Positions 1 through 64,000 of a DNA stretch of 64,000 nucleotides are shown one piece after another (positions within the stretch are counted from its first letter, which is position 1; each line of letters begins with the position of its first letter). Made by a program: the position numbers and the translations under genes. Origin of the DNA: Blastocatellia bacterium (GTDB taxonomy: Bacteria; Acidobacteriota; Blastocatellia; UBA7656); assembly GCA_045807725.1 (NCBI GenBank), contig JBJMGV010000126.1, forward strand, positions 28,802 to 92,801, written 5' to 3'. The notes beneath the pieces are model-generated. The model was not told where the DNA came from and made no database searches. It saw only the letters and a list, made by a program, of their open reading frames with translations.

Positions 1-391
<391 letters not shown>

Positions 392-425
392 TCACTTTTT
401 ACAAGCGGGCGGCGGATTGCGCAAT

Positions 426-454
426 AAAAAAGCCTCTCTTATCGAGAGGCTTTT
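426..454 (-). terminator. Rho-independent terminator hairpin after tsf
   Basis: aaagcctctc-gataa-gagaggcttt stem-loop followed by a T-tract on the minus strand, immediately 3' of the tsf stop. Confidence 0.55.
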
Positions 455-463
455 TCAGGATCG

Positions 464-1132
464 TTAGCTGCCGAGCAGTTCCTGGACTTCAGCGCCCAGA
501 TCGGCGCTGCGTTTTTCGAGGCCCTCGCCCATCTTGAAGCGGATGAAGCGGCGCACCTTGACGTTCTCGCCGGTCTTGCCGGTTATGGCCGTGACCAGTT
601 GGGCGACCGTGAGGTTCTGATCTTTGACGAACGGCTGCTCCATCAGGACGACTTCCTGATAGAACTTGCCGAGCCGGCCCTCGACAATTTTATCGAGCAC
701 CTGCTGCGGCTTGTTGGCGTTCTTCGGGTCTTGCCGAGCTTGATCGAGAGCGATCTCGCGTTCTTTATCGATCACCTCTGCCGGCACTTCATCCTTGGTG
801 ACGTAGCGCGGCTCGCTGGCGGCGATGTGCATCGCCAGGTCGTGAACGAAGCCGCGAAAGTCATCCGTGCGCGCCACGAAATCGGACTCGCAGTTGACTT
901 CGACCAGCACGCCGATCTTGCCGCCGGCGTGAATGTAGGCATCGACCAGCCCTTCGGCGGTGATGCGGCCAGACTTCTTGGCGGCAGTCGCCTGCCCGCG
1001 CTTGCGCAGAAATTCAATGGCCTTCTCTTCGTCGCCGGCTGATTCGGCGAGCGCCGTTTTGCATTCCATCATGCCAGCGCCGGTCTTCTCTCTCAGTGCT
1101 TTAATTGCTCCTGCTGAAATCGCGTTTGACAT
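464..1132 (-). CDS. tsf: Translation elongation factor Ts
   Basis: [28 protein letters not shown]...; the track ORF is longer, and the internal ATG at 1132 has a GGAGAGGAG RBS. UBA plus EF-Ts dimerisation motifs. Confidence 0.9.
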
Positions 1133-1256
1133 TACTACTTGATTCTCCTCTTGGATATTAAAACCGACACGGAGACGCGGCGACCGGGTGACGCGGGGAA
1201 AGACGCGTGATTCGTCTTGATCTCTTCCCTCGCCGTGTCGCCGCGTCGCGTCTGTT

Positions 1257-2423
1257 TTACTCAGCGGCTTCGGCCTTTTCGATGCCTTTATCGGCAGGAA
1301 ACTGTGCGCCCGGCTCGCGGTCGGTCGCCACCGGAGCCTCTTCGCGGGCGAATGCGCCGGGGACGTGACGTTCCGAAGGCACGGACTCGGCGGGCACACT
1401 CTCTTTCCTATGATCCGATTCGTGATTACCACGATGGCCGGGCTGAGACATCTGCACGTCGTTCTGCGTGATGGTGGCGGCGACTTGCGCGCCCGAAGGC
1501 GCAGCCGCGCCGGTCACAGGCGGCACAGGCGTCTCAGGAATGGGCGGCGCTCCCGGCGGCACGTAAGTCGTACGGCGTCCGCCGCGCCGGTCACGATCAC
1601 CGCGCCCGCCGCGCCCGCGACGATCACGATCACCACGATCACTGCGCTCGCCGCGTTCGGGCCGCTCGCCGCGCGGAGCCGCTTCAGCGCCATCGCCAGC
1701 GCTCTCGCCGGCCTCGCCAGCGTCCGCCGCGCCTTCCTTGAGCATCTGCTGGCCTTCGACAATGGCATCGGCCATCTTGGCGGCGAACAATCGCACGGCG
1801 CGCAAGGCGTCGTCGTTGCCCGGCACGATGTAATCAATGCCGTCCGGGTTGCAGTTGGTGTCAACGATGGCGACGGTCGTGATGCCCAGTTTGTTGGCTT
1901 CGTGGACGGCGATCTCTTCCTTGTTCGAGTCGATGATAAAGATCACGTCCGGCAGGTGGCGCATATCGCGTATGCCGGCGAGGTTCTTCTCAAGCGACGC
2001 GTGCTCGCGGTCGAGTTGCAGGCGCTCTTTCTTGGTAAGCGCCTCGAAGCGACCGTCGGTGCGCATCGCCTCAATGTCCTTCATCTTCTGAATGGACTTC
2101 TGAACCGTTTGGAAGTTGGTGAGCAGGCCGCCGAGCCAGCGCTGGTTGACGTAAAACTGGCTACAGCGTTTCGCTTCTTCGGCCACCGCGTCCTGCGCCT
2201 GTCGCTTGGTGCCGACGAACAGGAAGCTCTTGTTGTCCATCGCCGCCTGGGTGACGAACTTCACGGCCTCTTTGAAGAGGCGCTGTGTCTTTTGAAGGTC
2301 AATAATGTAAATTCCGTTACGCTCGCCGAAGATGTACTCTTTCATCTTCGGATTCCACCGCCTGACCTGATGCCCGAAGTGGACGCCAGCTTCAAGCAGC
2401 TCCTTCATCGTTACAGTAGCCAA
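1257..2423 (-). CDS. rpsB: 30S ribosomal protein S2 with a ~150-aa Arg/Gly/Asp/Pro-rich C-terminal extension
   Basis: [19 protein letters not shown]...WLGGLLTN... core; TTG start preceded by AGGAGG; the long low-complexity tail is part of the same ORF. Confidence 0.9.
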
Positions 2424-2522
2424 TCTTACCTCCTACACGTTGAATTGGTTTATGTACTCGCCGGCCCGCGTTCCAATTGTCCTGCTGGAACAACCAATCG
2501 CAAGAGCCGACAATGGATTTAG

Positions 2523-2603
2523 CGATTTTGGATTGCCGATTTTGGATTGGAGAGACGCGCTGTTGCGTCAGTCCCTTAATCCAAAATCGGCAATCCAAAA
2601 TCG
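2523..2603. repeat. Palindromic intergenic element (GATTTTGGATT arms) between rpsI and rpsB
   Basis: cgattttggattgccgattttggattgg ... ccaaaatcggcaatccaaaatcg, arms of about 25 bp that are perfect inverted complements. Confidence 0.7.
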
Positions 2604-2604
2604 T

Positions 2605-3006
2605 TTAGCGTTTCGAGAACTGGAAGCGTTTACGCGCGCCCTTCTGGCCGTACTTCTTGCGCTCTTTGGCGCGCGGGTCGCGGGTAACGAAGCCGGCGCG
2701 CTTCAGGCGCGTGCGGAATTCGGGATTGAAATCCATCAACGCCCGCGTCACGCCGTGGCGCACCGCGCCCGCCTGACCGGCCTTGCCGCCGCCATCCACA
2801 TTGACCAGGATGTCGAACTTGCCGACGCTGTCGGTAAGGTGCAGCGGCTGGCGGATCACCATGCGATGCACTTCGTTATCAAAATAATCTTCGAGCTTGC
2901 GCTTGTTGACAATAATTTCGCCGGTGCCGGGCTTCATGAAGACGCGCGCCGTCGCGCTCTTGCGGCGGCCCGTGCCGTAGTTCTGAATCGTCTCTGCCAC
3001 GATCAA
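2605..3006 (-). CDS. rpsI: 30S ribosomal protein S9
   Basis: ...[15 protein letters not shown]...[19 protein letters not shown]...[18 protein letters not shown]; exact start (TTG at 3006 or GTG at 3000) uncertain. Confidence 0.9.
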
Positions 3007-3047
3007 CTCTCCTTCAACTCAATTCGGCGGTGGTCGCCGCCGCGCTC

Positions 3048-3488
3048 TTATCGCTTGACCTCGAACGCCTCGGGCTGCTGCGCCTGGTGCGGATGATCCG
3101 TGCCGACGTAGACCTTCAGCTTCTTGCCCATCTGGCGACCGAGCTTATTCTTCGGCAGCATGCCGCGAATGGCCAATTCGAGTATGCGTTCGGGGTGCTG
3201 TTGCAACTGCTTGCGCGCGGTGATCTCTTTCAGACCGCCGGGCCAGCCGGTGTGATGGCGGTAGACTTTGTCCTGCCACTTGTTGCCGGTGAAGACGACC
3301 TTTTCGGCGTTGATGACGATGACGTGATCGCCGACATCAATGTAAGGCGTATAGGTCGGTTTGTTTTTCCCCATCAACAGGCGAGCCGCCTCGGTCGCCA
3401 GCCTCCCAACGGTCTTGCCGTTGGCGTCGATGATAAGCCACTTGCGGCTCTGCTCAAGATTCTTGCCGCTCGGAACGTATGTGCTCAT
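3048..3488 (-). CDS. rplM: 50S ribosomal protein L13
   Basis: MSTYVPS...[23 protein letters not shown]... aligns with L13; internal ATG chosen. Confidence 0.9.
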
Positions 3489-3753
3489 GGTGCGAATCTC
3501 CAAAATAATCGTAAAGAAGACGAACGGATAGGATACGAAATGGCCTTTGTCTTGTCAAGTTAGACGGCGACACGGATTCGAGCCGCGCCGGCAGCCTCAC
3601 GGTCAGGCCATTTCAATCGCTATGTGGAGAACGACAAGGACGACCGAGTCGAGAATGCGCGGGTAATGATGAAAGCTGACGAGCGACTAGCCTCCGCCGA
3701 TTACAACGTACGTGGGATCACAGTCAGAGAAGATCAAGCAGCCACCATCTCGA

Positions 3754-4116
3754 TCAACCGGGAGGCCACGTCAAACTGCGACCGCCGAGCACGTGAGCGT
3801 GCAGATGCGGCACTGACTGGCCCGCCGCATCGCCCGTGTTGATGACGACGCGATAACCGCTTTCGGCAATCTCCATCTGGTTAGCAACCTTGGCCGCGAC
3901 GTAGAGCACGTGGCCCATCAACGAAAGATCGAGCTTCGACATGTCGTTGAGCGATTCCAGGTTGTGCTCGCGCGGGATGACCAGCACGTGGACGGGCGCT
4001 TGCGGGTTGATGTCCTTGATCACCACGACCTGCTCGTCTTGATAGACGTATTCCGCAGGTGTGTCCTTAGCAGCAATGCTACAAAACAGGCAGCTTTGTT
4101 CCGGCATATTTTCCAT
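3754..4116 (-). CDS. HIT-family (histidine triad) nucleotide hydrolase
   Basis: ...CLFCSI...PQAPVHVLVIPREH...HLHAHVLGG HIT motif. Confidence 0.8.
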   Translation of the reverse strand: MENMPEQSCLFCSIAAKDTPAEYVYQDEQVVVIKDINPQAPVHVLVIPREHNLESLNDMSKLDLSLMGHVLYVAAKVANQMEIAESGYRVVINTGDAAGQSVPHLHAHVLGGRSLTWPPG

Positions 4117-4164
4117 AATCGTCTCACTCGTATTATCATCTACGCTTTCGAGCCGAGTCAATCA

Positions 4165-4277
4165 AAAACAGCGGCCAATGACCAGTGGCCAGTGGCCAGT
4201 TTTTGGTTTCAGAGCTTAATCTTGCTTCAATAAAGGATCATGAGAACGACAGCAATTTTACTGGCCACTGGCCACTA

Positions 4278-4285
<8 letters not shown>
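4165..4285. repeat. Heptamer-array palindrome, (CCAGTGG)n ... core ... (CCACTGG)n
   Basis: gaccagtggccagtggccagt ... tggccactggccactac flanking a ~65-bp AT-richer core, between the HIT gene and murA. Confidence 0.6.
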
Positions 4286-5534
<1,249 letters not shown>

Positions 5535-5637
5535 CCCCTCGCACCGTCATCGAACGTGGTTCATTAACAGGTGATGTTAGCACACGCGCCGAAGCGCTGG
5601 ACAGAAAAAGATGCGCCGCGTCATCATCACAGATGTA

Positions 5638-7143
5638 ATGAAACGAATGATAGCTTTTCTTTTATTGACAGTGGCGACTCTTTTATCTGAGCGGACGATG
5701 GCCGGCATCCCGCAGCACGAACATCACGACACGCAACCGCCCGCCGCTCAGCCGCAGACGAAGCCGGCTGACAAGCCGCCCGCCGACTCACACACGCCTG
5801 CGATGCCGTCGCCGAAAGACCAGCACGCCGGCCACGACATTAGTAATCAACATGACATGGAGCATCAGCACGCCGGCATGGCCAGCGACGGGATGATGAG
5901 CACCGTCACCGGCGGGCCTTTCCGGGCGATGAGCGCGATTGGTTCCGGCACAAGTTTGATGCCGGCGTCTGCGCCCGGTTATATGTGGCACTGGATGAAA
6001 GGCGATTGGGTGCTGATGCTGCACGGCAACTTGACCATCGGCTTCAATCATCAAGGCGGCCCGCGCGGCGTCAATAAAGCCGAGTCGCAAAACTGGCTGA
6101 TGCTGATGGCCGAGCGCCCCGCCGGCGGCGGTCAGTTGATGCTGCGCGGTATGTTCTCTGCCGAACCCTGGACCGCTCCGCGTCGCGGCTTTCCTGAGTT
6201 GTTGCAGACCGGCGAAACCTACAAGGGCCGCCCGATCATTGACGCGCAACATCCGCACGATCTGTTTATGGAACTGGCGGCGCAATACACGCTGCCCTTG
6301 TCAGAACATGTCTCGATCAATCTTTATGGCGGCCCGGTCGGCGAGCCGGCGCTCGGCCCCGTCGCGTTTATGCACAGGCCATCGGCGATGGAGAATCCGG
6401 CGGCGGTGCTCGGCCATCACTGGCAGGACTCGACACACATCACGCACGGCGTGTTCACCGCCGGGCTGACGGCGTGGAAGCTTCGCATTGAAGGGTCAAT
6501 CTTTCGCGGCGCGGAGCCAGACGAGAATCGCAAGGACATCGAGATGGGCAAGCTCGACTCGTACAGCGGGCGCGTCTGGTTCACGCCGACGCCGAACTGG
6601 ACGATGCAGCTATCGCACGGTCGCCTGACCAATCCTGAATTGCTCGCGCCCGGCGATCTGGTTCGCACCACTGCCTCGATCCATCACAACAAAACGTGGG
6701 CCGACGGCAACTGGGCGACGAGCCTGATCTGGGGCCGCAACCACGAAACGCATGGCAACTCGAACGCTTACACGTTCGAGTCAACCGTGAACTTCAAAGA
6801 TAAGAACTACCTCTACACGCGGCTTGAGCTTGGCGATAAGAACGGCCTGTTGCAAGAGAACATCTGGGGGCGGCCCGGACTTGAAGACGCGCACGACCAT
6901 CCAGAGGTCGTTCACGTTGCCGATGCTGACCCGCACGATGAATTAGCTGATCGCTGGTTCCGCGTCGGCGCGATGACGTTCGGCGGCGTGCGCGACATCA
7001 TTGCTGACTCAAGGTTGCGTGTCGGCATCGGCGTGGACGTGAGCTTCTATCACGTGCCCGATGGCTTGAAAGCGGTTTACGGTTCGCAGCCCATCGGCTT
7101 TCGCTTCTTCCTGCGCTTGAGGCCGGGCAAGATGCAACATTGA
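5638..7143 (+). CDS. Secreted His/Met-rich protein, possibly a CopB-like outer-membrane metal-resistance protein
   Basis: Signal peptide MKRMIAFLLLTVATLLSERTMA, then HEHHDT...HAGHDISNQHDMEHQHAGMASDGMM, then an ~400-aa region with alternating beta-strand patterns. Confidence 0.55.
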   Translation: MKRMIAFLLLTVATLLSERTMAGIPQHEHHDTQPPAAQPQTKPADKPPADSHTPAMPSPKDQHAGHDISNQHDMEHQHAGMASDGMMSTVTGGPFRAMSAIGSGTSLMPASAPGYMWHWMKGDWVLMLHGNLTIGFNHQGGPRGVNKAESQNWLMLMAERPAGGGQLMLRGMFSAEPWTAPRRGFPELLQTGETYKGRPIIDAQHPHDLFMELAAQYTLPLSEHVSINLYGGPVGEPALGPVAFMHRPSAMENPAAVLGHHWQDSTHITHGVFTAGLTAWKLRIEGSIFRGAEPDENRKDIEMGKLDSYSGRVWFTPTPNWTMQLSHGRLTNPELLAPGDLVRTTASIHHNKTWADGNWATSLIWGRNHETHGNSNAYTFESTVNFKDKNYLYTRLELGDKNGLLQENIWGRPGLEDAHDHPEVVHVADADPHDELADRWFRVGAMTFGGVRDIIADSRLRVGIGVDVSFYHVPDGLKAVYGSQPIGFRFFLRLRPGKMQH

Positions 7144-7273
7144 GCGCGTGAGGTGGCCATCATTTTTTTGAGGGCGGGTGTAACCTTTGCGGCGGGCGCG
7201 GTGTCTGAGTAAGTAGAGGCGGATTGGAGCCTCCGAAAGGATCAACACTTATTCGAGCAGTGGAGAGGTAACA

Positions 7274-7786
7274 ATGAAGCAATTGAGTAGAATTAAAAAG
7301 ATGGCCATCGCGGGCGCGATGGCTTGCGCGCTGGCTGTGCCGGTCGTGATGGCGCAGACCGACGACGGCGCGAAGGGCGGGCGTCACGGCCACTTCGGCC
7401 AGCGTGGCGAGCATGGTGATCGCGGCGGCTTTGGGATGATGGGCTTTCGTCAGCTCGACTTGACTGACGCGCAGAAAGCGCAGCTCAAGCAGATTCACGA
7501 GAACCACCGCCAGGCTCTTGCGCCGGTGATGGAGCAGATTCGCGCCAAGCGACAGGAGATGCGCGCGGCCAGCGAAAGCGGCACGGTCAACGAAGCCGTG
7601 ATCGCGCAGAAGCTCACCGAGATCGCGCCGCTTGAGGCCAAGGTGGTTGCCGAGCGTGCGCGTGTGCGCCAGGAATCACTCGCCGTGCTGACGGCGGAAC
7701 AGAAGGCCAAGCTCGATCAGATGCGCGAGCAGGCGAAGACTCGCTGGGCCGAGCGTCGCGCTAACAAGCAACAGAAAAATCAGTAA
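7274..7786 (+). CDS. Periplasmic LTXXQ-motif protein (Spy/CpxP/ZraP family)
   Basis: Signal peptide; LTDAQKAQL and LTAEQKAKL motifs; coiled-coil basic protein. Confidence 0.7.
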   Translation: MKQLSRIKKMAIAGAMACALAVPVVMAQTDDGAKGGRHGHFGQRGEHGDRGGFGMMGFRQLDLTDAQKAQLKQIHENHRQALAPVMEQIRAKRQEMRAASESGTVNEAVIAQKLTEIAPLEAKVVAERARVRQESLAVLTAEQKAKLDQMREQAKTRWAERRANKQQKNQ

Positions 7787-7848
7787 CTCTCGTGGGCAAG
7801 CCCGTCATCGGATGGGCTTGCCGCTTTTCAAATCATTGAACAGGAGCA

Positions 7849-8466
7849 TTGCTGACAATCGAGATCGAACAGGTTTCGGAGGAGGAGTTGGTGAGGCTGG
7901 CGCGGGCTGGAAGCGAGCCGGCCTTTGAGGAGATCGTGCGTCGCCACAGCCCGCGCGTCTTTCAGATTGCCAGCCGTTATTTTCGTCAGCGTGAGCTGGT
8001 CGAAGAAGCCGCTCAGGAGGCTTTTCTTAAAGCCTACACGCAGCTTTCAACCTACGAAGGGCGCGGCTCGTTTGAAGGCTGGCTGACACGATTGACGACG
8101 AACCTCTGTTTGAACCTGCTGCGCAGCGCCAGGCGGCGACCCGAAGCCACTGTAGCCGACATCACAGACGACGAAGGCGAATGGCTGGACAATCAATTAT
8201 CCGATCTTTCCGCCGTGCGCCACCAGGCGAGCGAGCGCGGGTTGGTCGCGGCTGACCTCGCCGAGAAAGTTCTCAGTGAGATGTCTGCCGACGACCGGCT
8301 GGTGTTGATGTCGCTCGATGGCGACGACCTTTCGGTCAAAGAAGTCTCGGAGATGACCGGCTGGAGCGAGGCCAAAATAAAAACGCAAGCCTCGCGCGCG
8401 CGCCGGCGAATGCGCCAGGCCGTCGAAGCCTTGCTCAGTCACCGATGGCGCGGGCGTTCTTCATAA
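7849..8466 (+). CDS. ECF (sigma-70 family) RNA polymerase sigma factor
   Basis: ...EELVRLARAGSEPAFEEIVRRHSPRVF... region 2 and a region 4 HTH; TTG start in the track, true start uncertain. Confidence 0.85.
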   Translation: MLTIEIEQVSEEELVRLARAGSEPAFEEIVRRHSPRVFQIASRYFRQRELVEEAAQEAFLKAYTQLSTYEGRGSFEGWLTRLTTNLCLNLLRSARRRPEATVADITDDEGEWLDNQLSDLSAVRHQASERGLVAADLAEKVLSEMSADDRLVLMSLDGDDLSVKEVSEMTGWSEAKIKTQASRARRRMRQAVEALLSHRWRGRSS

Positions 8467-8514
8467 CGAAAAAATAAAGCGCAAGCCGAGAGCCTGCGCT
8501 TTACTGGTGAACTC

Positions 8515-9006
8515 ATGCGAGACCAGCACATCACAAGCTTGCTTGAAGAGGAGCCACTCAGCCGTTTGAGCGACGACGAGCGCGCGATGATCGAAGCGCA
8601 CGTCGCGGCTTGCAGCGAATGTTCGCAGTCGTACCGCGCGGCGCGGCTCGCCGAATCATTGATCGTTGCGCGCGCGGCTGAGACGCAGACCGTCTCGCCT
8701 TTCTTCAAGACGCGAGTGATGGCGGCCATACGCGACCGGCAATTGTCGCCGGAGCCGGCAGCGTGGTTAAGAATCTGGCGGGCCGCCGGCAGTCTGCTCG
8801 TAATGATGACGATGCTGGTCATCGTGCTGGTCGGCGTGAGCGTCTTCAACTCGGCGACGACTGCGCTGCCGTCGCCTGACATTGCCATCAATCAAAGTAT
8901 CTATTCGACTGATGAAGTGATCTTCGGCCCGGACGACGCGGGCGAAGAGACTTACGATCAGGTGTTCGGAACAATCTACGGCTCAGAGGACGGCGATGGA
9001 AACTAG
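8515..9006 (+). CDS. Anti-sigma factor (zinc-finger ZAS-like, single TM)
   Basis: HVAACSECSQ motif, a TM helix LLVMMTMLVIVLVGV, immediately downstream of the ECF sigma gene. Confidence 0.7.
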   Translation: MRDQHITSLLEEEPLSRLSDDERAMIEAHVAACSECSQSYRAARLAESLIVARAAETQTVSPFFKTRVMAAIRDRQLSPEPAAWLRIWRAAGSLLVMMTMLVIVLVGVSVFNSATTALPSPDIAINQSIYSTDEVIFGPDDAGEETYDQVFGTIYGSEDGDGN

Positions 9007-9394
9007 CCTCAAAAACAAATGGCAGATTCGCCTGGCGGTGTTGCTCATCTTCATCATCGGCTTTGTCGCCGGCGCGCTGACCGTGAACGTCTACCGCGCA
9101 CGCCATATGGCCTCTGCGCCGGAGGAGCGGCGCGGCAGGTTCGAGCGCGTGATGGAGCAGTTGAACCTGACCGCCGAGCAGCGCGAGCAGGTGAAAGCCA
9201 TTTTCAACGAGGCCCGCGCGCAACTCAGTGAGATGCGCAAAGAGTCGAGGCCGCGATTCCGCGCGATGCGCGAACAGACTCACGAGCGTTTGCGCAACGT
9301 GCTCACGCCCGAACAGTGGGAACAGTTTCAAAAACTCACTGCCGATTTCAAAGAGCATCGTTCCCGCCGAGCCAACCGCAACGACGAGCCATAA
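8996..9394 (+). CDS. Periplasmic LTXXQ-motif protein (Spy/CpxP-like), second copy
   Basis: TM anchor, then LTAEQREQV and LTPEQWEQF motifs; overlaps the anti-sigma stop, so same operon. Confidence 0.7.
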   Translation: METSLKNKWQIRLAVLLIFIIGFVAGALTVNVYRARHMASAPEERRGRFERVMEQLNLTAEQREQVKAIFNEARAQLSEMRKESRPRFRAMREQTHERLRNVLTPEQWEQFQKLTADFKEHRSRRANRNDEP

Positions 9395-9704
9395 GATTCC
9401 GCCAGCGCTCACACCGTCCGCTCTTATGCACTGCCATGTGCGGTGACTCACCTAGCTGCTTGTTATAGATGCGCGAGCCGCCGCGCTGCTGCTTACGAAA
9501 GGAGTAGATGCCAGAGCCACAGACCCTAACTGCATTCATCACCCTGCGTTCATCACTCATCATTCCTCTGACGACATGCGTGCGGCCCGTGTGCTAGATT
9601 ATTCGCGGCCAGCAACGAGCAATGGGATTGCCCACTCAAGCGACGATCTCCGGCCATCATTTTGATTGTGGCGAAGAATACAAAGAGCGCGGGACGTTGA
9701 AGCT

Positions 9705-11144
9705 ATGTCAGAACAAAAGCTGCCTTCTCGATCCGAAGACTTTTCCGAATGGTACAACCAGCTCGTCTTGAAGGCCGAGTTGGCCGATTACGCGCCGGTG
9801 CGCGGCTGTATGATCGTACGGCCTTACGGCTGGGCGCTGTGGGAGAACATTCAGCAGGCGCTCGACCGCCGCTTCAAAGCCACCGGCCACGTCAACGCCG
9901 CTTTCCCTCTGCTCATCCCGCAGAGCTTCATCGAGCGCGAGAAGGCCCACGTCGAAGGCTTCGCGCCCGAACTCGCGGTGGTCACTATCGGCGGCGGCAA
10001 GCAACTTGAAGAGCCGCTCGTCGTGCGCCCGACTTCCGAGACGATCATCGGCTACGCCTACGCGCGATGGATTCAGTCTTACCGCGACCTGCCGGTGCTG
10101 ATCAATCAATGGAACAGCGTCGTGCGCTGGGAGCTGCGCACCAAGATGTTTCTGCGCACGCTCGAATTCTTCTGGCAGGAAGGCCACACCGCGCACGCCA
10201 CCTTTGACGAGGCCGAAGCCGAGACGCGCCAGATGCTCGATGTCTATACGGACTTCGCCGTCAACGAGGCGGCTATCCCGGTGATCCCCGGACGCAAGAC
10301 CGCTTCGGAGCGATTCGCCGGGGCCGATCAGACCTATTCGATTGAAGCGATGATGGGCGATGGCAAAGCCTTGCAGGCCGGCACGTCGCACAACCTCGGT
10401 CAGAACTTTGCGAAGAGTTTCGAGATTCGCTACCTCGACAAGGAAGGCCATCTGCAACATTGCTGGACAACTTCGTGGGGACTTTCGACGCGCTTCATCG
10501 GCGCGATCATTATGGTGCACGGCGACGATCAAGGCTTGATCCTGCCGCCGCGCCTCGCGCCTTATCAAGTCGTCATCGTGCCCATCTTCAAGACGGATGA
10601 AGAGAAGCAGACGGTCATCGAAACCGCGCGACGGCTGATGAAGGAGTTGATTGATGCAGACGTTCGCGTCAAGCTCGATGAGCGCGAGGGGATGACGCCG
10701 GGCTTCAAGTTCAACGACTGGGAGATGCGCGGCGTGCCGCTGCGAATCGAGATCGGCCCGAAGGATGTCGCTAAAAGCTCGGTCGTGCTGGCACGCCGTG
10801 ATAAGCCCGGCAAGGAAGGAAAGTCGTTCGTCGAACAAGCGGGCCTTGCGGCGACAGTGAAAGAAACACTGGCCCTCATACAGCAATCGCTTTACGACCG
10901 CGCGCTGGCTTTCCGCGAAGCGCACACGCAAGCGGTCAGCGACTACGATCAGTTCAAGGCGGCGATTGAACAAGGGTTCGCTTCGGCGCACTGGTGCGGC
11001 AACAGCGATTGCGAAGCGCAGATCAAAGAGCAGACGCGCGCGACGATTCGCTGCATCCCGTTCGCGCAATCGAGCGAGGCGGGCCGCTGCATCCGCTGCG
11101 GCGCAGAGTCACAAGAGCGCGTCATCTTCGCCAGGGCTTATTAA
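9705..11144 (+). CDS. proS: Proline--tRNA ligase, archaeal/eukaryote-like (type 3) with C-terminal Zn-binding domain
   Basis: ...RPTSETIIGYAYARWIQSYRDLP...QAGTSHNLGQNFAK... class II motifs; C-terminal CGNSDC...RCIRCG. Confidence 0.9.
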   Translation: MSEQKLPSRSEDFSEWYNQLVLKAELADYAPVRGCMIVRPYGWALWENIQQALDRRFKATGHVNAAFPLLIPQSFIEREKAHVEGFAPELAVVTIGGGKQLEEPLVVRPTSETIIGYAYARWIQSYRDLPVLINQWNSVVRWELRTKMFLRTLEFFWQEGHTAHATFDEAEAETRQMLDVYTDFAVNEAAIPVIPGRKTASERFAGADQTYSIEAMMGDGKALQAGTSHNLGQNFAKSFEIRYLDKEGHLQHCWTTSWGLSTRFIGAIIMVHGDDQGLILPPRLAPYQVVIVPIFKTDEEKQTVIETARRLMKELIDADVRVKLDEREGMTPGFKFNDWEMRGVPLRIEIGPKDVAKSSVVLARRDKPGKEGKSFVEQAGLAATVKETLALIQQSLYDRALAFREAHTQAVSDYDQFKAAIEQGFASAHWCGNSDCEAQIKEQTRATIRCIPFAQSSEAGRCIRCGAESQERVIFARAY

Positions 11145-11245
11145 GTTTGCACGTTCAGCGAGCCGCGAGCGGTAAGGGTGAGACGACGTGAACAGCGCTT
11201 CGGCGGCCTCCGCTGCAACGCCTTGTTAGACGCCCTTGCAGGCGA

Positions 11246-11503
11246 TCAATAGTGGTATCTGCAAGAAAGGATCCTAATCTTATTCTCTTGTACCTGATAT
11301 ACAAGCCGATGCTCACCGTCTATGCGTCTGGACCAGCATCCTGCCAACTCGTGCTTGAGCGGTTCAGGCTTACCAATCCCCTGAAACGGTTCTTTCTGAA
11401 CTTCCTGGACTAATTTGATAACCCGCAGCGCCTTCTTACGATCTTTCTCAACCCACCAGGCCAAATCCTCAAACGCTAACGGGTCAAATTCCAAGTTTCT
11501 CAC
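11246..11503 (-). CDS. yoeB: YoeB/Txe-family toxin (type II TA)
   Basis: ...GKPEPLKHELAGCWSRRIDGEHRLVY...RILSCRYHY; GTG start; local GC lower than the surroundings. Confidence 0.85.
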   Translation of the reverse strand: MRNLEFDPLAFEDLAWWVEKDRKKALRVIKLVQEVQKEPFQGIGKPEPLKHELAGCWSRRIDGEHRLVYQVQENKIRILSCRYHY

Positions 11504-11693
11504 GAGCGTCCTCTAAAGGGATTCCCTCTTGACGGTCCTTTGCTTCTAAAAGGCGTCGCTTCATAGTCTCGCTCTTCAGCAGGTAGGCGGTCTCTCTTTC
11601 GGATTCGATCTCGCGCCATAGTTGAATCGGGACAATTACTCCAACGGTATTCCCGCTTTCGTCGGATATGTATTGGATTTCAGCCGCGCTCAT
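11484..11693 (-). CDS. yefM: YefM/Phd-family antitoxin
   Basis: MSAAEIQYISDESGNTVGVIVPIQLWREIE...; overlaps the toxin start by about 20 bp. Confidence 0.8.
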   Translation of the reverse strand: MSAAEIQYISDESGNTVGVIVPIQLWREIESERETAYLLKSETMKRRLLEAKDRQEGIPLEDAREKLGI

Positions 11694-11783
11694 TACGCTA
11701 CCTCCTGGCGACAATCACCTTCGAGAAAAATCTATCAAAGCCATACCGTATCTGCAATAGATGCCCCGCAGGCGTTCAAAACT

Positions 11784-12662
11784 TTAAGTTCGCGCGCTCG
11801 GCTGCGGCTTGCTCGGCGGCTTCGGCTCGCAGGTGAGCTTCTCGATTTCATTGTTGATCTCGCCGCCGATGAGGATGACTAAGCCGATCAGGTAGAGCCA
11901 CAGCATCAAGACAATCACTGCGCCCAAGCTACCATAGGTTGCGCTGTAGCTCGGCGCGACGCGCAGGTAGATCGAAAACAACCACGACGCGATGGCCGCC
12001 GCAATGGCCGCGAAGATCGCGCCGGGCGTGAGCCAGCGGCAGCGGCCTTTCAAGTCCGGCCCAAAGCGATAGATCGTTCCCGTCGCCATCACCAGCAGCG
12101 CCAGGCCGAGCAGATTGTCCACCGCCGTCCACCATCCCAGCCAGCTTTCGCTGATGCCTGCGAGCCTGCCCAACCACGCCGGCAGCCGGTCGCTCAACAT
12201 AATGATCGCCGAGCCGACAATGACCACCAGCGACAAACCGATGGTTAGCGCCAGCGCAATCAATCGCACCTTCCAGTAGCTGCGCGTCTCTTTGACTTCG
12301 TAAGCGCGGTTGAGCGTGTCAATCAACGCGGCAGTGCCGGTCGAAGCCGCCCACAGCGTGCCGAGTACGCCGAACGAGAGCAAGCCGCCGCCGCTGTTGC
12401 TGGTCACGTCCTGCAAGGTTTCGCGGACGACGCGCATCGCGTCGGGCGGCGCGAGGCGGCGGATTTCACCGAAGATGCTCTCCTGCACGCCGGGCAGAAA
12501 GCCGATCAGGCTGGTCAGAAAGATCAGCATCGGAAAGAGCGCCAGCAGGAAGTAATAACCCAGCTCGGCGGCGGCGCCGAGGACGTTGTCTTCGCCGCTC
12601 TCGCGCCAGACACGGCGAGCGACGCGCTTCATCACGTCGAAGCTGAATCTCAATCTCCGCAT
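11784..12662 (-). CDS. YihY/BrkB-family (RNase BN-like) inner-membrane protein
   Basis: Six predicted TM segments, ...YYFLLALFPMLIFL... YihY signature; internal ATG chosen. Confidence 0.8.
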   Translation of the reverse strand: MRRLRFSFDVMKRVARRVWRESGEDNVLGAAAELGYYFLLALFPMLIFLTSLIGFLPGVQESIFGEIRRLAPPDAMRVVRETLQDVTSNSGGGLLSFGVLGTLWAASTGTAALIDTLNRAYEVKETRSYWKVRLIALALTIGLSLVVIVGSAIIMLSDRLPAWLGRLAGISESWLGWWTAVDNLLGLALLVMATGTIYRFGPDLKGRCRWLTPGAIFAAIAAAIASWLFSIYLRVAPSYSATYGSLGAVIVLMLWLYLIGLVILIGGEINNEIEKLTCEPKPPSKPQPSART

Positions 12663-12808
12663 GCGCTCCCTCCGCCGTTGCGCCCTGAGGGGCGACGCGG
12701 CGACATGGAGACGCAGCGGAAGAAGGCGACCGCAGACGAATCGCCCATCTTTCCCCGTGTCGCCGTGTCGCCGCGTCGCCGCGTCGTTCTTTCTCCGCGT
12801 CGCCTGGC

Positions 12809-14854
12809 TTACCAGATCTGGCAGCGCTCGCTCTCCGGGCGCACCATCGCTTCGCCGGCCTTGCAATGGAAGGCTTCGGCGAACGCGGGCATATTCGACA
12901 GCGGCCCATTGACGCGGAAACGTCCGAGCGGGTGCGGGTCAATCTGGGTTTGCAGGCGCGCGTACTCTGGCCGCACGTTGCTCGCCCAGATTTGCGCCCA
13001 GCCTAAAAAGAAACGCTGCTCCGGCGTGAAGCCATCAATCTCTTTCGGACGCGGCTTGCCTTCGAGCGACTTCTCGAATGCGGCATAGGCCAGCGTCAAT
13101 CCGCCGAGATCGGCGATGCTCTCACCGGCGACCAGCTTACCGTTTTCGTGCAGGCCGGGTTCGACTTCATAGGAGCTGAACTGGTTGACGATGCATTCGG
13201 TACGCTGCTGAAAGTTCTTCAGGTCTTCCTCAGTCCACCAGTTCGCCAGGTTGCCGGCGGCATCGAACTTTGCGCCTTGATCGTCAAAGCCGTGCGTCAT
13301 CTCGTGACCGATGACCGCGCCCATACCGCCATAGTTGACGGCGTCGTCGGCCTGCGGGTCAAAGAACGGCGGCTGCATAATGCCGGCGGGAAAAACAATC
13401 TCGTTCATCGAAGGGTTGTAGTAAGCGTTCACCGTCGGCGGCGTCATTCCCCATTGCGTGCGATCAACCGGCTGGCCGATGCGGCTGAGATTGTAATTGA
13501 AAGCGAACTGATTGGCGTGCAGCACGTTCAACACGTACGGGCCGCGATCAATCGTGAGCGCCGAGTAATCGCGCCACTTTTCGGGATAGCCGATCTTCTT
13601 GGCAAAGGCTTCGAGCTTGGCGGTGGCGCGCTGGCGTGTCACTTCGCTCATCCACGAAAGCGTCTTCAGGTCACTCTTCAACGCGGCGATCAGGTTGCCG
13701 ACCATTTCGAGCGCACGCGCTTTCGCTTGCGGCGTGAACGTCTTCTCGACGTAAATCTCGCCGAGCGCTTCGCCGAGCGCGCGGTCTGTGGTGCGAACGA
13801 CGCGCTTCCATCGCGGCAACATCTCCTGCGTGCCGGTCAGCACTTTGTTGAAGTTGAAATCTTCCTGCTCGAACTTCGACGAAAGATACGGCGCGGCGAC
13901 ATCGATGAGATGCCAGCGCAGGTAGGTCTTCCAATCGGCGAGCGCGACATCCGTGAGGTCTTTATTGATCGCTTTGAAGAACTCAGGATTGTCAACGTTG
14001 ACCGTCGTAATCTCTGGATGGTCGATCTCTTTGAAATAAGCCGACCACGAAAAGTTCGGCATCATCTCTTTGAGTCCGGCCACGTCCATCTTGTGATAAA
14101 CGGCTTCGGGCTGGCGGCGCTGCACGCGCGTCATCGAGAGTTGCGCCAGTCGCGTCTCGATGCTCATCACGGCTTTGGCTTCGGCTGCCGCTTTATCCGT
14201 ATCGTCGCCCAGCAGAGCAAACATGTTCTGAACGTGAGCGGCGTACGCATCGCGCACCTGCTTCGACTTCGCATCGTCTTTGATGTAGTAATCGCGGTCG
14301 GGCAGTCCGAGTCCGGCTTCGCTGACTTGCGCGATGACCTGCGTGCTGTTCTTGAAATCCTGGCGCGCGCCGACGCCGAAAGGCGCGCGAACGCCGAGGC
14401 TCTGCAAGTGCGCGATGGCTGATTGCAGCGCGGCTGCATCGTTGATCTTCTCGATGCGCGCCAGCTCAGCGGCAAGCGGTTGAATGTTCGCGGCTTCGAT
14501 CTTCTCTGTGTCCATACCGCTGGCGTAGAAGTCGCCGATCTTTTGCACGTTGCCGCCGCGCGTGGCTTTGCTATTCCTGGCCGCATCGTCGAGAATCTCG
14601 CGCAGCCTTTCTTGATTCTGCTCTTCGAGCTTATTGAAATTGCCCCATCGCGGATAAGCCGCAGGGATGGGATTGCGAGCGTTCCAGCCGCCGGTGGCGA
14701 ACTTGAAAAAGTCATCGCAGGGCTTGCAGCTTCGATCAAGGTTCGCCGGATCGAAGCCGTGAACGGTGGATGATTGGTTCGCAAAAGCGACCATGAGTTG
14801 CAACGAAACCAGCGCCACAAGCGTTGTGACGCCAAGGAGAATTCTTAGACGCAT
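12809..14854 (-). CDS. M13-family zinc metalloendopeptidase (neprilysin/PepO-like), secreted
   Basis: Signal peptide; VIGHEMTHGFD zinc motif; ...NAYYNP... and C-terminal ...CQIW. Confidence 0.9.
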   Translation of the reverse strand: MRLRILLGVTTLVALVSLQLMVAFANQSSTVHGFDPANLDRSCKPCDDFFKFATGGWNARNPIPAAYPRWGNFNKLEEQNQERLREILDDAARNSKATRGGNVQKIGDFYASGMDTEKIEAANIQPLAAELARIEKINDAAALQSAIAHLQSLGVRAPFGVGARQDFKNSTQVIAQVSEAGLGLPDRDYYIKDDAKSKQVRDAYAAHVQNMFALLGDDTDKAAAEAKAVMSIETRLAQLSMTRVQRRQPEAVYHKMDVAGLKEMMPNFSWSAYFKEIDHPEITTVNVDNPEFFKAINKDLTDVALADWKTYLRWHLIDVAAPYLSSKFEQEDFNFNKVLTGTQEMLPRWKRVVRTTDRALGEALGEIYVEKTFTPQAKARALEMVGNLIAALKSDLKTLSWMSEVTRQRATAKLEAFAKKIGYPEKWRDYSALTIDRGPYVLNVLHANQFAFNYNLSRIGQPVDRTQWGMTPPTVNAYYNPSMNEIVFPAGIMQPPFFDPQADDAVNYGGMGAVIGHEMTHGFDDQGAKFDAAGNLANWWTEEDLKNFQQRTECIVNQFSSYEVEPGLHENGKLVAGESIADLGGLTLAYAAFEKSLEGKPRPKEIDGFTPEQRFFLGWAQIWASNVRPEYARLQTQIDPHPLGRFRVNGPLSNMPAFAEAFHCKAGEAMVRPESERCQIW

Positions 14855-14983
14855 AGGATTGACCTCAATTGGGATTAAAACTACCGAACAAACTTGAAAG
14901 CAAACTTAAAATTCATGATAACAGGTCGCTGCCGGTTGTGCAGCCACTCGAAGCGGATGATTTAGAGAGCGTCCGCGAATGCT

Positions 14984-15775
14984 TCAGAGCAGAGAGCGAA
15001 TCCAGCCGCCGTCAACGGCAATCGAACTGCCGGTGATGTAACTGGCGCGCTCGGAGACGAGGAACGCGGCCAGCGCCGCGAACTCGCGGGCTTCACCCAG
15101 CCGGCGCATCGGAATGTCTGCCTCCCACCGCGCTTTGACCGCCGAAGGCGCGATGCTTTCTTTAGCGGCGATGGCTTCGGCCAGTTGCTCAACGCGCTCT
15201 GTGCGGGTGTAGCCGGGCAAGATATTGTTGACCGTGACGCCGTGCGCGGCGACTTCGTTCGCAAGCGTCCGCGCAAAGCCCGTGACCGCCGCGCGCAGGC
15301 TGTTCGATAGCATCAGATTATCGACGGGCTGCTTAACCGCTATCGACGTGACATTCAATATGCGACCCCAGCCGCGCTGCTTCATCCCCGGCAAAACGAG
15401 TCGCGTGAAATCAATCACACTGTTGAGCACGAGGCGCGTGGCCGCATCCCAGTCTTCGCGGCTGAGACTGTCGAACTGGCCGGCGGGCGGGCCGCCGCCG
15501 TTGGTCACTAGAATGTCTATGCGCCCGAACCGCTCAAGCCCGCGCGCGACGACGCGCTCAACGTCCGCCGTCACCGACACGTCGGCTGTGATGCCGATGA
15601 CGCGACCCTCAACTTTTGAACTCAGCGAAGCGCACACGTCATTCAGCAGCGACTGGCCGCGCGCGCAGAGCACGAGCGATGCGCCCTCTTCGGCCAACTC
15701 TTCGGCGACGGCGCGACCCAGCCCGCGACTGGCCGCTGCCACCAGCGCCACCTTCCCTTTCAGTCCAAGGTCCAT
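14984..15775 (-). CDS. SDR-family oxidoreductase
   Basis: GKVALVAAASRGLGRA Rossmann motif, ...NVTS...Y...K catalytic pattern. Confidence 0.85.
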   Translation of the reverse strand: MDLGLKGKVALVAAASRGLGRAVAEELAEEGASLVLCARGQSLLNDVCASLSSKVEGRVIGITADVSVTADVERVVARGLERFGRIDILVTNGGGPPAGQFDSLSREDWDAATRLVLNSVIDFTRLVLPGMKQRGWGRILNVTSIAVKQPVDNLMLSNSLRAAVTGFARTLANEVAAHGVTVNNILPGYTRTERVEQLAEAIAAKESIAPSAVKARWEADIPMRRLGEAREFAALAAFLVSERASYITGSSIAVDGGWIRSLL

Positions 15776-15778
15776 CGT

Positions 15779-16153
15779 CTACTTGCGCCTCAAATAATCA
15801 TCCGTCTTATCGAGCCAGTCCTGACGCGGCGGGCTGAAGATGTCTACGTCAAGCGTGTCTTCGAGCGCCTCGGCTTTGTGCGGCAGGTTCGGCGGAATGA
15901 CCAGCACTTCGCCGGCGCGGACGATGACTTCTTCGTCGCCGTCTTCGCCGAGCCAGAAACGCAGCGCGCCTTCAAGAATGTAAGTGAGTTGTTCGTTGTC
16001 GTGCGAATGCTTAGGGACGATGCAGCCTTTGTCGAGGTAGACGTGCGCCAGCATCATCCGCTCGCCGGTGATTAAGCGGCGCTGCAACAGGTCGGACACG
16101 CGCTCCTTCGGCATATCGTCCCAACGGTGAAAAGTCGCTTTCGGTGATTGCAT
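15779..16153 (-). CDS. Cupin-domain protein
   Basis: ...HSHDNEQLTYILEG... cupin motifs; stop lies 3 nt from the SDR start (operon). Confidence 0.7.
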   Translation of the reverse strand: MQSPKATFHRWDDMPKERVSDLLQRRLITGERMMLAHVYLDKGCIVPKHSHDNEQLTYILEGALRFWLGEDGDEEVIVRAGEVLVIPPNLPHKAEALEDTLDVDIFSPPRQDWLDKTDDYLRRK

Positions 16154-16165
16154 GCTCTCTCCCAA

Positions 16166-16320
16166 TTTTAGATTTTAGATTTTCATGGCTTAGCGCTTCG
16201 CGCCGGCGATTTTGGATTTTAGATTATGGGGAAACAGCATTCAATGAAACCTGAGGCATTCTGCCAATCCAAAATCGGCATCCAAAATCCAAAATTGATG
16301 ATGGCATAGCCCGTGCTTAT
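16166..16320. repeat. Palindromic element with (GATTTTA/GGATTTT) arms
   Basis: tttagattttagatttt...gattttggattttagatt ... aatccaaaatcggcatccaaaatccaaaatt; same family as 2523-2603 and 55751-55865. Confidence 0.6.
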
Positions 16321-16378
16321 CAATTAGGTGAGATTAAGGGCGATGAAACTCAGCAACAAGCTAATGGAGGATTCGACT

Positions 16379-18031
16379 ATGAATAGAATAAGAGAGACGA
16401 TAGCGCTGGCGCTCGTCTGCGCGCTGCTCGGTTTAACAACCGTAGCGCAAACGCAGACGCGAGATTGGCAGCGCTCAGACCGTTATGATAATCGGCAGGC
16501 CGGACAGCTCGTCGCGCGCATCGATCAGCGCGCCGCTCGTTTCCAGACGACTGTTGAACGCGCCGTCCGGCAGAGCCGCATGGACAACACCCGCCGCGAA
16601 GACAAAATCACGCAGTTTGTCACGGATTTCCGCGAATCTATCACGCAATTGCGCGCCAGCGTCAATCGCAACCAGGCGAGCAACGCCGATGTGCAGATGG
16701 TGCTTGATCGCGCCGCTCGCATTGACGCGTTCCTGCAAGCGCATCAAGGGCTGACCGGCGTTGACAGCGATTGGCAGATGTTGCGCACCGACCTGGATAG
16801 CCTCGCCGGCGCTTATAACATTGCCTGGAGTTGGAGCGATTATGATCAGCGCTACGGCGAGCAGTGGGGCCGTGAAGGCGGCTGGTATAACCGGGACAAT
16901 AACGTGAATGGGCGCGGCGGCAACTGGAATCGAGGCAACTCGGCGGCGGCTCGTTTGTCGGGCACATTCCAACTAAACGCCTCGCAGAGCGACGACGCGC
17001 GTTCGATAGTCGAACGTGCGGTACGTACGCTTCCGAACAATGACCGCCAGCGCGTTTCCGATGCGCTGATGCGGCGCGTTGACGCTCCCGAAATGCTTTC
17101 GATAGACCGGCAGGGACGCACCGTGATGCTGGCTTCGTCGCGCGTCCCGCAATTGACGTTTGAAGCCGACGGGCAGGAACACACCGAAACCTACCCAAAC
17201 AGCAACCGCACCTCGCGCGTCGTAGCGACGCTCACCGGCGACCAGTTGACGATCAACTCGACGGGCGACCGCGCTACGGATTTCAGCGTCACCTTCGACC
17301 CGATCAACAACGGTCGGCAACTGCGCGTGACGCGCCGCCTCTATAGCGAGCGCCTGAACCAGCCCATCGTCGTGCAGAGCACCTACGATCAGGTCTCGCC
17401 GACGGCGCGTTGGGACATCACGACGGGATCGCCTGCTTATGGCGGTAATCGCTATCCGAATGATCGTGGTGGAAACTACGATTCAAACGACTATATGGTA
17501 GCCGACAGCGCGTTGATCGTCGCGCGGCTCAACGATAGCCTCGACACCACCCGCACGCGCGCCGGCGACCGCTTCAGCTTAACGGTCGTGTCGCCGCCGG
17601 AATACCGCGACGCGACGATTGAAGGTCACATCATCGATACCAACCGTTCGGGCCGCGTGACGGGCCGCGCCGAGCTGGCGATGGCCTTCGATTCGATCCG
17701 TATGCAGAATGGGCGCACGGCCCGCTTTGACGGCACGCTCGACAGCGTCCGCACCGCGAACGGCGAAACGCTGCGCGTTGACACTGAAGGCACGGTCAGA
17801 GACGACAGCAGCCAGACCAACAAGACCGTGACGCGTGCGGCGATTGGCACGGCGGTCGGCGCGCTGATCGGCGCGATTGCGGGTGGCGGCAAAGGCGCTG
17901 CTGTCGGCGCAGTAGTCGGCGGCGGAGCCGGGGCCGGCTCGGTCTTCGTTCAGGGCCGCAACGATCTTCAGTTGACGCCCGGAACCGAAATTACCATCCG
18001 CGCATCTGCCCCCAACCGTCGAGCGATGTGA
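16379..18031 (+). CDS. Secreted hypothetical protein with C-terminal glycine-zipper segment
   Basis: Signal peptide MNRIRETIALALVCALLGLTTVAQTQ; Asn/Arg/Gly-rich; C-terminus AIGTAVGALIGAIAGGGKGAAVGAVVGGGAGAG. Confidence 0.6.
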   Translation: MNRIRETIALALVCALLGLTTVAQTQTRDWQRSDRYDNRQAGQLVARIDQRAARFQTTVERAVRQSRMDNTRREDKITQFVTDFRESITQLRASVNRNQASNADVQMVLDRAARIDAFLQAHQGLTGVDSDWQMLRTDLDSLAGAYNIAWSWSDYDQRYGEQWGREGGWYNRDNNVNGRGGNWNRGNSAAARLSGTFQLNASQSDDARSIVERAVRTLPNNDRQRVSDALMRRVDAPEMLSIDRQGRTVMLASSRVPQLTFEADGQEHTETYPNSNRTSRVVATLTGDQLTINSTGDRATDFSVTFDPINNGRQLRVTRRLYSERLNQPIVVQSTYDQVSPTARWDITTGSPAYGGNRYPNDRGGNYDSNDYMVADSALIVARLNDSLDTTRTRAGDRFSLTVVSPPEYRDATIEGHIIDTNRSGRVTGRAELAMAFDSIRMQNGRTARFDGTLDSVRTANGETLRVDTEGTVRDDSSQTNKTVTRAAIGTAVGALIGAIAGGGKGAAVGAVVGGGAGAGSVFVQGRNDLQLTPGTEITIRASAPNRRAM

Positions 18032-18054
18032 TAAGTCGCTTGACGCTCGCAGAA

Positions 18055-18093
18055 GCAAAGAGAGGAGAGCTTGAACGGCTCTCCTCTCTTTGC
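18055..18093 (+). terminator. Hairpin terminator after 16379..18031
   Basis: gcaaagagaggagagc-ttgaac-ggctctcctctctttgc, a 16-bp perfect stem. Confidence 0.5.
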
Positions 18094-18319
18094 TTGCGCC
18101 GGAGGCGCATCAAGAAGGTAGCCAGAGGTTTCACCTCTGGAACCGGCGGCATCAACCCTTCCCGCGTTGAAGACGCGGTAGACGTTCTGGCGCTCCTTCA
18201 GAGCGCGGCGACTGTGTGCGATGTGTTACAGACGTTGCACGTCTCCTGTCCAGACGTTGCACGTCTGGCTACCTTCTCCCTGCCGCTTCGCGGCAACACA
18301 GCTATTTCAAAAACACGCT

Positions 18320-19165
18320 TTAAAACTTCAAGGCGTGCAGGTAATCGTAGCTGATCTTGATGCTGTCGAAAGGTGAGCCGGGCGTCTCGTCCTGCTCGAC
18401 GAAGAAATGTTTGATGCCCGCCTTCTTTGCCTGCGGCAATAGTTGCTTGAAATCAATCACGCCGCGTCCGACTTCGGTAAAAAACTTCTTCGGCGTGTTG
18501 TCCATATCTTTGACGTGCGCCAGCGCGAAACGTCCGGGCTGCGCCGCAAAGTACTTCGCCGGCGACTGACCGGCCTTGGTGATCCAGTAAAGATCAAGCT
18601 CCATCTTGACGAGCTGCGGGCTGGTCTCTTTGAGCATCAAGTCGTAGGGCACGACGCCGTTGATCGCCGGGAACTCGAAGTCGTGATTGTGATAGGCCAA
18701 CTGCACGCCGGCCTTTCGACAGGTCTCGCCGGCTTTGTTCAGGGACTCGATGACGCCCTTGTAATCGTCGAGCGTCTTGCGCTCATCGGGGTTCAGGTAA
18801 GCGAGCACGAGATAACGATGGCCGATGACGTGCGCCGCCTCGATCAACTGGTCGAGGTTCTGGCGCAGCCCCTGCAATTGCGTGTGCGCTGACGGCGCGG
18901 TCAGGTTGTTCTTATCGAGGATGGCTTTGACCTGCTGCGGCGTGCGGTTGTAGTAACCGGCGAACTCGACTTCTTTGTAGCCGAGAGCGGCGACGCGCTG
19001 GAGCGAGCCTTCAAAATCTTTCTCAAGCTCGCGGCGCACGGTGTAGAGCTGCAGGCCGATGCGGTCAATGCCGCTTTTGACGTAACTGCCCAGGCCGTCT
19101 CTCGCAAGCAGGCCACAGGCGAGGCCGCCCGCCATTGCGGTGATGAATTGTCTGCGATGAATCAC
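18320..19165 (-). CDS. Sugar phosphate isomerase/epimerase (xylose-isomerase-like TIM barrel), Tat-exported
   Basis: RRQFITAMAGG Tat motif; AP-endonuclease-2 / xylose-isomerase-like fold motifs (...HVKD..., ...EQDE...). Confidence 0.85.
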   Translation of the reverse strand: MIHRRQFITAMAGGLACGLLARDGLGSYVKSGIDRIGLQLYTVRRELEKDFEGSLQRVAALGYKEVEFAGYYNRTPQQVKAILDKNNLTAPSAHTQLQGLRQNLDQLIEAAHVIGHRYLVLAYLNPDERKTLDDYKGVIESLNKAGETCRKAGVQLAYHNHDFEFPAINGVVPYDLMLKETSPQLVKMELDLYWITKAGQSPAKYFAAQPGRFALAHVKDMDNTPKKFFTEVGRGVIDFKQLLPQAKKAGIKHFFVEQDETPGSPFDSIKISYDYLHALKF

Positions 19166-19309
19166 GCTCGGTCCCTCCGATTGATTGAAGATTGCATTCA
19201 GCGATTGATGACAAGCTGCGCGGACTAATCAAACCACAAAAGCTCACGCGTCGCCAGCCACGCGGCGCAAACCGTTTCGCGCTTCACTGATTGACCGCGA
19301 GCGTGAGAG

Positions 19310-19437
19310 AATCGCTTCTCGCCATTAAGAATTATGCAGCCATTCACGCCGCTAAGGATTATGCAACCGTTCGCGCCGCTAAGAACTATGCAGCCGTTCG
19401 CGCCGCTAAGGATTATGCAGCCGTTCACGCCGCGTAG
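19310..19437. repeat. 30-bp tandem repeat x4
   Basis: attatgcagccattcacgccgctaagg(a/a)... repeated four times with few substitutions. Confidence 0.75.
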
Positions 19438-19544
19438 CGGCGGGTGAGTTTAGCCAGGCGTTTCAACGCCTGGAAGTCAACGGCGCGGTGATCGCGTCGC
19501 GTCAGCGACGCCTGAATGCCCGCCGATTCAAGCGTCGCTGACGC

Positions 19545-19735
19545 GACGCCATCGCATTATGCTGATAGGTGCAGGCACTAAAGTACCTGCCTAAATTCAT
19601 CTGCCGCTACGCGGCTTTCAATGCAGGCATTGAAATGCCTGCCTAAATTCAATTGCCGCTACGCGGCTTTCGGTGCAGACACTAAAGTGCCTGCTTAAAT
19701 TCATCTGCCGCTACGCGGCTTGTTGAAATGATTTT
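19545..19735. repeat. ~58-bp tandem repeat x3, each unit containing a hairpin
   Basis: ggtgcaggcactaaagtacctgcctaaattcatctgccgctacgcggctttc x3; internal gcaggca-N6-tgcctgc stem. Confidence 0.75.
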
Positions 19736-19759
19736 TTTCTCTAGCCGGAGACAACAGAT

Positions 19760-20386
19760 ATGAAGGCCTTACAAACCATCTCAGTCCTTGCGGTCATAAT
19801 CGCAATAGCAAATGCCAGCCAGTGGCAATCTTTATTCGATGGCAAGACGATGCGCGGCTGGCAGTTGAAAGCCGTGCACGGCGGGCGCGGCGGCGTCTGG
19901 TTGAGCGAAGGCGGCGCGCTCGTCGCCAATCAAGACACAGATCACACGGGCGGGCTGCTCGGCACTGAGGCGCAGTTTTCCAACTTTGAAATCGAACTGG
20001 AGTTCAAAGCCGACTATCCCGTAGACACCGGCCTCTTCCTGCGCACGCGACCCGATGGTATGGGCTATCAGGTGACGATTGATTACCGTGATGACGGTTT
20101 CGTCGGCAGCCTCTACGCGCCAGCGGAAGGCGGCTTCCTTGTTCAGTACAAAGACTGGCAGAAAGCTTACCGCAAGGACGGCTGGAACAAACTGCGGGCG
20201 CGCATCACCGGCCAGCCGGCGCACATCACCGCGTGGCTCAACGGCGTGCAGACGATTGACTTCACCGACACGCGCGAGCGTTATCCCGCGAGCGGCTACG
20301 TCGGCTTGCAGGTGCACGGCGGCGAAGGCGCATGGGGCAACACGAGCCGCGCCCGCTTTCGCCACATCCGCATCCGCTCGTTATAA
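19760..20386 (+). CDS. DUF1080 (3-keto-disaccharide hydrolase-like) secreted protein
   Basis: Signal peptide; ...FDGKTMRGWQ...; ...GYVGLQVHGGEG...RFRHIRIR. Confidence 0.85.
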   Translation: MKALQTISVLAVIIAIANASQWQSLFDGKTMRGWQLKAVHGGRGGVWLSEGGALVANQDTDHTGGLLGTEAQFSNFEIELEFKADYPVDTGLFLRTRPDGMGYQVTIDYRDDGFVGSLYAPAEGGFLVQYKDWQKAYRKDGWNKLRARITGQPAHITAWLNGVQTIDFTDTRERYPASGYVGLQVHGGEGAWGNTSRARFRHIRIRSL

Positions 20387-20544
20387 CATCAGCGTGACGC
20401 CGCCCCGTTTCAAAAGACTGTCCATTACAGCACGGATTTTTATGCCGCGATGAGTTTTATTGATCAACTTTTGCGGCGCAGCGACCGTACAACAGGGCAA
20501 AGCGCAAACATATACAGCAGTCTTAACCCAGAGGATGAGGCGGC

Positions 20545-21684
20545 ATGAAATTCAGTAAGCTGATACTCAAGAATATTCTGCGTAACAAGCGGCGCTCGCT
20601 GTTGACCATCTCCAGTCTGATCGTGTCGCTGTTCCTCATCATCACGCTGGCAACGATACTCACCGAATTCTCGCGCGGAACGGAAGAGGCCAACCCGTCG
20701 CGGCTGATCACGCGCCACAACGTCTCGCTCGCCTTTCCGATGCCGGCGGCTTACCGCCAACGCATCGCGGCTATTCCCGGCGTCAAGGACGTGATGCGGT
20801 TCAGTTGGTTCGGCGGCATCTACAAAGACGAGAAAAACTTCTTCGCCAACTTCGCCTGCGACGCCGAAAAACTACGCGGCATTATGACCGAGCTGAAGAT
20901 GTCGGACGCCGAGTGGCAAGCCTTCGTCAGTGATCGGCAGGGCGCGGTTGTCGGCAAGAAGCTCGTGCAGCTTTATGGCTTCACGCCCGGCCAGCGCGTC
21001 ACCTTGAAAAGCCCGATCTACAACGCCGATGTCGAGTTCATCATTCGCGGCGTCTGCACGGGCGGCGACGAAAAGTCGCTCTACTTTCATCACGACTACC
21101 TCAACGAGTTGGTCCCGGCGTGGGCCAAAGACAAGTCGGGTATGTTCAACATACTCGCCAACAGCCCGGCGGACGTGCCGCGCATCGCACAGGCGGTCGA
21201 TTCGATGTTCATCAACACCGATGCGCCGACGAAGACCGAAAGCGAACGCGAGTTCGGTTTGAGCTTTCAAGCCATGATGGGCAACGTCAAGCAGTTTATG
21301 TATGGCATTATGGGCGCGATCACGTTTTCGCTGCTGCTGGTGATGGCCAACACAATGGCGATGAGCGTCCGCGAGCGCACGCGCGAAGTCGGCACGCTCA
21401 AGGCTCTCGGCTTTCAGCGCGGCACTATCGCGTGGCTCTTTGTCGGCGAGTCGCTGGTGATGGCGCTGTTGGGCGCGGCGCTCGGCGTGGCGCTGGCGGT
21501 GATGATCTTCCGCGCGGTCGATATGAGCCTCTACATTCCCAATTTTGCATCGTTCAAGCCAGCCCCCGAAACGCTCGCTGCCGCGTTCGTCCTGGCGCTG
21601 GTGATCGGCGTGTCGAGCGTCGTCATTTCGGCTTATCGCGTATCGGGGCTGACCATCGCGGACGCCTTGCGGAGCACGGAATAA
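20545..21684 (+). CDS. ABC transporter permease (FtsX/MacB-like)
   Basis: N-terminal TM, large periplasmic domain, C-terminal FtsX four-TM bundle. Confidence 0.85.
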   Translation: MKFSKLILKNILRNKRRSLLTISSLIVSLFLIITLATILTEFSRGTEEANPSRLITRHNVSLAFPMPAAYRQRIAAIPGVKDVMRFSWFGGIYKDEKNFFANFACDAEKLRGIMTELKMSDAEWQAFVSDRQGAVVGKKLVQLYGFTPGQRVTLKSPIYNADVEFIIRGVCTGGDEKSLYFHHDYLNELVPAWAKDKSGMFNILANSPADVPRIAQAVDSMFINTDAPTKTESEREFGLSFQAMMGNVKQFMYGIMGAITFSLLLVMANTMAMSVRERTREVGTLKALGFQRGTIAWLFVGESLVMALLGAALGVALAVMIFRAVDMSLYIPNFASFKPAPETLAAAFVLALVIGVSSVVISAYRVSGLTIADALRSTE

Positions 21685-21685
21685 T

Positions 21686-22849
21686 ATGGCTTTGCCTCTC
21701 AAATACAATCTGCGTAACCTGACCGTGCGCAAGAGCACGACGCTGGCCACCGCATTCACCATCGGCCTGACGATTGCGGTCTACCTGATGGTGATGGCGC
21801 TGGCGCGCGGCATCGATTTAACGCTGGCAAGCAGCGGCGAGCCGATGAACCTGATCGTTGTGCGCAACGGCAGCACAGCGGAGTTGAACAGCGCGGTGTC
21901 GCGCGAACAGCTCGACAGCTTGAAGTTTCTCGACGGCATCAGCCGTGAAGGCGAGCAGCCGCTGGCCTCGCCCGAAATGATTACGCTGATCTATAAAGCG
22001 CGCAGAGGAATGAGCCAGGGATCGAACATCACGATTCGCGGCGTCGGCCCGATGTCAACAAAGCTGCGTTCGGGATTCAAGCTCGTCAGCGGGCGAATGT
22101 ACCAGCCGGGGATGACCGAAGCCGTCGTCTCGCGCCGAATCGCCGAGCGCTTTCAAGGGATGGATGTCGGCGACAAGTTTCGCATACAGGCGACCGATTA
22201 TACGGTCGTCGGATTGTTCGACGCCGGCGGCAAAGCCTTTGAATCTGAAGTGTGGGTGGACGTGAATTCACTTTCGAGCACGACTAAGCGCGAGACCTAT
22301 TCGTCGGTGCTCTTGCGCGTCACAGACAGCGCGGCGATGGAGCAACTGGCCAAACGCATCTCCGACGATCAGCGCCTGCAACTCAAGGCCGTCTCCGAGC
22401 GCAAGTTTTACGAAGATCAGCAGGGCGCGGCTTCAGGCGTGTTGAAAGGGCTGGGCACGTTCGTCGCCTTCATTATGGCGGTGGGCGCAGCCTTCGCCGG
22501 GATGAACACGATGTACGCGGCAGTCTCGCGGCGCACCAAAGAGATCGGCACGTTGCGCGTGCTCGGCTTCAACCGCCGCAGCATTCTCGTGGCGTTCATA
22601 CTGGAATCGGTCGCTATCGCCGTGATCGGCACAATCATCGGCATCGTGCTGGCGTTGCCGCTCAATCTGGTTTCGACCGGCACATCGAACTTCACCAACT
22701 TTTCAGAGATCGCGTTCAACTTTCGCGTGACGCCTGACTTGATGATTTCGGCGCTGATCTTCGGCGCGGGCATCGGCCTTGTCGGCGCGCTGCTGCCTTC
22801 GATTCGCGCCTCGCGCTTTCAGATCGTTGACGCGCTGCGCTCGTCGTGA
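21686..22849 (+). CDS. ABC transporter permease (FtsX/MacB-like), second
   Basis: Same architecture; ...TLRVLGF... motif. Confidence 0.85.
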   Translation: MALPLKYNLRNLTVRKSTTLATAFTIGLTIAVYLMVMALARGIDLTLASSGEPMNLIVVRNGSTAELNSAVSREQLDSLKFLDGISREGEQPLASPEMITLIYKARRGMSQGSNITIRGVGPMSTKLRSGFKLVSGRMYQPGMTEAVVSRRIAERFQGMDVGDKFRIQATDYTVVGLFDAGGKAFESEVWVDVNSLSSTTKRETYSSVLLRVTDSAAMEQLAKRISDDQRLQLKAVSERKFYEDQQGAASGVLKGLGTFVAFIMAVGAAFAGMNTMYAAVSRRTKEIGTLRVLGFNRRSILVAFILESVAIAVIGTIIGIVLALPLNLVSTGTSNFTNFSEIAFNFRVTPDLMISALIFGAGIGLVGALLPSIRASRFQIVDALRSS

Positions 22850-22910
22850 TCGAACAGAGTTTTCATCGCACGACTTGATAACGGCATCTGTTCAACGAAG
22901 GGTTGTAATA

Positions 22911-24287
22911 ATGACTACAGGAATAAAAAGCGCACAGGGAAGCAATGACCTCAACGACAAGCTGAAGAGTCTGCGCATCGACCGCTCGACGCGGGCCGCG
23001 CCGTCTTCATCGAACCGCTCGCCAAAGAAGTTGCTGCTCGCGCTGTCGGTGCTGATCGCGCTCTTGGCCGTCGGCTATGCGTACTTCTCGGCAGCGCCGA
23101 AAACTGTGAGCGTCGCCGAGGTAAAGACCGAAAACGGCGCGGCGGCGGGCGGCACAACGTTGGCCGTATCGGGCTACGTCGTCGCACATCATAAGATCGC
23201 CGTCGGCGCAAAGGTGATGGGCCGCGTCGCCTGGATCGGCGTCGAAAAAGGCGACCGCGTTCAGCAAGGCCAAACGCTAGTGCGATTGGAAAACGAGGAG
23301 TTTCGCGCGCAAGTCGCGCAGGCCCGCGCCAATCTCGCAGCGGCGCAAGCGCGATTCGATCAATTGCGCGCCGGCTCACGCCCGCAAGAGAAGATGAAGG
23401 ACCGCGCCGGCGTCATTCAAGCCGAAGCCAACTTCAGAAACGCGCAAGCCGAGTTCGAGCGCATCGAGAAATTACATCGCACCGGCGTCGCCTCAAGGTC
23501 CGATTTAGATCGCGCGACGATGCAACGCGACAGCGCCGGTGCCCTGCTCGAAGCGGCGAAACAGACTTCGCAGATGACCGACATCGGCCCACGCACCGAA
23601 GAGATTCGCGCCGCCGAAGCGCAGGTTCAGCAGATGAAGGCGGCGCTCGATTACGCCGAAACGCAACTGGCCAGCACCGACATCAAAGCGCCGGTGACGG
23701 GCACGGTCTTGCAGCGCATCGTCGAGCGCGGCGAGATGGTGACGCCGTCGGCGTTCGGCGAGTCAGGCGCGCGCACGTCGGTCGTCGCGCTCGCAGACCT
23801 CAACGACTTGCAGATCGAACTCGACATCAGTCAGGCCGACTTTGCGAAATTGAAGATGGGCCAGCGCGCCGAGATTATCCCTGAAGCCTTCCCGAATCTG
23901 CGCTATCAAGGATTCATCGAAGAGATCGCGCCCGAAGCCAATCGCGCCAAAGCGACCGTGCAGGTCAAGGTCAAAGTCGAAAACCCCGACGAACAGTTGC
24001 GCCCTGAGATGAACGCGCGCGTCAACTTTCTGGCCGACGCCAAACCCAACACGGACGCGACCGCAACCATCAACCGCGTGCTCGTACCCAAGGCGGCTAT
24101 TGTGACCAGGGACGGCGCGGACTTCGTCTTTGTCGTCAAAGGCAACAAGGTCGAGCAGCGCGTCATCCGTCGCGGCGAAGAGACCGGCGATGCATACGTT
24201 GTCTTCGAGGGCTTGAGCGGCGGCGAAACGGTTGTCACCGACGGCGCAGATCAACTGCGTGACGGCAGCAGGATCAAAGAAAAGTGA
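22911..24287 (+). CDS. HlyD-family efflux periplasmic adaptor (membrane fusion protein)
   Basis: TM anchor, long coiled-coil, beta-barrel; internal ATG at 22911. Confidence 0.85.
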   Translation: MTTGIKSAQGSNDLNDKLKSLRIDRSTRAAPSSSNRSPKKLLLALSVLIALLAVGYAYFSAAPKTVSVAEVKTENGAAAGGTTLAVSGYVVAHHKIAVGAKVMGRVAWIGVEKGDRVQQGQTLVRLENEEFRAQVAQARANLAAAQARFDQLRAGSRPQEKMKDRAGVIQAEANFRNAQAEFERIEKLHRTGVASRSDLDRATMQRDSAGALLEAAKQTSQMTDIGPRTEEIRAAEAQVQQMKAALDYAETQLASTDIKAPVTGTVLQRIVERGEMVTPSAFGESGARTSVVALADLNDLQIELDISQADFAKLKMGQRAEIIPEAFPNLRYQGFIEEIAPEANRAKATVQVKVKVENPDEQLRPEMNARVNFLADAKPNTDATATINRVLVPKAAIVTRDGADFVFVVKGNKVEQRVIRRGEETGDAYVVFEGLSGGETVVTDGADQLRDGSRIKEK

Positions 24288-24293
24288 GGAGCT

Positions 24294-24995
24294 ATGCGAG
24301 AAGCGATTGTGCGAATACGCAACGTGAGCAAGCGATACGCGCGAGAAGGGTTTGAAGTCGTCGCGCTTGATAACGTCAGTCTCGATATCGAGCGCGGCGA
24401 TTTCGTGGCGCTGATGGGGCCGTCGGGTTCGGGCAAGTCAACCTTGCTGAACCTGATTGCCGGCATTGATCGCTCGACCGAGGGCGAAGTGGACGTGCTC
24501 GGCACAGACCTGGCGCGGCTCAACGAGAGTCAACTCGCGGCGTGGCGCAACACACACGTCGGCTACATCTTTCAGACCTTCAACCTGATTCCCGTGCTGA
24601 CGGCTTACGAGAATGTCGAGCTGCCATTGTTGTTGACGCATCTATCAAGGAGCGAGCGCCGCCGCAACGTCGAAACCGCGCTCGATCTGGTAGACCTGAC
24701 CGACCGTATCAGCCATCGCCCGAATCAACTGTCGGGTGGCCAGCAGCAACGCGTCGCCATCGCGCGAGCGCTGGTGATGGACCCTGATCTTTTGCTGGCC
24801 GACGAGCCGACCGGCAACCTCGACGCGCGCGCCGGCGAAGAAGTGTTGAACATCCTGGCGACGCTCAACCGCGAACTCGGTAAGACGATTGTGATGGTGA
24901 TGCACGACCCGCACGCCGCCAGCTTCGCTATGCAGGAACACCATCTCGAAAAAGGTGTCCTGCTCGAAGACCGGCCCGCGCTGGTCAGTTCGTAA
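24294..24995 (+). CDS. ABC transporter ATP-binding protein (MacB/LolD-type)
   Basis: GPSGSGKST Walker [16 protein letters not shown] signature, [11 protein letters not shown] Walker B. Confidence 0.9.
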
Positions 24996-25079
24996 TCAAG
25001 CGAACCACTGAATAAAGAAATGCCCACCTCGCATCATAAACGAGGTGGGCATTCTTACGTCGCCTGATTCTTTTCGCTC

Positions 25080-26246
25080 TTATCCGGTCTGCCCGGCCAG
25101 CCGGACGACTTTTTCCGCCGCGTCTTTCATCCCTGAAGCCGTCACAAAGCCGAGGCCCGATTCGTCGATCAGGCGACGGCCTTCTTCGACGTTCGTGCCT
25201 TCGAGGCGGACGACCACCGGCACGTCGATGCCGATGTTTCGAGCTGCCGCGATGACGCCGCTCGCCACCATATCCGTGCGCACGATGCCGCCGAAGATGT
25301 TAATCAACACCGCCTTCACGTTCTCGTCGCTCAACAGAATGCGAAAGGCGTTCTCGACCCGCGCCTGCGATGCGCCGCCGCCAACATCGAGAAAGTTCGC
25401 CGGCTCGCCGCCCGCCAGCTTGATGATGTCCATCGTCGCCATCGCTAAGCCTGCGCCGTTCACCATACAGCCGATGTTGCCGTCGAGCTTGATGTAGTTC
25501 AGATCATACTTCGATGCTTCGATCTCCAGCGGCTCCTCTTCGTTGAGGTCGCGCAGCTCGGCGTAGTCTTTGTGACGATACAAAGCGTTGTCGTCAAAGT
25601 TGAGCTTGGCGTCGAGCGCGTACAGCTCGCCGTCTTCTGTGAGCAGGAACGGGTTGATCTCCGCAAGCGAGCAATCCAGCTCGACGTAAGCGCGGTAGAG
25701 CGAGGTCATAAACTTCACGGCCTTGCTCACAGATTCGTTCGGGATGCCGATGCCGAAGGCGAGCTTGCGCGCTTGAAAGGCTTGCAGCCCGACCGCCGGG
25801 TCAATGGCTTCTCTCAAAATCTTCTCAGGCTCGCGCGCGGCGACCTCTTCAATCTCCATGCCGCCCGCTGACGACGCCATAAAGACGAGCTGTGAGATGG
25901 CGCGGTCTAACACGATGCCGAGATAAAACTCCTGCTTGATCTTCAAGCCTTCTTCGATCAAGACGCGGCGCACGGTGCGGCCTTCGGGGCCGGTCTGGTG
26001 CGTGATCAGTTGCATACCGAGTATCTGCCGCGCCAGCGTTTCGGCCTCTTCAGCCGTGCGCGCAAGCCTTACGCCGCCGCCTTTGCCGCGCCCGCCGGCG
26101 TGTATCTGCGCCTTAACGACGACCGGCAATCCGAGCTTCTCGACAACGGCGCGAGCTTGCTCCGGCGCGTCTACGACTTCGCCGCGCGGGACCGTCACGC
26201 CATACTTGGCCAACAGTTGCTTACCCTGATATTCATGGATTTTCAT
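25080..26246 (-). CDS. sucC: Succinate--CoA ligase (ADP-forming) beta subunit
   Basis: [17 protein letters not shown]..., an ATP-grasp domain and a CoA-ligase domain. Confidence 0.95.
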
Positions 26247-26350
26247 AGTCAGTGGTCAGTGGTCAGTGGTCAGTGGTCAGTGGTTGGCATTCAGTATAAT
26301 GATGATCGCGCTAATAAATCTTACACTGAATACTGCCTACTGCTTCCTGT
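26247..26350. repeat. Heptamer array (GTGGTCA x5) plus AT-richer core
   Basis: agtcagtggtcagtggtcagtggtcagtggtcagtggttggc... followed by ctgcctactg repeats. Confidence 0.5.
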
Positions 26351-26357
26351 CTACTGC

Positions 26358-28634
26358 CTACTTGATTGCATTGGCCGCTCCTCTTTGAAATGTCAGCACG
26401 TAGACGCCGCTTGAAAAGCTGCCGGCGTAAACGCGGTCGCGTTCAAACGGGTCGAACGACAGCGTCCAGACGCGCGTGGTCGGCAGCTCCGCGCCGCCGA
26501 TGGCGTCGAGCCGCTCCCACGAATAGCCTTTGTCGGTCGAGCGGTAGACGCCGCCCTTCGAGTATTCGGCGACCAGCACTTCGTCGGGGTTGGCCGGGTT
26601 GAAGACGACCGACGTGAAGTCGCCCGCCGGCAATCCACCGCCGCGCCGCACCCACGTGCGCCCGCCGTTGGTCGAGCGAAAGAGGTTCTGGTTAGTGCCC
26701 AGCAGAATCGTCGCCGGATCATTGGGCGCTTGCGCGACCGACTTCACCGACATATCACTGGGGCCGCGATCAATGTGCGCCCAGGTCGCGCCGCCGTCTT
26801 CAGAAATGTAGAGGCCCGCCTTTGTGCCGACCAGTATGCGCTTCGGCGTGTCCTTATGCGTCGAGACCGAATAGACGCGCCCATTCGCGTCGTAGCCGAC
26901 GAGGTAGACTTTCTCCCAGCCTTTGCTTTCATCAAAGGTGCGGTAAAGCCCGTCCATCGTCGCCGCCAGCAGCCCGCGCCGGCCTTCGCTGTCGCTGAAG
27001 CTGGTGATGTCGTCCACCTGCTTCGTCAATTCAAACAGCGACGGGCCGAGCGGTTCTGTAGGCTCGACTACTTTAGGCTTCTTCGGCGCGCGCGATGATT
27101 TCGATGACTTCTTTGACCCGCGCGACTTCTGTGCAACCATCACGACCGGCACGGCGCGGTATTGGCCGACGCCTTGCAAAGCGGGCGCGGCAGGCGCGTC
27201 GTTAGCGGCGCGGCGACGGCGCGTCGGCTTCTTCACCGGCTTCTCGGGCTTCGTCGTTTGATTGCCGACGAATGACCAGCTTGCGCCTCGGTCGCTTGAG
27301 CGGAAGACACCGGTGTTCGTGCCCGCATAGATCACGCTCGGGTTGTCGGGCATTTGATAAAAGGCGAACACGTCGCGTGCGCCTAAGCCGCGTGACGACG
27401 ATTGCCACGATTCGCCGCCGTCGCCGGAAACAAAGATGCTGCCGGCGGAGCCATCGTGAAAGACGCTGGCGAGCAAACGCCCGCGCTCCTGCGCGTCGGG
27501 CAGTATCGCCAGAATGTGCCGATGAATGAAGCCGATGTTGGCTTCGGCGAAATCGTCGCCGAGGTTGTTGGATTCGAGCACGCCGTAATCATCCGTAGCA
27601 ATCAGCACGCGCTGTGGCTTGTCGGGCGTGACGATGACCGAACGAATGACGTGGCTCTTCGAGGTAATGAGCATCCAGCGCTTGCCGCCGTCTTTGCTGC
27701 GCCACAGTCCTTCGCTCGTGCCGGCGAAGATGATGTTCGGATTGGTCGGGTGCGGCAACAGGTAATAGGTGCGCCGCGCCGTGAAAGGGATGCCCGGTAT
27801 CTTGTTCCAGTGCTCGCCACCCGTATTCGAGCGATAGATGCCGCTGCACGCGTTCAGATAAACAAGGTCGGGATTGGTCGGATCAACCGAGACGCCGAAG
27901 ATGTCGGAATCATCAATGACGCCGTTGCCCTTATAGCCGGTCTGCTTCCAGGTGACGCCGCCGTCTGTGGTCTTCCAGGGCAGGTGCCACGTGCCGACGT
28001 AAATCTGATTAGGATCGCGCGGGTGTATGGCGATGGACTCGATGTTGTGAATCTCTTTGTCGCCTTCGGGCGAGATGCGCTGCCACGTCTTGCCGGCGTC
28101 GGTCGAGCGCCAGGTTCCGTTCAGCTTCGGGTCGTCGTTGGCGCTGCCGGCCATCACGATGTTGGAATCTGACGGCGCGATAGCCAAGCTACGGACGGAT
28201 AACTTCTTCGTCCCGTCGAGCAGCTTCCAGTGCTCGCCGCCGTCTTCGCTCTTAAAGACGCCGCCGTCCACATCGCGCGCCACCGCCCACGCGCCGACAT
28301 AAAGCGTGCGGCTGTCGTGCGGGTCGATGGCAATGCTGTCTATCGAGAGGCCGCGCTCGCCTATCCCCGGCTTCACCCTGCGCCAAGTACGCGCGCCATC
28401 GGTCGAGCGAAAGAGCTGGCCGTCGCTCGTGCCGAGATAGAGCAGGTTGCTATTGTCGGGCGCAGCCACCAGCGTGCGCACGTCGCCGCCCCACGGGCCG
28501 GTAACTTCCCACTGACGAATCTCTTTCTCGTTTGTAGTGGTAGTTACGTCGTGCGGGCCGTCGGCTCTGGCGGGCACGAGCGACACTGCGAGCGCAAAGA
28601 CTAACGCGAGGAGGGGGAGGTTTCGGATTCTCAT
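26358..28634 (-). CDS. Secreted BNR/Asp-box repeat protein (sortilin/Ycf48-like beta-propeller) with Lys-rich insert
   Basis: Signal peptide; repeated S-x-D-x-G-x-T-W motifs (STDGARTW, SEDGGEHW, STDAGKTW, TTDGGVTW, SKDGGKRW, STNGGRTW...). Confidence 0.8.
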   Translation of the reverse strand: MRIRNLPLLALVFALAVSLVPARADGPHDVTTTTNEKEIRQWEVTGPWGGDVRTLVAAPDNSNLLYLGTSDGQLFRSTDGARTWRRVKPGIGERGLSIDSIAIDPHDSRTLYVGAWAVARDVDGGVFKSEDGGEHWKLLDGTKKLSVRSLAIAPSDSNIVMAGSANDDPKLNGTWRSTDAGKTWQRISPEGDKEIHNIESIAIHPRDPNQIYVGTWHLPWKTTDGGVTWKQTGYKGNGVIDDSDIFGVSVDPTNPDLVYLNACSGIYRSNTGGEHWNKIPGIPFTARRTYYLLPHPTNPNIIFAGTSEGLWRSKDGGKRWMLITSKSHVIRSVIVTPDKPQRVLIATDDYGVLESNNLGDDFAEANIGFIHRHILAILPDAQERGRLLASVFHDGSAGSIFVSGDGGESWQSSSRGLGARDVFAFYQMPDNPSVIYAGTNTGVFRSSDRGASWSFVGNQTTKPEKPVKKPTRRRRAANDAPAAPALQGVGQYRAVPVVMVAQKSRGSKKSSKSSRAPKKPKVVEPTEPLGPSLFELTKQVDDITSFSDSEGRRGLLAATMDGLYRTFDESKGWEKVYLVGYDANGRVYSVSTHKDTPKRILVGTKAGLYISEDGGATWAHIDRGPSDMSVKSVAQAPNDPATILLGTNQNLFRSTNGGRTWVRRGGGLPAGDFTSVVFNPANPDEVLVAEYSKGGVYRSTDKGYSWERLDAIGGAELPTTRVWTLSFDPFERDRVYAGSFSSGVYVLTFQRGAANAIK

Positions 28635-28929
28635 TGACTACTGCGACTCCTTACATTGGGAATCTTAGCACACGGGCCGCAAGCGCCCGAAGCTAGATTC
28701 ATGATCGGCCTTTCGATTGAGGATGAACTATACAATGGCGGGCCGACGAGCGGAAGGCGGAAAGGCGCAATGTCGAAAAGTTGCAAGACAAGCGCGCGTT
28801 TCGAGCCGCAAAACTGAACCGGGAATGCGTTAATGCGCGGCTGACGCGCGCGGTCAATCGCGCCCCGGCGCGGTCGCCGCGACATCACGCCGCGACATCA
28901 AGTTGCTGTGGCTTCCGGCCTGCCACCGC

Positions 28930-30501
28930 TTATGGCGCTTTCGCCTTGGGCGTCGTCGCCGGCGGCTTCGCGGGCGTAGTCGCGGGAGCCTTGGCGGGCG
29001 CGGACTTGGGCGCGGCGGGCTTCGGTATGATGAACGGAAACAGCAGGAGAGCAGGCGGAGGAAAGTCCACCGTGAAGGGCACGTCGCCCGAAATGCCGGT
29101 CGCTTCCCACGACGACATGGGAACCGTCGCTATCTGTTCCTTACCGCTGCCACAGTTGCCCGGACACAAGTCCACTGTATCTTTAACCGTATAACTGATG
29201 TCGGGCATGACGACGAGTTGTGTGCCGGTGTCGAAGATCGTAACTGACCCCTTGGCGATGCGCGCGTCGTCCTGCGGCGAAGGAGTCGCGCCGACGGGAT
29301 TGGCGGCTTGATCCTTGCCGATGCCGCCGGCAATGTTGCCGGGTATCTCGCCGATCACGTTGAAGTTCATTTGATTCGCCCCTGTCCAATCATCTATGGC
29401 TTTGATCTCAGACGGAATGAGCGTGGTGATGTCGAGCTTTAAGAAGCCAGTTGCGGCAGGAACCGTCGGCGGGCTGGCAGTGAGCTTTGCCTTTAGCGCG
29501 TTCAAGAGAAAATCGGTCGTAGCGGCTGTGGTCTTCGACGCGGTAAAGTCAGCGCCGAAGGTCTTCGAGAGGTCTTGTATAGAGCTGCTGCCGCCGAAGG
29601 CCCACGTGCTCCAGAGTGGGAGCACCCGTGAGCTTACGGCGATGCCAATGCCCAACATAATTATCGGCCACATATCTTTGCGCATATCCATCGCCATTCC
29701 AGTTGATAGCAGCGGGGTACAAAAATCCGGGCCGCAGCTCGCTGAAGCGCCCTTCCAGCTTTTTGCGTTCGGGGCGTCGCGTTCCACGGCGGCCATCGGA
29801 ACGTCCTCCTGGCGCTGAAGGTGTTGCGGGGCGCTGCCGCCGCCTTGCTGAACGACGTGCGCCAGCTCGTGCGAAAGCAACTGCCGCCCGCCGGCGCTCG
29901 CCGGCTGATACTTGTCGGCGGCGAAGACAATGTTGCGGCCATAAGTGTAGGCATGCGCATTCAGCTCTTTGGCCGAGCGCGACGCGTCGGCGTCGGCGTG
30001 AATGCGGACCTGGCTGAAATCCTGTCCAAAGCGCGGCTCCATAAAATTGCGGGTGGCGGCGTCCAGAGGTTGACCGGATGAATGCAATACGGAAGAGGCG
30101 AGGGAGGGCAGGCCGGTGGGTTCCTGTCCGCCGGCCTCGACTCGCTGAATCGGCAAAGGCTTGTGCTCCTGACCGGACGGCGGCGTCTGACAGGTCGGGC
30201 AATCGCTGCCGCAGGCACAAGCGCGCTGCACTTGCGGCTCAGGCAAGCGCATCACGCGCTCAGCGATATGGTCGGCCTCGCGCTCGTAACGGTCGCCCGG
30301 CGTGCTTATGGCCAGCTTCGCCTGAATGCCTGTCGATGAGATGGGATTCACTGGGACGCGGCTGAACTCGTGATCGAAGCGCGCGGCTTCAGGACTAGCG
30401 TATCCCTGCGCGTCCTCACGTCGAGATAGCAGGGGACGCGGCGCAGGTTCAAGCAACATCTTCGGTTGAAGCGGACTCGATTTCTGAGCGTAGCTTCTCA
30501 T
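28930..30501 (-). CDS. DUF4157 (zincin-like HExxH) domain protein with an uncharacterised ~250-aa C-terminal region and a Pro/Ala/Lys tail
   Basis: ...ATRNFMEPRFGQDFSQVRIHADADASRSAKELNAHAYTYGRNIVFAADKYQPASAGGRQLLSHELAHVVQQ matches the DUF4157 signature; ATG at 30501 with a GGAGGG RBS. Confidence 0.75.
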   Translation of the reverse strand: MRSYAQKSSPLQPKMLLEPAPRPLLSRREDAQGYASPEAARFDHEFSRVPVNPISSTGIQAKLAISTPGDRYEREADHIAERVMRLPEPQVQRACACGSDCPTCQTPPSGQEHKPLPIQRVEAGGQEPTGLPSLASSVLHSSGQPLDAATRNFMEPRFGQDFSQVRIHADADASRSAKELNAHAYTYGRNIVFAADKYQPASAGGRQLLSHELAHVVQQGGGSAPQHLQRQEDVPMAAVERDAPNAKSWKGASASCGPDFCTPLLSTGMAMDMRKDMWPIIMLGIGIAVSSRVLPLWSTWAFGGSSSIQDLSKTFGADFTASKTTAATTDFLLNALKAKLTASPPTVPAATGFLKLDITTLIPSEIKAIDDWTGANQMNFNVIGEIPGNIAGGIGKDQAANPVGATPSPQDDARIAKGSVTIFDTGTQLVVMPDISYTVKDTVDLCPGNCGSGKEQIATVPMSSWEATGISGDVPFTVDFPPPALLLFPFIIPKPAAPKSAPAKAPATTPAKPPATTPKAKAP

Positions 30502-30841
30502 AAGCCCTTCCCTCCTGCTGTCACGTTTCGGACGGCTAACGCCAACGATCTCTTGCCGGATTATACACTCTTGCTTTTCATTTGTGGCAAAAATGATGAT
30601 GCAATGTAGATATAGCCATACGGCGTCGTCTGGGCGGCGCATTCATCAACGCCGCCTCGGCAAGCAAGCGTCGTTGTACGCCGGCGGAGCAGAGCCGGCG
30701 CGGGCGGCATCCTTGACTTATCTTGTATCGCTCGTGAAGAATAAGTCGGAACGAGAAGGCACGAAAGCGTTATTCATTGCGCCGGTCACGCTTCTCGGCT
30801 CTTCAGTCGTTGATGAATTGCTTTTTGAATGATTCACGTGT

Positions 30842-30915
30842 GCGCCCGTAGCTCAGTCGGATAGAGCATCGGTCTTCTAAACCGAGGGTCGCAGGTTCGA
30901 GTCCTGCCGGGCGTA
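30842..30915 (+). tRNA. tRNA-Arg (anticodon TCT)
   Basis: GCGCCCGTAGCTCAGTCGGATAGAGCATCGGTCTTCTAAACCGAGGGTCGCAGGTTCGAGTCCTGCCGGGCGTA; cloverleaf with a 7-bp acceptor stem, a TPsiC-loop TTCGAGT and an anticodon loop CTTCTAA. Confidence 0.85.
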
Positions 30916-30965
30916 TCTTTAACTTTCGCTACTTGTTCGCTTCCTATCGTCCCGCGTAGTCGAAC

Positions 30966-31133
30966 ATGGATGTTTCCGGTTACGACCTTCTCGCCGCCCT
31001 GGCCATCGCGTTTCCGGCGTTGTTGCTCGTGCTCGCGCTGTTCGAGCCGGGCCTGCCCTACAAAATCAACTCGGCGCAATCGCTGCCGCGCTCATCGCAA
31101 CCAGGGGATTCAACCCCGGCCTTTTGCACCTGA
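30966..31133 (+). CDS. Possible 55-aa small membrane protein or gene remnant downstream of the tRNA
   Basis: MDVSGYDLLAALAIAFPALLLVLALFEPGLPYKINSAQ...; one TM helix; below the ORF-track length cutoff. Confidence 0.25.
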   Translation: MDVSGYDLLAALAIAFPALLLVLALFEPGLPYKINSAQSLPRSSQPGDSTPAFCT

Positions 31134-31177
31134 CATCTACACTGAATCCTGTATCCTGAATCCTGTATCCTGTCTTT

Positions 31178-31906
31178 ATGCGGTTACGAGTCGTCACCTA
31201 CAACATTCATAAGTGTCGAGGGATGGATAGGCGCGTGCAGCCCCGGCGCATCATTGACGTGCTCGGCGAATTGAACGCCGACATCATCGCCTTGCAGGAA
31301 GTGCTCTCGATCCCCGATGGCAAGCCCGAAGACGATCAAGCCCGCTTCATCGCCGAGCAGCTCAAGCTGTCGCACACGGTCGGCGGCACGCGCCGGCTGC
31401 GCGGCGGTATTTATGGCAACGTCGTGCTGAGCCGCTGGCCCATTACCGCAACGCAGAATTATGACATCAGCGTGCGCGGGCGCGAGCAGCGCGGCTGCCT
31501 GCGCGCCGATGTTGAAGTCATCCAGGGCAGTCCGCTGCACGTCTTCAACGTCCACCTCGGCACGGCCTACCTTGAACGGCGTCATCAAGGGCGGCGCTTG
31601 ATTGACGAAGCCATCCTCAACAACCGCGAATTGAACGGACCGCGCTTGATGCTGGGCGATTTCAACGAGTGGACGCGCGGGCTGGCCTCACGGCTGCTGG
31701 CCTCGCACTTGGTCAGCGCGGACGTGCGATTGCACCTGCCGCGCCGGCGCACCTATCCCGGCGTCTTGCCGCTACTGCATCTCGATCACATCTACTATGA
31801 GGATTCGTTAGAGCTGGAAGCGTTGACGCTCTATCGCACACGGCTGTCGCTGATGGCTTCGGATCACCTGCCGCTGGTCGCCGACTTTCAGGTGCGGTTA
31901 GATTGA
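31178..31906 (+). CDS. Endonuclease/exonuclease/phosphatase (EEP) family protein
   Basis: ...VVTYNIH...DIIALQEV...GDFNE...SDHLPLVADF. Confidence 0.8.
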   Translation: MRLRVVTYNIHKCRGMDRRVQPRRIIDVLGELNADIIALQEVLSIPDGKPEDDQARFIAEQLKLSHTVGGTRRLRGGIYGNVVLSRWPITATQNYDISVRGREQRGCLRADVEVIQGSPLHVFNVHLGTAYLERRHQGRRLIDEAILNNRELNGPRLMLGDFNEWTRGLASRLLASHLVSADVRLHLPRRRTYPGVLPLLHLDHIYYEDSLELEALTLYRTRLSLMASDHLPLVADFQVRLD

Positions 31907-31930
31907 CTGGCTTCGACGCTCATTCATTGC

Positions 31931-34255
31931 TCATTCATTCGAGCCGTCGGTGCGTGAAGCGAGGCGGGCGATCACCAGCGCCAGTTCAAGCGGGTCGGCG
32001 GGCTTGGCGACGTGCATCTGGTAGCCGGCGGAGATGGCGCGCAAGCGGTCTTCGGCGCGCGCGTAAGCGGTCAACGCTACCGCCGGTGTTTTGCCGCGCG
32101 TCGGCGCAAGCTCACGAATCTGCCGCATCAGTTGATAGCCATCTTCGCCCGGCATCTCGATGTCGCTGATGATAATGTTGGGCGGCCATTCCTGAAACAC
32201 GCCGACCGCTTCCCGGCTCGACGCGCACGCCCGCACCTGCGCGCCGAATTGTTCGATCATAAGGCGCAACATATCGCGCGTGTCCGGCTCGTCGTCAACG
32301 ATCAGCACGCGCAGGCCCGAAAGGTCGGGCGCATTCTGCGACGACGTGAGCGGCGGACTCATCGCGGCGCGCTCCGCGTCGTAGCCTTCGCTGTGCAATG
32401 CCATCAACGGCAGTCTCACGGTAAAGACCGCGCCGTGATCTTGCCCGGCGCTCGCCGCCGTCACCGTGCCGCCGTGCAGCTCGATTAAATGGCGAACAAT
32501 CGCCAGCCCCAGCCCCAGCCCGCCGTGTATGCGCGTGCTGGTCGAGTCGCCTTGACGGAAGCGATCAAAGACGAACGGCAGCAGCTCGCTTTGTATGCCC
32601 TGGCCGGTGTCTGTGACGACGATTTCGGCGTGCGAGTCGGCCTGTTGCAATCGCACCTCTATGCGCCCGCCGCGCGGCGTGAACTTGACGGCGTTCGACA
32701 GCAGATTCCAGACCACCTGTTGCAAGCGGTTGCCGTCGCCCGACACCGGCGCGGTGTGCGGATCGAGAATCGTCTGCACACGTATCTCTTTGGCGTCCGC
32801 CGCCGGGCGAACGGAATCGAGCGCCGATTCAATGATCGAGGCGATATCTATGGGCTGCACGTTCAATCGCAGCTTGCCGGTGATGATGCGCGACACGTCG
32901 AGGATGTCTTCGACGATCTGCGCCTGCACCTTGGCGTTGCGCTCGATGGTTTCGAGCGCGCGCTCCGTCGTCGCCTCGTCGAAGCTGCGGTTGCGCAGCA
33001 TATGTGACCAGCCGACGATGGCATTCAACGGCGTGCGTAGCTCGTGCGAGACGGTGGCGAGAAACTCGTCCTTCAAACGATTGGCATCTTCGGCCAGCGC
33101 CCGCGCCCGCTGCGCTTCGGCCAGCAACCGTTCGCGCTCACGTTCGGCCTGCTTGCGCTCGCTGATGTCGCGGGCAATGGTCGAAGCGCCGGTGAGCGTG
33201 CCATTCGGCCCTTTGATCGGCGAGATGGTCAGCGCTACGTCAACTCGCTCGCCGCTTTTCTTGACGCGAATCGTTTCGTAATGATGAACACGATTGCCGC
33301 TTCTGAGCTGTTCCAGGATGCGGTCAATGTCGTCCTGTTCGGGATCGACCAACAGGCGTATGTGCTTGCCGACGACCTCTTCGGCGCGATAGCCATAGAG
33401 CCGTTCAGCGCCCGTGTTCCAACTGACGATGGTGCCGTCGAGTCGCTTGCCGATGATGGCGTCTTCGGACGATTCGACAATCGAGGCGACGAAGCTGAGC
33501 GCCTCTTCGACGCGGCGGCGCTCACTGATGTCGCGGAAGACGAGCACGACGCCCGACAACTGGCCCTGATCATCCTTGATCGGCGCGCCGCTATCATCAA
33601 TCGGAACATCAGAGCCGTCTTTCCGAATCAGCACTGTGTGATTGGCCAGCCCGACGATGACGCCCTCGCGCAGCACCTTGTCAACCGGACTTTCGACCGG
33701 CTGGCGCGTCCCTTCATTGACAATGACGAAGACCTCGGCGAGGGGCCGGCCTATCGCTTCGCCGCGCCTCCATCCGGTCAGCGATTCAGCCACAGGGTTG
33801 ATGAAGGTGATGCGCCCTTCGGTGTCGGTGGCGATCACCGCGTCGCCGATGCTGCCCAGCGTGATGGCCAGCAGCTTGCGGTTCTCGCTGAGCGCGGCGG
33901 TGTTCTCTTCGCCGCGCCGCCGTGCGCGGTGCAAGCCTTCGCTTAAAGCCGAGATGGCGCTGCAAACGAACAGGAAGGTCAACAGGCCGATGGCCGTGCC
34001 TGCGTCACGCACGAACCACGAATTATCCGGCGGCAGCCAGCGATAGAGCGAGATGATGCTGCCGAGCAGCGTCGCCAGCAATCCCGGCCCCAGTCCGCCA
34101 AACCAGGCGCTTAAGGCGACGCCGAGAAAGAACGTGATGAAGGGAAATTCGTTGCCGATGACCGGCTCAAGCGCCCAGCGCAGCAAGGCCGCCATCGCCG
34201 TCACCACGACGGCAACGCCATAACATAACAGGGGCGAGCGCGCTTGTTTGGCCAT
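31931..34255 (-). CDS. Hybrid sensor histidine kinase/response regulator: DUF4118-like membrane domain, 2x PAS, HisKA, HATPase and REC
   Basis: ...LATVSHELRTPLNAI... H-box; G1/G2 boxes; C-terminal LIVDDEPDTRD...D receiver. Confidence 0.9.
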   Translation of the reverse strand: MAKQARSPLLCYGVAVVVTAMAALLRWALEPVIGNEFPFITFFLGVALSAWFGGLGPGLLATLLGSIISLYRWLPPDNSWFVRDAGTAIGLLTFLFVCSAISALSEGLHRARRRGEENTAALSENRKLLAITLGSIGDAVIATDTEGRITFINPVAESLTGWRRGEAIGRPLAEVFVIVNEGTRQPVESPVDKVLREGVIVGLANHTVLIRKDGSDVPIDDSGAPIKDDQGQLSGVVLVFRDISERRRVEEALSFVASIVESSEDAIIGKRLDGTIVSWNTGAERLYGYRAEEVVGKHIRLLVDPEQDDIDRILEQLRSGNRVHHYETIRVKKSGERVDVALTISPIKGPNGTLTGASTIARDISERKQAERERERLLAEAQRARALAEDANRLKDEFLATVSHELRTPLNAIVGWSHMLRNRSFDEATTERALETIERNAKVQAQIVEDILDVSRIITGKLRLNVQPIDIASIIESALDSVRPAADAKEIRVQTILDPHTAPVSGDGNRLQQVVWNLLSNAVKFTPRGGRIEVRLQQADSHAEIVVTDTGQGIQSELLPFVFDRFRQGDSTSTRIHGGLGLGLAIVRHLIELHGGTVTAASAGQDHGAVFTVRLPLMALHSEGYDAERAAMSPPLTSSQNAPDLSGLRVLIVDDEPDTRDMLRLMIEQFGAQVRACASSREAVGVFQEWPPNIIISDIEMPGEDGYQLMRQIRELAPTRGKTPAVALTAYARAEDRLRAISAGYQMHVAKPADPLELALVIARLASRTDGSNE

Positions 34256-34764
34256 AGCTATCGTAAAGCGATCATCGACGCCTCGCCCTGCGCGCACACT
34301 GACGATTATAGAAAGAGAAAGCGACGTGCGCTGCGCATAGCAACACAGCGACCACGACCGCTAAGGTCAAGCGGTGCTAGCGCAATGAGGGCGAAGAATA
34401 CGATGATGCTCACGCAAACAAACTGAGCGGCGGGGTTCTTGCTGTGTCCACGTTCAGCGACCCCCGACCAGCGCAAAGATTAGCAGACTGACGAGAAACC
34501 ATCCAAGAAAATTGCGCGCCGGAACGCCTCAGTACGCGCCCCGCATTCGTTCAGTCGTCGCGCCTTCTCGCTTGATGAGAGGGGAAACGTGGCAACGATC
34601 ACGTTCGGGTAACGCACGGCGGCATAGATTAGCTCGACGCGAGCGCGCCTGGCGGGCGGCAAGAATCGCGTGACGATGAAGAGGCTGGCGCTGTAAGCAA
34701 GCAAGCCTCTGCCGGCGCGACTCCACCTGCTCTCGTTCAAGGATGTAGGTCTTCACAGCCATCG

Positions 34765-35688
34765 CTAATCAAGCAGGTCGGCGAGCGCGGCGCCCAGCGT
34801 CTCGAAGCGAAAGCGGTAGCCGGCGGCGATGACCGCGCGGGGCAGAACGCGCTGGCTTGAGAGCAACACGGCAGCCATCTCGCCCATCGCCGCGCGCAAG
34901 CCGAACTCCGGCACAGGCACAAAGGCGGGGCGATGCAGCGCGCCGGCGAGTTGGCGCGTGAACTCATCGTTCGTTACCGGCGCGGGCGCTGTGCCATTGA
35001 CCGGCCCTTTGATCGCCGCGTTCGCCAGCGCGTAACGGTAGATGCCAACGATGTCGGCGATGTGAATCCAGGGCAGCCACTGACGGCCACTGCCGAGCTT
35101 GCCGCCGAGTCCGAGCTTGAATGGCAGCATCATCTTTTCGAGCGCGCCGCCTTCGCGGCTCAGAACAACACCTGTGCGCGCCAGCACAACGCGAATGCCT
35201 GCGGCCTTGGCCTGCTCGGCCTCGCGCTCCCACTCGATACAGACTTCAGGCATAAAGCCTTCGCCCGGCGGCGACAGTTCATCAAGCGATTCGTCGCCGC
35301 GATCTCCGTAAAAGCCTATGGCTGAGCTGCTGATGAAGACGGCAGGCTTCGTAGGCATAGCGCGCAGGCCGCTGACCAGATGCCGCGTGCTGAGAACGCG
35401 TGAATCGCGTATGCGCCGCTTCTGTTCGTCGCTCCAGCGTCGCGCCGCGATAGGCTCGCCCGCCAGGTGAATCACCGCGTCAACGCCGATCATCACGTCA
35501 TCATCGGGAGGCCCGCCGAGCGCGTCCCATCGGCGCATCTCTGTGACCGGCACGCCGCGCGCGTTTTCGGGCGAGCGCGATAACCCAATGACGGTGTGGC
35601 CATCGTCGAGCAGAGATTGGCAGAGGTGGCGACCGATCAACCCGGTCGCTCCCGTCACCAGAATTCGCGTCGCTTTCGGCTCGCTCAC
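34765..35688 (-). CDS. TIGR01777/YfcH-family NAD-dependent epimerase/dehydratase (DUF1731 C-terminus)
   Basis: ILVTGATGLIGRHL Rossmann motif; ...WIHIADIV... Confidence 0.85.
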   Translation of the reverse strand: MSEPKATRILVTGATGLIGRHLCQSLLDDGHTVIGLSRSPENARGVPVTEMRRWDALGGPPDDDVMIGVDAVIHLAGEPIAARRWSDEQKRRIRDSRVLSTRHLVSGLRAMPTKPAVFISSSAIGFYGDRGDESLDELSPPGEGFMPEVCIEWEREAEQAKAAGIRVVLARTGVVLSREGGALEKMMLPFKLGLGGKLGSGRQWLPWIHIADIVGIYRYALANAAIKGPVNGTAPAPVTNDEFTRQLAGALHRPAFVPVPEFGLRAAMGEMAAVLLSSQRVLPRAVIAAGYRFRFETLGAALADLLD

Positions 35689-35759
35689 TTTAAACTCCTC
35701 GGCGGCAATGGCCAGTTGCTATCTTCTCCGCTGTTCGTTACTAGCCTAGACAGTCACGC

Positions 35760-35845
35760 TTAAATTGTCAAGATTTTTTCTAGACCAAAGCTGGACAAAT
35801 CATTGAATTTGCGTTAAGTTGTTCAAGAATTATCTTGACAGCTCA
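35760..35845. promoter_or_regulatory. Divergent promoter region with three TGTCAAGA-like repeats (candidate operator) and a TTGACA -35 box
   Basis: aattgtcaagatttt, agttgttcaagaatt, and the inverted tatcttgaca, upstream of the MerR/B12 regulator gene. Confidence 0.35.
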
Positions 35846-35860
35846 GAGAGGCTACTCAGA

Positions 35861-36778
35861 ATGCAGGAGATGACCACGGAAGAATCACCATCGCAGGTCG
35901 GCAAGTATCGCATCGGCACAGTGACACGATTGACGGGTCTGTCGGCGGACGTGGTGCGCGTGTGGGAGCGGCGCTATGGCGCGATCCGCCCGCAACGCAG
36001 CGAGGCGGGCACACGGCTCTATTCCGACGCCGACATCGCGCGGCTCAGGCGTTTGCGGCAAGCGGTCGAGAAGGGCTACAGCATCAGCCGGGCGGCGCGG
36101 CTTTCGGACGACGAGCTGACCGCCGCCGTCAGCGTGGTCGCGCAGGCGGCGGACGCCTCCGGCCCTTACGCGCTCGTACGCGAGCGGTTCCTGGCTGCCA
36201 TCAAGCAGATGGATGTAGTGACGGCAGACCTGGAGATGAGCCGCGCGGCAACGCTCTTTCCGGCGCGCGACCTGATCAATCAAATCGTCACGCCGTTGCT
36301 GGCGGAGATCGGCGAGCGCTGGGCACACCGCGAGTTCGGCGTCGCGCACGAACACGTCGCCACCAATCTGCTGCGCAACCTGCTCAGCTCGCTCATACGG
36401 CTCTACCCGCCCGACCGCCACGCCGAGACCATAGTGCTGGCGACGCCCGCCGGCGAGCGGCACGAATTCGGCATCCTTCTGGCGGCGCTGGTGGCGGCGA
36501 CGCGGGGCTGGCGCGTGGTTTATGTCGGCGCTGATCTGCCCGCCGCCGAAATCGCTTATGCGATGCGGCTGACGAAGTCGCGTTACCTGGCGCTGAGCCT
36601 GGTCAACGAGCACCCGGAAGCAGCAGAGGAGATGAACGCGCTCGCTCAACAACTATCAACCGGCGTGCGCGTATGGGTCGGCGGCGGCGAAGCCATCAAG
36701 TACCGCGACCAGCTTCATCAACTGAACTGGATTCTCATCCGCGACCTCGACGACCTCGACGACCGCTTGCGAAGGTAG
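35861..36778 (+). CDS. MerR-family transcriptional regulator with C-terminal cobalamin-binding domain (CarH/LitR-like)
   Basis: YRIGTVTRLTGLSADVVRVWERRYG HTH, followed by a B12-binding Rossmann-like domain (...VVYVGADLP...). Confidence 0.8.
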   Translation: MQEMTTEESPSQVGKYRIGTVTRLTGLSADVVRVWERRYGAIRPQRSEAGTRLYSDADIARLRRLRQAVEKGYSISRAARLSDDELTAAVSVVAQAADASGPYALVRERFLAAIKQMDVVTADLEMSRAATLFPARDLINQIVTPLLAEIGERWAHREFGVAHEHVATNLLRNLLSSLIRLYPPDRHAETIVLATPAGERHEFGILLAALVAATRGWRVVYVGADLPAAEIAYAMRLTKSRYLALSLVNEHPEAAEEMNALAQQLSTGVRVWVGGGEAIKYRDQLHQLNWILIRDLDDLDDRLRR

Positions 36779-36782
36779 TAGT

Positions 36783-36998
36783 CAGAGCGTATCTGAGAAG
36801 CCCTGAAGGGGCGCGATTCAATAGCCCAGCCCAACGGGCTGGGTACACCCAGCGACCATTCGGCAAGCCCTGAAAGGGCGTAATAGGTGATCGGTTATTG
36901 CGCCCTTTCAGGGCTTGGCGGTTAGCCCCGCCGCTCACCCAGGGCGCTGCCCTGGGCTGTCGAATCCCGCCCCTTCAGGGCTTCTCAGATACGCTCTA
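36783..36998. repeat. ~220-bp MITE-like palindromic element, copy A
   Basis: Terminal inverted repeats agagcgtatctgagaagccctgaaggggcg ... cgccccttcagggcttctcagatacgctctatag; internal aagccctgaaagggcg hairpins; about 90% identical to the inverted copy at 53003-53222. Confidence 0.65.
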
Positions 36999-36999
36999 T

Positions 37000-37335
37000 A
37001 GTTCACGATGCAATAGTTGATGCAAGCTCCGTCAGGAGCGCAATGTTTATAGTAACGCGGGCGGTTTAATCTTCAAGCTCCGTCAGGAGCGCGATGTTTA
37101 TAGCCAACGATGCAATAGATCAAACAAGCTCCGTTAGGAGCGCGATGTTCATAGCTCACGATGCCACAGATGATGCAAGCTCCGTTAGGAGCGCAATGTT
37201 TATAGATATGGCAGAAGGATGTGACGAAGCCCCGTAGGGGCGCGATGTTGACATCACGCTCCTGACGGAGCTTGCTTCTTCTATTGCATCGGTAACTATA
37301 AACATTGCGCTCCTGACGGAGCTTGGGGAACTATC
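37000..37335. repeat. ~51-bp tandem repeat array (4-5 units plus inverted units)
   Basis: Unit gatgcaagctccgtcaggagcgcaatgtttatag plus a ~21-bp variable linker; each unit has a gctcc-gtca-ggagc hairpin. Confidence 0.7.
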
Positions 37336-37445
37336 AGCTATCAACTGATCACTGGCCACTAACCAATGACCACTGACAACCGGCCAGTGGCCATTGACAA
37401 CCGGCCACTGACTACTGGCCACTGGCCAGTGGTCACCACTCCTGG
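37336..37445. repeat. (CCAGTGG/CCACTGG)-type heptamer array
   Basis: cactggccactaaccaatgaccactgacaaccggccagtggccattgacaaccggccactgactactggccactggccagtggtcacc. Confidence 0.6.
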
Positions 37446-37505
37446 CACATTCGTTGCTCCTTCACGACTGGCTGAAGCAATTTGCATTGAAAGCGAGCAA
37501 AGTGG

Positions 37506-38633
37506 ATGGCCAGCACGGTACAGGCGATTGATTCTGTTAAGCCGAAGTCGAATGGCGCGCACTCGACGGCGGTAAAGACGGCGCGCGAGTTGGTTGAGCA
37601 CGGCCAGCGCGCGCGGTGGTGGCGGCGGCGCGGCACGAAACAGAAAGGTTTTTGGTATGAAGATTACAAAGGCTGCCGCATTAACGATCAATCCCAGCTT
37701 GAGCGCATACGGGCGCTTGTCATTCCACCGGCCTGGACTCACGTCCGCATCGCGCCTTCTCCGCGCAGTCGCTTGCAAGTGGTCGGCATAGACACGGCAG
37801 GCCGCATTCAGTATAAGTACCACCCGTCTTTCGCGGCGCGACAACAGCAGAAGAAATACGCCAAGATCGAACGCTTCGGCGAAGCGCTGCCGGCCTTGCG
37901 TCGCGTGACCAATGAGCACATCGCGCTCAATGGCTTTCCGCGTGAGCGCGTGCTGGCCATCATCATTCGTTTAATCAACGATCTCTACCTGCGCGTCGGC
38001 TCCGAGATGAGCGTCAAGCGTTACCGCACCTATGGCGTGACGACGCTGCGCAATCGCCACCTTGATATCAGGCGTGGTGGGCAACTCGTCTTTAGCTTCG
38101 TCGGCAAACATCACATACGCCACCGCCGCATCATCGTGGATGAAGAACTGGCGACGGTGATGCGCGACTTGAAGGCGTTGGGCGGGCCGAAGCTGTTCGA
38201 GTACACCGACGACAACGGCAAGATTAAACCCATCACGCCGCGCGACGTGAACGACTACATCAAAGCGGCGGCGGGTCCGGAGTTTTCCGCGAAAGACTTT
38301 CGCACGTGGGGCGGCTCGCTGCTGGCGGCGATACGGCTGGCCGAGATCGGGCAGGCCGAAAACGAGCGACAACTGAAGCGCAACATCGTGCAGGCGGTCA
38401 AGCAAGTCGCCGAGCACCTCGGTAATACGCCGACCGTCTGCCGCAGTTGCTACATTCACCCGGCGGTCATCGAGCGGTACAACGAAGGCGTGACGCTCGA
38501 AGCCTTCAGGCCAAAACGCAGCCGCCGCATACGTCGCTTGCAGCCTGAATACGAGCCTGAGGAGTTAGCGTTGCTGAAGCTCTTTCAGACGAGCGGCAGG
38601 GCGATGAATGTGACCGAGAAGCAAGCGGCCTGA
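37506..38633 (+). CDS. DNA topoisomerase IB (poxvirus-like bacterial TopIB)
   Basis: ...KDFRTWGG... and ...CRSCYIHP... (catalytic Tyr) motifs; the size (375 aa) fits bacterial TopIB. Confidence 0.8.
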   Translation: MASTVQAIDSVKPKSNGAHSTAVKTARELVEHGQRARWWRRRGTKQKGFWYEDYKGCRINDQSQLERIRALVIPPAWTHVRIAPSPRSRLQVVGIDTAGRIQYKYHPSFAARQQQKKYAKIERFGEALPALRRVTNEHIALNGFPRERVLAIIIRLINDLYLRVGSEMSVKRYRTYGVTTLRNRHLDIRRGGQLVFSFVGKHHIRHRRIIVDEELATVMRDLKALGGPKLFEYTDDNGKIKPITPRDVNDYIKAAAGPEFSAKDFRTWGGSLLAAIRLAEIGQAENERQLKRNIVQAVKQVAEHLGNTPTVCRSCYIHPAVIERYNEGVTLEAFRPKRSRRIRRLQPEYEPEELALLKLFQTSGRAMNVTEKQAA

Positions 38634-38655
38634 CGGGCGCGCACGGTTCGATGAA

Positions 38656-38695
38656 GGCAAAAAGGCCGTAGCGCGAACCTCTTCGCGCTACGGCC
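38656..38695 (-). terminator. Strong hairpin terminator between convergent topIB and DUF4383 genes
   Basis: ggccgtagcgcgaa-cctc-ttcgcgctacggcc, a 14-bp stem with a T-tract on the minus strand. Confidence 0.6.
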
Positions 38696-38719
38696 TCGCT
38701 GACTAATTCGCTGTGATTG

Positions 38720-39136
38720 CTAACTGCGAGCGTCTGCGAGCCGCGCCGCTGTCATAAAGCCGGCGATCAGGAAGATGACGCCCAGCGCGATGTGAATGAC
38801 GTGATCCATCGTGCCGAGTTCGAGCATGCCGGGAATGACACGCAGCAGGCGGTCATCGTGCGGGCCGGGGACGCCGTGCGACGGCTCACCCGCATGGCCA
38901 GCAATGAAGCCGACAACGCCGAGCAGGCCATACACCGCGCCGAAGATGATGCAGAACAATCGCGCCTGCGCCAGTGTGCCTTTCAATCCGAAGTAGAGCG
39001 ACACCGCACCCGATACCAGATGCACGATGTCGTGCGTAACGCTCAGGTGAGTGCCCATCAGGCCGGGCGCAGCGAACCCCACGAGTCCCACAAGAATGAA
39101 CACAATCCCTAAGATGGTTGCGATCCTTTTTGCCAT
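38720..39136 (-). CDS. DUF4383-family membrane protein
   Basis: Four TM helices, ...HDIVHLVSGA...GHAGEPSHG... pattern. Confidence 0.65.
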   Translation of the reverse strand: MAKRIATILGIVFILVGLVGFAAPGLMGTHLSVTHDIVHLVSGAVSLYFGLKGTLAQARLFCIIFGAVYGLLGVVGFIAGHAGEPSHGVPGPHDDRLLRVIPGMLELGTMDHVIHIALGVIFLIAGFMTAARLADARS

Positions 39137-39249
39137 ATTCTTCTCCTTTCGAGTTAGCAGTCAAGCAGGCTCTCGCCTGCCGTTAATGAGAAACCGAAGA
39201 TGGCTTATGAGTACGGGTGCAAAAGTCTCGAATCATAAATCTCATTCGT

Positions 39250-39627
39250 TCACCGCTCGCCTTCGACCTGCTTGATCTCGACGCGCTCGCGTTTAATGTC
39301 GAGCCGCAACCTGCCATAGAGACTCATATACTGATTGGCGATCCACACCAGCGCGAAGCCGCCGATCAGGTAGCCGCGCCAATCCTCGTAGAGCAATGTG
39401 TAGCGCGTGATGATGAGAAAGAAAGCCGTCACATAATGGCTGAAACAGTACTCGCAGGTGAACAGGTAAAAAAATTTTCGCTCGATCAGTCGCCGGCATC
39501 TCTCGCTCCGCTTGACGCAGTACTCGCGCGGCTCGCGAAAGACTTCTTCGTGCGTCACCGTCCACGCGATGCAGGCGATGGGCACGGCCAGAATGAACAG
39601 CCAGGCGATCTGCAAACCTAAAGGCAT
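39250..39627 (-). CDS. Hypothetical small membrane protein with Cys-rich segment
   Basis: TM helices at both ends; YCVKRSERC...FTCEYCFSH. Confidence 0.45.
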   Translation of the reverse strand: MPLGLQIAWLFILAVPIACIAWTVTHEEVFREPREYCVKRSERCRRLIERKFFYLFTCEYCFSHYVTAFFLIITRYTLLYEDWRGYLIGGFALVWIANQYMSLYGRLRLDIKRERVEIKQVEGER

Positions 39628-39841
39628 CCGTTCTCCGCTTGGTTATGACTGAGCGTCCAGTGAGTAAGGCTAAACTACCTGCGCGGCAAGGGCGCGTCAA
39701 GCGCGCGGCTGATGTTGTTGGCCGACATAGCCGGCGGCTGGCGCTCGAATTACTATTGTCGGCCCGTCGCCGCCGGCTTATGATAGAGCGCATCTTCGCA
39801 CTGCCTCCCACAACATTCCTTTCAATCAAGGACGAAAGCAG

Positions 39842-40279
39842 ATGAGCGCACGACTGACGCGACGAGTGGTGATAATGATAATAGTAAGCTCGCTCACATT
39901 GAGCCTGACGGCCTGCGACGGCTCGAAGACGACGGTGATCGAGCAAGCGCCGCAGGTGACGGCGGCCAATGAGATCGCGGCGATGGCGCGGCTGTCGGCC
40001 ATTGGCCGCGCCGAGGTGGCTTACCAGACAGAAACGGGCGGCCAGTATGCAACGCTTGACGAACTGGTCGAGCGCCGCATGGTCAACGACCCGGCGCAGG
40101 GCAAGCTGACCGGCTACAAGTTCGAGATTAAAATCACCGCGCACGGGTTTGAAGCGACGGCGACGCCCGAACGTTATGGCATCAGCGGCAAGCGGTCGTT
40201 CTACGTTGACGAGCAGAACGCGATGCGCGGCGCGGATCGCAATGGCGCGGCGGCGACGGCGTCAGACCCGCAAGTCTAG
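39842..40279 (+). CDS. Lipoprotein with pseudopilin-like domain
   Basis: Lipobox LSLTAC; ...AIGRAEVAYQTETGGQYATLDELV... resembles type IV pilin/pseudopilin globular domains. Confidence 0.55.
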   Translation: MSARLTRRVVIMIIVSSLTLSLTACDGSKTTVIEQAPQVTAANEIAAMARLSAIGRAEVAYQTETGGQYATLDELVERRMVNDPAQGKLTGYKFEIKITAHGFEATATPERYGISGKRSFYVDEQNAMRGADRNGAAATASDPQV

Positions 40280-40323
40280 CACGGCGCTTGCGCGAAACAG
40301 GCCGGTGTGGCTGAATTGAAGCG

Positions 40324-40674
40324 ATGCCGGAGCGCGAAGACTTCTCAACCGTTCAATACCTCTACCTGACGACGACGGGTCGCACGACGGGCCTCGCGCG
40401 CGAGATCGAAATCTGGTTCGTCACGCACGCGGGCCGCTTCTACATTCTCGCCGAACATTTTCACCGCACCCAGTGGGTCAAGAACATTCTCGCTAATGCG
40501 CAAGTCGGCGTGCGCGTGAATGGGCGCGAGTTCGCGGCGACTGCGCGCGTGCTCGATGAGCAGAGCGATGCGCCTCTCTACCAGTTGGCGCAACAACTCG
40601 AACATGAAAAGTATGGCTGGGGCGACGGCCTGCCTGTCGAGATCACACCCATTGAGAGTACGGTGGCCGTTTGA
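40324..40674 (+). CDS. Nitroreductase-family deazaflavin (F420)-dependent oxidoreductase (DUF385-like)
   Basis: ...LYLTTTGRTTGLAREIEIWFV... Confidence 0.6.
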   Translation: MPEREDFSTVQYLYLTTTGRTTGLAREIEIWFVTHAGRFYILAEHFHRTQWVKNILANAQVGVRVNGREFAATARVLDEQSDAPLYQLAQQLEHEKYGWGDGLPVEITPIESTVAV

Positions 40675-40738
40675 GCGCGACGCGCCGAATGGGTAAACTG
40701 CATAAGCGAGACGCACTGCACACACCAAGGAGAAGATT

Positions 40739-41137
40739 ATGGCAGAAGGAATCCCGGAGAAATTTCGTGACCTGTTCGACAAGAAAGCATTCGCCCACGT
40801 TGTGACGATGATGCCCGATGACACGCCGCAAGTCACTCCCGTCTGGGTGGATTACGATGGCACTCACATCATCATCAATTCGGCGCGCGGACGGCAGAAG
40901 GACCGCAACCTGCGACGCAATCCGAATGTGGCGCTCTCGATACAAGACCCGGACAATCCTTATCGTTACCTCGAAGTTCGCGGGCGTGTGACCGAGATTA
41001 CTGAAGACGGCGCGGACGAGCACATCGATAAAATGGCCAAGAAGTATATGGGCGTTGATCGTTATCCCGGTCGCTCGCCCGGCGAAGTGCGCGTCATCTA
41101 CAAGATCGAGCCGCAGCACTTTACGTCTATGGGATAA
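40739..41137 (+). CDS. PPOX-class (pyridoxamine 5'-phosphate oxidase-like) F420-dependent oxidoreductase
   Basis: ...FAHVVTMMPDDTPQVTPVWVDYDGTHIIINS... Confidence 0.7.
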   Translation: MAEGIPEKFRDLFDKKAFAHVVTMMPDDTPQVTPVWVDYDGTHIIINSARGRQKDRNLRRNPNVALSIQDPDNPYRYLEVRGRVTEITEDGADEHIDKMAKKYMGVDRYPGRSPGEVRVIYKIEPQHFTSMG

Positions 41138-41139
41138 GA

Positions 41140-41340
41140 AAACAGGATTCAGGAGTCAGGATTCAGGAGTCAGAAGTCAGAAGAGAGAAGTCAGAAGTCA
41201 GGAGTCAGAATTCAGAATGAATGAGGAAGTCGGCTAACGCCTCTGCCTCTATTCTAACTTCTAAACGCTCCCTTCCTTTTCCATTCTGACTTCTGACTTC
41301 TGACTCCTGTCTTCCTCCCTCTTGTCCCTCTTCACTTCAA
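41140..41340. repeat. Heptamer-array palindrome, (AGTCAGA/AGTCAGG)n ... core ... (TCTGACT)n
   Basis: caggagtcaggattcaggagtcagaagtcagaag...gaagtcagaagtcaggagtcagaattcaga ... ttctgacttctgacttctgactcctg. Confidence 0.6.
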
Positions 41341-44018
41341 AAGTACGCGATGCGGCGCGTCGGCGTCAGGTCGGCCAAGCGCGCGACGCGTATGCGCGCG
41401 TCAACGATCTTTGCGCCCTGCGCCAGCACCTTCACGGGATTGGCGTCCATCTCTTGAATGTGCGGGCAGATTTCAAGCAGCACAGAAACGCGCAGGATCA
41501 ATTCCTTCAGCGCCGTTTCGTCCGCCGCCGGCATACCGCGCCAGCCGCGCAGCAAGGCCGTGCCTTTCACTTCGTTCAGCATATCCTGCACGTCTACATC
41601 AGTGAGCGGATTGATGCGGAAGGCCACGTCGTTCAACAACTCGACCAGTATGCCGCCGCTGCCATAGACGACCAGCGGCCCGAAGGTCGGGTCGAGCGTC
41701 GCGCCGACGACGACTTCAACGCCGCCCGTCACCATCTCCTGCACGATCATTCCTGACAACTCATCGCCGAGCCGTTCTTGTAATTCTTCGCAAGCCGCGC
41801 GCACCTGTCGTTCGCTGGTCAGGTTCAAGCGCACGCCGCCCACTTCGGTCTTGTGAAGGATGCGCGGGCCGACCGCTTTCAACACGACAGGGTAGCCGAT
41901 GGCTCTCGCGGCCTTCACCGCTTCATCGGGCTTAGTGACCAGCTTTGATTGCGCCATCGTGATGCCGACGGCATTGAACAAATCCTGCAACTCGACCGGA
42001 CTCAACCAACCGTCGCCGCGTTCAAGCGCCTGTTCGACGATGCGACGCGCTTCGTCTACGTTGATGGTGTCGAACAAGGGCAACACACCCAATGGCCGCT
42101 GTCGCCATTCGCCATAGGCCGTCACCTTCGCCAACGCTTTCGCCGCCGCTTCGGGGAAAGAGTAACTCGGAATGCTGGCCAGTATCTCCGGCGCGCCTTT
42201 CGCGGACATAAAGTTGGCGATGACCGGCTTGCCGCCCGCGCTCTTTGCGCCTTCGACAATCGCCGCCGCCACCGGCTCAGCCTGCGCGATCAACGGCGGA
42301 ATAAAAATGACGATCAGCGCATCCACGCGCTCATCAGCAAGCAACGCGCGCATTGCTCGCTGATAATCAGCCGACCTCGCCGAAGCGATCATATCTACGG
42401 GATTGGCGACGCTCGCCGCCGGCGGCAGGAACGAACGCAACTCGGCTACGGTCGCATCGGTCAGCGTCGGCAGTTCAAGCCCATTCGCTTCGCAGGCGTC
42501 GGCGGCGAGGATGCCCGGCCCGCCGGCATTTGTAAGGATAGCTACACGCCGGCCCTGAGGCACGGGCTGATGCGCGAGCAGGTTCGCCACGTCGAACAAC
42601 TCTTCGAGCGTGTCTGTGCGGATGATGCCGGCTTGTCGAAAGAGCGCATCGACGGCGCGATCCGTAGAAGCCAGCGCCCCCGTGTGCGAAGAGGCGGCGC
42701 GCTGACCGGCCTGCGAGCGGCCCGACTTGACGACGACAATGGGCTTCGAGCGGGCGATGCGCTTGGCGATGCGCCCGAAGTTGCGCGGATTGCCGAACGA
42801 TTCGAGATAAAGGAGGATGACATCCGTGCGCGGGTCTTCGGCCCAATACTGAATCAAGTCGTTGCCCGACACATCGGCCTTGTTGCCGACCGACACGAAC
42901 GTCGAGATGCCGATGTTGAGGTCGCGCGCGTAATCCAAAATAGCGAGGCCGAGCGCGCCGCTCTGCGTTGACATAGCGACGCGGCCCGCCGGCGGATAGA
43001 CCGGCGAGAAGGTTCCGTTGAGCGCGACTTCGGGGTCTGTGTTGATGATGCCCATACAATTGGGGCCGATCATTCGTACGCCTGCGCCGCGCACTTTTTC
43101 GAGTATCGCGGCTTCGAGCGCGCGCCCTTCGACGCCGGTTTCGCCGAAGCCCGCCGTGATGACGACCAGCCCGCGCACGCCTTTGGCAATGCAATCATCA
43201 ATCGCCGCTTCAACACGCGCAGCCGGCACGACGACGATGGCGAGGTCCACTTCATCGGGTATCTCGGTGACGCGAGCGTAAGCGCGCACCGAGCCGACGA
43301 CGCGGGCGCTCTCATTCACCGGATAGACGACGCCTTGAAAGCCGGCGCTCACGAGGTTGTGAAAGACCTCCGCGCCGATCTGACCGCGACGACGACCCGC
43401 GCCGATGACCGCGACAGATTTCGGCTCGAAGAAGACTTTCATCGAAGCCGAGGCCGCCGCCTGCCCGCGCCGCGCCAGCTTCTCTTCCAGTTCCGGCGTC
43501 GGCGCGAGCGAAAAGGTGACGCAGAATACGCCGCCGTCCAACCGCCGCTCGACCTGAAAACCCGTGTTCAAAAATACGTCCATCATCTTGCGGTTGTCAC
43601 CGAGCACATAAGCCTCGAACGTCTTGATGCCGTTTTCGCGCGCGATGATCACCAGCCGTTCGAGCATACGCGTAGCGATGCCGCGCCCTTGCAGCGCGTC
43701 TTCGGTGAGAAAGGCGACTTCGCCGCGCTCGTGGACTTCCTGGTCGCGGTAGTAGCGCGCGACGGCGACGATGCGGCCCGCGTGTTCGCCGACCAGCGCA
43801 AAGGTGTTGTGATAATCGACCGCGCAAAGCTGCACGGCCTTGTCGTGACTCAGTTCGGGCAGCGGGCTGAAGTAGCGGAAGTAGACGCTGCGCGGCGACA
43901 GCCGCTTGTGAAACTCCATCAGCGCGCTGACATCGTCGGGACGAATCGGGCGCAGGCGCAAGGTCGAGCCATCGCGCAATAGCGTGTCGGATTCATATCG
44001 TGCAGGATAATTGCTCAC
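41337..44018 (-). CDS. Bifunctional GNAT acetyltransferase / NDP-forming acyl-CoA synthetase (Pat-like protein-lysine acetyltransferase architecture, GNAT N-terminal)
   Basis: N-terminal GNAT (...VAFLTEDALQGRGIATRML...), then CoA-binding, succinyl-CoA-synthetase-like and ATP-grasp domains; 893 aa. Confidence 0.85.
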   Translation of the reverse strand: MSNYPARYESDTLLRDGSTLRLRPIRPDDVSALMEFHKRLSPRSVYFRYFSPLPELSHDKAVQLCAVDYHNTFALVGEHAGRIVAVARYYRDQEVHERGEVAFLTEDALQGRGIATRMLERLVIIARENGIKTFEAYVLGDNRKMMDVFLNTGFQVERRLDGGVFCVTFSLAPTPELEEKLARRGQAAASASMKVFFEPKSVAVIGAGRRRGQIGAEVFHNLVSAGFQGVVYPVNESARVVGSVRAYARVTEIPDEVDLAIVVVPAARVEAAIDDCIAKGVRGLVVITAGFGETGVEGRALEAAILEKVRGAGVRMIGPNCMGIINTDPEVALNGTFSPVYPPAGRVAMSTQSGALGLAILDYARDLNIGISTFVSVGNKADVSGNDLIQYWAEDPRTDVILLYLESFGNPRNFGRIAKRIARSKPIVVVKSGRSQAGQRAASSHTGALASTDRAVDALFRQAGIIRTDTLEELFDVANLLAHQPVPQGRRVAILTNAGGPGILAADACEANGLELPTLTDATVAELRSFLPPAASVANPVDMIASARSADYQRAMRALLADERVDALIVIFIPPLIAQAEPVAAAIVEGAKSAGGKPVIANFMSAKGAPEILASIPSYSFPEAAAKALAKVTAYGEWRQRPLGVLPLFDTINVDEARRIVEQALERGDGWLSPVELQDLFNAVGITMAQSKLVTKPDEAVKAARAIGYPVVLKAVGPRILHKTEVGGVRLNLTSERQVRAACEELQERLGDELSGMIVQEMVTGGVEVVVGATLDPTFGPLVVYGSGGILVELLNDVAFRINPLTDVDVQDMLNEVKGTALLRGWRGMPAADETALKELILRVSVLLEICPHIQEMDANPVKVLAQGAKIVDARIRVARLADLTPTRRIAYF

Positions 44019-44261
44019 GTGTGGTCTCCAGAAAATGGGATGTTCCAGCGGTATGATTTCAAATTATACGCCAGGAGCGTCGAATCAACGAACGGTTATT
44101 TGGCAGACAGGCCGCCGCTTTGTGACGCGCGAAACTACGGGCGGTTGATTGGCGCACGGCGCGCTCGCAGATTAAACTGATAGTGACGCTGGCGAGTACA
44201 TTCCGAACCGATTATCGGCATCCACCTGCTAATCACTTTTTACTTCAGAAAAGGAGATGAT

Positions 44262-44672
44262 ATGAGAATAGTGATGACTTCACGAAATCTGATTCGGGCC
44301 GCGAGCCTGTTGGCATTGCTGCTGACATTCAGCGTCGCGGCGGACGCGCAGAGGGGCCGCTGGCAGAGCCTCGGCACGGCCTACGTCGATGGCGCGCGGG
44401 ATCGCGATATGATTCGCGTGAACGCGCGCGGAGCCTTCACGGCGCTGCAACTGGGAATCAAAGGCGGCGAGATCGAATTCCAGCGCGTCGTCGTTCACTT
44501 TGAAAACGGCGGCCAGCAAGAGCTTGAAGTCCGCGACCGCATCCCCGCCGGCGGCAAGACGCGCATCATTGATTTGAGCGGCGAGCGGCGTCGCATCGAG
44601 AGCGTCGAGTTCTGGTACAGCAAGCCGACCTGGCGCACTAGGCCGCGCGTTCAGGCTTGGGGACGACGCTGA
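44262..44672 (+). CDS. Secreted hypothetical protein
   Basis: Signal peptide ...LLALLLTFSVAADAQ; no recognisable domain. Confidence 0.45.
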   Translation: MRIVMTSRNLIRAASLLALLLTFSVAADAQRGRWQSLGTAYVDGARDRDMIRVNARGAFTALQLGIKGGEIEFQRVVVHFENGGQQELEVRDRIPAGGKTRIIDLSGERRRIESVEFWYSKPTWRTRPRVQAWGRR

Positions 44673-44765
44673 AGATGGTATCAGCCTGAACAAAGAAAAC
44701 GGCTGCCACTATCATAAGCCTGGTGGCAGCCGCTCTGTCGCTAAACCAGCGAAATGTAATCTTGC

Positions 44766-45980
44766 TTACCGATCCGCGTCCTGCGGGATGAGCTTGTAGG
44801 CGGTTCCCTTGAATTTGAAGATGACGCGGGCGTCGTGAGAGAACCCTTTAAGGAACGGCTCGATCTTCGCGTCTCTGGCCAGCAGGCTGTGATAGACATC
44901 GCTGTCACGAATGATCGTCACCGGCTTGTCTTTATCAGGATTGAAATCTTTATCGGTCCACACGTCGCCGCGCAGCAAGAAGAGATGATTGCCGATTCGG
45001 CGCGACACCGAGGGCGTCGCCGCAGCGGCTTCAGAAGTCGAGCGGAACGGTTGCATGCCGGAGACGCTGGCCGACGGTTCGTCACGGTGGTCGCGCCCTG
45101 CTTCAGCGACACGGCTTGGCGGTGGTGGTGGCGGCGCGATGTTGCCGGCTACATCACTGTCAGCGCGCTTGGCGCGGCTCGCAGTAGCCGTCGCGTCCTT
45201 CGTTTCCTGCTTCTCTTTGGTCTGATCCTTCGCCACTTCGCTGGCCTGCGGCTGCGCCGTTTCAGAGGCGGGCGCGGCGCTGGGCTGGGCTGGAGCCTCG
45301 GTCTTCGCAGTAGTCTGGTCGGCGGGCTTCGGCTCAGGAGTCTGTGCGAGAGCCGGCGCGCCGCCGCTTACGCCATCCGCGACCGAAGTTGATTGAGATT
45401 GCGCTTCTTTCTTGTCGTCGGTCGCAGGCTTCTCACTCGTCCCTGTGCTACCTTGTGCCTTCGCCTCGTGGCTGTTGTTTGTGGTCGCCGCTTCACCGGG
45501 CGCGTTCGCCGGGGTCATTGCTCTTGCGGTCAGATCACCTGACGGCGGGCCGGATTCGGTAGCTCCGGCAGTTGGGTTATTCGGCGTCGCGCGGTGCGAC
45601 AAAATCAACGGCAAGGTGACGGCGAGCACAACCAAAGCGGCGGCGGCCATCGCCCACTGCGGCACGGTCAGCGCGCCGAGCCATTGCCGAATCGGAGAAG
45701 CGCCGCGCGCTTGCCCGACTACGGCGACGCCGTGCGCTCTCACCTGATCGGCTTGCGCCATTCGTGTTAAAGCGACGATGGTTTTGCGGCAGGGTGAGCA
45801 CGCGGCGAGGTGATTCTCGTAGCTCGCCTGCTCGCTCTCCTTCAGGCTGCGCTCGACATAGGCGTTGGCCAGATCGGCGTCGAATTCCCGACAAAGCGGC
45901 AGCTCTTTGCCCGCCGCGCTGCCTTGCGCGCGCAGCAGTCTGTCGATTGTGTCATCCTGCGTTTTCGGGAACATCTTCAT
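44766..45980 (-). CDS. Anti-sigma factor (ZAS-type Zn motif, TM, long Ala/Pro/Thr-rich periplasmic region)
   Basis: HLAACSPC motif; TM WAMAAAALVVLAVTLPLIL; directly downstream of the sigma gene. Confidence 0.65.
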   Translation of the reverse strand: MKMFPKTQDDTIDRLLRAQGSAAGKELPLCREFDADLANAYVERSLKESEQASYENHLAACSPCRKTIVALTRMAQADQVRAHGVAVVGQARGASPIRQWLGALTVPQWAMAAAALVVLAVTLPLILSHRATPNNPTAGATESGPPSGDLTARAMTPANAPGEAATTNNSHEAKAQGSTGTSEKPATDDKKEAQSQSTSVADGVSGGAPALAQTPEPKPADQTTAKTEAPAQPSAAPASETAQPQASEVAKDQTKEKQETKDATATASRAKRADSDVAGNIAPPPPPPSRVAEAGRDHRDEPSASVSGMQPFRSTSEAAAATPSVSRRIGNHLFLLRGDVWTDKDFNPDKDKPVTIIRDSDVYHSLLARDAKIEPFLKGFSHDARVIFKFKGTAYKLIPQDADR

Positions 45981-46042
45981 CCTTCAGGGTCGCTCCATCC
46001 CAGAGAACGGCGGCGAGCGACCTGCTTGCGGAATTATTTCCG

Positions 46043-47020
46043 CTAGTGTTGAACAACAGCGCTGCCGGCGCTTTTGGCCGGCTTGTCTTCGTTGCGCTCG
46101 CTCGCATCGAAGAGATAATCGCGCACGTTGTGGTTCATCTCTTCGGCGGCGAGTTGGATGGCTTCGCTGACTTCGCGGCGGTTGAAGCGGTGGTCGCGCG
46201 CCAGGCTTTTTTCGACCAGCTTGCGCACACGCTTCTGTACTTTTGTCAGCCAGCGGCTGATCGTCGCTTCGTGAACGTCGAACAACTGGCCAATCTCGCG
46301 CAGCGTCATCTCTTCGTAATAGTAGTAAGCCAGCAGCAACCGCTCGCGCGATTCAAGCTCTTGAATGGCGCGACGCAACGCATCGGCGACGCCCAGGCGA
46401 TAACGGTCGTTGATGAACGAGACTTCAGGCACAACCGGATGTTCGACCGCGCCGGCGCTGGCCAGCCGATCCATATCTTCAGGCTCCTCGGTCTGCACCA
46501 ATCGACTGGTCTGCCGGTGCTGATCGGCGGAGAGCTGAAAGACGACTGCCCGCAGCCAGCCGCGCAGCGAGCCGCGACCGGAATAGAACGAGAACTTGCT
46601 GACGCGCACGCCCGCTGATTCGCGCAGGCCGTAGAGTTCAGCAAAAGTCGAATCGGCCAGTTGCTCTGCCGCCCCGGCGTCCTGTGTCATCGTCCGCGCA
46701 ATGTTGATGAGATAAGAGCGATAGTCGCGGTAGAAGTCGGCCCACGCCGCTTCATCGCCGCGCGCACAGGCGACCGCCAGCGCAAGGTCGTCGCTGTTGA
46801 GCGAGGCGAAGTAATCGGCGACCGACTGCCGCGCTTCAGGGCTGGGGCCGGGGTTGCCGACCGTCTGTTCGATCACGGCAGCGAGGTACTTTTTCGCAGA
46901 GGCGTGCAGCGCCGCGGCCAGCTCCGCTTCGCCGACGCTGTAGGGCTGGCGTATGCGCGCCGCGACTTCTTTGATCTCGTTGTTGAACGCTTTATGAAAG
47001 TCTTCAACCGTCATCGTCAA
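46043..47020 (-). CDS. Sigma-70 family RNA polymerase sigma factor (ECF-like with N-terminal extension)
   Basis: Region 2 ...AEQLADSTFAELYG...; region 4 ...EEMTLREIGQLFDVHEATISRWL... Confidence 0.8.
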   Translation of the reverse strand: MTMTVEDFHKAFNNEIKEVAARIRQPYSVGEAELAAALHASAKKYLAAVIEQTVGNPGPSPEARQSVADYFASLNSDDLALAVACARGDEAAWADFYRDYRSYLINIARTMTQDAGAAEQLADSTFAELYGLRESAGVRVSKFSFYSGRGSLRGWLRAVVFQLSADQHRQTSRLVQTEEPEDMDRLASAGAVEHPVVPEVSFINDRYRLGVADALRRAIQELESRERLLLAYYYYEEMTLREIGQLFDVHEATISRWLTKVQKRVRKLVEKSLARDHRFNRREVSEAIQLAAEEMNHNVRDYLFDASERNEDKPAKSAGSAVVQH

Positions 47021-47106
47021 TCCGGGCGCTCGTCTGATCTTGCACGCTGGTGGAACGTTATGCTTGAGGCGAGACTATGCTAACACAAAACCGGCGGGTT
47101 TGCGTA

Positions 47107-47216
47107 GGACAGGATGCAACCACAGATGAACACGATGAACACAGATTTGAAGAAGGCGGAAATTTCACCTCCTCCATTATCTGTGTCCATCTGTGTTCAT
47201 CTGTGGTTGCTATTCT
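47107..47216. repeat. Heptamer-array palindrome (ATGAACAC)
   Basis: gcaaccacagatgaacacgatgaacacagat ... atctgtgtccatctgtgttcatctgtggttgc. Confidence 0.6.
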
Positions 47217-47232
47217 CTCGATGAGAGAACGA

Positions 47233-47796
47233 CTACGATTTCGTTTTCGCGGGCTGGGTCTGTCTTGCGGCGCGAGCCTGCTTCATAAAGCTGTCGGCGA
47301 TCTTGCCATAGACAGTGCCGAACAGCGAGCCGACTTTGCCGCTGGCGACGACGATGCGGGTCTTTGAATCGATCACCGTGAACGGGAACTCGATGGTAAA
47401 CGGCAAGCGGTCAACTTCGATCCACAGTTCGGCGTCATCGGCGTCTTTGGTAATCACGAAGCCGAGTTCTTGAAAATCGCGGCGGTGTTGCAACGCGCCT
47501 TCGAGCGATTTGCGGCTCATATACGCGCTGTCCGAACGCACGAAGATGAGGCGCGCGACGGCCAGTATTGCCTGCGGATTTTTTTGCGCGCGCGCCGTCG
47601 CAAGATGATTCGCGCGCTGCGCTTCTTCATCGCCAGCCGCTTGCGATTGAGCGTGACTTACGCGAGTCGCGCCGTGCGTCGGCTCGGTTAAAAAGAGCGA
47701 GACGGCAACAATCAGCAGCCAGATCAGCACACACAGGGCCGCCAGTTGATAGGCATTGATGAGCAACCCGATACCGTTCTTAACTCTTGCGCGCAT
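47233..47796 (-). CDS. Hypothetical membrane-anchored protein
   Basis: N-terminal TM LAALCVLIWLLIVAVSLFL; no known domain. Confidence 0.45.
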   Translation of the reverse strand: MRARVKNGIGLLINAYQLAALCVLIWLLIVAVSLFLTEPTHGATRVSHAQSQAAGDEEAQRANHLATARAQKNPQAILAVARLIFVRSDSAYMSRKSLEGALQHRRDFQELGFVITKDADDAELWIEVDRLPFTIEFPFTVIDSKTRIVVASGKVGSLFGTVYGKIADSFMKQARAARQTQPAKTKS

Positions 47797-47933
47797 AGAT
47801 CACCTCCGTTGAAGTCAGCTTTATCAAATCATCTTTCACCGTTCAAAGAATAAGCGATGAAAGAGCCGCGCGGGTGTCGGCGTGTGGCACTTTCGCAAGT
47901 GTCACAGGCAGCGAAGGTGAGAATGAAAACAGG

Positions 47934-48845
47934 TTACGACGCGGGCCGGGCAACAAACGATTTGAAGCGGCGCAACTCGTCGAGAGAGGTATCAGAGATG
48001 ATGCGGAAGACGCGGGCGCGACAGCCTGCGGGCAACTGCCTGGCCGTGAGCGCGTCGCTGATAACCAATGTGCTTGTGGCCAATCCTCGCTGCCAGCCGC
48101 GCCGGCGGGCGTCGCGCAGGTCGAGCGCGTCGGCATCAACACCGGCAGCGACCAACATCGTGTGCGCCCACTTCAAGAACTCCGGCCAGCGCGAGACGAC
48201 CGTGACGAGCGCGTCGTCAGCCGGTCGCTCTTCGCCTTGCATCGACTGCGGAACCGAGCGCAATCGCAAAACCGTCAGCGGCGTGTTGGCAGGCAACTGC
48301 TCGCGCGCTTGCTCGGCGTGCGCGAACATCACGGCGACGGCAGCGCCTGCTAGATTAGCCGCGCAACCGTCGAGCGATGCGCCCGCCGTGCGTAAGCCGG
48401 TCGCCTCTTCGATCTCGGCCATCAGGATGCGGCGCAGCTCGGCGTCCGGCTCAACGACGAGAAAGTGATCCGGCGGCTGCGCGTCGAAGAAGCGGCGCAC
48501 GCTCTGCTGCATCTCGGCCAGCGTGTAGCCGCGCTCGCGGGCGATTTGAAAGAGCGTGGCGACGACCTGATCCAGTTCAAGCGGCTGGTCGAGCGCGCGC
48601 CCGCTGACCGGCTCGCGCACATAGATGCCGCTGCCCTTGCGGAACTCGACCCAGCCGCGCTCGGCCAGGTCGCGGTAAGCGGCGCTGACGGTGTTGGCGT
48701 GGATTTGAAAACGCTGCGCCAACTCGCGTGTGCTCGGCAGACGCTGGCCCGGCTTGAGGTCATAGCTAACGATGCCGAGCAGGATTTGCGTCGCCAGTTG
48801 CTCACGCAACGGCACGTCGTTGTTCTTCGATAGCCAGATGCGCAT
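47934..48845 (-). CDS. GntR-family transcriptional regulator with C-terminal ligand-binding domain
   Basis: ...LPSTRELAQRFQIHANTVSAAYRDLAERGWVEFRKGSGIYV... wHTH. Confidence 0.75.
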   Translation of the reverse strand: MRIWLSKNNDVPLREQLATQILLGIVSYDLKPGQRLPSTRELAQRFQIHANTVSAAYRDLAERGWVEFRKGSGIYVREPVSGRALDQPLELDQVVATLFQIARERGYTLAEMQQSVRRFFDAQPPDHFLVVEPDAELRRILMAEIEEATGLRTAGASLDGCAANLAGAAVAVMFAHAEQAREQLPANTPLTVLRLRSVPQSMQGEERPADDALVTVVSRWPEFLKWAHTMLVAAGVDADALDLRDARRRGWQRGLATSTLVISDALTARQLPAGCRARVFRIISDTSLDELRRFKSFVARPAS

Positions 48846-48847
48846 AC

Positions 48848-48935
48848 GGAAGAAAGTGATAAGTGATGAGTGATGAGTAATGAGTGATGAGTAAGAAGCA
48901 TTGAGGGCTGCTCTACACTCATCACTCATCACTGC
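48848..48935. repeat. Heptamer-array palindrome, (GTGATGA)n ... (CTCATCA)n
   Basis: gtgataagtgatgagtgatgagtaatgagtgatgagtaag ... ctacactcatcactcatcactg. Confidence 0.6.
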
Positions 48936-48937
48936 CG

Positions 48938-50227
48938 TCAGATCACCGTGCCGTCAGCGATGACGCCGTGCTTCGGGACGATGACGATGCCGTCGCGGAT
49001 GAAGTAGCCGTCGCCATCGTAGTTCTGGTGGCGCGCTTCGTTGGCGATCTGCACGCCTGCGCCGATGCGCGCGTTCTTATCAATGATGGCGCGGCGGATG
49101 TAGCAGTTCGGGCCGACGCCAACCCTCGGATAGCCGCGATCAATGTCGGACTGCATCTGCTCAATCGTCTGATAGAAGTCCGCGCCCATCATCAACACGC
49201 CTTCCAGCCGCGCGCCGTGCTCGACGCGGCTGCGTATGCCGAGGACTGAATCGGTCACGGTCGCGCCGTTGATGATGCAGCCTTCCGTGATGATCGAGCT
49301 TTGAATGCGACAATCCAAAAGCTTCGAGCCGGGCAGGTAGCGCGGGCGCGTGTAGATCGGCGCTCTGGCGTCGAAGAAGTTGAACGGCGGCAGCGGCAGC
49401 GTCATCTCGATATTGGCGCGATAGAAGGCGCTGATCGTACCGATGTCTTCCCAGTAACCGTCGAACAGGTGCGCCTGTACGTTGAAGCGCGACAGCGCGT
49501 GCGGCAGTATCTCTTTGCCGAAATCAATCGCGTTGGGCAGGTCATTCATCATCAACTGTTCGAGCACCGCTTTGCGAAAAACATAGATGCCCATCGAAGC
49601 GAGAAACGGACGCCGCGCCGCCTGATCCGGCGATAGCCCCAGCACGCTCGTGTCCACGCGCATAGGATTGAGCGCCTCGCCCTTCGGCTTCTCGCTGAAC
49701 TCGGTGATGCGCCCCGCCTCATCAATCTTGAGCAGGCCGAAGCTCGACGCTTCATCGTCGCGGGCGGCAGTGACGGCGACGGTGATGTCTGCGCCGGTCT
49801 CTTCGTGGCGGCGCAGGAACTCGCGGTAATCCATGCGGTAGAGGTGATCGCCAGCCAGAATCAACACGGTCTCACCCGAATAATCTTGCAGGTGCGCCCA
49901 CGACTGGCGCACGGCGTCGGCAGTGCCCTGGAACCAGTCGGGACTTTCGGGCGTGATCTCGGCGGCGATGATTTCGGCAAAGCCGTTGGAGAACGGGCTG
50001 AAGCGATAGGTGCGCGAGATGTGGCGGTTGAGCGAAGCCGAGTTGTACTGCGTCAGAATGAAGATGCGGCTCACATCCGAGTTGATGCAATTCGACACCG
50101 GGATGTCTATGAGACGATACTTGCCGCCGAGCGGCACGGCGGGCTTGGCGCGCAAGCGGGTCAGCGGGAACAAGCGCTGGCCGACGCCGCCGCCCAGAAT
50201 GATTGCCACCACGTCACTCATATCCAT
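48938..50227 (-). CDS. glgC: Glucose-1-phosphate adenylyltransferase
   Basis: ...ILGGGVGQRLFPLTRLRAKPAVP... and the full GlgC fold. Confidence 0.95.
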   Translation of the reverse strand: MDMSDVVAIILGGGVGQRLFPLTRLRAKPAVPLGGKYRLIDIPVSNCINSDVSRIFILTQYNSASLNRHISRTYRFSPFSNGFAEIIAAEITPESPDWFQGTADAVRQSWAHLQDYSGETVLILAGDHLYRMDYREFLRRHEETGADITVAVTAARDDEASSFGLLKIDEAGRITEFSEKPKGEALNPMRVDTSVLGLSPDQAARRPFLASMGIYVFRKAVLEQLMMNDLPNAIDFGKEILPHALSRFNVQAHLFDGYWEDIGTISAFYRANIEMTLPLPPFNFFDARAPIYTRPRYLPGSKLLDCRIQSSIITEGCIINGATVTDSVLGIRSRVEHGARLEGVLMMGADFYQTIEQMQSDIDRGYPRVGVGPNCYIRRAIIDKNARIGAGVQIANEARHQNYDGDGYFIRDGIVIVPKHGVIADGTVI

Positions 50228-50446
50228 CGTCAGTTCCTCCTATAGAGCCATTTTGAACTGCGTGCAAAGTATAACTGCGCGTATAGACTGCGTAAAAGCC
50301 GAAGCGGCAGGAACGGCGCAGCGCGCGACAAGCCCGTCCCACAGCGACCGCCTTGCGGCCCTGCCGGTTGCCACTTTTACTGCACGACCAGTATGCTATC
50401 AATTACTGTGCGACGACGTGTGAGGATATTAGTGAAGGAAAATTGA

Positions 50447-50983
50447 ATGGCGGCAACGCGCGGCAAGACGATCTGCTTCATCGATAACGCGAACATCTTC
50501 CACGGCCAGGCCGACAACTGGCGCATCGATTGGGAGAAATTCCAGCGCCTCCTTGAAGAGAAGGGCGAGATATGGCAGACCTACTGCTTCGCGTCTGAAA
50601 CCGACCCGCCCAGCGACGGCGCGACGGCCTTTTATCAATTCCTCAAAGAGAGCCTGCGCTGGGAAGTGCGGCTTTACACGCTCGGCAAGAAGACCGTGCG
50701 TTGCGGCGACTGCGGCCACGAGCACACGACTTACGCCGAGAAGGGCGTTGATGTGGGGCTGGCGACAACGATGCTGATGCTGGCCGTCAATCAAGCCTAC
50801 GACACAGCCATACTGGTCTCAGGCGACCGCGATTACATCGAGACCGTACATCACATCAAGAGCCGCGGCCTGCGCGTCGAAGTCATCTCGTGGCGGGCCG
50901 GCTTGAGCAACGACCTCGAAGCCGAATCCTCCGCGCCCGTCGTCTACCTCGACGACCTGCGGAAGCAGATAGAGAAACAGTGA
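50447..50983 (+). CDS. NYN-domain (LabA-like) protein with Zn-ribbon insertion
   Basis: ...ICFIDNANIF... and ...AILVSGDRDY... NYN motifs; CGDCGHEH insert. Confidence 0.7.
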   Translation: MAATRGKTICFIDNANIFHGQADNWRIDWEKFQRLLEEKGEIWQTYCFASETDPPSDGATAFYQFLKESLRWEVRLYTLGKKTVRCGDCGHEHTTYAEKGVDVGLATTMLMLAVNQAYDTAILVSGDRDYIETVHHIKSRGLRVEVISWRAGLSNDLEAESSAPVVYLDDLRKQIEKQ

Positions 50984-51404
50984 CCAGTGGTCAGTGGTCA
51001 GTGGTCAGTTGATAGTTGATAGTTGACAGTTGATTGTTGATTGTTGTGAGTTGTGAGCGGTGAGTTGATAGTTGTGAGTTGATAGTTTCCCAAGCTCCGT
51101 CAGGAGCGCAATGTTTATAGATATAGCTGAAGGATGTGACGAAGCTCCGTCAGGAGCGAGATGTTTATAGTTACCGATGCAATAGATGATGCAAGCTCCG
51201 TCAGGAGCGGGATGTTGACATTGCGCCCCTACGGGGCTTCGTCCTTTCTATCAGCCATTTCTATAAACAGGTCGTCCCTACGGGACTCACTGGTCACTGG
51301 CAACTCATAACTATCAGCTCACAACTATCAGCTCACAAGTATCACCTATCAACTATCAACTGACCACTGGCCACTAGCCACTAGTCACTGATCACTAACC
51401 ACTG
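50984..51404. repeat. Composite palindromic repeat region: heptamer arrays flanking ~51-bp tandem units
   Basis: (GTGGTCA)n, (GTTGATA/GTTGTGA)n, three caagctccgtcaggagcg...tttatag units, an inverted unit, then mirrored heptamer arrays. Confidence 0.7.
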
Positions 51405-52343
51405 ATGAACGATCTTCTTCACATCAATGAAAGAGTGCGCCGCGCGATAGAGACGAATCGAGCCGTGGTGGCGCTTGAGTCAACCGTGATCGCACACGGC
51501 TTGCCGCGCCCGCTCAATCTCGAAACCGCGCACGCCTGCGAAGCCGCCGTGACGCGTGAAGGCGCAAGTCCGGCGACCATCGGCATCGTCGCCGGGCGAT
51601 TGACGGTCGGGTTGAGTGACGAAGAGGTCGCGCGCTTTGGCGACGGGCAAGCGCCGGACGGCGGCGCGATTGAAAAGGTCGGCTTGAATAACATGGCCGG
51701 CGTCATCGAGCGTCGCGCCTGGGGCGCAACTACCGTAGCCGCGACGATGCGGATTGCCGCGCTTGCCGGCCTGCGAGTCTTTGCCACAGGCGGCATCGGC
51801 GGCATTCATCGCGGCGCGGGCGAAACGTTCGACGTATCCGCAGACCTGACTGCGCTCGGTCGCCTGCCGCTGGTCTGCGTCTGCGCCGGCGCGAAAGCGA
51901 TTCTCGATCTACCCAAGACCGTCGAGTACCTGGAAACGCTCGGTGTGCCGATTGTAGGTTATCGCACAAACGAGTTCCCTGCCTTCTACTCCCCGACGAG
52001 CGGCCTCGGCGTAGACATCAAAGTGGATTCGCCGGAAGAAGCCGCCCGTGTGGCGTTGAATCACTGGCGCACGGGTGGCGCGTCGGCAGTGCTGGTCTGC
52101 GCTCCTGTGCCTGAGCCGCACGCGATGGCTCACGAAGAAGTTGACTGCGCTGTCGAGCAAGCCATCGTCTTAGCCGAACGCAGCGGCATTCGCGGCAAAG
52201 CATTAACGCCTTTCCTGCTGGCCCGCTTGAAAGAGTTGACCGCAGGCCACACGCTCGATGCGAATCGCGCCTTGCTCGTGAATAACGCGGAGATCGCCGC
52301 GCAAATTGCCGTGCATCTGGTCAATCTGTCGCGGCAAGGTTGA
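51405..52343 (+). CDS. psuG: Pseudouridine-5'-phosphate glycosidase
   Basis: ...VVALESTVIAHGLPRP...FATGGIGGIHRG... PsuG signature. Confidence 0.9.
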   Translation: MNDLLHINERVRRAIETNRAVVALESTVIAHGLPRPLNLETAHACEAAVTREGASPATIGIVAGRLTVGLSDEEVARFGDGQAPDGGAIEKVGLNNMAGVIERRAWGATTVAATMRIAALAGLRVFATGGIGGIHRGAGETFDVSADLTALGRLPLVCVCAGAKAILDLPKTVEYLETLGVPIVGYRTNEFPAFYSPTSGLGVDIKVDSPEEAARVALNHWRTGGASAVLVCAPVPEPHAMAHEEVDCAVEQAIVLAERSGIRGKALTPFLLARLKELTAGHTLDANRALLVNNAEIAAQIAVHLVNLSRQG

Positions 52344-52911
52344 GCATCATCTGTTCGCCCGCTAACGTGTGCCGCCCGGTCAATCGCTGCTCGTGTTCAA
52401 GCAGCCACTTCTTGCGCCACAGCCCGCCGCCATAGCCGCAGAGGTCGCCATCGGCGCGAATCACTCGATGACAAGGGATGACGATGGCCAGGCAGTTGCG
52501 GCCATTGGCTCGACCGACGGCGCGCACGGCGCGCGGGTTACCGACTTGCTCGGCGAGTTGCAGGTAAGACCACGTCCGGCCCGGTGCAATCGTCTGTAGC
52601 TTTGCCCACACATCGCGCTCAAAGGCTGTGCCGCCGATGACCAGCGGAATCGTAAACGATAGCGAGCGGCCCGCGAAATAATCCTCCAGTTCGCGGCTGA
52701 TCTGATTGAGGTGAGCGTTATTGCCCGGCACAACCTCGCATTGAACGCGCGACTGTATGCCGGTGATCTCACTCTCCAGTTCGCGGCGGTCTACGAATTC
52801 GAGCAGGTGCAGTCCGTCCTGATCGGCTAAGGCGAGCATCGCACCGAGCGGCGTTTCGATTTGACGTGAGTGTAAGCGGGGCGTCGTCGTAGGCGTTGGC
52901 AGCTTGTCCAT
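52321..52911 (-). CDS. ogt: Methylated-DNA--protein-cysteine methyltransferase
   Basis: ...IPCHRVIRADG... active-site PCHR motif; C-terminus overlaps the psuG end convergently. Confidence 0.8.
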   Translation of the reverse strand: MDKLPTPTTTPRLHSRQIETPLGAMLALADQDGLHLLEFVDRRELESEITGIQSRVQCEVVPGNNAHLNQISRELEDYFAGRSLSFTIPLVIGGTAFERDVWAKLQTIAPGRTWSYLQLAEQVGNPRAVRAVGRANGRNCLAIVIPCHRVIRADGDLCGYGGGLWRKKWLLEHEQRLTGRHTLAGEQMMLNLAATD

Positions 52912-52917
52912 AACCGT

Positions 52918-53284
<367 letters not shown>

Positions 53285-53285
<1 letters not shown>

Positions 53286-53313
53286 TTGACAAGCGGCACG
53301 GCTTCACTATAAT
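53285..53313 (+). promoter_or_regulatory. Near-consensus sigma-70 promoter for the CCP-fusion gene
   Basis: TTGACA, a 16-17 nt spacer, TATAAT; followed by a caggagg RBS and ATG at 53363. Confidence 0.55.
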
Positions 53314-53362
53314 CGCTTCACCCAAACGCATCTCGATCAGACGCATCAGGAGGATTGCATCC

Positions 53363-55750
53363 ATGACCGCATCGGCTAGTCCTGCTCCACTGGCAGAGCC
53401 GCGCACGTCTCGGCGACCGCGCCGTCTCTGGCTCAAGGCGTTGTTGACGCTCATCGTTCTACTCGTCATCGGCTTTATCGCGCTCGGCGCGTGGCCTGCG
53501 CCCAAAGACTTCGCTGGCGAAGAAGGACTCACCGGCGTCAACCCTAATGGCGGCGGCCTGCGTCGTCCGTTCCCGGCAATGGTTCTACGCGACGATAACG
53601 ACACCAACAACGCGAAGTTCAAAGAGCGCGCAGAGCTTGGCCGCTTGCTCTTCTTCGATCCGATTCTTTCAGGTGATAACACGATCTCGTGCGCGACCTG
53701 CCATCATCCCGACCTCGGCTTCGGCGATGCGCGCGGGCTGGCGATGGGCAAAGGCGGTCACGGGCTTGGCGTGGAGCGCGCGGGCGGCGCGGACGTGAAG
53801 CGCGGCGCGCCGACAATCTGGAATTCGACTTACAATCACTTGCAATTCTGGGATGGCCGCGCCCGCGACCTCGAAGAACAGGCTGAAGGGCCGATCAAGA
53901 GCGATGTCGAGATGAACGAAAAGCCCGACACGCTGGTCAGCGAGCTAAAGAACATTCCTGACTACACGCAGAAGTTCGACTCGGCCTTCGGCGGCGCGAG
54001 CGGATCGGGCATCACATTTGAAAACGTCACCAAAGCCGTCGCCGCCTTCGAGCGCACGCTGACAGCTAACAACGCGCCGTTTGATCGTTATGCCGCAGGC
54101 GACCGCTCGGCAATAACGGCGGCGCAAGTGCGCGGCTTCGACCTCTTTCGTTCGGGCCGCACGCGTTGCTTCGAGTGTCACGGCATCCCGACGTTTGCCA
54201 ACCGCGACTTCAAGATCGTCGGCGTGCCTGATCTTGATGCGAGTAATCCAGACTACGGTCGCTTCGACGTGACGAAAGGCGAAGGCAACAAGTACGCCTT
54301 CAAAGTGCCGACGCTGCGCAATGTCGTCTTGAATGCGCCGTATATGCACAACGGCGCATTCAAGACGCTCGAAGAAGTGCTCGACTTCTACGCGGCGGGC
54401 GGCGGGCCGGGCGCTGGCTTCAAAGCCGCGAAGGTGGACGACAAGATTCACACCTACTCGATCACGGCGGAAGAGAAGCAAGACCTGATCGCCTTCCTTT
54501 ACGCGCTGGTGGATGAATCGAACCTGCCGCAGTTCCCTGAGCGCGTGCCATCGGGCCTATCGGTCGTGCCGCGCCTTCATAATCCCGCGCGCGATCTGGT
54601 AGCGAAATACAACACCGGCTCTCCGAAAGAAGAGATGGCCAGCCGCGCGCCGCAAACCATCACCGTCAAGTCGGGCGAATCGATTCAAGCGGCGGTCAAC
54701 CGCGCGCGACCGGGCGACACCATCGAAGTGAGGCCCGGCCTCTACCACGAAGAGATCAAGATTGACCTCGACAACATCACGCTCAGGGGAGTGGTTGACG
54801 CAGGGGCAGCATTCAGTAACGCCACCTTGGGTCGCAATAATCCCCCGTCCGCCTGGAAGCCCGATCAGCCTGTGCTCGATGGCGAAAAGAAGTTATCCGA
54901 TGGGGTGCTCACAACTGGCAGCAACTTTACTATCGAAAATTTCACGGTACGGAACTACATCGCCAATGGCGTGGTCGCGCAACACGCCCGCAACGTGACG
55001 TTCCGCAATTTGGAGATTGATACGACGGGACTCTACGGCGTCTACCCTGTCAGTTGCACCGGCGTCGAGATTGATCGTTGCGTGGCGACAGGCATTGCCG
55101 ACGCGGCGCTCTACGTCGGCCAGTCGCGCGACATACGCGTTCACGACAGCGAAGCCTTCGCCAACGTCACCGGCATCGAGATTGAAAACTCGATCAACGC
55201 CATTGTCGAGAACAACTACGTACATGACAACGCGGGCGGCGTACTGGTCTTCGTGCTGCCGAACAATGTCTCGAAGGTCGGGCGCGATTGCGTCGTCCGC
55301 AACAACCGCATCATCGAAAACAACCACGCCAACTTCGGCAATCCGAACGCGATTGTCTCAAACGTGCCGCCCGGCTCAGGCATACTGGTGATGGCAGCGG
55401 ACAACACCGAAGTCACCGGCAACGAGATTCGCGGCAACCAGAGTTACGGCGTGCTGGTGTGCGGCCTCGAAATCGCTTTCCCGAAAGGCACATCGTTCGA
55501 TGTCGGGGCGACGCCGGAAAATACGTTCATCCACGACAACACCTATACCGAAAACGGCAAAGCGCCTTCGGACAAATACAAGGAAGGCGGCATACCGGGA
55601 GCCGATCTGGTCTGGGATTTGTCGGGCTGGTCGAACCGTTGGAGCGAAAGACAGGCGACGCGCGCTACGCCCATCCTGAATGCGAACTGGCCGACCTTTG
55701 CGCGCCGCGCCGAGTGGCGACTGCTGAAGTTGATGGAGAAATACCTGTGA
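53363..55750 (+). CDS. Membrane-anchored di-heme cytochrome c peroxidase (CCP/MauG family) fused to right-handed parallel beta-helix (NosD/pectin-lyase-like) domain
   Basis: ...LFFDPILSGDNTISCATCHHP... and ...RCFECHG... heme motifs; C-terminal beta-helix repeats from ...GDTIEVRPGLYHEEI... onward. Confidence 0.8.
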   Translation: MTASASPAPLAEPRTSRRPRRLWLKALLTLIVLLVIGFIALGAWPAPKDFAGEEGLTGVNPNGGGLRRPFPAMVLRDDNDTNNAKFKERAELGRLLFFDPILSGDNTISCATCHHPDLGFGDARGLAMGKGGHGLGVERAGGADVKRGAPTIWNSTYNHLQFWDGRARDLEEQAEGPIKSDVEMNEKPDTLVSELKNIPDYTQKFDSAFGGASGSGITFENVTKAVAAFERTLTANNAPFDRYAAGDRSAITAAQVRGFDLFRSGRTRCFECHGIPTFANRDFKIVGVPDLDASNPDYGRFDVTKGEGNKYAFKVPTLRNVVLNAPYMHNGAFKTLEEVLDFYAAGGGPGAGFKAAKVDDKIHTYSITAEEKQDLIAFLYALVDESNLPQFPERVPSGLSVVPRLHNPARDLVAKYNTGSPKEEMASRAPQTITVKSGESIQAAVNRARPGDTIEVRPGLYHEEIKIDLDNITLRGVVDAGAAFSNATLGRNNPPSAWKPDQPVLDGEKKLSDGVLTTGSNFTIENFTVRNYIANGVVAQHARNVTFRNLEIDTTGLYGVYPVSCTGVEIDRCVATGIADAALYVGQSRDIRVHDSEAFANVTGIEIENSINAIVENNYVHDNAGGVLVFVLPNNVSKVGRDCVVRNNRIIENNHANFGNPNAIVSNVPPGSGILVMAADNTEVTGNEIRGNQSYGVLVCGLEIAFPKGTSFDVGATPENTFIHDNTYTENGKAPSDKYKEGGIPGADLVWDLSGWSNRWSERQATRATPILNANWPTFARRAEWRLLKLMEKYL

Positions 55751-55865
55751 CGATTTTGGATTTTAGTTTTTGGATTGACGGAGAGCCGCAGGGATAGCCG
55801 AGGGCGATTTCCCTTAATCCAAAATCGCCGGCGCGAAGCGCTAAGCTATGAAAATCTAAAATCTG
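55751..55865. repeat. Palindromic element with (GATTTTGGATT) arms
   Basis: cgattttggattttagtttttggatt ... aatccaaaatcgcc ... aaaatctaaaatc. Confidence 0.6.
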
Positions 55866-55873
55866 GAGAATTC

Positions 55874-56755
55874 ATGTCGAAAGCTACTGCCGCCGTCGAA
55901 GCTGTCGAAGCAACCGAACAACCATCCAACGCGGTGCTCGCCGCGCCGCTTGCAGGCGCGTGTTTGGCCGAGTTCATCGGCACGTTCGTCGTCATTCTCG
56001 TTGGCGATGGCGCGGTCGCGGCGGCGGTCTTTGCCGGTGCGATTGATGGCTGGGGCGTCGCCGTGTTGTGGGGCCTAGCGGTGACGTTCGGCATCTATGT
56101 CGCCGGGCCGGTGTCGGGCGCACACTTCAACCCGGCAGTGACCATCACGATGGCGCTGTTTCGCGGCTTCCCGGCCAAACGTATTTTGCCTTACATTTTC
56201 AGCCAGATCGTCGGAGCGTTCACCGCAGCGGCCTGCGTCTACTGGCTGTGGCACGGCTTCTGGCAAGCGACGGCGGAAAAGCTCGGCGTCACGATAGGCG
56301 AGCCGGGCAGCCAAAAACTGATGGCCGTCTTTTCGTGCTTCTATCCCAATCCCGGCGGCATCGGTGTTGACGCGGCGGCGATGGCGAAGGTCAGCGCGCC
56401 GGGCGCGTTCTTTGTCGAAGTCGTGCTGACGGCCTTTCTCTTGCTGATGATCTTCGCGTTGACGGAGCCGGACAATCCCGGTTTGCCGCAGGCGGGGCTG
56501 GGGCCGATCTTCATCGGGTTGACGGTGACGGCCATCGTCGGCATCGGCGGCGCGTTGACAATGGATGCGGTGAACCCTGTGCGTGATTTCGGGCCGCGTC
56601 TGTTTGCGTATGTCGCGGGCTTCGGCCAGATCGCCTTCCCCGGCCCGCGCGGCAATGAATGGTGGCTCTACATCGTCGCGCCGATCATCGGCGGTCCGCT
56701 CGGCGCTGCCGGCTACAAGTACCTCGTGCGCCGCTTCCTGCCGGCGACGAATTAG
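55874..56755 (+). CDS. MIP-family channel (aquaporin/aquaglyceroporin)
   Basis: Six TM helices; HFNPAVT first NPA box; ...AVNPVRDFGPRL second box (NPV variant). Confidence 0.85.
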   Translation: MSKATAAVEAVEATEQPSNAVLAAPLAGACLAEFIGTFVVILVGDGAVAAAVFAGAIDGWGVAVLWGLAVTFGIYVAGPVSGAHFNPAVTITMALFRGFPAKRILPYIFSQIVGAFTAAACVYWLWHGFWQATAEKLGVTIGEPGSQKLMAVFSCFYPNPGGIGVDAAAMAKVSAPGAFFVEVVLTAFLLLMIFALTEPDNPGLPQAGLGPIFIGLTVTAIVGIGGALTMDAVNPVRDFGPRLFAYVAGFGQIAFPGPRGNEWWLYIVAPIIGGPLGAAGYKYLVRRFLPATN

Positions 56756-56973
56756 CCGCGCTATAGTCCCGACATTTAGTAGGCAGACTCCAACACCCGT
56801 GGGCAGGACTCTGCCTGATGGGCGCGGTCTATTTCATCTTCCGTTCGCAGTGACGGAGGCGGTCGGCTTGCGCGGCGCGGGAACGGCTGCGGGGTGGCCG
56901 GGGTTCGATTCAGCCCGAAGCGTTTGTGATGAATGATACGTTAACGCAATGCTGGCGACGAGACATGCGGCAG

Positions 56974-57384
56974 TTAGTTTTTGAAGAGCTTATCGAAAGC
57001 CGAGCGCGGATCTTTCATCGCCGAGGTCGCTGTCGTCGTTTCGCGCTCGATGGTCTTGCGCGGCTCGAACACAGCACAAACATTGCGCTCGTCTTTTTTG
57101 ACGACGCGTTCGGTGATCGGCTTGCGACACTGAAAGCGCGCGCCGGGATCAAAGCTCACGCAGTTCTTACAGGTGCGCAGATCGGTGTTGCATTTCGGGC
57201 ATTGCTGATCGAGGGCGATGCCGCCGACCTCGATGTTGATCATCTGGCCGCAGAGGTTGCAGCGCGTCACTTCGCGGAAGGCCGGCATCTTTGGCGCGCG
57301 TATGTCACTTTTTTGCGGAGCCGGGCGCGACCTCTGCTCCTGGCCATCATCTTGATAGCCACGCTGTTTATACTTTCTGTCCAT
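56974..57384 (-). CDS. Hypothetical basic protein with double Zn-ribbon (CxxC x4)
   Basis: ...CNLCGQ...CPKCNTDLRTCKNC...; ATG at 57384 with an AGGAGA RBS. Confidence 0.5.
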   Translation of the reverse strand: MDRKYKQRGYQDDGQEQRSRPAPQKSDIRAPKMPAFREVTRCNLCGQMINIEVGGIALDQQCPKCNTDLRTCKNCVSFDPGARFQCRKPITERVVKKDERNVCAVFEPRKTIERETTTATSAMKDPRSAFDKLFKN

Positions 57385-57802
57385 AGAAATCTCCTGTTTG
57401 ATTACAACAGACCTTGATTTTCCTGAGTCTGTGATGAGTCGGTCAGTTGGTAAAGCAAGTCGTCTGCCGCAGTCCGAGAGGCTCTCGGCTATTGTCACTG
57501 AGTGAACCTGATTTGTTCGGGAGTTCCAAGATCGAATCAATGTGACATTATCGTTATACATCATCGGCACGCGGTAAGCAACGGAAATCGGCTAAAGCGA
57601 TGCCCTCAATCGTGATTTCGCTTTACTCTAATGCAGCGCGGCGCGTCGGTAAAATAGGCTGCACAGCGGAAGCCATACGGTCGCTTGTCATACCTGTTGG
57701 CGTAGGCGTCCACATTATCGCCTCATCGGATTGATTAAACGTCACGTCTTGACTAAGGTTCAGTTAGGTTGCGCCGGCGCGGCGGCTTGTTGAACTTGCC
57801 GC

Positions 57803-57831
57803 TTGACATCGCCGGCGAGGTTACGCATAAT
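57803..57831 (+). promoter_or_regulatory. Sigma-70-like promoter (TTGACA-17-CATAAT) for the phe leader
   Basis: cttgacatcgccggcgaggttacgcataatg. Confidence 0.5.
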
Positions 57832-57865
57832 GCCGGCCTGGCTGTCACCGCAGCTTCATCACGCA

Positions 57866-57994
57866 ATGAGTTCACGCAACACACAAATGGTAATCAACTG
57901 GCGCAGCCGCACGGCGGGCGCTGACTTCGCGTTTCGCTTTAGCTTTTATTTTAGCTTTAGCGCCGCACACCGAGCGGGGAGCGCGATGACCTGA
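57866..57994 (+). CDS. Phe-rich leader peptide (pheL-like), ~35-42 aa depending on start
   Basis: ...MVINWRSRTAGADFAFRFSFYFSFSAAHRAGSAMT: six Phe codons in the 12-codon window FAFRFSFYFSFS. Confidence 0.5.
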   Translation: MSSRNTQMVINWRSRTAGADFAFRFSFYFSFSAAHRAGSAMT

Positions 57995-58022
57995 AGCCGC
58001 AGAGCACATCGCTAAGGTTCAC

Positions 58023-58056
58023 GAAGCCCGCTCCCTCGTCGGAAGGAGCGGGCTTC
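58023..58056 (+). terminator. Attenuator terminator hairpin between the leader peptide and pheA
   Basis: gaagcccgctcc-ctcgtcgga-aggagcgggcttc followed by gtgtttc; the leader segment gagcgggga can pair alternatively with cccgctc. Confidence 0.5.
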
Positions 58057-58099
58057 AAGTGTTTCAGGGACGAGTTCAATCGCAAAAGAGAGTTGACCG

Positions 58100-58978
58100 A
58101 TGAATACGGCAAGCCACCCAATCCGAGCCGCCTTTCAGGGCGAGCGCGGCGCGTTCAGCGAAGACGCGGCGCGGCAACTGCTCGGCAACGCAGTCGAGAC
58201 GGTTGCCTATCGCAGCTTCGACGATATGTTCGACGCCGTGTCGAGCGGTGCTGCCGATGCGGCGGTTGCGCCGATTGAAAACAGCCTCGCCGGCTCGGTC
58301 ATTAAAAACTACGACCTGCTCGAAGAGCGCGACTTGACGATCATCGGCGAAACCAGCGTGCGCATCATTCACAACCTCATCGCGCCGCGCGGCGTCGGCC
58401 TTGATGACGTGCGCCACGTCTATTCGCACCCGGTCGCGCTGGCGCAGTGCGAGAAGTTCTTGCGCGCGCGCCCGCAATTTGCCGTCGAAGTCGCTTACGA
58501 CACCGCCGGCAGCGTCAAGATGGTCGTTGACAATAACCGCCGAGACGAAGCGGCGATTGCCGGCGCGACCGCCGCCGAAGTTTATGGCGCGCAAATCATC
58601 GCCGCCGGCATCGAAGACAACGCCGAAAACTACACCCGCTTTCTGCTGCTCGCGCGGCCAGAACGCGCGGCAGCGATTCCTTTGCTCTACCGCGACGGCG
58701 AGCGCAAAACGACGGTCGTCTTTCGCGTCGCCAACCGGCCCGGTTCGTTGTTTCGCGCGCTGGCGGTCTTCGCCCTGCGCGACATTGATCTAACCAAGAT
58801 TGAATCGCGGCCCATCGCAGGCCGCCCGTGGGAGTATTCATTCTATCTCGACCTGATCGGCGACCAGCACGAGCCGCGCATCGAGCGCGCGCTCGCGCAC
58901 CTCGGCGAGATGATCGAGAGCATACGCGTGCTCGGCAGCTATCCAAGACACAGTCACGAGGGAGGGATTGAACAATGA
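58100..58978 (+). CDS. pheA: Prephenate dehydratase (with C-terminal ACT domain)
   Basis: ...[12 protein letters not shown]...TRF...ESRP... PDT signature. Confidence 0.9.
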
Positions 58979-59994
58979 TTATCGCAATGCGCTCGGACGC
59001 GACCGAAGAGCAGATCGAATTCGTCTGCGAGAGCATACGTAACTATGGCTACAAACCGCACGTGATTCGCGGCGAAGAGCGCGTCGTCATCGGCGCGATT
59101 GGTCAAGGCGATAAGAAAGACCACCTGCAAGCGCTGCGCTCCGTCGATGGCGTCGAAAACGTCGTGCCCATCCTGCAACCGTATAAGGTCGTGGGCCGCG
59201 AACTGAAACAGGCGAAGACCATCGTGCGCGTCGGCGACCTGGAGATCGGCGGCTCAGGCTTGGTCGTGATGGCCGGGCCGTGTTCGGTCGAGACGCGCGA
59301 GCAGTTGATGGAAACGGCTGAAGGCGTCAAGGCCGCCGGCGCGCAGGTCTTGCGCGGCGGCGCGTACAAGCCGCGCACCTCGCCTTATGATTTTCAGGGG
59401 CTTGAAGTCGAGGGCCTCAAGCTGCTGGCCGAAGCCCGCGAGCACACCGGCCTGAAGATCATCACCGAAGTCGTCACCACTGAAGACACGGAACTGGTCG
59501 CCGAGTACGCCGACATCCTGCAAGTCGGCGCGCGCAACATGCAGAACTTCGCGCTGCTCAAGCGGCTCGGTCGCGTCAATAAGCCTGTGCTGCTGAAACG
59601 TGGTATGAGTTCGACGATTAAAGAACTGCTGCTGTCTGCCGAATACATCGCCACGCACGGCAACGATCAGGTGATGCTGTGCGAGCGCGGCATACGCACC
59701 TTCGAGACGGCGACGCGCAACACGCTCGATCTCGCCGCCGTGCCGTTGCTCAATGAGCTGAGCCACCTGCCCGTCGTCGTTGATCCGTCGCACGCCACCG
59801 GCAAGCGCAGCCTGGTGCGCCCGGCGGCGAAGGCAGCGATAGCGATTGGCGCGGACGGCCTCATCATCGAAGTCCACCCGCGCCCGCACGAAGCCTGGTC
59901 GGACGGGCCGCAGTCGGTGACGCCGCAGATGTTCGCCGAGATTATGGAGGACGTGCGCCGCTACGCCGCGATGGAATCGCGCCACGTCAATTGA
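58975..59994 (+). CDS. 3-deoxy-7-phosphoheptulonate (DAHP) synthase, type I-beta with N-terminal regulatory domain
   Basis: KDO8PS/AroA-Ibeta fold (...[11 protein letters not shown]...GARNMQN...VVDPSH...); start overlaps the pheA stop (ATGA). Confidence 0.9.
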
Positions 59995-60130
59995 CTCGCG
60001 GAGGCGGGACAACGTGCGACGAAGATTGCGGCGGATGGAACCGGCCCCGCAAGCCGTCCGTACTTGACGGCGAATCCTCCTCTGCTTAAAGCAAGAGAGA
60101 TTCAAATCCAACCCGAACGCGGAGGAGTTT

Positions 60131-60772
60131 ATGCGAACCTTTACCCTTGCCTTGCTAATACTGTTGCTTGCCGGGTCTATCACTAGCGTCGGAGCGCAGC
60201 AGGCCGCGCCCACGGCGGATGATCCGCGTATGACCGCCGACGAACGCGCCAAGGTGGTTAAGTGGATGAACGATACTCAAAAAGAGTATCTCGACCGACT
60301 CGAACACGTCAGCGAGGCGCAATGGAACTGGCGACCCGCGCCATTCCGCTGGACGGTCGGCGAAGTCGCCGAACACATCATGCTCACGGAAGCCCGCCTC
60401 TTCGCCTCTGTCGAAAAGGCGCTCGCCGCGCCGACGAATCCCGACTGGCAGGCTAAGACTAAAGGCAAAGATGTCTTTATCGAGCGGGCGCTGCCGAATC
60501 GGGGCGTACGCGTGCAAGCGCCCATCGAAATTCGCCCGACCGGCAAGCTATCGCGTGAAGAGGTCATCCGCCGCTACAAAGAACTGCGCGCCCGCGCCCT
60601 CGCCTTCGCCGAGAAGACCGACGCGCCGCTGAAGGCGCACACGGTCGAGCATCCGTTCCGTGTCTTCAACACGCTGAACGCCTATGATTGGCTGCTCTAC
60701 ATTCCGCTGCACAATGAGCGGCACAATAAACAGATGGCCGAAGTGATGGCCGCGCCCGGCTATCCGAAATAG
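60131..60772 (+). CDS. DinB/YfiT-like (DinB_2) family protein, secreted
   Basis: Signal peptide; ...WTVGEVAEHI... and ...YIPLHNERHNKQ... four-helix metal-binding family motifs. Confidence 0.75.
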   Translation: MRTFTLALLILLLAGSITSVGAQQAAPTADDPRMTADERAKVVKWMNDTQKEYLDRLEHVSEAQWNWRPAPFRWTVGEVAEHIMLTEARLFASVEKALAAPTNPDWQAKTKGKDVFIERALPNRGVRVQAPIEIRPTGKLSREEVIRRYKELRARALAFAEKTDAPLKAHTVEHPFRVFNTLNAYDWLLYIPLHNERHNKQMAEVMAAPGYPK

Positions 60773-60969
60773 TCGCGGGCCCAGCTTTCTTATCCTTCGC
60801 GGTAAGTTGCGCCACTCGAATAATTTTGAACCCCGGCTCAGGTTTTACCGTAAAATTCTGCACGGATGCTCAGAATTTTCTTGACACCGGCGACGCGCGA
60901 AATTAGCATTGTAGCGCTCGGAATCTCGGCTCAATAGTGGTCGCAGCGCCCTCCGAAGGAGACAACGTG

Positions 60970-62403
60970 ATGAACTTAAGAAGGCTGACCCTCCCCTTTC
61001 TGCTCACGGCATTGGCATCGCTCGGCATTGCCTTCGTGACTTCAACCAGCGCCAGTTCGGGCAAAGAAGTCACCTTCAATAAAGACGTCGCGCCGATCTT
61101 CTATAAGAACTGCGCGGAATGTCACAAGCCCAACGACATCGCGCCAATGTCGCTGATCTCTTACAAAGAAGTCCGCCCGTGGGCGCGCTCGATCAAAGAG
61201 AAAGTCATCACCCGCGAGATGCCGCCATGGAGTCCCGATCCGAAATACGGCCAGTTCAGCAACGACCACCGCCTGAGCGATAAAGACGTTCAGACCATCG
61301 TTGCCTGGGTGGACGGCGGCGCGAAAGAAGGCGACGCGAAAGACCTGCCGCCCGCGCCCGAATTCACCAGCGGCGGCTGGGAACTCGGAAAGCCCGATCA
61401 GATATTCTCGATGAAAGAAGAGTTCATCGTGCAGCCGGGCCAGCCCGACACGATTCAGAACTTCATCATCCCGACCAACTTCAAAGAAGATAAGTGGATT
61501 CAGTCGGCTGAGATTCTGCCGGGCAACAAGAGGATCGTTCATCACGTCATCGCCTTCATCCAGACGCCTGAGATGATTGCGAAGCTGCGCTCTGCCGAGG
61601 GCCAGCGCCGCATCGGCGAGATGACGAAAGTCTTCTACCGCGACGGCACGCTGATTAAAGCTAAGGCCGACGCGCCGATCATTGATAATGGATGCAGCGA
61701 TGCGAGCGGCGGCTCGGCTTTCCCGCGCCCGAAGGCAGCCGAAGGCGGCGATGCCTTTGGCCTCTTGCTCGCGGGTTACGCGCCGGGCAAAGGGCTTGAT
61801 GTGTGGCCGGCGGGCACGGCTAAGAAAGTCGCCGCCGGTTCGATGATTGTCTTCCAGATTCACTACTCGGCGTTTCGCGGCAAGTTCGTGCAGGCGGAAA
61901 AAGACATGACCAGCATCGGCCTGCACTTTACATCGCAGCCGCCGCAGCACTCGCTCAACACCATCGGCATACAGAATCACTACTTCAAGATTCCCGCCGG
62001 TGTGACCGACCACGAAGTGACGGCCTGCTACACCTTCGACAGCGACGTGAAGCTGATGAGCTATATGCCGCACATGCACCTGCGCGGCAAGGATATGAAG
62101 TACGATGTGATCTATCCCGATGGCCGCAAAGAGACGCTGCTGTGGGTTCCGAAGTTCAGCTTCAACTGGCAGACGATGTATTACCTGAAGAAGCCTGTGT
62201 CGATACCCAAAGGCACCAAGATGATCATCACCGCGCACTACGACAACTCGGCGAAGAACAAGTACAACCCCGACGCGACGAAGGACATTCGCTGGGGTGA
62301 TCCGACATATGAAGAGATGATGATCGGCTGGATGGATTATTACGTAGACGCGCCGGCGACGCCCGACAAGGCCGCCGCGTCGGCGCGCACGGCGCGCAAG
62401 TAG
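60970..62403 (+). CDS. Secreted mono-heme cytochrome c (PSCyt-like) fused to a copper type II monooxygenase-like (PHM/DBH-like) domain, paralog 1
   Basis: VAPIFYKNCAECHKPNDIAPMSL heme site; HH(191-192), H in QIHYS, MPHMHLRGKDM, EEMMIGWMD spaced like the CuH/CuM ligands. Confidence 0.65.
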   Translation: MNLRRLTLPFLLTALASLGIAFVTSTSASSGKEVTFNKDVAPIFYKNCAECHKPNDIAPMSLISYKEVRPWARSIKEKVITREMPPWSPDPKYGQFSNDHRLSDKDVQTIVAWVDGGAKEGDAKDLPPAPEFTSGGWELGKPDQIFSMKEEFIVQPGQPDTIQNFIIPTNFKEDKWIQSAEILPGNKRIVHHVIAFIQTPEMIAKLRSAEGQRRIGEMTKVFYRDGTLIKAKADAPIIDNGCSDASGGSAFPRPKAAEGGDAFGLLLAGYAPGKGLDVWPAGTAKKVAAGSMIVFQIHYSAFRGKFVQAEKDMTSIGLHFTSQPPQHSLNTIGIQNHYFKIPAGVTDHEVTACYTFDSDVKLMSYMPHMHLRGKDMKYDVIYPDGRKETLLWVPKFSFNWQTMYYLKKPVSIPKGTKMIITAHYDNSAKNKYNPDATKDIRWGDPTYEEMMIGWMDYYVDAPATPDKAAASARTARK

Positions 62404-62547
62404 CCACCGTAGTCTTTCGTTCGGGGCGGCCCGCAGCGTCGCCCCGAATTCCGTTTCAGTTTTAAGTTCAACAGTGGATTCGCCATTCGGGGCAATGCCG
62501 CAGCGCCGCCCCGCCAAGAGGCCGCCAGTCACCAAGCGGAGGAGTCA

Positions 62548-63990
62548 ATGAAGAAAGCTATCACCATCGTGTTCGCCGCCGCGTTCGTCGCCGCGCTCTG
62601 TTTCGCCTTTTCGCCGGCGACCAGCGCCGCCGGCCCGAGCAAACGCGAAGTCACCTTCTCGAAAGACATCGCGCCGATCTTTTTCAAGAACTGCGCCGAG
62701 TGTCACAAACCCAACGACATTGCGCCGATGTCTCTGCTCACGTTCAAAGAGGCGCGTCCGTGGGCGCGCTCGATCAAAGAAAAGGTCGCCACCCGCGAGA
62801 TGCCGCCCTGGAGTCCTGACCCGCACTACGGCCAGTTCACCAACGAGAAGCGGCTGACGGACAAAGAAGTCGAGACTATCGTTGCCTGGGTCGATGGCGG
62901 CGCGAAGGAAGGCAATCCGAAAGACCTGCCGCCGACGCCTGAGTTCGCCAAAGGCGGCTGGACGATTGGCAAACCCGACGCCGTCTTCGAGATGGGCGAA
63001 GAGTGGACGATTAATCCGAACGCGCCCGACAACTACATCAACTTCTTCATGCCGACGAACTTTAAAGAAGATCGTTGGGTGCAGGCGGCTGAGATACTGC
63101 CCGGCAATCGCAAGGTCGTGCATCACGTCATCGCCTTCATCCAGTCGCCGCAGATGATGGCCAAGCGCGCCGAAGCCGCGAAGAACGGCGGCAAGGTCGG
63201 CGGGCGCACGGCGGACGGCAAGCTGTTTTATCTCGACGGCACGCTGCGCCGCGTCAAGATGGACGCGCCGGTGACGGACGACGCATGCAGCCAGCAGCAG
63301 CCGACCGGCGGGCGTCGCATCGGCGGCGGCGGCGACGAGAACGAAGGCGCGCTGCTTGGCGGTTACGCGCCGGGTCTCGAAGCGGCGGTCTACCCGGCGG
63401 GCGTCGCCAAGCGGCTGCCGGCAGGCTCGACCATCATGTTTCAGGTGCACTATTCGAGCTTCCGTGGCGCGCTCGACAAGCCCGAAAAAGACCGCACGAA
63501 GATCGGCCTGATCTTCGCCAAAGAGCCGCCCGATAAGATGGCCGTGACGTTTGCGGCGGCCAACGTGATGTTCAAGATTCCGGCGGGCTCAGAGAGTCAC
63601 GAAGTCACCGCTTGCCAGACTGTGCCGGCAGACGTTCAAGTGCTCAACTACATGCCGCATATGCATCTGCGCGGCAAGGATATGAAGTACGAAATCATTT
63701 ATCCCGACGGCAAGCGCGAGACAGTGCTGTGGGTTCCGAAGTTCAACTTCAACTGGCAGGCTGCCTACGTGCTGAAGGAGCCATTGAAGGTGCCGAAGGG
63801 GTCGAAGCTGATCGTCACCGCCCACTACGACAACTCGAAGAAGAACAAGTACAACCCCGACCCGGCGAAAGATGTGCGTTGGGGCGATCCGACCTATGAC
63901 GAGATGATGATTGGCTGGCTCGACATCATGGTCGATAACCCGATGAAGAAGCCGAAAGCCGATCCGGCAGCGGGCGGCGGCCAGAAGTAA
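62548..63990 (+). CDS. Cytochrome c / copper-monooxygenase-like fusion protein, paralog 2
   Basis: ~60% identical to paralog 1; the same CAECH, HHVIAF, QVHYS, MPHMHLRGKDM and DEMMIGWLD motifs. Confidence 0.65.
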   Translation: MKKAITIVFAAAFVAALCFAFSPATSAAGPSKREVTFSKDIAPIFFKNCAECHKPNDIAPMSLLTFKEARPWARSIKEKVATREMPPWSPDPHYGQFTNEKRLTDKEVETIVAWVDGGAKEGNPKDLPPTPEFAKGGWTIGKPDAVFEMGEEWTINPNAPDNYINFFMPTNFKEDRWVQAAEILPGNRKVVHHVIAFIQSPQMMAKRAEAAKNGGKVGGRTADGKLFYLDGTLRRVKMDAPVTDDACSQQQPTGGRRIGGGGDENEGALLGGYAPGLEAAVYPAGVAKRLPAGSTIMFQVHYSSFRGALDKPEKDRTKIGLIFAKEPPDKMAVTFAAANVMFKIPAGSESHEVTACQTVPADVQVLNYMPHMHLRGKDMKYEIIYPDGKRETVLWVPKFNFNWQAAYVLKEPLKVPKGSKLIVTAHYDNSKKNKYNPDPAKDVRWGDPTYDEMMIGWLDIMVDNPMKKPKADPAAGGGQK

Positions 63991-64000
63991 GCTGCCTTAC

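Follow-up and report, generated by a model that had tools for sequence, protein, structure and literature searches.

Positions 5611 to 9394 of the window, the 64-kb stretch of Blastocatellia DNA analyzed here as a whole, probably hold two independent entities: a four-gene ECF sigma factor operon (g2 to g5) and a neighboring, unrelated porin gene (g1). We assign a probability of roughly 0.6 to this reading, including the full explanation proposed below for both parts. The operon is best understood as a conserved, self-regulating envelope-stress switch of an already catalogued type, and g1 appears to be a separately acquired and recently inserted gene. An earlier note had interpreted the five genes as one self-contained unit for periplasmic metal or misfolding stress, a view that the analysis supports in part: the four operon genes are conserved together, g1 is absent from the corresponding loci of most relatives, and the envelope or misfolding side of the proposed role is favored over the metal-sensing side. 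On this reading, adjacency alone would have wrongly fused two unrelated systems.

Results

Re-derivation of the open reading frames recovered all five co-oriented genes on the plus strand, at 5611-7143, 7274-7786, 7849-8466, 8515-9006, and 8996-9394 (g1 to g5), with intergenic gaps of 130, 62, 48, and -11 nt. The stop of g4 overlaps g5 by 11 nt, as had been noticed before, which suggests translational coupling from g4 to g5; an overlap of 11 to 17 nt is kept in four orthologous loci (L085 to L088). The anti-sigma gene and g5 are present at all 39 of 39 sigma-ortholog loci, and g2 lies upstream of the sigma gene at 39 of 42. Homolog searches with g4 and g5 recovered sequences from Blastocatellia alone.

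The sigma factor g3 (7849..8466, plus strand; MFL6216452.1) lies between the two LTXXQ genes and consists of sigma2 and sigma4 domains only, matching sigma-70 regions 2 and 4_2 (PF04542, 8e-18; PF08281, 2e-9). It exceeds the TIGR02937 cutoff and attains no equivalog cutoff; its domain content, the adjacent anti-sigma gene, and a conserved upstream promoter motif place it among the group 4 ECF sigmas. The zinc-finger identity proposed for g4 (8515..9006, plus strand) was likewise borne out. This single-pass membrane anti-sigma of the ZAS class I type (zf-HC2, 1.6e-5, 25.3 bits with the cutoff at 22.2; NF052375, 6e-12) has a complete H5...H29xxxC33xxC36 motif, and 47 orthologs show 100% conservation of the putative zinc ligands H5, H29, C33, and C36. 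Its anti-sigma domain is cytoplasmic, the TM helix spans approximately residues 90 to 112, and the acidic periplasmic tail of ~50 aa carries a Y-D-Q-V...Y motif that is invariant in 6 orthologs. The g3-g4-g5 order is identical to that of ECF281 (Casas-Pastor et al. 2021, NAR; PMC7826278), where position +1 is taken by a zinc-finger anti-sigma and position +2 by a PF13801 protein labeled "heavy-metal resistance"; this is a match by gene layout, while membership of the group itself depends on sigma phylogeny and HMMs.

An ECF-type promoter, GTAACC-N14-GGTGTCT (TGTAACC-N14-GGTGTCT with the preceding T), was found at 7180..7206 on the plus strand, 68 nt 5' of the g2 start codon. It bears the group 4 hallmarks (AAC in the -35 element, GTC/CGT in the -10 element), occurs in 32 of 34 orthologous g2-upstream regions with fixed spacing and an unconserved spacer sequence, and is invariant in a 6-locus alignment in which the flanks diverge. 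This motif is presumably the promoter through which the g2-g5 operon regulates itself. The earlier note had pointed to the regions upstream of both 5611 and 7274 as places for such a promoter, and one was found before g2 and none before g1. The motif has a single copy in the 64-kb window, and a second ECF promoter was not found there, the sole near-match (52515-52541, minus strand) having 3 mismatches and lying below chance expectation. The predicted 5'-UTR of g2 starts with a short hairpin, GAGGC-N8-GCCTC (7216..7233, plus strand), which is not significant by itself in folding (z = -0.97); orthologous 5'-UTRs hold equivalent hairpins of differing sequence, and an Rfam scan of 5400-9700 returned nothing relevant, including no match for this hairpin. 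Between g1 and g2, a T-run and a weak, nonsignificant hairpin were the only candidates for an intrinsic terminator. Because neither is convincing, transcription of g1 could read into g2-g5 in the subclade that bears g1.

Both LTXXQ-family assignments held, since g2 and g5 score above the Pfam gathering thresholds. The product of g2 (7274..7786, plus strand) is a soluble periplasmic Spy/CpxP-family protein with a cleavable signal peptide (PF13801, 2.7e-13, 50.6 bits with the cutoff at 29.2; PF07813, 1.2e-10, 42.4 bits with the cutoff at 24.3). It bears two LTXXQ motifs (LTDAQ, residues 63-67; LTAEQ, residues 139-143), and its Gly/Arg-rich N terminus includes a few His. The product of g5 (8996..9394, plus strand; MFL6216454.1) belongs to the same family (PF13801, 6e-9, and PF07813, 2e-8; 36.5 and 35.3 bits against the same cutoffs), also with two motifs (LTAEQ and LTPEQ), and is anchored in the membrane by an N-terminal TM helix. 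The AlphaFold2 (AF2) model of g5 is weak (pLDDT 54), so that its helix pattern alone is usable, and Foldseek gave no meaningful match. For both proteins, the nearest solved relative in sequence is Escherichia coli Spy (3.4e-4 for g2 and 3.6e-4 for g5), with CpxP next. Neither protein reached an NCBIfam equivalog cutoff (148-200) of Spy, CpxP, or ZraP (best score, 52 bits); both belong to the family without being orthologous to its E. coli members.

The same four genes could be read as a periplasmic metal sensor resembling CnrYXH of Cupriavidus metallidurans (ECF291), in which g5, and possibly g2, would bind Zn, Ni, Co, or Cu and g4 would release g3, with g1 as a separate gene. The systems share a TM-anchored PF13801 protein, a single-pass anti-sigma, an ECF sigma, and an autoregulated operon, and CnrX, the metal sensor on which the PF13801 model was built, docks the anti-sigma C terminus (PMC6851896). 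In addition, the authors who defined ECF281 predicted a relation to heavy-metal stress (PMC7826278), the PGAP name of some g5 orthologs is "periplasmic heavy metal sensor," and the few His in the Gly-rich N terminus of g2 are joined in some orthologs by a ZraP-like HGGHGKGWG stretch. However, CnrX requires a 3N2O(+S) ligand set formed by His42, His46, Glu63, His119, and Met123 (PMC6851896), and in g5, whose TM helix is highly conserved, no periplasmic His, Met, or Cys is conserved above 12% across 43 orthologs, which led us to reject a CnrX-type metal site. The His residues of g2 are few (0-3) and 2-61% conserved, and g2 and g5 match Spy but neither CnrX nor ZraP at E<=10. Moreover, the class I ZAS of g4 differs from the class II CnrY, the gene order is unlike, no cnrCBA-type metal pump is linked to g2-g5, and the genes that carry the same ECF promoter in relatives encode MacAB-type efflux systems, not metal RND or CDF pumps. 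The absence of CnrX-type ligands from g5, the Spy-like character of g2 and g5, and the promoter shared with MacAB-type genes lead us to prefer envelope or misfolding stress to metal sensing as the role of the unit, and we consider a metal sensor of this kind unlikely.

The longest ORF of g1 opens at 5611, and the NCBI start is the ATG at 5638 (501 aa; MFL6216450.1). The latter is likely the true start, given that the 5611 ATG sits in a spacer that is conserved even in genomes without g1. The gene is flanked by murA and g2, and it occupies this place, a discrete insertion point, in one Blastocatellia subclade only. These observations bear on the model of a single metal-stress module that comprises all five genes, with g1 as an effector or sensor under the ECF sigma. 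In its favor, g1 adjoins the operon in the same orientation in the window, in L001 and L089, and on three more short contigs; a strong terminator after g1 is missing; its family is associated with metals; and g2 and g5 match the "Metal_resist" model. On the other hand, 19 of 21 orthologous operons lack g1, the murA site is free of it in L085-L087, and GCA_035248905.1 encodes it on a different contig. Conversely, genes like g2-g5 lie near none of the 83 other g1-homolog loci, no ECF promoter precedes g1 or any of its homologs in L002-L084, and the CopB identity once suggested for g1 fails. The parting of g1 from its neighbors in relatives, where g2-g5 stay together, makes a single five-gene module very improbable.

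The product of g1 (5638..7143, plus strand) is, according to its signal peptide and AlphaFold2 model, a secreted, porin-like outer-membrane protein. Its disordered N-terminal region (nt 5704-5892, plus strand) is rich in His, Met, Pro, and Gln and confirms the His/Met-rich stretch described previously: residues 32-94, modeled at pLDDT <50, hold 9 His, 3 Met, and 10 Pro per 63, and His or Met make up 20% of the 60 residues preceding the core. The beta-rich domain said to follow corresponds to a conserved core (nt 5893-7140, plus strand) with ~16 predicted strands at pLDDT 80-88, and both the strand count and the structural matches agree with a predicted 16-strand porin. Porins of this fold (OprP/OmpF-like) have 16 antiparallel strands and long extracellular loops, among them an L3 that folds inward; in the g1 model, loops L2 (185-218) and L3 (245-277) are at pLDDT <50. 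Conserved loops carry the invariant His motifs HPHD and HHW; given the low confidence of the modeled loops, a His-lined pore is a sequence-based prediction. The protein of the window has no cysteine and therefore cannot bind haem c.

Membership in CopB/PcoB was rejected for g1. PF05275 was not matched by g1 or 46 aligned family members at E<=1, a g1-family profile against PDB sequences at E<=10 gave low-complexity noise alone, and the strand count differs (16 predicted against 12 in PcoB). Instead, g1 belongs to a family of ~3,157 clusters at 50% identity with no Pfam model, spread over Acidobacteriota, Gemmatimonadota, non-photosynthetic Cyanobacteria, Armatimonadota, and Myxococcota. The N termini of its members are often cytochrome c, HMBD, or His/Met-rich. 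His and Met make up at least 15% before the core in 97 of 112 close relatives, and the haem c motif CXXCH occurs in 74 of these 112 and in 7 of 111 broad family representatives. The cytochrome is of class I (PF13442, ~100 aa) and is followed by a His-rich linker of ~100 aa before the barrel. RND pumps neighbor family members at 14 loci and Cu-type P1B-ATPases at 11, and a multicopper oxidase (PcoA/CopA) was found neither beside g1 nor in the scanned recurrent neighbor clusters of the family. Reading of neighboring sequences also revealed CusB-like adaptors and unrelated redoxin, BNR, and cupredoxin proteins.

Discussion

In the mechanism that we propose for the operon, the membrane anti-sigma g4 would sequester the sigma factor g3 in the resting state, and overlapping translation would yield g5 in a fixed ratio to g4. 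By binding the TM helix and periplasmic tail of g4, as CpxP may be likened to act on CpxA or CnrX on CnrY, g5 would keep the anti-sigma inhibitory and protected from proteases. Envelope damage, most likely in the form of unfolded periplasmic proteins or membrane-active compounds, would titrate or remove g5, after which g4 would be inactivated or proteolysed and g3 freed to transcribe from TGTAACC-N14-GGTGTCT. The main output would be the soluble periplasmic chaperone g2, encoded by the first gene, together with the regulators g3-g5 themselves; in related genomes, g3 orthologs may also raise a divergently encoded efflux pump of the MacAB type or a coiled-coil protein that is secreted. The role proposed for g5 follows the logic of CpxP, a periplasmic LTXXQ protein that belongs to the regulon and also inhibits a membrane sensor (PMC7593790), but the transducer here is an ECF sigma/anti-sigma pair and not a two-component system, and, unlike in Spy/CpxP, one LTXXQ protein of the pair is anchored in the membrane.

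Redox sensitivity is a property of RsrA, which is a soluble protein; most membrane ZAS anti-sigmas, e.g., RsiW, are not known to work as redox switches. That g4 is instead a cytoplasmic thiol sensor like RsrA, in which oxidation of the ZAS cysteines would free sigma along with zinc, leaving the LTXXQ proteins as mere outputs, agrees with its complete, invariant HxxxCxxC and upstream His, but is scarcely credible for a membrane-anchored protein with a conserved periplasmic tail, translational coupling to a membrane-anchored periplasmic partner, and a periplasmic, envelope-related regulon.

For g1, we tentatively propose, at somewhat less than even odds, a large unnamed porin-fold family whose specialty at the outer membrane would be redox chemistry or the traffic of transition metals, and in which a His-lined pore would be fed by modular N termini (tails rich in His and Met, copper-binding HMBD domains, or cytochrome c of class I). 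In our main reading, the His/Met-rich periplasmic tail and His-lined loops of g1 itself probably serve to capture a transition metal, with copper the most plausible one, and the protein would pass it across the outer membrane. This architecture is analogous to that of PcoB, without homology: PcoB/CopB also place a disordered, poorly conserved His/Met-rich periplasmic N-terminal domain before an outer-membrane beta-barrel (PMC12509749), but that barrel is monomeric and has no sequence similarity to g1, which lacks a flanking PcoA gene and bears invariant His motifs in its loops. Compared with OprP/OprO and the general 16-strand trimeric porins, g1 matches no porin Pfam family, its family has a putative metal-binding or cytochrome extension at the N terminus, and the residues conserved in its loops are His, Asp, and Glu in place of Arg/Lys ladders. 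The close relatives with a haem motif resemble Cyc2 of iron oxidizers in fusing an N-terminal c-type haem to a porin-like barrel, but the g1 of the window lacks the motif, and the cytochrome of the relatives is of the PF13442 type with a long His-rich linker.

By its gene layout, the operon is a concrete, testable example of the uncharacterized ECF281 group, with a defined promoter, a Spy-like output, and MacAB-type efflux in relatives. No experimentally studied ECF281 member was found in the literature, and the paper that describes the group makes no mention of a Spy-like gene at -1, the TGTAACC-N14-GGTGTCT motif, or MacAB co-regulation (PMC7826278). The membrane-anchored, Spy-like g5 is a candidate accessory regulator, and the "heavy-metal" label given to PF13801 neighbors of ECF sigmas may mislead for this Blastocatellia clade. 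As for g1, the fusions and neighborhoods of its family indicate the handling of copper or another metal by a widespread group of soil-bacterial proteins now annotated as "hypothetical" or, through the fused domain, as "c-type cytochrome." If our proposal is true, this family would represent metal porins of a new type, with the cytochrome-fused members as a new cytochrome-porin apart from PcoB and from Cyc2, the latter compared by features.

Gene content and surroundings

Our results confirm the observation made in the earlier note and partly support its interpretation: the supposed module is a four-gene ECF281-type operon (g2-g5), probably serving envelope stress, plus a separate, non-CopB g1. 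ORF calling in the window returned the five co-oriented plus-strand genes exactly where the earlier note had placed them: g1 at 5611-7143, g2 at 7274-7786 (170 aa), g3 at 7849-8466 (205 aa), g4 at 8515-9006 (163 aa), and g5 at 8996-9394 (132 aa). The intergenic distances are, in order, 130, 62, 48, and -11 nt, the last confirming that the anti-sigma stop overlaps the second LTXXQ gene, and the base composition of the region is uniform. Pfam and NCBIfam profiles confirmed four of the five family assignments, namely, those of g2-g5. Both g2 and g5 score above the gathering cutoffs for two models, PF13801 (Metal_resist) and PF07813 (LTXXQ), g3 is an ECF sigma factor with regions 2 and 4_2 (TIGR02937), and g4 matches zf-HC2 and an anti-sigma NCBIfam model. 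A single transmembrane segment was found in g4 (residues 86-112) and another at the N-terminus of g5, and the N-terminus of g2 is signal peptide-like. Identical proteins exist in NCBI (MFL6216450, 6216452, and 6216454) on a 256,724-bp Blastocatellia MAG contig, where g1 is named "hypothetical protein" and g5 "Spy/CpxP family protein refolding chaperone"; the g4 sequence is identical to homolog P0271. The NCBI start of g1, ATG 5638 (MKRMIAF...), yields a canonical signal peptide, and the longest-ORF start at 5611 falls inside a spacer that is also conserved in genomes lacking g1.

The flanking genes are housekeeping or unrelated. Upstream, on the opposite strand, lie a murA-like gene (EPSP_synthase family), a HIT-family gene, rplM, and rpsI, identified from ORF translations and the Pfam labels of syntenic genes in locus L001. 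Downstream are a proS-like ORF, whose counterpart in L087 matches ProRS Pfam families, a YoeB/YefM toxin-antitoxin pair, and a BrkB-family protein. This type II pair, located after the proS-like ORF, consists of overlapping minus-strand genes (11246-11503 and 11484-11714) with a YoeB-family toxin match (PF06769, 1.9e-34) and a weak Phd/YefM antitoxin match. Elsewhere in the window, a minus-strand 325-aa ORF at approximately 46043-47020 gave a second sigma-70/ECF-like match, distantly related to g3 (24% identity over 203 aa, E 1.5e-8), and may encode an ECF sigma factor with an extension.

A conserved four-gene unit and its promoter

A metagenome scan with the sigma alignment yielded 68 sigma-ortholog loci in total, and the unit counts were restricted to contigs extending far enough. 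The sigma gene is followed by g4 and g5 in 39/39 loci and preceded by g2 in 39/42, whereas g1 stands ahead of g2 in only 2 of 21. Of the five genes that the earlier note grouped together, g2-g5 form the conserved unit, and g1 is not part of it.

The ECF promoter search that the earlier note suggested for the regions upstream of 5611 and 7274 detected a motif only before g2, as a single copy in the 64-kb window (tGTAACC-N14-GGTGTCT, 7180-7206, plus strand). In the alignment of regions 5' of g2, the two elements are invariant, the 14-nt spacer varies in sequence and the flanks diverge, the spacing being fixed in 32 of 34 upstream regions. Typical ECF promoters have a -35 element containing AAC and a -10 element containing GTC, and a promoter ahead of a sigma-encoding operon is the usual autoregulatory arrangement. 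The window scan detected no comparable motif before g1, and the motif was absent from the g1-family loci L002-L084. The predicted 5'-UTR of g2 begins with a hairpin, GAGGC-N8-GCCTC (7216-7233, plus strand), which has no Rfam match and whose folding energy alone is not significant; orthologous UTRs carry hairpins of other sequence at the same place (e.g., GGGAGGC..GCCCTCC in L093).

Many relatives possess one or two extra promoter copies in the opposite orientation. These drive either three consecutive genes, for an HlyD/MacA-like adaptor, an ABC ATPase, and a MacB_PCD/FtsX permease, as in L121 (promoter 4204-4230; genes 2491-4164, 1641-2534, and 408-1631, all minus strand), or a secreted coiled-coil protein of ~255 aa without a Pfam match, as in L095 (promoter 4036-4062; gene 3258-4028, both minus strand), and some loci combine both types. 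Divergent copies also occur in L093, L102, L113, L114, L118, L125, L126, L129, L137, L142, L147-L149, L152, L158, and L169. The window lacks such targets because murA is the divergent neighbor there. In L169, a long-read assembly, sigma and anti-sigma were called as one 349-aa product (5962-7011) and the adjacent adaptor gene is fragmented; this product probably reflects frameshift errors of the assembly and not a real fusion.

Proposed mechanism and relation to known systems

The zinc-binding anti-sigma ligands of g4 (H5, H29, C33, and C36) form a complete set that is 100% conserved in 47 orthologs, and its periplasmic tail bears an invariant Y-D-Q-V...Y motif. The transmembrane helix is among the best-conserved parts of g5 (W9, Q10, R12, F19, G22, F23, A25, G26, L28, N31, and Y33), and the g4/g5 overlap, 11 to 17 nt, is kept in the four loci L085-L088. 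The best solved match of both g2 and g5 is Spy (3e-4), followed by CpxP, with no CnrX or ZraP match at E<=10; the mature g2 N-terminus is Gly/Arg-rich, with 0 to 3 His.

The g3-g5 genes fit exactly the context of ECF281, a group derived from the CnrH-like ECF20, in which the sigma gene is followed by genes for a zinc-finger anti-sigma (+1) and a PF13801 protein (+2) and for which a link to heavy-metal stress was predicted (Casas-Pastor et al., PMC7826278); the comparison is one of gene context. A metal stimulus, which the earlier note had also considered, is a less likely alternative, in which g2-g5 would act as a CnrYXH-like periplasmic sensor, with g1 apart. CnrX, the founding PF13801 member, needs His42, His46, Glu63, His119, and Met123 (PMC6851896), and no periplasmic His or Met of g5 is conserved above 12% in the ortholog alignment. 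Consequently, g5 is without a CnrX-type metal site, a candidate ruled out by ligand conservation. The conservation of g4 and g5, their overlap, the resemblance to Spy, and the missing CnrX ligands led us to propose g5 as an accessory regulator, for which CpxP acting on CpxA is a periplasmic precedent (PMC7593790). Like CpxP with CpxA and CnrX with CnrY, g5 would bind g4, both within the membrane and on its periplasmic side, and envelope or protein-folding stress would relieve its action on g4. The g3 thus freed would raise g2, a putative periplasmic chaperone, and in relatives would also raise the MacAB-type pump.

The g2-g5 unit probably belongs to a known, computationally defined type, ordinary though uncharacterized; our literature search found no experimental study of ECF281. 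To its picture, we add that a Spy-like gene occupies -1, that the operon carries this promoter motif, that relatives have divergent targets, and that conserved metal ligands are absent.

A separate, widespread g1 family

Among 84 g1-homolog loci, the five-gene arrangement recurs in L001 only (g1 83% identical), and the other 83 have no g2-g5 homologs within 10 kb. Four loci found from g4 (63, 59, 58, and 38% identity) all show the LTXXQ-sigma-antisigma-LTXXQ order, and three of them adjoin the same divergent murA-HIT pair as the window, without g1. In GCA_035248905.1, the operon (L085) and an 82%-identical g1 ortholog (L005) lie on separate contigs. A spacer alignment of five genomes revealed ~95 conserved murA-proximal bp in all; in the window and L001, g1 starts right after a conserved "TGGACAGAAAAAGA" element, past which the genomes without g1 continue to the g2 promoter. 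Adjacency is limited to a subclade whose anti-sigmas are at least ~65% identical (the window, L001, L089, and the contigs common to the homologs P0275/P0340, P0280/P0002, and P0285/P0004). This pattern is that of a single insertion or a single deletion at one discrete position, with g1 an independently inserted, metal-associated, porin-like gene outside the module.

The predicted fold of g1 is that of known porins, and it belongs to an unnamed family. The CopB-like identity suggested earlier did not hold: g1 falls outside CopB/PcoB, where PcoB is an architectural analogy, and outside Cyc2, an analogy drawn through cytochrome-fused relatives. The family is very large: a word-indexed search gave at least 7,947 matches, and HMMER, run exhaustively against 1.84 billion representatives, gave 3,157 clusters with E<=1e-3, or 747 with E<=1e-30. 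Among GTDB species representatives, it is encoded at no fewer than 480 loci. Its hosts are Acidobacteriota, Gemmatimonadota, Melainabacteria/Sericytochromatia, Armatimonadota, and Myxococcota. The core shows strong conservation and many invariant His, Asp, and Glu, including H214-P-H216-D217, H255, and H269-H270-W, which sit in its two longest loops (residues 185-218 and 245-277). Of 150 diverse representatives, 132 contain "HPHD" and 106 contain "HHW".

The pre-core region is modular. A cytochrome c domain (PF13442/PF00034) occurs in 75 of 120 relatives among the matches listed, with a copper-type HMBD (PF19335) in several and a BNR propeller in one. The homologs P0009, P0018, P0025, P0030, P0038, and P0076 and the loci L008, L009, and L013 exemplify the fusions to class I cytochrome c, HMBD, or BNR domains and the separate neighbors described below. 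At least 15% of the 60 pre-core residues are His or Met in 97 of 112 close relatives and in 45 of 111 representatives of the broad family. The window g1 has no cysteine and therefore cannot carry heme c.

Recurrent neighbors across the 84 loci are RND pumps (14 loci), HMBD-bearing P1B-ATPases (11 loci), CusB-like adaptors with HMBD, a TolC-like factor, and thioredoxin-like, cupredoxin-like, and BNR proteins. The BNR protein, known from a fusion, also stands alone, as do the thioredoxin- and cupredoxin-like proteins; in L013, L014, and L016, the g1 homolog directly follows genes for a TolC-like factor, a CusB-like adaptor, and an RND pump. At single loci, g1 homologs neighbor a SCO1-containing cytochrome oxidase operon or a redoxin together with a Cu-type ATPase. 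Because of these fusion and neighbor associations, our best guess is that the family handles metal, probably copper. This large, unannotated g1 family is the most novel element of the region.

Follow-up and report, generated by a model that had tools for sequence, protein, structure and literature searches.

The 64-kb window, that is, the whole stretch of Blastocatellia DNA that was analysed, contains at 28930..30501 on the minus strand a single, intact gene whose product is a modular, toxin-like protein resembling the cargo of phage-tail-like injection machines, in which a DUF4157 domain precedes a C-terminal domain (CTD) of a conserved and mobile family, with a predicted fold resembling those of DUF3289 and colicin M and with ties to peptidoglycan-binding domains. 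The gene product is very probably a DUF4157 effector-type protein, and the reading that we favour, with moderate confidence, is that of an orphan polymorphic effector of the type delivered by an extracellular contractile injection system (eCIS cargo class), probably targeting the cell envelope. DUF4157 eCIS effectors are already known, and the gene offers a useful lead but no new kind of system. Its features, in window coordinates, are the following.

28930..30501, minus strand: gene for the DUF4157-CTD effector-like protein, complete, 523 aa plus stop (ORF and translation)
30112..30501, minus strand: N-terminal region, aa 1-130: disorder predicted for most of its length, one helix, a CxCx3Cx2C motif (full-length model)
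29836..30069, minus strand: DUF4157/PF13699 (eCIS_core) zincin-like domain, aa 145-222 (Pfam match)
29857..29871, minus strand: HExxH zinc-binding motif, HELAH, aa 211-215, intact
29023..29751, minus strand: conserved CTD, aa 251-493 (about 245 aa), of an unnamed family, predicted fold resembling DUF3289/colicin M
29149..29181, minus strand: invariant loop DTVDLCPGNCG, aa 441-451 (invariant or near-invariant columns; predicted secondary structure)
28933..29022, minus strand: Pro/Ala/Lys-rich C-terminal tail, aa 494-523 (composition; low pLDDT)

The coding start was placed at the ATG at 30501, which is preceded by AGGAGGGAAGGG; the ATG at 30642 was rejected because homologues leave the extra 47 aa uncovered. 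In a six-frame translation of the window this protein is the sole DUF4157/CTD copy. An exact look-up in public assemblies found no record of it, and a metagenome scan yielded no near-identical locus, the best match reaching 74%. Readings of the gene as part of a defence system or a phage were rejected, as the protein has no match in PADLOC or PHROGs and no relative among 2.9 million viral contigs.

The assignment to DUF4157, first made in a sequence-only reading of the window, is borne out by a profile search in which PF13699, now named eCIS_core, matches with an E-value of 6.6e-33 and 113 bits against a cut-off of 22, covering positions 1-78 of the 79 in the model. The domain has a zincin-like fold, and of 91 family representatives 74 retain HExxH and one more has HQLAH in its place; a phmmer search of the domain against PDB sequences found nothing. 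The full-length model has a disordered N-terminus, after which the DUF4157 domain and the CTD are both modelled with confidence. Taking pLDDT as a proxy for disorder, values fall below 50 at aa 1-61, 91-95, 111-114 and 121-127 and stay low through about residue 130, the single N-terminal helix spanning aa 71-85 (...DRYEREADHIAERVM). The CxCx3Cx2C motif of this region is also found in P0027, a homologue from Hufsiella/Pedobacter, and the region as a whole is a candidate loading or packaging signal. Neither a hydrophobic signal peptide nor a transmembrane anchor was detected in the protein. The Pro/Ala/Lys-rich tail that the same reading had described is likewise real (Ala 33%, Pro 30%, Lys 20% at aa 494-523), and comparable tails occur in the homologues P0004, P0100 and P0096.

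The C-terminal half, said to lack recognisable motifs, was described correctly only in part: the ~270 aa after DUF4157 have no match in Pfam at E<=10 and none in NCBIfam at E<=1, but they belong to a conserved family in which ~28 CTD residues are invariant across 100 homologues. This family comprises 574 clusters at 50% identity, with members in Acidobacteriota, Bacteroidota, Actinomycetota and a large number of soil metagenomes. Every invariant residue of the family, together with HExxH, is preserved in the window protein. The CTD is modelled with a pLDDT of 93, and in the model the DTVDLCPGNCG loop sits between a long beta-hairpin and the next helix, making it a candidate active or metal-binding site; its two Cys, with C256 and C261, are the four conserved Cys of the domain. 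A reading as a Cys-His protease was set aside because no His is invariant. Comparison with the DUF3289 structure 9jdi_A gave a Foldseek E-value of only 0.069, at about 8-12% identity, and searching PDB sequences with a CTD profile gave only chance matches (E>=0.15), with none to 9jdi.

The association with eCIS comes from the homologues, as full-length counterparts of the protein are encoded within or beside eCIS operons of other phyla. P0027 aligns with aa 59-495 of the window protein at 47% identity (E 1e-127), and its gene (locus L076) comes directly after genes for CIS_TMP and the eCIS AAA ATPase, with three further DUF4157 genes behind it; at the locus of another homologue, P0047 (L006), BTAD, AAA/WHD, DUF4157, Pvc16_N and sheath genes lie 4-9 kb away. 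Counts over the 71 largest ORFs in the flanks at 24 metagenomic loci were 20 for eCIS_core, 9 for AAA, 5 for WHD, 2 each for CIS_TMP, Baseplate_J and DUF6519, and 1 for Pvc16_N, and of the 44 loci that are 5 kb or longer 18 have at least one further DUF4157 gene. Among neighbouring and related DUF4157 proteins there are some with VanY/M14, Endonuclea_NS_2 (nuclease), PT-TG, Het-C or LysM domains. The DUF4157 module is thus combined with swapped C-terminal domains, and the CTD with different N-termini, as in polymorphic toxins; the architecture of polymorphic, eCIS-associated effectors that had been recognised from the sequence is indeed that of a DUF4157 domain plus an unannotated C-terminal domain. 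DUF4157 is a strong marker for eCIS toxins (PMC8213781; PMC11297309), and 983 of the 1,130 predicted eCIS toxins with DUF4157 reported by Danov et al. have no annotated toxin domain (PMC11297309).

The partners of the CTD bear on its target. Among 91 representatives they are DUF4157 (75), SH3_3 (11), OmpA (9), PG_binding_1 (2), LysM (1) and YkuD (1), and all those other than DUF4157 are peptidoglycan-binding or -modifying domains. These fusions argue for an envelope target, and the CTD is, on balance, probably an envelope-targeting toxin. The same fusions would also suit an endogenous factor for remodelling or maintenance of the producer's wall, with the zincin and the CTD acting on its own envelope and the fusions reflecting housekeeping wall metabolism. 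The gene does have housekeeping neighbours, with no injection system or immunity gene nearby, and DUF4157 proteins exist outside eCIS loci, for instance the mycobacterial Rv2189c beside ripC (PMC12067865). Nevertheless, a protein without signal peptide or membrane anchor would be poorly equipped to reach the envelope, its N-terminus is disordered as in eCIS cargo, the gene is missing from the locus in 19 close relatives, and the homologues cluster with eCIS genes and with DUF4157 proteins bearing nuclease, VanY, PT-TG and Het-C toxin-type domains, so that we judge such a role improbable.

No conserved immunity-like gene follows the CTD genes across 63 loci, the sole recurrent downstream family being another DUF4157 protein, and in the ORF list of the window nothing credible as an immunity gene lies downstream of 28930..30501. 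An injected effector directed against eukaryotes (protists, fungi or invertebrates), with the CTD acting on a eukaryotic membrane or lipid-linked target, would account for this, and characterised eCIS are mostly eukaryote-targeting, several eCIS toxins killing yeast (PMC8213781; PMC11297309). Yet domains that bind or modify peptidoglycan are repeatedly found together with the CTD, the folds closest to it are those of antibacterial toxins active in the periplasm, and neighbouring DUF4157 genes carry VanY and LysM domains; a eukaryotic target therefore seems unlikely to us, and a bacterial envelope is the target that we prefer.

The gene is accessory and occupies a variable slot of the Blastocatellia chromosome, the surroundings of which are the following.

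26358..28634, minus strand: BNR/Sortilin gene
28815..30840, no strand: variable 2.03-kb segment with only this DUF4157-CTD gene inside (DNA alignments with the related loci L007, L008 and L009)
30841..30917, plus strand: tRNA-Arg(TCT), conserved in L008 (ARAGORN; Rfam RF00005, 73 bits)
30966..31133, plus strand: remnant of a cardiolipin-synthase/PLD-like gene (DNA and protein match to an L008 gene)

The position between a BNR gene and a tRNA, noted at the outset, is thereby confirmed, the limits of the slot being the 5' end of the tRNA (30840) and the conserved upstream region of the BNR gene (28815). No homologue lies within 10 kb in any of the 19 syntenic Blastocatellia loci retaining sucC-BNR, and the gene is classed as accessory. 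In L008 the slot between tRNA and BNR holds an unrelated low-GC island of 4.9 kb. Of the horizontal acquisition at the tRNA proposed in the sequence-only reading, the accessory gene in a variable slot can be retained, but not the insertion at the tRNA: the gene lies on its 5' side, whereas the usual side of integration is 3', the window has no integrase, and there is no tRNA-derived direct repeat beyond 12-nt chance matches. A classical tRNA island, which would have an integrase, an att repeat and the gene 3' of the tRNA, was rejected on these grounds. The AT-richer upstream region taken as a further sign of acquisition is an ordinary intergenic stretch (GC 0.53 vs 0.60). Base composition, suggested as a check, gave a native GC for the gene (0.616 vs 0.614 +/- 0.02, z 0.1, 23 window genes), and codon usage deviated only mildly (GC3 z -1.7, synonymous-codon log-likelihood z -1.65, same 23 genes).

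The possible gene remnant past the tRNA is genuine, but its origin differs from the one proposed. Homology covers the first ~40 codons only (to ~31085), and 31086..31177 consists of filler at the junction, with a 14-nt tandem repeat (D9) in it; the intact counterpart in L008 is the ORF 3507..4787 (426 aa), which begins MDVSGYDVLATIAIAFLALMLVLALFEPGLPYKIN, and the DNA alignment with that locus shows a gap of ~1.2 kb. The remnant is the record of a separate 1.2-kb deletion beyond the tRNA and not a scar of the arrival of the DUF4157-CTD gene. A conserved RNA element upstream of BNR was considered and rejected, since apart from a TATA-like box and the ribosome-binding site the conservation does not extend beyond the closest relatives, and the tRNA is the sole Rfam match at the locus.

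Among ~34 large ORFs of the 64-kb window no eCIS or T6SS domain was found (sheath, tube, baseplate, Pvc16, AAA(Pvc15), tape-measure), and with the lack of a credible immunity gene downstream this agrees with the earlier observation that the window holds no eCIS, T6SS or immunity-like genes. No eCIS operon lies within about ten genes of the gene in the window; 88% of the eCIS toxins known are encoded no more than ten genes from the operon (PMC11297309). The locus shows a probable cargo gene without an injection-system operon in 64 kb, in a slot that carries different foreign DNA in a close relative. A stranded, unused cargo gene, transferred without its delivery machine and intact by chance or recently acquired, would be expected to look like this single-gene insert with no partner genes, and gene decay is seen nearby in the deleted cardiolipin-synthase-like gene. 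However, the ORF is open over 523 codons and has a good ribosome-binding site, all invariant family residues and HExxH are kept, and the native-like GC argues against a very recent arrival, which leaves this explanation with little probability in our view.

For an orphan eCIS-type effector, the layout of the protein is that of three-part cargo: a disordered N-terminus (by pLDDT), a DUF4157 zincin with HExxH and a separate folded CTD. We hypothesize that the protein would be made in the cytoplasm, as the absence of a signal peptide suggests, taken up, by means of its disordered N-terminus, into an injection particle whose genes lie at another place in the genome, and delivered by the loaded particle to a rival bacterium, where the CTD would be the toxic module and act on the cell envelope. 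Producer cells may need no immunity protein, since the toxin would stay in their cytoplasm. In its most specific form, the CTD may be a metal-dependent hydrolase of a lipid-linked cell-wall precursor, like colicin M or the DUF3289 effectors, whose target in the periplasm is lipid II, which they cleave, with the invariant acidic residues D412, D441, D444, E455, E466 and D473 and with R414 as the candidate active site. Colicin-M-like chemistry is nevertheless a tentative proposal: hhalign of the CTD against a ColM profile gave a probability of only 0.1-0.2%, for the whole domain as for C-terminal halves, with a thin profile consisting mostly of near-identical or frameshifted colicin M fragments. 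Somewhat more doubtful still is the possibility that the CTD forms an unnamed, widespread and eCIS-delivered branch of the colicin M/DUF3289 superfamily, with an active site made of DTxDLCPGxCG, PSPxxDxR and the four Cys; if true, it would be the first eCIS payload destroying a lipid-linked cell-wall precursor, and one without a dedicated immunity protein.

The gene thus points to one unannotated domain among the DUF4157 toxins that is conserved, confidently modelled and open to a testable guess of function, namely that it may hydrolyse an envelope component or a lipid II-type substrate, with specific residues proposed as catalytic. That the CTD family attacks the bacterial cell wall we hold to be probable. 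Should the guess be true, the eCIS repertoire would gain a payload targeting cell-wall precursors and the colicin M/DUF3289 fold would extend to three more phyla, which would matter for work on antibacterial enzymes and on the engineering of injection particles.

Among known systems, the DUF4157-like T6SS effectors VgrG2b and Tpe1 have the HExxH zincin in common with the window protein. In the C-terminal metallopeptidase of VgrG2b and in Tpe1 the zincin is itself toxic in the periplasm (PMC6899460); there it is a C-terminal toxin with a downstream immunity gene, whereas here it is a central module before the CTD. DUF3289 is reported to be a periplasm-toxic homologue of colicin M and is the C-terminal toxin module of a contractile injection system (PMC11148199). 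Like DUF3289 (PF11692; the CTD of BtpeA, PDB 9jdi; T6EC1), our CTD is a C-terminal module of what is probably an injection-system effector, but it has no PF11692 match even at E<=10; DUF3289 is delivered via T6SS, whereas the CTD is assigned to eCIS, and T6EC1 has a cognate DUF943 immunity protein, whereas none is conserved beside the CTD genes.

The colicin M family (PF14859: colicin M, PaeM, syringacin M and the pectocins) consists of lipid II phosphodiesterases, and ColM cuts lipid II between the undecaprenol and the pyrophosphoryl-sugar. Compared by eye, the CTD is alike in its order of helix, strand, helix, strand, long beta-hairpin, acidic loop, helix and two strands, and its invariant D-x-x-D loop follows the hairpin where ColM has D226-x-Y-D229; the two also have a cell-wall theme in common, backed for the CTD by the domain fusions. 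The motif DxYD(x5)HR, however, is not kept, the CTD having DT(V/I)DLCPG(N/D)CG (PMC5821083; PMC8469651): by eye, the two Asp are kept, Tyr is replaced by Val/Ile and His-Arg by Cys-Gly. In addition, the CTD has no PF14859 match even at E<=10 and no profile similarity, is larger by about 100 aa and contains four conserved Cys. The window protein also lacks a TonB-box, receptor-binding domains and an immunity gene, whereas colicin M has Cmi.

The closest parallels are eCIS cargo. In AlgoCIS, Cgo1 and Cgo2 are cargo filling the lumen of the tube (PMC8894135; bioRxiv 10.64898/2026.05.27.728243), and DUF4157 is dispensable for loading (bioRxiv 10.64898/2026.05.27.728243). The window copy differs from such cargo in that eCIS genes are lacking over about 29 kb in one direction and 33 kb in the other, and from Cgo1 in a CTD unlike the C-terminal domain of the latter, which carries a second HExxH (PMC8894135). 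It differs from the EATs (Geller 2021, Danov 2024) in a CTD unlike all EAT domains tested, and in a cargo role that is here a prediction from the sequence. Nevertheless, many EATs have no immunity gene, as is the case for the window gene (PMC8213781), and homologues of the window protein are encoded, like EATs, behind the AAA ATPase gene at the 3' end of the eCIS operons. Likewise, AlgoCIS Cgo1 and Cgo2 have in common with the window protein a disordered N-terminus, a DUF4157 domain with HExxH and a variable folded C-terminal domain.

The DUF4157 gene in the window is best interpreted as an orphan polymorphic effector of the type associated with extracellular contractile injection systems (eCIS), whose C-terminal domain (CTD, aa 251-493) is predicted to be an envelope-directed toxin module. 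The features concerned are:

28930..30501, minus strand: DUF4157-CTD gene, 523 aa from the start at 30501
30841..30917, plus strand: tRNA-Arg(TCT)
30966..31133: cardiolipin-synthase/PLD-like gene remnant, homology to ~31085, ~40 codons left

The minus-strand reading frame that stops at 28930 extends without interruption to 30642, and the ATG at 30501, just preceded by AGGAGGGAAGGG, is the likely start codon; homologue alignments begin only downstream of it. The DUF4157 signature noticed in the sequence-only reading was confirmed by a Pfam search, in which aa 145-222 match PF13699 (formerly DUF4157, presently 'eCIS core domain') over the full model length with an E of 6.6e-33, the HExxH motif being kept as HELAH (aa 211-215). 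Likewise, the final 30 residues are the Ala/Pro/Lys-rich tail described there. [quoted passage not shown] No second DUF4157 or CTD copy was found in the window.

The BNR protein places the organism in the Blastocatellia; with it as query, 19 syntenic loci keeping the sucC-BNR pair were obtained (62-86% identity), none of which has a DUF4157 or CTD relative within 10 kb. The order histidine kinase, EEP, 426-aa cardiolipin-synthase/PLD-like gene and tRNA-Arg(TCT) is kept only in the close relative L008, whose BNR is 84% identical and whose tRNA-Arg to BNR slot (4904..9700) holds an unrelated 4.9-kb island; its low-GC part (~3.8 kb, 4904..8730, GC 0.41-0.51 versus 0.60) encodes DnaJ-domain, PIN-domain and hydrolase-like proteins, with a GC of 0.41-0.47 for the genes, and is followed by a xylose-isomerase-like TIM-barrel gene. 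DNA alignments with relatives delimit the unique segment of the window to ~28815..30840, with the exact tRNA 5' end at one edge and, at the other, the BNR upstream region common to the closest relatives. Given the absence from the 19 loci, the different insert in L008 and these edges, we regard the gene as accessory and its slot as a hotspot where foreign DNA is taken up. Acquisition at the tRNA in the form suggested is not supported, and a classical tRNA island was rejected: there is neither an integrase nor an att-type repeat, and the gene lies 5' of the tRNA. The composition is native-like, with a GC of 0.616 versus 0.614 +/- 0.020 and a mild deviation in codon usage (z -1.7 for GC3, z -1.65 for the codon score). 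The suspected remnant past the tRNA is real, its counterpart being intact in L008 (3507..4787, 426 aa); in the window ~1.2 kb is missing, homology returns at the EEP start codon, and just before EEP ~90 nt of filler replaces the deletion, with a 14-nt tandem repeat (CTGAATCCTGTATC x2, 31142..31169); remnant and filler together span 30966..31177. This deletion, however, is an event separate from the arrival of the DUF4157 gene, on the opposite side of the tRNA. Within the variable segment, a perfect 13-nt tandem duplication (CGCCGCGACATCA x2, 28875..28900) lies 30 nt past the DUF4157 gene stop codon and ~60-85 nt from the BNR-side edge at 28815. The tRNA-Arg(TCT) is identical to that of L008 (4827..4903) except in the anticodon arm, where several paired stem positions differ (TCGGTC...ACCGAG against CTTGCC...GCAAGG) with pairing kept.

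Searches of Pfam at E<=10 and of NCBIfam, PADLOC and PHROGs returned nothing for the C-terminal ~270 aa, in line with a half formerly described as unknown; it is not, however, motif-free, since 100 aligned sequences share ~28 invariant CTD positions, including W, GG, FGxDF, SxTT, MNF, PGNxAGG, PSPxxDxR, DTxDLCPGxCG, E, AT, S, EA and GDVP, and four conserved cysteines are spaced C-x4-C and C-x3-C. Residues ~229-491 retrieved 176 proteins (45-73% identity), and when 1.84 billion cluster representatives were searched with a CTD profile, 574 clusters matched (E<=1e-3), of which 199 reached E<=1e-30. Named members belong to Hufsiella/Pedobacter (Bacteroidota), Mycolicibacterium iranicum (Actinomycetota) and a Bryobacteraceae MAG (Acidobacteriota), the remainder being mostly metagenomic. 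In a domain census of 91 representatives, DUF4157 was present in 75, and the other partners were SH3_3 (11), OmpA (9), PG_binding_1 (2), LysM (1) and YkuD (1), all peptidoglycan-binding or -modifying domains. As judged from these sequences, the CTD is a conserved mobile domain family, and mainly because the alternative partners all bind or modify peptidoglycan we infer that its target would be the cell envelope. The same partners speak for a rival but unlikely reading, a housekeeping wall enzyme, against which the accessory status of the gene counts; they speak against a second unlikely rival, an anti-eukaryotic effector.

The genomic company of CTD homologues supports the preferred reading as an eCIS-type effector. 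P0027, from Hufsiella/Pedobacter (aa 59-495 of the window protein aligned, 47% identity, E 1e-127), directly follows CIS tape-measure and AAA ATPase genes and precedes three further DUF4157 genes; P0047 adjoins BTAD, AAA/WHD, DUF4157, Pvc16_N and sheath genes; P0004 and P0100 neighbour DUF6519, other very large genes and a second DUF4157 gene; P0012 lies within a DUF4157 array with nuclease (ankyrin gene after), PT-TG and VanY C-termini; and P0001, the nearest relative (73%), adjoins a DUF4157-M14/VanY gene. Of 80 metagenomic loci, 44 are at least 5 kb long, and an additional DUF4157 gene is present in 18 of these; the 71 largest flanking ORFs (24 loci) are led by eCIS_core (20), AAA (9) and WHD (5), CIS_TMP, Baseplate_J, DUF6519 and Pvc16_N also being found. 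Immediately downstream of the CTD gene, a DUF4157 protein is the sole recurrent family (14/63 loci), and no conserved immunity-like family was found in these 63 loci; among 2.9 million viral contigs no relative was found. DUF4157 arrays are frequent at homologue loci (L003 138..2519, L076 11378..21371 and that of P0012), with VanY+Peptidase_M14, LysM, PG_binding_1, Endonuclea_NS_2 (then an ankyrin gene), PT-TG and Het-C as C-terminal modules, and several long array proteins have large stretches without Pfam match. In two metagenomic loci (L080, 1006..1659, and L122) the gene after the CTD gene begins MSSFPSSPKVLKGAIVGIDPLNPLASIAVFQYNPDSVTRSL, which may be how a tube-type protein of a contractile injection system starts; were this the case, the first gene of an eCIS operon could lie at this very point.

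In the window itself, a domain scan of about 34 large ORFs found no contractile-injection or T6SS domain, as the sequence-only reading had stated, and the neighbours are ordinary chromosomal genes (sucC, BNR/Sortilin propeller, EEP-family nuclease/phosphatase, histidine kinase, MacB-type ABC exporter, tsf, rpsB, aroA, proS and others). A stranded, unused copy is a third, unlikely alternative: the lack of partner genes in this neighbourhood speaks for it, and the native-like GC speaks against a very recent arrival. Elsewhere, a 567-aa ORF (16328..18031) has a C-terminal YMGG-like Gly-zipper as its only Pfam match, and the ORFs 5611..7143 (510 aa), 39293..40144 and 44766..45980 have none at E<=1e-4.

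An unannotated C-terminal domain is a common and expected feature of DUF4157 proteins (PMC11297309), so that the orphan effector as a whole belongs to a known class; the part worth keeping is the CTD family, which is unnamed in current Pfam/NCBIfam, confidently modelled (mean pLDDT 93.1, pTM 0.86, 100-sequence alignment) and linked to peptidoglycan domains. A second model (full-length, different alignment) gave the same order (8.2, 5.9, 5.6, 5.2, 4.4), and Foldseek again placed 9jdi_A, a solved DUF3289 toxin domain, at the top, but only at E 0.069 and probability 0.51; the modelled resemblance to DUF3289/colicin M appears reproducible but lies in the grey zone. DUF3289 is reported to be homologous to colicin M and toxic in the periplasm, DUF943 being its immunity protein (PMC11148199). 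Colicin M-type enzymes cleave lipid II and need a divalent cation as well as the motif DxYD(x5)HR to do so (PMC5821083; PMC8469651). By eye, the secondary-structure order of colicin M agrees with the CTD model and its DKYD stands, after a long hairpin, where the CTD has its invariant DTxD loop, whereas its His-Arg is replaced by Cys-Gly. Considering this loss, the lack of signal in a profile-profile alignment with a small colicin M profile and the lack of a DUF3289/colicin M match in Pfam (E<=10), we hypothesize, tentatively and without assigning family membership, that the CTD might work in the same way, which is judged less likely than not. No paper linking a colicin M-like domain to eCIS cargo was found in the literature searched. 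In the full-length model, aa 1-61 have a pLDDT below 50, one helix (aa 71-85, …DRYEREADHIAERVM) and low-confidence residues 91-130 follow, and the confidently modelled DUF4157 domain is joined to the CTD by a short low-confidence linker. This predicted layout is the same as that of Cgo1 and Cgo2 of AlgoCIS, which occupy the tube lumen and whose loading needs the disordered N-terminus, DUF4157 being dispensable (PMC8894135; bioRxiv 10.64898/2026.05.27.728243).

Follow-up and report, generated by a model that had tools for sequence, protein, structure and literature searches.

A predicted class I CarH/LitR-type photoreceptor-repressor with candidate operators on two divergent promoters in a Blastocatellia bacterium

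INTRODUCTION

Repressors of the CarH type carry the sequence motifs RxWERRY and D/ExHx2G-x41-SxT/V-x22-27-GG (PMC9304148), and CarH homologues have been defined as the proteins in which both the latter B12-binding motif and Wx9EH are present (PMC8156234). In the Thermus thermophilus protein (TtCarH), His132 is the upper ligand and is needed for the light-driven disassembly of the tetramer (PMC10442372). One or two consensus 11-bp repeats accompanied by flanking pseudo-repeats have been documented in the operators of myxobacterial CarH proteins (PMC9304148). A second protein of relevance to the locus described here is ThyD (All2390) of Anabaena, a protein that high light induces 5-8 fold and that is required for growth under such light (PMC11711299).

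We have analyzed a stretch of 64,000 nucleotides (the window) from a bacterium of the Blastocatellia (Acidobacteriota), in which a gene for a CarH/LitR-like protein, here termed litR, is transcribed divergently from a gene for a short-chain dehydrogenase/reductase-like (SDR) protein. The family of the regulator is well described, and its close homologues already bear the name of light-induced regulators in public pipelines. The present data extend CarH-type photoregulation, as predicted from sequence, to soil Blastocatellia.

RESULTS

A distant member of the CarH/LitR family

The features of the regulator gene are as follows.

35870..36778, plus strand: litR/carH gene, 302 amino acids, assigned from Pfam domains, PDB and NCBIfam matches, and the N-termini of homologues
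35906..36106, plus strand: MerR-type winged-helix DNA-binding domain (Pfam, residues 16-82)
36320..36355, plus strand: Wx9EH motif W154...E164-H165, aligned to W131/E141/H142 of TtCarH
36455..36472, plus strand: predicted lower axial His ligand motif E199-R-H201-E-F-G204, aligned to H177 of TtCarH

The original prediction of a MerR helix-turn-helix fused to a cobalamin-binding domain, the architecture of CarH/LitR, was borne out by Pfam, which identified MerR_1 (residues 16-82), B12-binding_2 (residues 106-177), and B12-binding (residues 190-282) in the open reading frame ending at 36778. The PDB sequence match was TtCarH/LitR (5c8d/3whp; E 2e-30), covering the full length with W131/E141/H142/H177 aligned. 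When the AF2 model (pLDDT 83.9, pTM 0.71) was submitted to Foldseek, the top 50 PDB matches were all TtCarH/LitR, with E values down to 3e-17 and a TM of 0.76-0.79 for the CBD. A score of 147 bits was obtained with the NCBIfam CarH equivalog NF052513 over positions 3-272 of 274; since the cutoff is 400, the protein is a distant family member (~30% identity to TtCarH) and no orthologue by the NCBI rule. Homologues carry the JGI annotation "light-induced transcriptional regulator."

The sequence motifs of the family were inspected in an alignment of 30 homologues. The recognition motif RxWERRY is present in the MerR-type domain as R33-V-W-E-R-R-Y39, with W35, R38, and Y39 invariant and E36 and R37 conserved in at least 90%. 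Absence of the B12-binding residues had been named as grounds for abandoning the original prediction; H201, W154, E164, and H165 are all present, align to H177, W131, E141, and H142 of TtCarH, and are invariant. The Wx9EH motif of the four-helix-bundle subdomain is thus intact and would form the cap over the adenosyl group. Likewise invariant is ExHxxG-x41-SxV-x25-GG, in which E199..G204 is followed by 41 residues, S246-L-V248, 25 residues, and G274-G275, a spacing that fits D/ExHx2G/P-x41-SxT/V-x22-27-GG (PMC9304148). In the metagenome loci, ERHEFG was one of the search patterns, and its occurrence there is hence no independent evidence. The GxxW, EH, GxxH, and GxxxP signature (PMC11796333) is found as GERW, EH, GERH, and GADLP. 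The salt-bridge pair R176/D201 of TtCarH corresponds to R200/D225 and Gly192 to G216, all of them conserved, whereas Gly160, located at the dimer-dimer interface of TtCarH, falls in an alignment gap and is without an alignable counterpart. The family motifs, together with TtCarH as the best match in both sequence and fold, support the CarH/LitR interpretation, and we are confident that the protein is a class I CarH/LitR-type photoreceptor-repressor of the Blastocatellia (Acidobacteriota), a view in which B12 binding and light response are deduced from the sequence.

Two -35-centered predicted operators

The divergent gene and the elements of the intergenic region are listed below.

34765..35688, minus strand: TIGR01777 (YfcH/SDR39U1/ThyD-like) atypical SDR with C-terminal DUF1731 (profile matches)
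35743..35748, minus strand: SDR promoter -10 box TAGGCT, 17-nt spacer; TAnGCT-type hexamers are conserved there in 26 loci
35765..35775, minus strand: predicted SDR-promoter operator repeat aAtcTtgACAa, a perfect nAnnTnnACAn match; -35 TTGACA from 35771 to 35766
35776..35798, no strand assigned: two more 11-bp-phased elements between the promoters, TCTAGA (minus-strand ggtcTagAAAa) and aAgcTggACAa
35820..35830, plus strand: upstream flanking pseudo-repeat tgTTCAAGAat, the third motif copy of the original prediction; TTGTTnAGA is moderately conserved in part of the clade
35831..35841, plus strand: predicted litR-promoter operator repeat tAtcTtgACAg, a perfect match to nAnnTnnACAn, the CarH 11-bp consensus; -35 TTGACA at 35835-35840
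35842..35852, plus strand: downstream 11-bp repeat position of the predicted litR operator, degenerate here (ctcaGagAGGc), placed from the alignment of relatives
35857..35862, plus strand: litR promoter -10 box CAGAAT, 16-nt spacer (promoter scan, 10/12)

The non-coding gap between the divergent genes had been put at 130 bp and measures 172 bp (35689..35860), or 181 bp up to 35870. The latter position is more likely to be the litR start than the in-frame ATG at 35861 chosen originally, because the 35861 ATG overlaps the -10 box and the N-termini of homologues align to the second ATG. As the ATG at 35870 lies only 7 nt past the -10 box, the litR mRNA is probably leaderless; the corresponding distance is 6-10 nt in 32 of 33 loci. 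A search of the intergenic region with Rfam retrieved no cobalamin riboswitch and no other regulatory RNA.

The sequence ATCTTGACA occurs twice in the gap in opposite orientation, and each copy holds the -35 box of one of the divergent promoters, that of litR and that of the SDR gene. Together they constitute an inverted repeat without mismatch, TGTCAAGAT / ATCTTGACA, whose 9-nt arms are separated by 57 nt. Of the three motif copies initially reported, two direct and one inverted, two are exact TGTCAAGA sites, at 35766-35773 (plus strand) and 35833-35840 (minus strand). These two are opposite to each other, the second overlaps the TTGACA -35 box as had been stated, and the third copy is not exact: to read TGTTCAAGA (35820-35828) as an indel copy requires a 1-nt insertion, and relatives carry TGTTnAGAT of the same length. 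We have thus classified it as a degenerate flanking element; the pseudo-repeat at 35820..35830 does not fit the TnnACA repeat.

A third perfect nAnnTnnACAn match is provided by aAgcTggACAa (35788-35798, plus strand), which together with the TCTAGA element and the SDR -35 site makes up a 34-bp quasi-palindrome. TGGACA within it (35792-35797) was considered as a second litR promoter and dropped, since the relatives have no conserved -10 downstream of it. Each promoter in the window has one TnnACA-consensus repeat, the flanking repeats are degenerate, and there is no tandem run of three to four consensus repeats. In the predicted layout, each of the two divergent promoters has its own operator, centered on the -35 and accompanied by weaker 11-bp-phased repeats. 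The CarH-type layout proposed at the outset is retained in so far as conserved CarH-consensus repeats lie on the -35 boxes, and given up as three copies of one 8-mer.

Conservation of the boxes in relatives

The repeat statistics obtained from the window alone are weak. When the region was subjected to 2000 dinucleotide shuffles, an exact 9-nt inverted repeat arose in 112 of them, and TGTCAAGA was counted 3 times in the 64 kb, with 1.3 expected. More telling is the published CarH half-site AnnTnnACA, which is present 3 times in 181 nt against 0.38 expected, a number reached in 30 of 5000 shuffles. The decisive evidence for the predicted operators is their conservation in relatives, a point on which the original prediction had also been made to depend: both -35 boxes retain ATCTTGACA in relatives with 52-98% protein identity. 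In 36 related Blastocatellia loci (277 kb), this 9-mer occurs 50 times, in all cases at most 260 nt upstream of litR. At the litR-side box, 31 of 33 relatives have an exact TTGACA and 21 of 33 an exact ATCTTGACA; the SDR-side ATCTTGACA is exact in 24 of the 26 anchored relatives, and this box is absent in 7 of 33.

The distance between the boxes was either 56-58 or 67-70 bp, with no values between, and the difference corresponds to one helical turn. CTGGACA is conserved in the 67-70 bp subgroup and is missing, along with one 11-bp unit, in the 56-58 bp subgroup. Partial repeats in 11-bp phase were observed in relatives upstream at the SDR promoter (TCTGG) and downstream at the litR promoter (ATCnnGACR); the position equivalent to 35842..35852 reads gATCnnGAC(G/A), with GACG in 16 and GACA in 8 of 33. 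The litR promoter pattern nAnAAT, with spacers of 16-18 nt, was found in all 33 loci.

It could be argued that the two ATCTTGACA boxes are plain strong -35 elements of housekeeping-type promoters, and that the binding site of the regulator is at another place, or at any rate outside this locus. TTGACA is indeed the sigma-70 consensus, a plausible -10 lies 16-17 nt from each box, TTGACA is seen at other promoters of the window (e.g., 3553, 5660, and 60881), and the weak window-only statistics are in line with such an explanation. We nevertheless consider it improbable, since ATC precedes TTGACA in 45 of 59 boxes at the locus as opposed to 0 of 73 elsewhere, an extension specific to the two locus promoters, and since all 50 ATCTTGACA copies in the 277 kb are upstream of litR. 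Furthermore, the extended box is present on both divergent promoters, with helically quantized spacing and 11-bp-phased partial repeats, and it fits the CarH repeat nAnnTnnACAn, whose embedding of the -35 is also known from TtCarH, CarHBm, and M. xanthus (PMC9304148, PMC8156234).

When the window was searched with position weight matrices derived from the relatives, the best additional site was 60855-60888, which precedes a gene for a cytochrome c/Cu2_monoox_C protein; with a score of 11.5 bits, compared to 34 for the real site, it was regarded as an ordinary promoter and dropped. With ATCTTGACA on two phase-locked divergent promoters, the predicted operator is well defined and can be used to search for the regulon in complete genomes.

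The SDR gene and the remains of a carotenoid operon

The assignment of the divergent gene to TIGR01777 was confirmed with 359 bits at a cutoff of 207, and Pfam identified Epimerase (PF01370) and DUF1731 (PF08338). The ThyD equivalog NF050030 matched over its full length with 290 bits, a score that misses the cutoff of 400. The TIGR01777 family is widespread and includes E. coli YfcH, human SDR39U1, plant GC1, and cyanobacterial ThyD. The SDR gene is the divergent neighbor of litR in all 33 clade loci whose upstream DNA is long enough and also in L090-L092, and no TIGR01777 gene was present in 45 more distant LitR loci. The 120 SDR homologues listed all belonged to the same clade.

The genes behind the SDR gene point to the nature of the regulon, which had initially been given as unknown. 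In four loci (L003, L004, L026, and L033), the genes SDR-p172-photolyase-crtB follow each other on one strand, and partial versions were found in 8 more loci. In L090, which among the long contigs is the closest (93% identity in LitR), the SDR gene heads a full carotenoid cluster on the same strand, comprising CrtB, two amino oxidases, polyprenyl synthase, GT2, and Caroten_synth. Photolyase, phytoene synthase, and the carotenoid cluster, located behind the same SDR gene and predicted operator, are the regulon that these relatives indicate, and they are presumed to be co-transcribed. Two remnants, fused to each other, mark the corresponding place in the window.

34724..34762, minus strand: what is left of the operon's second gene, an SRPBCC-like p172/p180, namely its initial 13 codons MAVKTYILEREQV (blastn and tblastn against L090)
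34528..34719, minus strand: dead phytoene synthase (crtB) fragment, codons ~46-109 of 339 (tblastn and blastn)

In blastn, 34724-36785 of the window aligned to 8865-10925 of L090 at 86%, and 34536-34704 to 7401-7569 at 82%; tblastn with the L090 p180 also matched 34724..34762. The crtB fragment is 70% identical to the CrtB of L090 (tblastn, E 9e-25) and 48-51% identical to those of L003/L020. Its Asp-rich motif YPDEIVD is mutated to YPNVIVA, and Pfam SQS_PSY matched it with an E value of 0.11 only. No intact crt or phr gene was annotated by Pfam in 18-53 kb of the window. The original statement that carotenoid and photolyase genes are not adjacent thus holds for intact genes, and has to be amended by the phytoene synthase remnant directly past the SDR gene. 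As compared with the relatives, this genome has lost the carotenoid/photolyase genes once behind the SDR gene by deletion, with the p180/crtB scar left over, and the SDR gene is the sole intact target left at the locus under the predicted divergent operator. The locus thus shows a regulon in the course of decay, in which the operon was deleted and the sensor and the SDR gene were kept.

The SDR gene has remained under the predicted operator despite the deletion of the carotenoid and photolyase genes, and it may for this reason have a direct role in light protection. As a tentative proposal, for which we claim limited confidence, the SDR protein would be the constant first gene product of the predicted B12-photoreceptor regulon in this clade and would protect from light independently of photosynthesis, possibly through carotenoid (glycoside) or membrane-lipid chemistry.

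Upper ligand and response to light

At the position of His132 of TtCarH the protein has an Ala, and a His is located at W+2 (W-A-H). W-[A/S/V]-H was found in 39 of 40 clade loci, and most of the distant CarH-like homologues are likewise without a His at W+1. We tentatively propose that in this clade the putative upper-ligand His has changed its place, W+2 instead of W+1; such a shift, if true, would be a natural test of the ligand-switch model for His132.

The missing His132 equivalent also bears on the question of whether the protein may be B12 responsive and light independent, either as a dark sensor of the cobalamin supply or as a repressor of the CarA kind that acts without B12 and depends on an antirepressor. 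TtCarH H132A is largely tetrameric in the light (PMC10442372), some proteins with B12-binding domains are not photoreceptors (PMC11796333), and M. xanthus CarA retains the B12 motif and yet acts without B12 (PMC9304148). CarA, however, is without the Trp of Wx9EH (PMC9304148), whereas here the whole motif is invariant, and the presence of both motifs, Wx9EH and the B12-binding motif, is the published definition of CarH homologues (PMC8156234). Moreover, most of the distant CarH-like homologues share the lack of a His at W+1, the genes controlled in the relatives, photolyase and carotenoid genes, are a classic light regulon, and no CarS-like gene adjoins litR. A light-independent function therefore appears quite improbable to us.

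By homology to the CarH proteins of Thermus and Bacillus, the photoreceptor-repressor proposed here would in the dark bind AdoCbl via H201 as lower ligand and the W154/E164/H165 cap, and the holo-protein would assemble into an oligomer, probably a tetramer. This oligomer would sit on the 11-bp-phased repeats over the -35 boxes of two sigma-70-type promoters arranged back to back, and would shut out RNA polymerase from the leaderless litR gene (autorepression) and from the operon that begins with the divergent SDR gene. Upon exposure to UV, blue, or green light, the Co-C bond would be cleaved, the oligomer would disassemble, and both promoters would be turned on. Repression by occlusion fits the spacers of 16-18 nt; the N-terminal domain of the MerR family and the partly quasi-palindromic SDR-side operator might suggest activation of the MerR type, in which a change in the ligand state of the protein leads it to distort a promoter with an over-long spacer, but this is very improbable, as both promoters have optimal spacers compared to the 19-20 nt of MerR-activated promoters and the conserved boxes lie on the -35, outside the spacer.

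DISCUSSION

The closest described system is CarH/LitR of Thermus thermophilus (PDB 5C8D, 5C8E, 5C8F, and 3WHP), the best match in sequence and fold. The two proteins share the three-part architecture, the RxWERRY, Wx9EH, and ExHxxG...SxV...GG motifs, and the R-D salt-bridge pair. In both cases the -35 box lies within the nAnnTnnACAn repeat of the operator, and the gene is divergent to a carotenoid-related target and autoregulated, which for the locus analyzed is a prediction. The differences are the identity of ~30%, the Ala in place of His132 with a His at W+2, and the unalignable Gly160. At the DNA level, the single three-repeat operator of T. thermophilus contrasts with two -35-centered predicted operators, 56-70 bp apart, with one perfect repeat per promoter; the first target gene encodes a TIGR01777 SDR, and no gene for an LdrP-type activator is adjoining.

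The predicted operators resemble those of myxobacterial CarH proteins, especially of the Sorangiineae, in the combination of consensus repeat(s) with pseudo-repeats and in the -35 TTGACA embedded in a repeat (PMC9304148). The Sorangiineae also have two operators, each assigned to a divergent promoter (PMC9304148). These bacteria belong to another phylum, and the gene described here differs in being a single litR gene, predicted to be leaderless, outside a crt operon and with an SDR gene at the head of the target operon. The class I LitR proteins of Bacillus megaterium and Streptomyces studied by the Takano group are, like the predicted function of this protein, AdoB12-based photosensors of the MerR family that control carotenoid genes (PMC9758184); the present locus differs from them in that no partner ECF sigma factor (LitS) is adjoining.

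The SDR protein differs from Anabaena ThyD (All2390) in its score of 290 bits, compared to the equivalog cutoff of 400, as well as in its context, with no photosynthesis genes in the window and no thylakoids. It resembles ThyD in scoring above the TIGR01777 cutoff and in matching the ThyD model over the full length, and its gene is under a predicted light-sensor operator. The pairing of litR with the SDR gene and the high-light phenotype of the cyanobacterial protein together give a starting point from which the function of the TIGR01777 family can be tested.

LitR is a distant member of the CarH family

The plus-strand ORF ending at 36778 encodes LitR, which contains the Pfam domains MerR_1 (residues 16-82), B12-binding_2 (106-177), and B12-binding (190-282), in accordance with the original prediction of a MerR helix-turn-helix fused to a cobalamin-binding domain. 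The closest solved structures, aligned over the full length with an E value of 2e-30, are those of Thermus thermophilus LitR/CarH (TtCarH; 3whp and 5c8d), and the best 50 PDB matches of the LitR AlphaFold model (pLDDT 83.9) were all TtCarH/LitR structures. The B12-binding residues are present, with W154, E164-H165, and the lower His, H201, aligning to W131, E141-H142, and H177 of TtCarH. Three motif sets were invariant or nearly so among 30 homologues (61-93% identity), namely, R33-V-W-E-R-R-Y39, W154-x9-E164-H165, and E199-R-H201-E-F-G204, with S246-L-V248 lying 41 residues beyond the last of these and G274-G275 another 25 residues on. The same sets define CarH homologues and set them apart from B12-independent CarA (PMC9304148, PMC8156234). 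The light-response signature GxxW, EH, GxxH, GxxxP (PMC11796333) is present as GERW, EH, GERH, and GADLP. That LitR is a light-independent B12 regulator or a CarA-like repressor is very unlikely.

Because the end-to-end alignment with the NCBIfam CarH model scores 147 bits, below the cutoff of 400, LitR is best regarded as a distant CarH family member and not an equivalog. Close homologues are already labeled "light-induced transcriptional regulator" at JGI, and LitR is one more member of the described CarH/LitR family.

Two inverted boxes overlap the divergent promoters

The divergent neighbor of litR and the CarH half-sites (AnnTnnACA) found by a motif search of 181 nt are as follows.

34765..35688, minus strand, 307-aa atypical SDR (Pfam Epimerase and DUF1731)
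35766-74, minus strand, half-site
35789-97, plus strand, half-site
35832-40, plus strand, half-site

The SDR scores 359 bits on NCBIfam TIGR01777 (cutoff 207); the second-best model, cyanobacterial ThyD, gives 290 bits, short of its 400-bit cutoff. The noncoding gap measures 172 bp (35689..35860) and not 130 bp as first proposed, and has a G+C content of 42% versus 60% in the window. The ATG at 35861, initially taken as the litR start, belongs to the -10 box CAGAAT-G. In 32/33 related loci, the litR -10 box is followed by an ATG after 6-10 nt, and this conserved short distance makes it very probable that the mRNA is leaderless and that litR starts at 35870.

Of the three repeat copies predicted (two direct, one inverted), two were exact and of opposite orientation, with TGTCAAGA at 35766-35773 (plus strand) and 35833-35840 (minus strand), and the third (35820-35828, TGTTCAAGA) matches only with one inserted base. 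When lengthened by one base, the exact copies make up a perfect 9-nt inverted repeat, TGTCAAGAT/ATCTTGACA, whose arms are separated by 57 nt. The window by itself offers thin evidence for this repeat, since dinucleotide shuffling of the gap produced a 9-nt inverted repeat in 112 of 2000 trials and the 8-mer TGTCAAGA showed no significant enrichment across the 64-kb window. The half-site is enriched, with 3 matches versus 0.38 expected, a number reached in 30/5000 shuffles.

The boxes are conserved in relatives, for which 7 genome and 80 metagenome loci were collected. Alignment of 33 litR promoters anchored on TTGACA showed this hexamer in 31 and ATCTTGACA in 21, with an nAnAAT -10 box 16-18 nt past the -35. 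The element gATCnnGAC(G/A), eleven bases past the -35 repeat, was found in 24/33 loci; the window and the relatives nearest to it have a degenerate version. On the SDR side (minus strand), ATCTTGACA was kept in 24 of 26 anchored loci, with TCTGG 11 nt upstream and a TAnGCT -10 box after 17 nt; seven loci are arranged differently there. The box-to-box distance is either 67-70 bp or 56-58 bp, without intermediate values, one class lacking exactly one 11-bp unit, a CTGGACA element. In 277 kb of clade loci, all 50 occurrences of ATCTTGACA lie at most 260 nt upstream of litR, and ATC precedes 45 of 59 litR/SDR TTGACA boxes versus 0/73 other TTGACA sequences in the same DNA. That these are plain promoters with no operator role is improbable.

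Carotenoid and photolyase genes follow the SDR in relatives

Wherever LitR is at least 52% identical and enough upstream DNA is available (33 loci), the SDR lies divergently next to litR. None of the 45 loci whose LitR reaches no more than 46% identity contains it. Other flanking genes vary. The regulon had been considered unknown; in relatives, the SDR is followed on the same strand by a 172-180 aa SRPBCC-like protein (p172/p180; weak Polyketide_cyc2 match), a DNA photolyase (PF00875), and a phytoene synthase (PF00494), all three in four loci (L003, L004, L026, L033) and subsets in eight more. The 172-kb contig L090, with a 93% identical LitR, the same operator, and a right flank collinear with the window, contains ten same-strand genes headed by the SDR and continuing with p180, a photolyase-domain protein, CrtB, a 560-aa amino oxidase, a hydrolase, a polyprenyl synthase, a family-2 glycosyltransferase, a second amino oxidase, and a Caroten_synth protein. 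This is a complete carotenoid cluster, probably of the carotenoid-glycoside type.

Homologues of p172/p180 also adjoin LitR homologues of only 35-55% identity (L047 1858-2307, L048 4449-4904, L053, L054 5936-6424, L063, L086, L087), together with a DUF1722/2-thiouracil-desulfurase protein and an NmrA-like SDR with DUF2867, which suggests a wider LitR-associated gene set.

The window carries a deletion scar

No intact crt or phr gene was found within 18-53 kb of the window, so that the predicted absence of adjacent carotenoid or photolyase genes holds for intact genes, but a crtB fragment is present. Window 34724-36785, spanning litR, the operator, the SDR, and the first 13 p180 codons, aligns to L090 8865-10925 at 86% (DNA), and window 34536-34704 aligns inside L090 crtB at 82% (DNA). 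The encoded fragment is 70% identical over codons 46-109 (E 9e-25), its Asp-rich motif YPDEIVD is changed to YPNVIVA, and its frame closes after 86 codons. To its left, the window follows the histidine-kinase flank common to loci L092 and L001. The lineage has thus lost p180 apart from its start, the gene for the photolyase, crtB from codon ~110 onward, and everything beyond, with litR, the operator, and the SDR being kept. Because the SDR-litR segment resembles L090 (86%) more than L092 (79%), and the kinase flank is ~80% identical to L092/L001, recombination at the scar is suggested.

L092 and L001 resemble the window and not L090 in that PAS histidine kinases adjoin the SDR. The kinase genes, PAS/PAS histidine kinase-receiver hybrids, stand in the position of the carotenoid cluster at window 31931-34297 (minus strand, one gene), L092 2124-8438 (two genes), and L001 1015-4728.

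Other features of the window

19428-19473, minus strand, Acido-Lenti-1 RNA motif (Rfam RF01687)
28930-30642, minus strand, 570-aa protein with an eCIS_core (PF13699) domain
36799-36843, minus strand, Acido-Lenti-1
36938-36982, plus strand, Acido-Lenti-1
36997-37205, 51-bp tandem repeat, 4.1 copies
37344-37431, 7/21-nt repeats
38720-39136, minus strand, DUF4383 membrane protein gene
53164-53208, plus strand, Acido-Lenti-1
60937-62403 and 62548-63990, plus strand, tandem paralogues with cytochrome c and Cu2_monoox_C domains

Two of the four Acido-Lenti-1 motifs are the arms of a ~210-nt inverted repeat directly past the litR stop. Both repeat arrays lie in the 730-bp gap between litR and a topoisomerase IB gene (36779-37505), which appears to be an insertion of repeat or mobile DNA, because the same gap is just 70-340 nt in L090 and L092. 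The DUF4383 gene, convergent near the litR 3' end in at least 9 clade loci (including L005, L012, L018, L024, L035, and L039), showed no obvious operator. A promoter-like box, TTCTTGACA, lies at 60878-60886 before the first paralogue.

Proposed mechanism and comparison with known systems

LitR very likely follows the standard CarH logic, in which an AdoCbl-bound oligomer would occupy both -35 boxes in the dark, repressing leaderless litR as well as the operon headed by the SDR, and would be released by light. The sequence features, their conservation, and the gene associations are observed directly; we infer B12 binding, photolysis, the oligomeric state, the contacts, and cotranscription of the SDR operon. 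A MerR-type activator has little probability, as the 16-18 nt promoter spacers argue for occlusion instead.

Under such repression, the TIGR01777 protein would be the one gene always kept under photoreceptor control, and merits follow-up. Our literature search found no paper tying this family to carotenoids or LitR. High light induces its only studied bacterial member, Anabaena ThyD, which is required for survival in such light (PMC11711299).

Both boxes carry the -35 inside the CarH repeat nAnnTnnACAn, like the operators of Thermus, Bacillus, and Myxococcus (PMC9304148, PMC8156234). The one real difference concerns TtCarH His132 (W+1), which serves as the upper cobalt ligand once photolysis has occurred and without which most of the protein stays tetrameric in light (PMC10442372); light-driven disassembly of the tetramer reportedly requires this residue. 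LitR has Ala at this position, whereas its His is at W+2 (W154-A155-H156, 36320-36328), one residue further in a predicted loop. Within the clade (L001-L044), 39 of 40 loci retain W-[A/S/V]-H, whereas CarH-like proteins further away mostly lack a His at both W+1 and W+2.

Follow-up and report, generated by a model that had tools for sequence, protein, structure and literature searches.

The window (the whole stretch of 64,000 nucleotides of DNA from an uncultured Blastocatellia bacterium that was analysed) contains two tandem arrays of a hairpin-forming unit, both in intergenic DNA between co-directional housekeeping genes. Array 1 (36997-37325) has a MerR/B12-binding regulator gene and a topoisomerase IB (Top1B) gene on either side, and array 2 (51091-51290) has an NYN-domain gene and the gene for pseudouridine-5'-phosphate glycosidase (psuG). 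Ten flanking proteins (MerR-B12, Top1B, NYN, PsuG, MGMT and similar) were tested against Pfam, and neither a Cas protein nor a transposase was found among them; the absence of cas genes stated in the preliminary description of this DNA holds for these ten.

Each unit is made up of a 20-21-bp linker, a 5-bp GC-rich hairpin GCTCC-GTYA-GGAGC and a conserved tail, CGNNATGTTTATAG. The general form of the tail is CGNNATGTTT[A/G]TAG, also written ATGTTT[A/G]TAG, and it is conserved and single-stranded. The two arrays together hold 12 units and follow one plan, a run of direct units leading to a centre and then to a run of inverted units; the innermost units on either side have a common truncated tail, which forms the centre ATGTTGACAT.

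Array 1 comprises four direct units of 51 bp, a variant unit and two inverted ones. A 51-bp tandem array followed by inverted units had been placed at 37000-37335, and Tandem Repeats Finder confirms it at 36997-37205 (period 51, 4.1 copies, 75% matches, score 225). The four direct units there (+ strand) start at 36998, 37049, 37100 and 37151, a spacing of exactly 51 bp, each composed of a linker of 21 bp, then the hairpin GCTCC-GTYA-GGAGC and its tail CGCRATGTTYATAG. Occurrences of the 17-mer AAGCTCCGTYAGGAGCG begin on the + strand at 37024, 37075, 37126 and 37177, and on the - strand at 37273 and 37324. The innermost direct unit (37206-37250, + strand) has a B-type linker, a compensated stem, GCCCC-GTA-GGGGC (variant unit GAAGCCCCGTAGGGGCGCGAT at 37226-37246), and the truncated tail that leads into the centre. 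The inverted units (37251-37325, - strand) have their hairpins at 37258-37271 and 37309-37322, with an inverted A-type linker between them.

Array 2 has three direct units and two diverged inverted units, and Tandem Repeats Finder reports it at 51091-51216 (period 50, 2.5 copies). The array had been described as occupying 51062-51290; it does exist, but begins some 29 bp further right, the sequence at 51062-51090 being heptamer repeat. The direct units (51091-51223, + strand) start at 51092, 51142 and 51193 and have B-type and A-type linkers, the third continuing into the centre, while the inverted units (51224-51290, - strand) lie at 51224-51238 and 51273-51287, have the stems GCCCC-TAC-GGGGC and GTCCC-TAC-GGGAC, and are joined by an inverted B-type linker.

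The linkers fall into three types, A (..CGATGCAATAGWTSAWRC), B (ATATRGCWGAAGGATGTGACG) and C (TAACGCGGGCGGTTTAATCTT), which recur inside and across both arrays, and the A and B types are also present in an unrelated metagenome locus (L104). The linkers had been called similar to each other, which is accurate within the types. The core pattern AAGCYCC-N4-GGRGCG has nine matches in the window, all within the two arrays, against 0.55 +/- 0.80 in shuffled sequence (none of 100 shuffles reached nine).

Neighbouring repeats and the MITE

Array 2 lies at the centre of a composite palindrome reported earlier at 50984-51404, the existence of which is confirmed: its arms (50978-51087 and 51296-51405) are 72-79% complementary. 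The arms consist of heptamer arrays, with CAGTGGT (3.6 copies) and AGTTGAT (11.6 copies) on the left (50984-51087, + strand), beginning at the NYN stop codon, and the complement of these on the right (51296-51405, - strand), ending at the psuG ATG. The whole NYN-psuG spacer has a predicted folding energy of -225 kcal/mol (z = -18.5), and array 1 one of -178 kcal/mol (z = -15.9). To the right of array 1, a heptamer tract of the ACTGACC/CAGTGGC type (37329-37440) forms its own palindrome. Array 1 has two weak terminator-like sites in its interior, and no sigma-70 promoter-like site was found at it. A sigma-54-type -24/-12 motif, TGGCACATTCGTTGCT, stands at 37443-37458, directly downstream of array 1 and upstream of the Top1B gene, and is kept in three of three relatives (L095-L097), whichever repeats stand upstream.

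Inverted heptamer-repeat arrays fill many intergenic spacers of the window (4169-4276, 16165-16295, 26248-26362, 37344-37431, 41149-41314, 48855-48933, 50985-51087/51296-51405 and 52924-52961/53244-53275) and of three other loci (L091, L093 and L096). The heptamers involved include CAGTGGT, AGTTGAT, TCAGAAG, AGTGATG and AATGATG, and the long hairpins formed by the palindromes occupy the whole interval between the stop codon of the upstream gene and the start codon or promoter of the downstream one. Close relatives, at the orthologous sites, either lack the palindrome or have one made of another heptamer, which points to rapid turnover. These palindromes resemble the STRR repeats of cyanobacteria; no literature on heptanucleotide or REP repeats of Acidobacteria or Blastocatellia was found. 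The heptamers were considered as an obligatory part of the element and rejected, as 18 of the 127 unit clusters have a period-7 array nearby, compared with 5.7% of all bases; this weak proximity probably reflects a shared intergenic location.

A palindromic MITE of 214 bp (36784-36997) abuts array 1 and has perfect 19-bp terminal inverted repeats, AGAGCGTATCTGAGAAGCC. A second copy lies in reverse orientation at 53010-53223, inside an AATGATG/ATTCATC heptamer palindrome and with TATA on both sides. The two ends of the first copy are matches to Acido-Lenti-1 (RF01687), at 36799-36843 on the - strand and 36938-36982 on the + strand, scoring 41.0 and 40.9 bits against a covariance-model threshold of 37 bits; they are the two that adjoin array 1 among four matches above threshold in the window. 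Acido-Lenti-1 is listed in Rfam as a candidate sRNA (Weinberg et al. 2010, PMC2864571). Since these matches are the ends of a palindromic MITE, the family is suggested to be a DNA repeat and not an RNA gene. No literature linking Acido-Lenti-1 to such repeats was found in a search of incomplete coverage.

The covariance model does not match the 51-bp units themselves, either in 36997-37335, even at E <= 10, or in 51091-51290. The opposite-strand 3' half of Acido-Lenti-1 (CUA...AU..CG, hairpin, CUU) nevertheless shares the layout of the unit, whereas its 8-bp first hairpin is missing from the 51-bp units, which have a non-pairing linker instead. The MITE ends can be aligned with those of related elements in which a terminal repeat, AGAGCGTGTCT, is combined with a canonical unit, and through these with the array units, so the MITE and the array units are taken to be diverged relatives. 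This bears out the earlier proposal that the arrays belong to the same mobile system as the MITE-like element. Elsewhere in the window, a 27-bp unit in four copies (19326-19433) adjoins another Acido-Lenti-1 match (19428-19473, - strand), and the same spacer holds 2.9 copies of a 52-bp unit (19570-19721) in which two hairpins and a linker are arranged as in Acido-Lenti-1, without an Rfam call.

Spread of the unit and covariation of its hairpin

A scan with the unit pattern, using one genome per species, found at least 90 loci, mostly in Pyrinomonadaceae or Blastocatellia MAGs. One MAG alone accounts for 17 contigs and a second for 10, and a complete 6.3-Mb chromosome has four sites. Clear copies of the unit also occur in Ignavibacteria, Candidatus Jettenia, Flavobacteriia, Saprospirales, Verrucomicrobiae and others, and the collected loci contain 301 units. 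The commonest dispersed form is a palindrome of about 165-190 bp, here written 2+2, with the order unit, linker, unit, centre, inverted unit, inverted linker, inverted unit. Some family members have outer terminal inverted repeats (AGAGCGTGTCT..., of the AGAGCRTGTCTRAAAAG type), often preceded by TNA, whereas the arrays of the window and many Blastocatellia copies are without them. Tandem arrays are found in the window, in L053, in L101-L104 and in L110-L115. About ten matches to the capture pattern (L017, L022, L030, L040, L046 and about five others, from Streptomyces, Pseudomonas, Dinoroseobacter, Firmicutes MAGs and others) were rejected as family members; they lack the TATAG tail, fall within what appears to be coding sequence, and are probably fortuitous.

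Covariation of the stem was tested on 86 units chosen by their tail alone, with capture-pattern matches excluded, by tail-anchored permutation of the 3' arms. A perfect 5/5 stem was present in 74 of the 86 units, compared with 29.9 +/- 3.3 after shuffling (maximum 41 in 2000 shuffles), and the perfect stems span at least ten Watson-Crick types (GCTCC, GTCCC, GCCCC, ACCCC, GCGCC, GCCGC and others); related copies inflate these counts, but the range of compensated stems is nonetheless plain in the sequences. Compensatory variation across genomes shows that the unit hairpin is under selection, as judged from sequence comparison, and with the stable folds it agrees with the earlier description of a structured repeat. 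As a probe of the functional strand, single stem mismatches were counted, giving eight G.T against four A.C. The tag (TATAG, TGTAG or GGTAG) ends 13-14 nt past the stem, with [A/G]TAG lying about 9 nt from it.

At the gathering threshold, no Rfam family covers the unit in 16 loci from other phyla, the sole match being Flavo-1 elsewhere in one of them (L073). All-against-all clustering of the ORFs in 90 genome loci revealed no recurrent neighbouring protein; the top clusters were histidine kinase, ABC ATPase, amidase and PBP. Such clustering missed the transposase described below because most copies of the repeat are gene-less.

The Y1 transposase gene flanked by units

Scanning metagenomes for two consecutive canonical units yielded six loci. 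In one of these (L103), three full direct units, and a fourth truncated at the contig end, lead straight into an ORF of 157 aa that takes its ATG from the tail of the last unit, and four inverted units follow the stop codon. The protein scores 87.9 bits against Pfam Y1_Tnp and 65.3 bits against NCBIfam transpos_IS200 (cut-off 55). It is not a classical RAYT, since it scores 36.2 bits against NCBIfam REP_Tyr_transpos (RAYT), under the cut-off of 80, and has Y---Q instead of Y---NP. It has at least 7,900 relatives in databases, the best 120 of which are 74-99% identical, and some relatives have been named 'REP element-mobilizing transposase RayT' by JGI. The named sources among the relatives listed include Verrucomicrobia and an acidobacterial MAG, and such genes also come from unassigned soil or water metagenomes.

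The Y1 gene is flanked by units in all ten loci examined (L103, L105, L107, L110, L053 and L111-L115), which represent five distinct sites. Nine of the ten were chosen through the protein, and one, from Verrucomicrobiae (L053), was captured by the repeat alone; its Y1 protein has 60% identity. Five of the loci (L111-L115, on Verrucomicrobiota metagenome contigs) are copies of one site and were counted as such because they have an identical protein and, in at least three of them, share a downstream WD40-repeat gene. Here tandem arrays enclose the Y1 gene, with as many as eight direct and six inverted units spaced 50-52 bp apart, the same period as in the window. The number of units varies between samples that have an identical 155-aa Y1 protein, the direct units downstream numbering about eight in L111 and about six in L112, which looks like array-length polymorphism at an apparently single locus. 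One Y1 protein occurs on 18 contigs; the gene neighbours agree in both of the places shown, the other 16 having been collapsed as similar, and this, as a hint, is the picture that a single vertically inherited locus would give.

Five Y1 proteins were aligned (153-157 aa, apart from the fifth, which is cut at the locus end to 145 aa), and the H-T-H (HUH) and Y---Q--HH motifs (the latter Y117, Q121, H124, H125) are invariant in all of them. No tnpB gene is present in any of the ten Y1 loci. No Y1 gene was detected in the 64-kb window by tblastn, so the cognate enzyme is presumed to be encoded elsewhere in the source organism. When E. coli RayT was used as the phmmer query, no ORF of L001-L097 or of the window matched, the associated Y1 enzyme being too distant from RayT (BLASTP E = 0.27).

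Origin of the arrays and relation to known systems

The flanking proteins of the window are 83-93% identical to proteins on syntenic metagenome contigs, which allows the orthologous spacers to be compared. The NYN-psuG spacer is 421 bp in the window, but 27, 59 and 111 bp, with zero units, in relatives with psuG 83-90% identical; the 27-bp spacer has no repeats, the 59-bp spacer has a hairpin from a different heptamer, and the 111-bp spacer has a CAGTGGT heptamer palindrome from which units are absent. In the window, the MerR-Top1B spacer measures 727 bp and contains the MITE, 5+2 units and heptamers. Among relatives it is empty at 69 bp, holds a heptamer palindrome alone at 215 bp, and holds heptamers and one basic 2+2 element at 338 bp; the first linker of this last element ends ..GGTTTAATCTT, matching the window linker at 37053-37073. 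No other units are present in about 60 kb of syntenic DNA of the relatives. Given that units are absent at both orthologous spacers and that one relative has only a 2+2 element at the site of array 1, the arrays are interpreted as recent insertions that then grew. On this comparison of sequences they are lineage-specific, having apparently entered spacers that already held heptamer palindromes and expanded there by 51-bp modules. The orthologous series, from empty spacer to heptamer palindrome to 2+2 to 5+2, is a clean natural record of cluster growth.

The window arrays share the architecture of the Y1-gene flanks, minus the gene, and the 2+2 palindrome looks like a Y1 locus from which the gene has been deleted. 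As the units elsewhere flank an IS200-like Y1 (HUH) transposase gene, often as 51-bp arrays, they are regarded as REP/BIME-like repeats of a REPtron-type system. The arrays are thus best explained, with a probability of roughly 0.78, as gene-less REP-like repeat clusters, comparable to BIMEs and REPINs, that were mobilised in trans by the Y1 enzyme and then grew. Three parts of the earlier interpretation hold, and what it missed is the link to an IS200-like Y1 (HUH) transposase.

By analogy with the IS200/IS605 and TnpA_REP paradigms, the Y1 enzyme, made from a single gene elsewhere in the genome, would bind the unit hairpin on single-stranded DNA and cut in or beside the tail. Such cutting could move or copy unit-plus-linker modules into intergenic DNA. 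A 2+2 element would have entered two spacers with pre-existing heptamer palindromes, and the arrays would have grown to 5+2 and 3+2 as 51-bp modules were added, either by the transposase or when units recombined unequally or slipped against one another. If the neighbouring genes, which are co-directional, are affected at all, for instance through a long RNA hairpin between them, this would be a side effect. Several points weigh against this explanation: the 64-kb window has no Y1 gene, the protein is not a classical RAYT, [A/G]TAG does not abut the stem, growth of the arrays by slippage alone needs no transposase, and the outer terminal inverted repeats of some members (AGAGCGTGTCT..., often by TNA) also fit mobilisation by a DDE transposase.

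A rival view is that the units are passengers or binding sites in TIR-bounded MITEs moved by a DDE transposase, for example of the IS5 type with a TNA target, and that the Y1 link is secondary. Many members do begin with terminal inverted repeats of the AGAGCRTGTCTRAAAAG type, commonly with T-N-A before them, and the 214-bp MITE of the window has perfect 19-bp repeats. Such repeats are nevertheless missing from the window arrays and from many Blastocatellia copies, no DDE transposase recurs near the elements, and the covariation of the stem points to a folded single strand and not to a duplex binding site. With units also flanking the Y1 gene at ten of ten loci examined (five distinct sites), the DDE explanation is very unlikely. 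Host cis-elements are another candidate, in which terminators or insulators, mRNA-stabilising hairpins or a tandem small-RNA array would have been amplified by slippage and kept for their function at the flanking genes. The position of both arrays between co-directional genes, their very stable folds (z = -18.5 and -15.9), the two weak terminator-like sites within array 1, the compensatory change in the hairpin and the Rfam listing of the related Acido-Lenti-1 motif as a candidate sRNA (PMC2864571) all agree with such a role. However, relatives whose flanking proteins are 83-90% identical have no arrays in these spacers, both unit orientations occur, a sigma-70 promoter-like site is absent, and the unit is found at unrelated loci, in unrelated phyla and flanking a transposase gene, so that a cis-acting function is an unlikely reason for the arrays. 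The preliminary description had considered a small RNA or protein-binding array; a local role of that kind is unsupported, the arrays being absent from the orthologous spacers of close relatives.

An orphan or degenerate CRISPR with cas genes elsewhere would account for the regular 51-bp period and the repeat of about 30 bp with a small hairpin, features that the arrays do have in common with CRISPR arrays. CRISPR repeats are all direct, however, and each array ends in two inverted units; the linkers are 20-21 bp long and of three recurring types common to both arrays and L104, where unique spacers of about 26-72 bp would be expected; and the arrays lie at palindrome centres. The repeat flanks a Y1 transposase, and the ten flanking proteins tested are housekeeping proteins with no Cas protein among them. 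A CRISPR origin is therefore scarcely credible, and the earlier judgement that this is not a functional CRISPR is upheld by the inverted units, the few short recurring linker types and the housekeeping neighbours. For annotation of the window, removal of a false lead to CRISPR and small RNAs leaves two long structured spacers that are explained as recent mobile-repeat insertions.

The reading preferred here, gene-less clusters mobilised by a Y1 enzyme, places the arrays near several known systems. IS200/IS605 elements and their gene-less derivatives (PATEs and MITEs) similarly have an IS200-type Y1 HUH transposase, subterminal hairpins and no evident target duplication. Unlike those of IS200/IS605, which are one per end on the same strand, the flanking hairpins here are multiple and inverted, and the repeats are dispersed and far outnumber the gene, most units having no linked gene.

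The REPtron concept (REP/BIME with RAYT) and the tandem reiteration of REPs are established (PMC6006769, PMC3733652, PMC3116915). As in the REP/BIME/REPIN-RAYT systems of E. coli and Pseudomonas, the unit is a short, intergenic, multi-copy hairpin repeat with an unpaired conserved tag; it forms inverted doublets and tandem clusters, with copy number varying between relatives, and a small HUH-Y1 gene is flanked by the repeats in a conserved genomic context, here in other genomes. The enzyme, however, has Y---Q--HH (class 1, IS200-type) and not the Y---NP of RAYT, and the stem is just 5 bp. The GT[AG]G tag of REPs abuts the hairpin, while [A/G]TAG here is about 9 nt away. The dominant cluster here has same-orientation units repeating every 51 bp and then inverted units; across several phyla, sequence is conserved in hairpin and protein alike. 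The system is therefore REP-RAYT-like, yet it departs from the classical definition in two respects, the RAYT signature and a tag that abuts the stem.

Y---Q--HH is the signature of TnpA_Y1 subclass 1.2 (Quentin et al. 2018, PMC6006769), which has been reported without IS ends or REPs (PMC6006769). No literature linking subclass 1.2 enzymes to such repeats was found, including after 2018, and as coverage of this search is incomplete, novelty is provisional. Taken together, the observations allow the tentative proposal, with odds a little short of even, of an undescribed REPtron-type system in which an orphan TnpA_Y1 subclass 1.2 enzyme owns a cognate repeat (the 5-bp hairpin with ATGTTT[A/G]TAG), has 51-bp arrays around its gene, and has spread 2+2 elements in intergenic DNA of Acidobacteriota, Verrucomicrobiota, Planctomycetota and Bacteroidota. 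Both hairpin and protein are conserved, the protein with 74-85% identity among the database matches listed and 60% in L053, and on this reading the Acido-Lenti-1 'sRNA' would be a MITE end of the same superfamily. For the window itself the arrays amount to an ordinary mobile-repeat cluster, and the wider value lies in a DNA partner for an orphan transposase clade; linking a widespread and very conserved Y1 clade to a specific hairpin repeat would provide a defined substrate for the biochemistry of single-strand cutting and joining. The enzymes studied here resemble subclass 1.2, to which they are assigned by motif and length, in the invariant Y---Q--HH, a length of about 155 aa and a conserved C-terminal region, and a low copy number is hinted at by the one protein on 18 contigs; unlike those reported so far, their genes are embedded in arrays of hairpin repeats.
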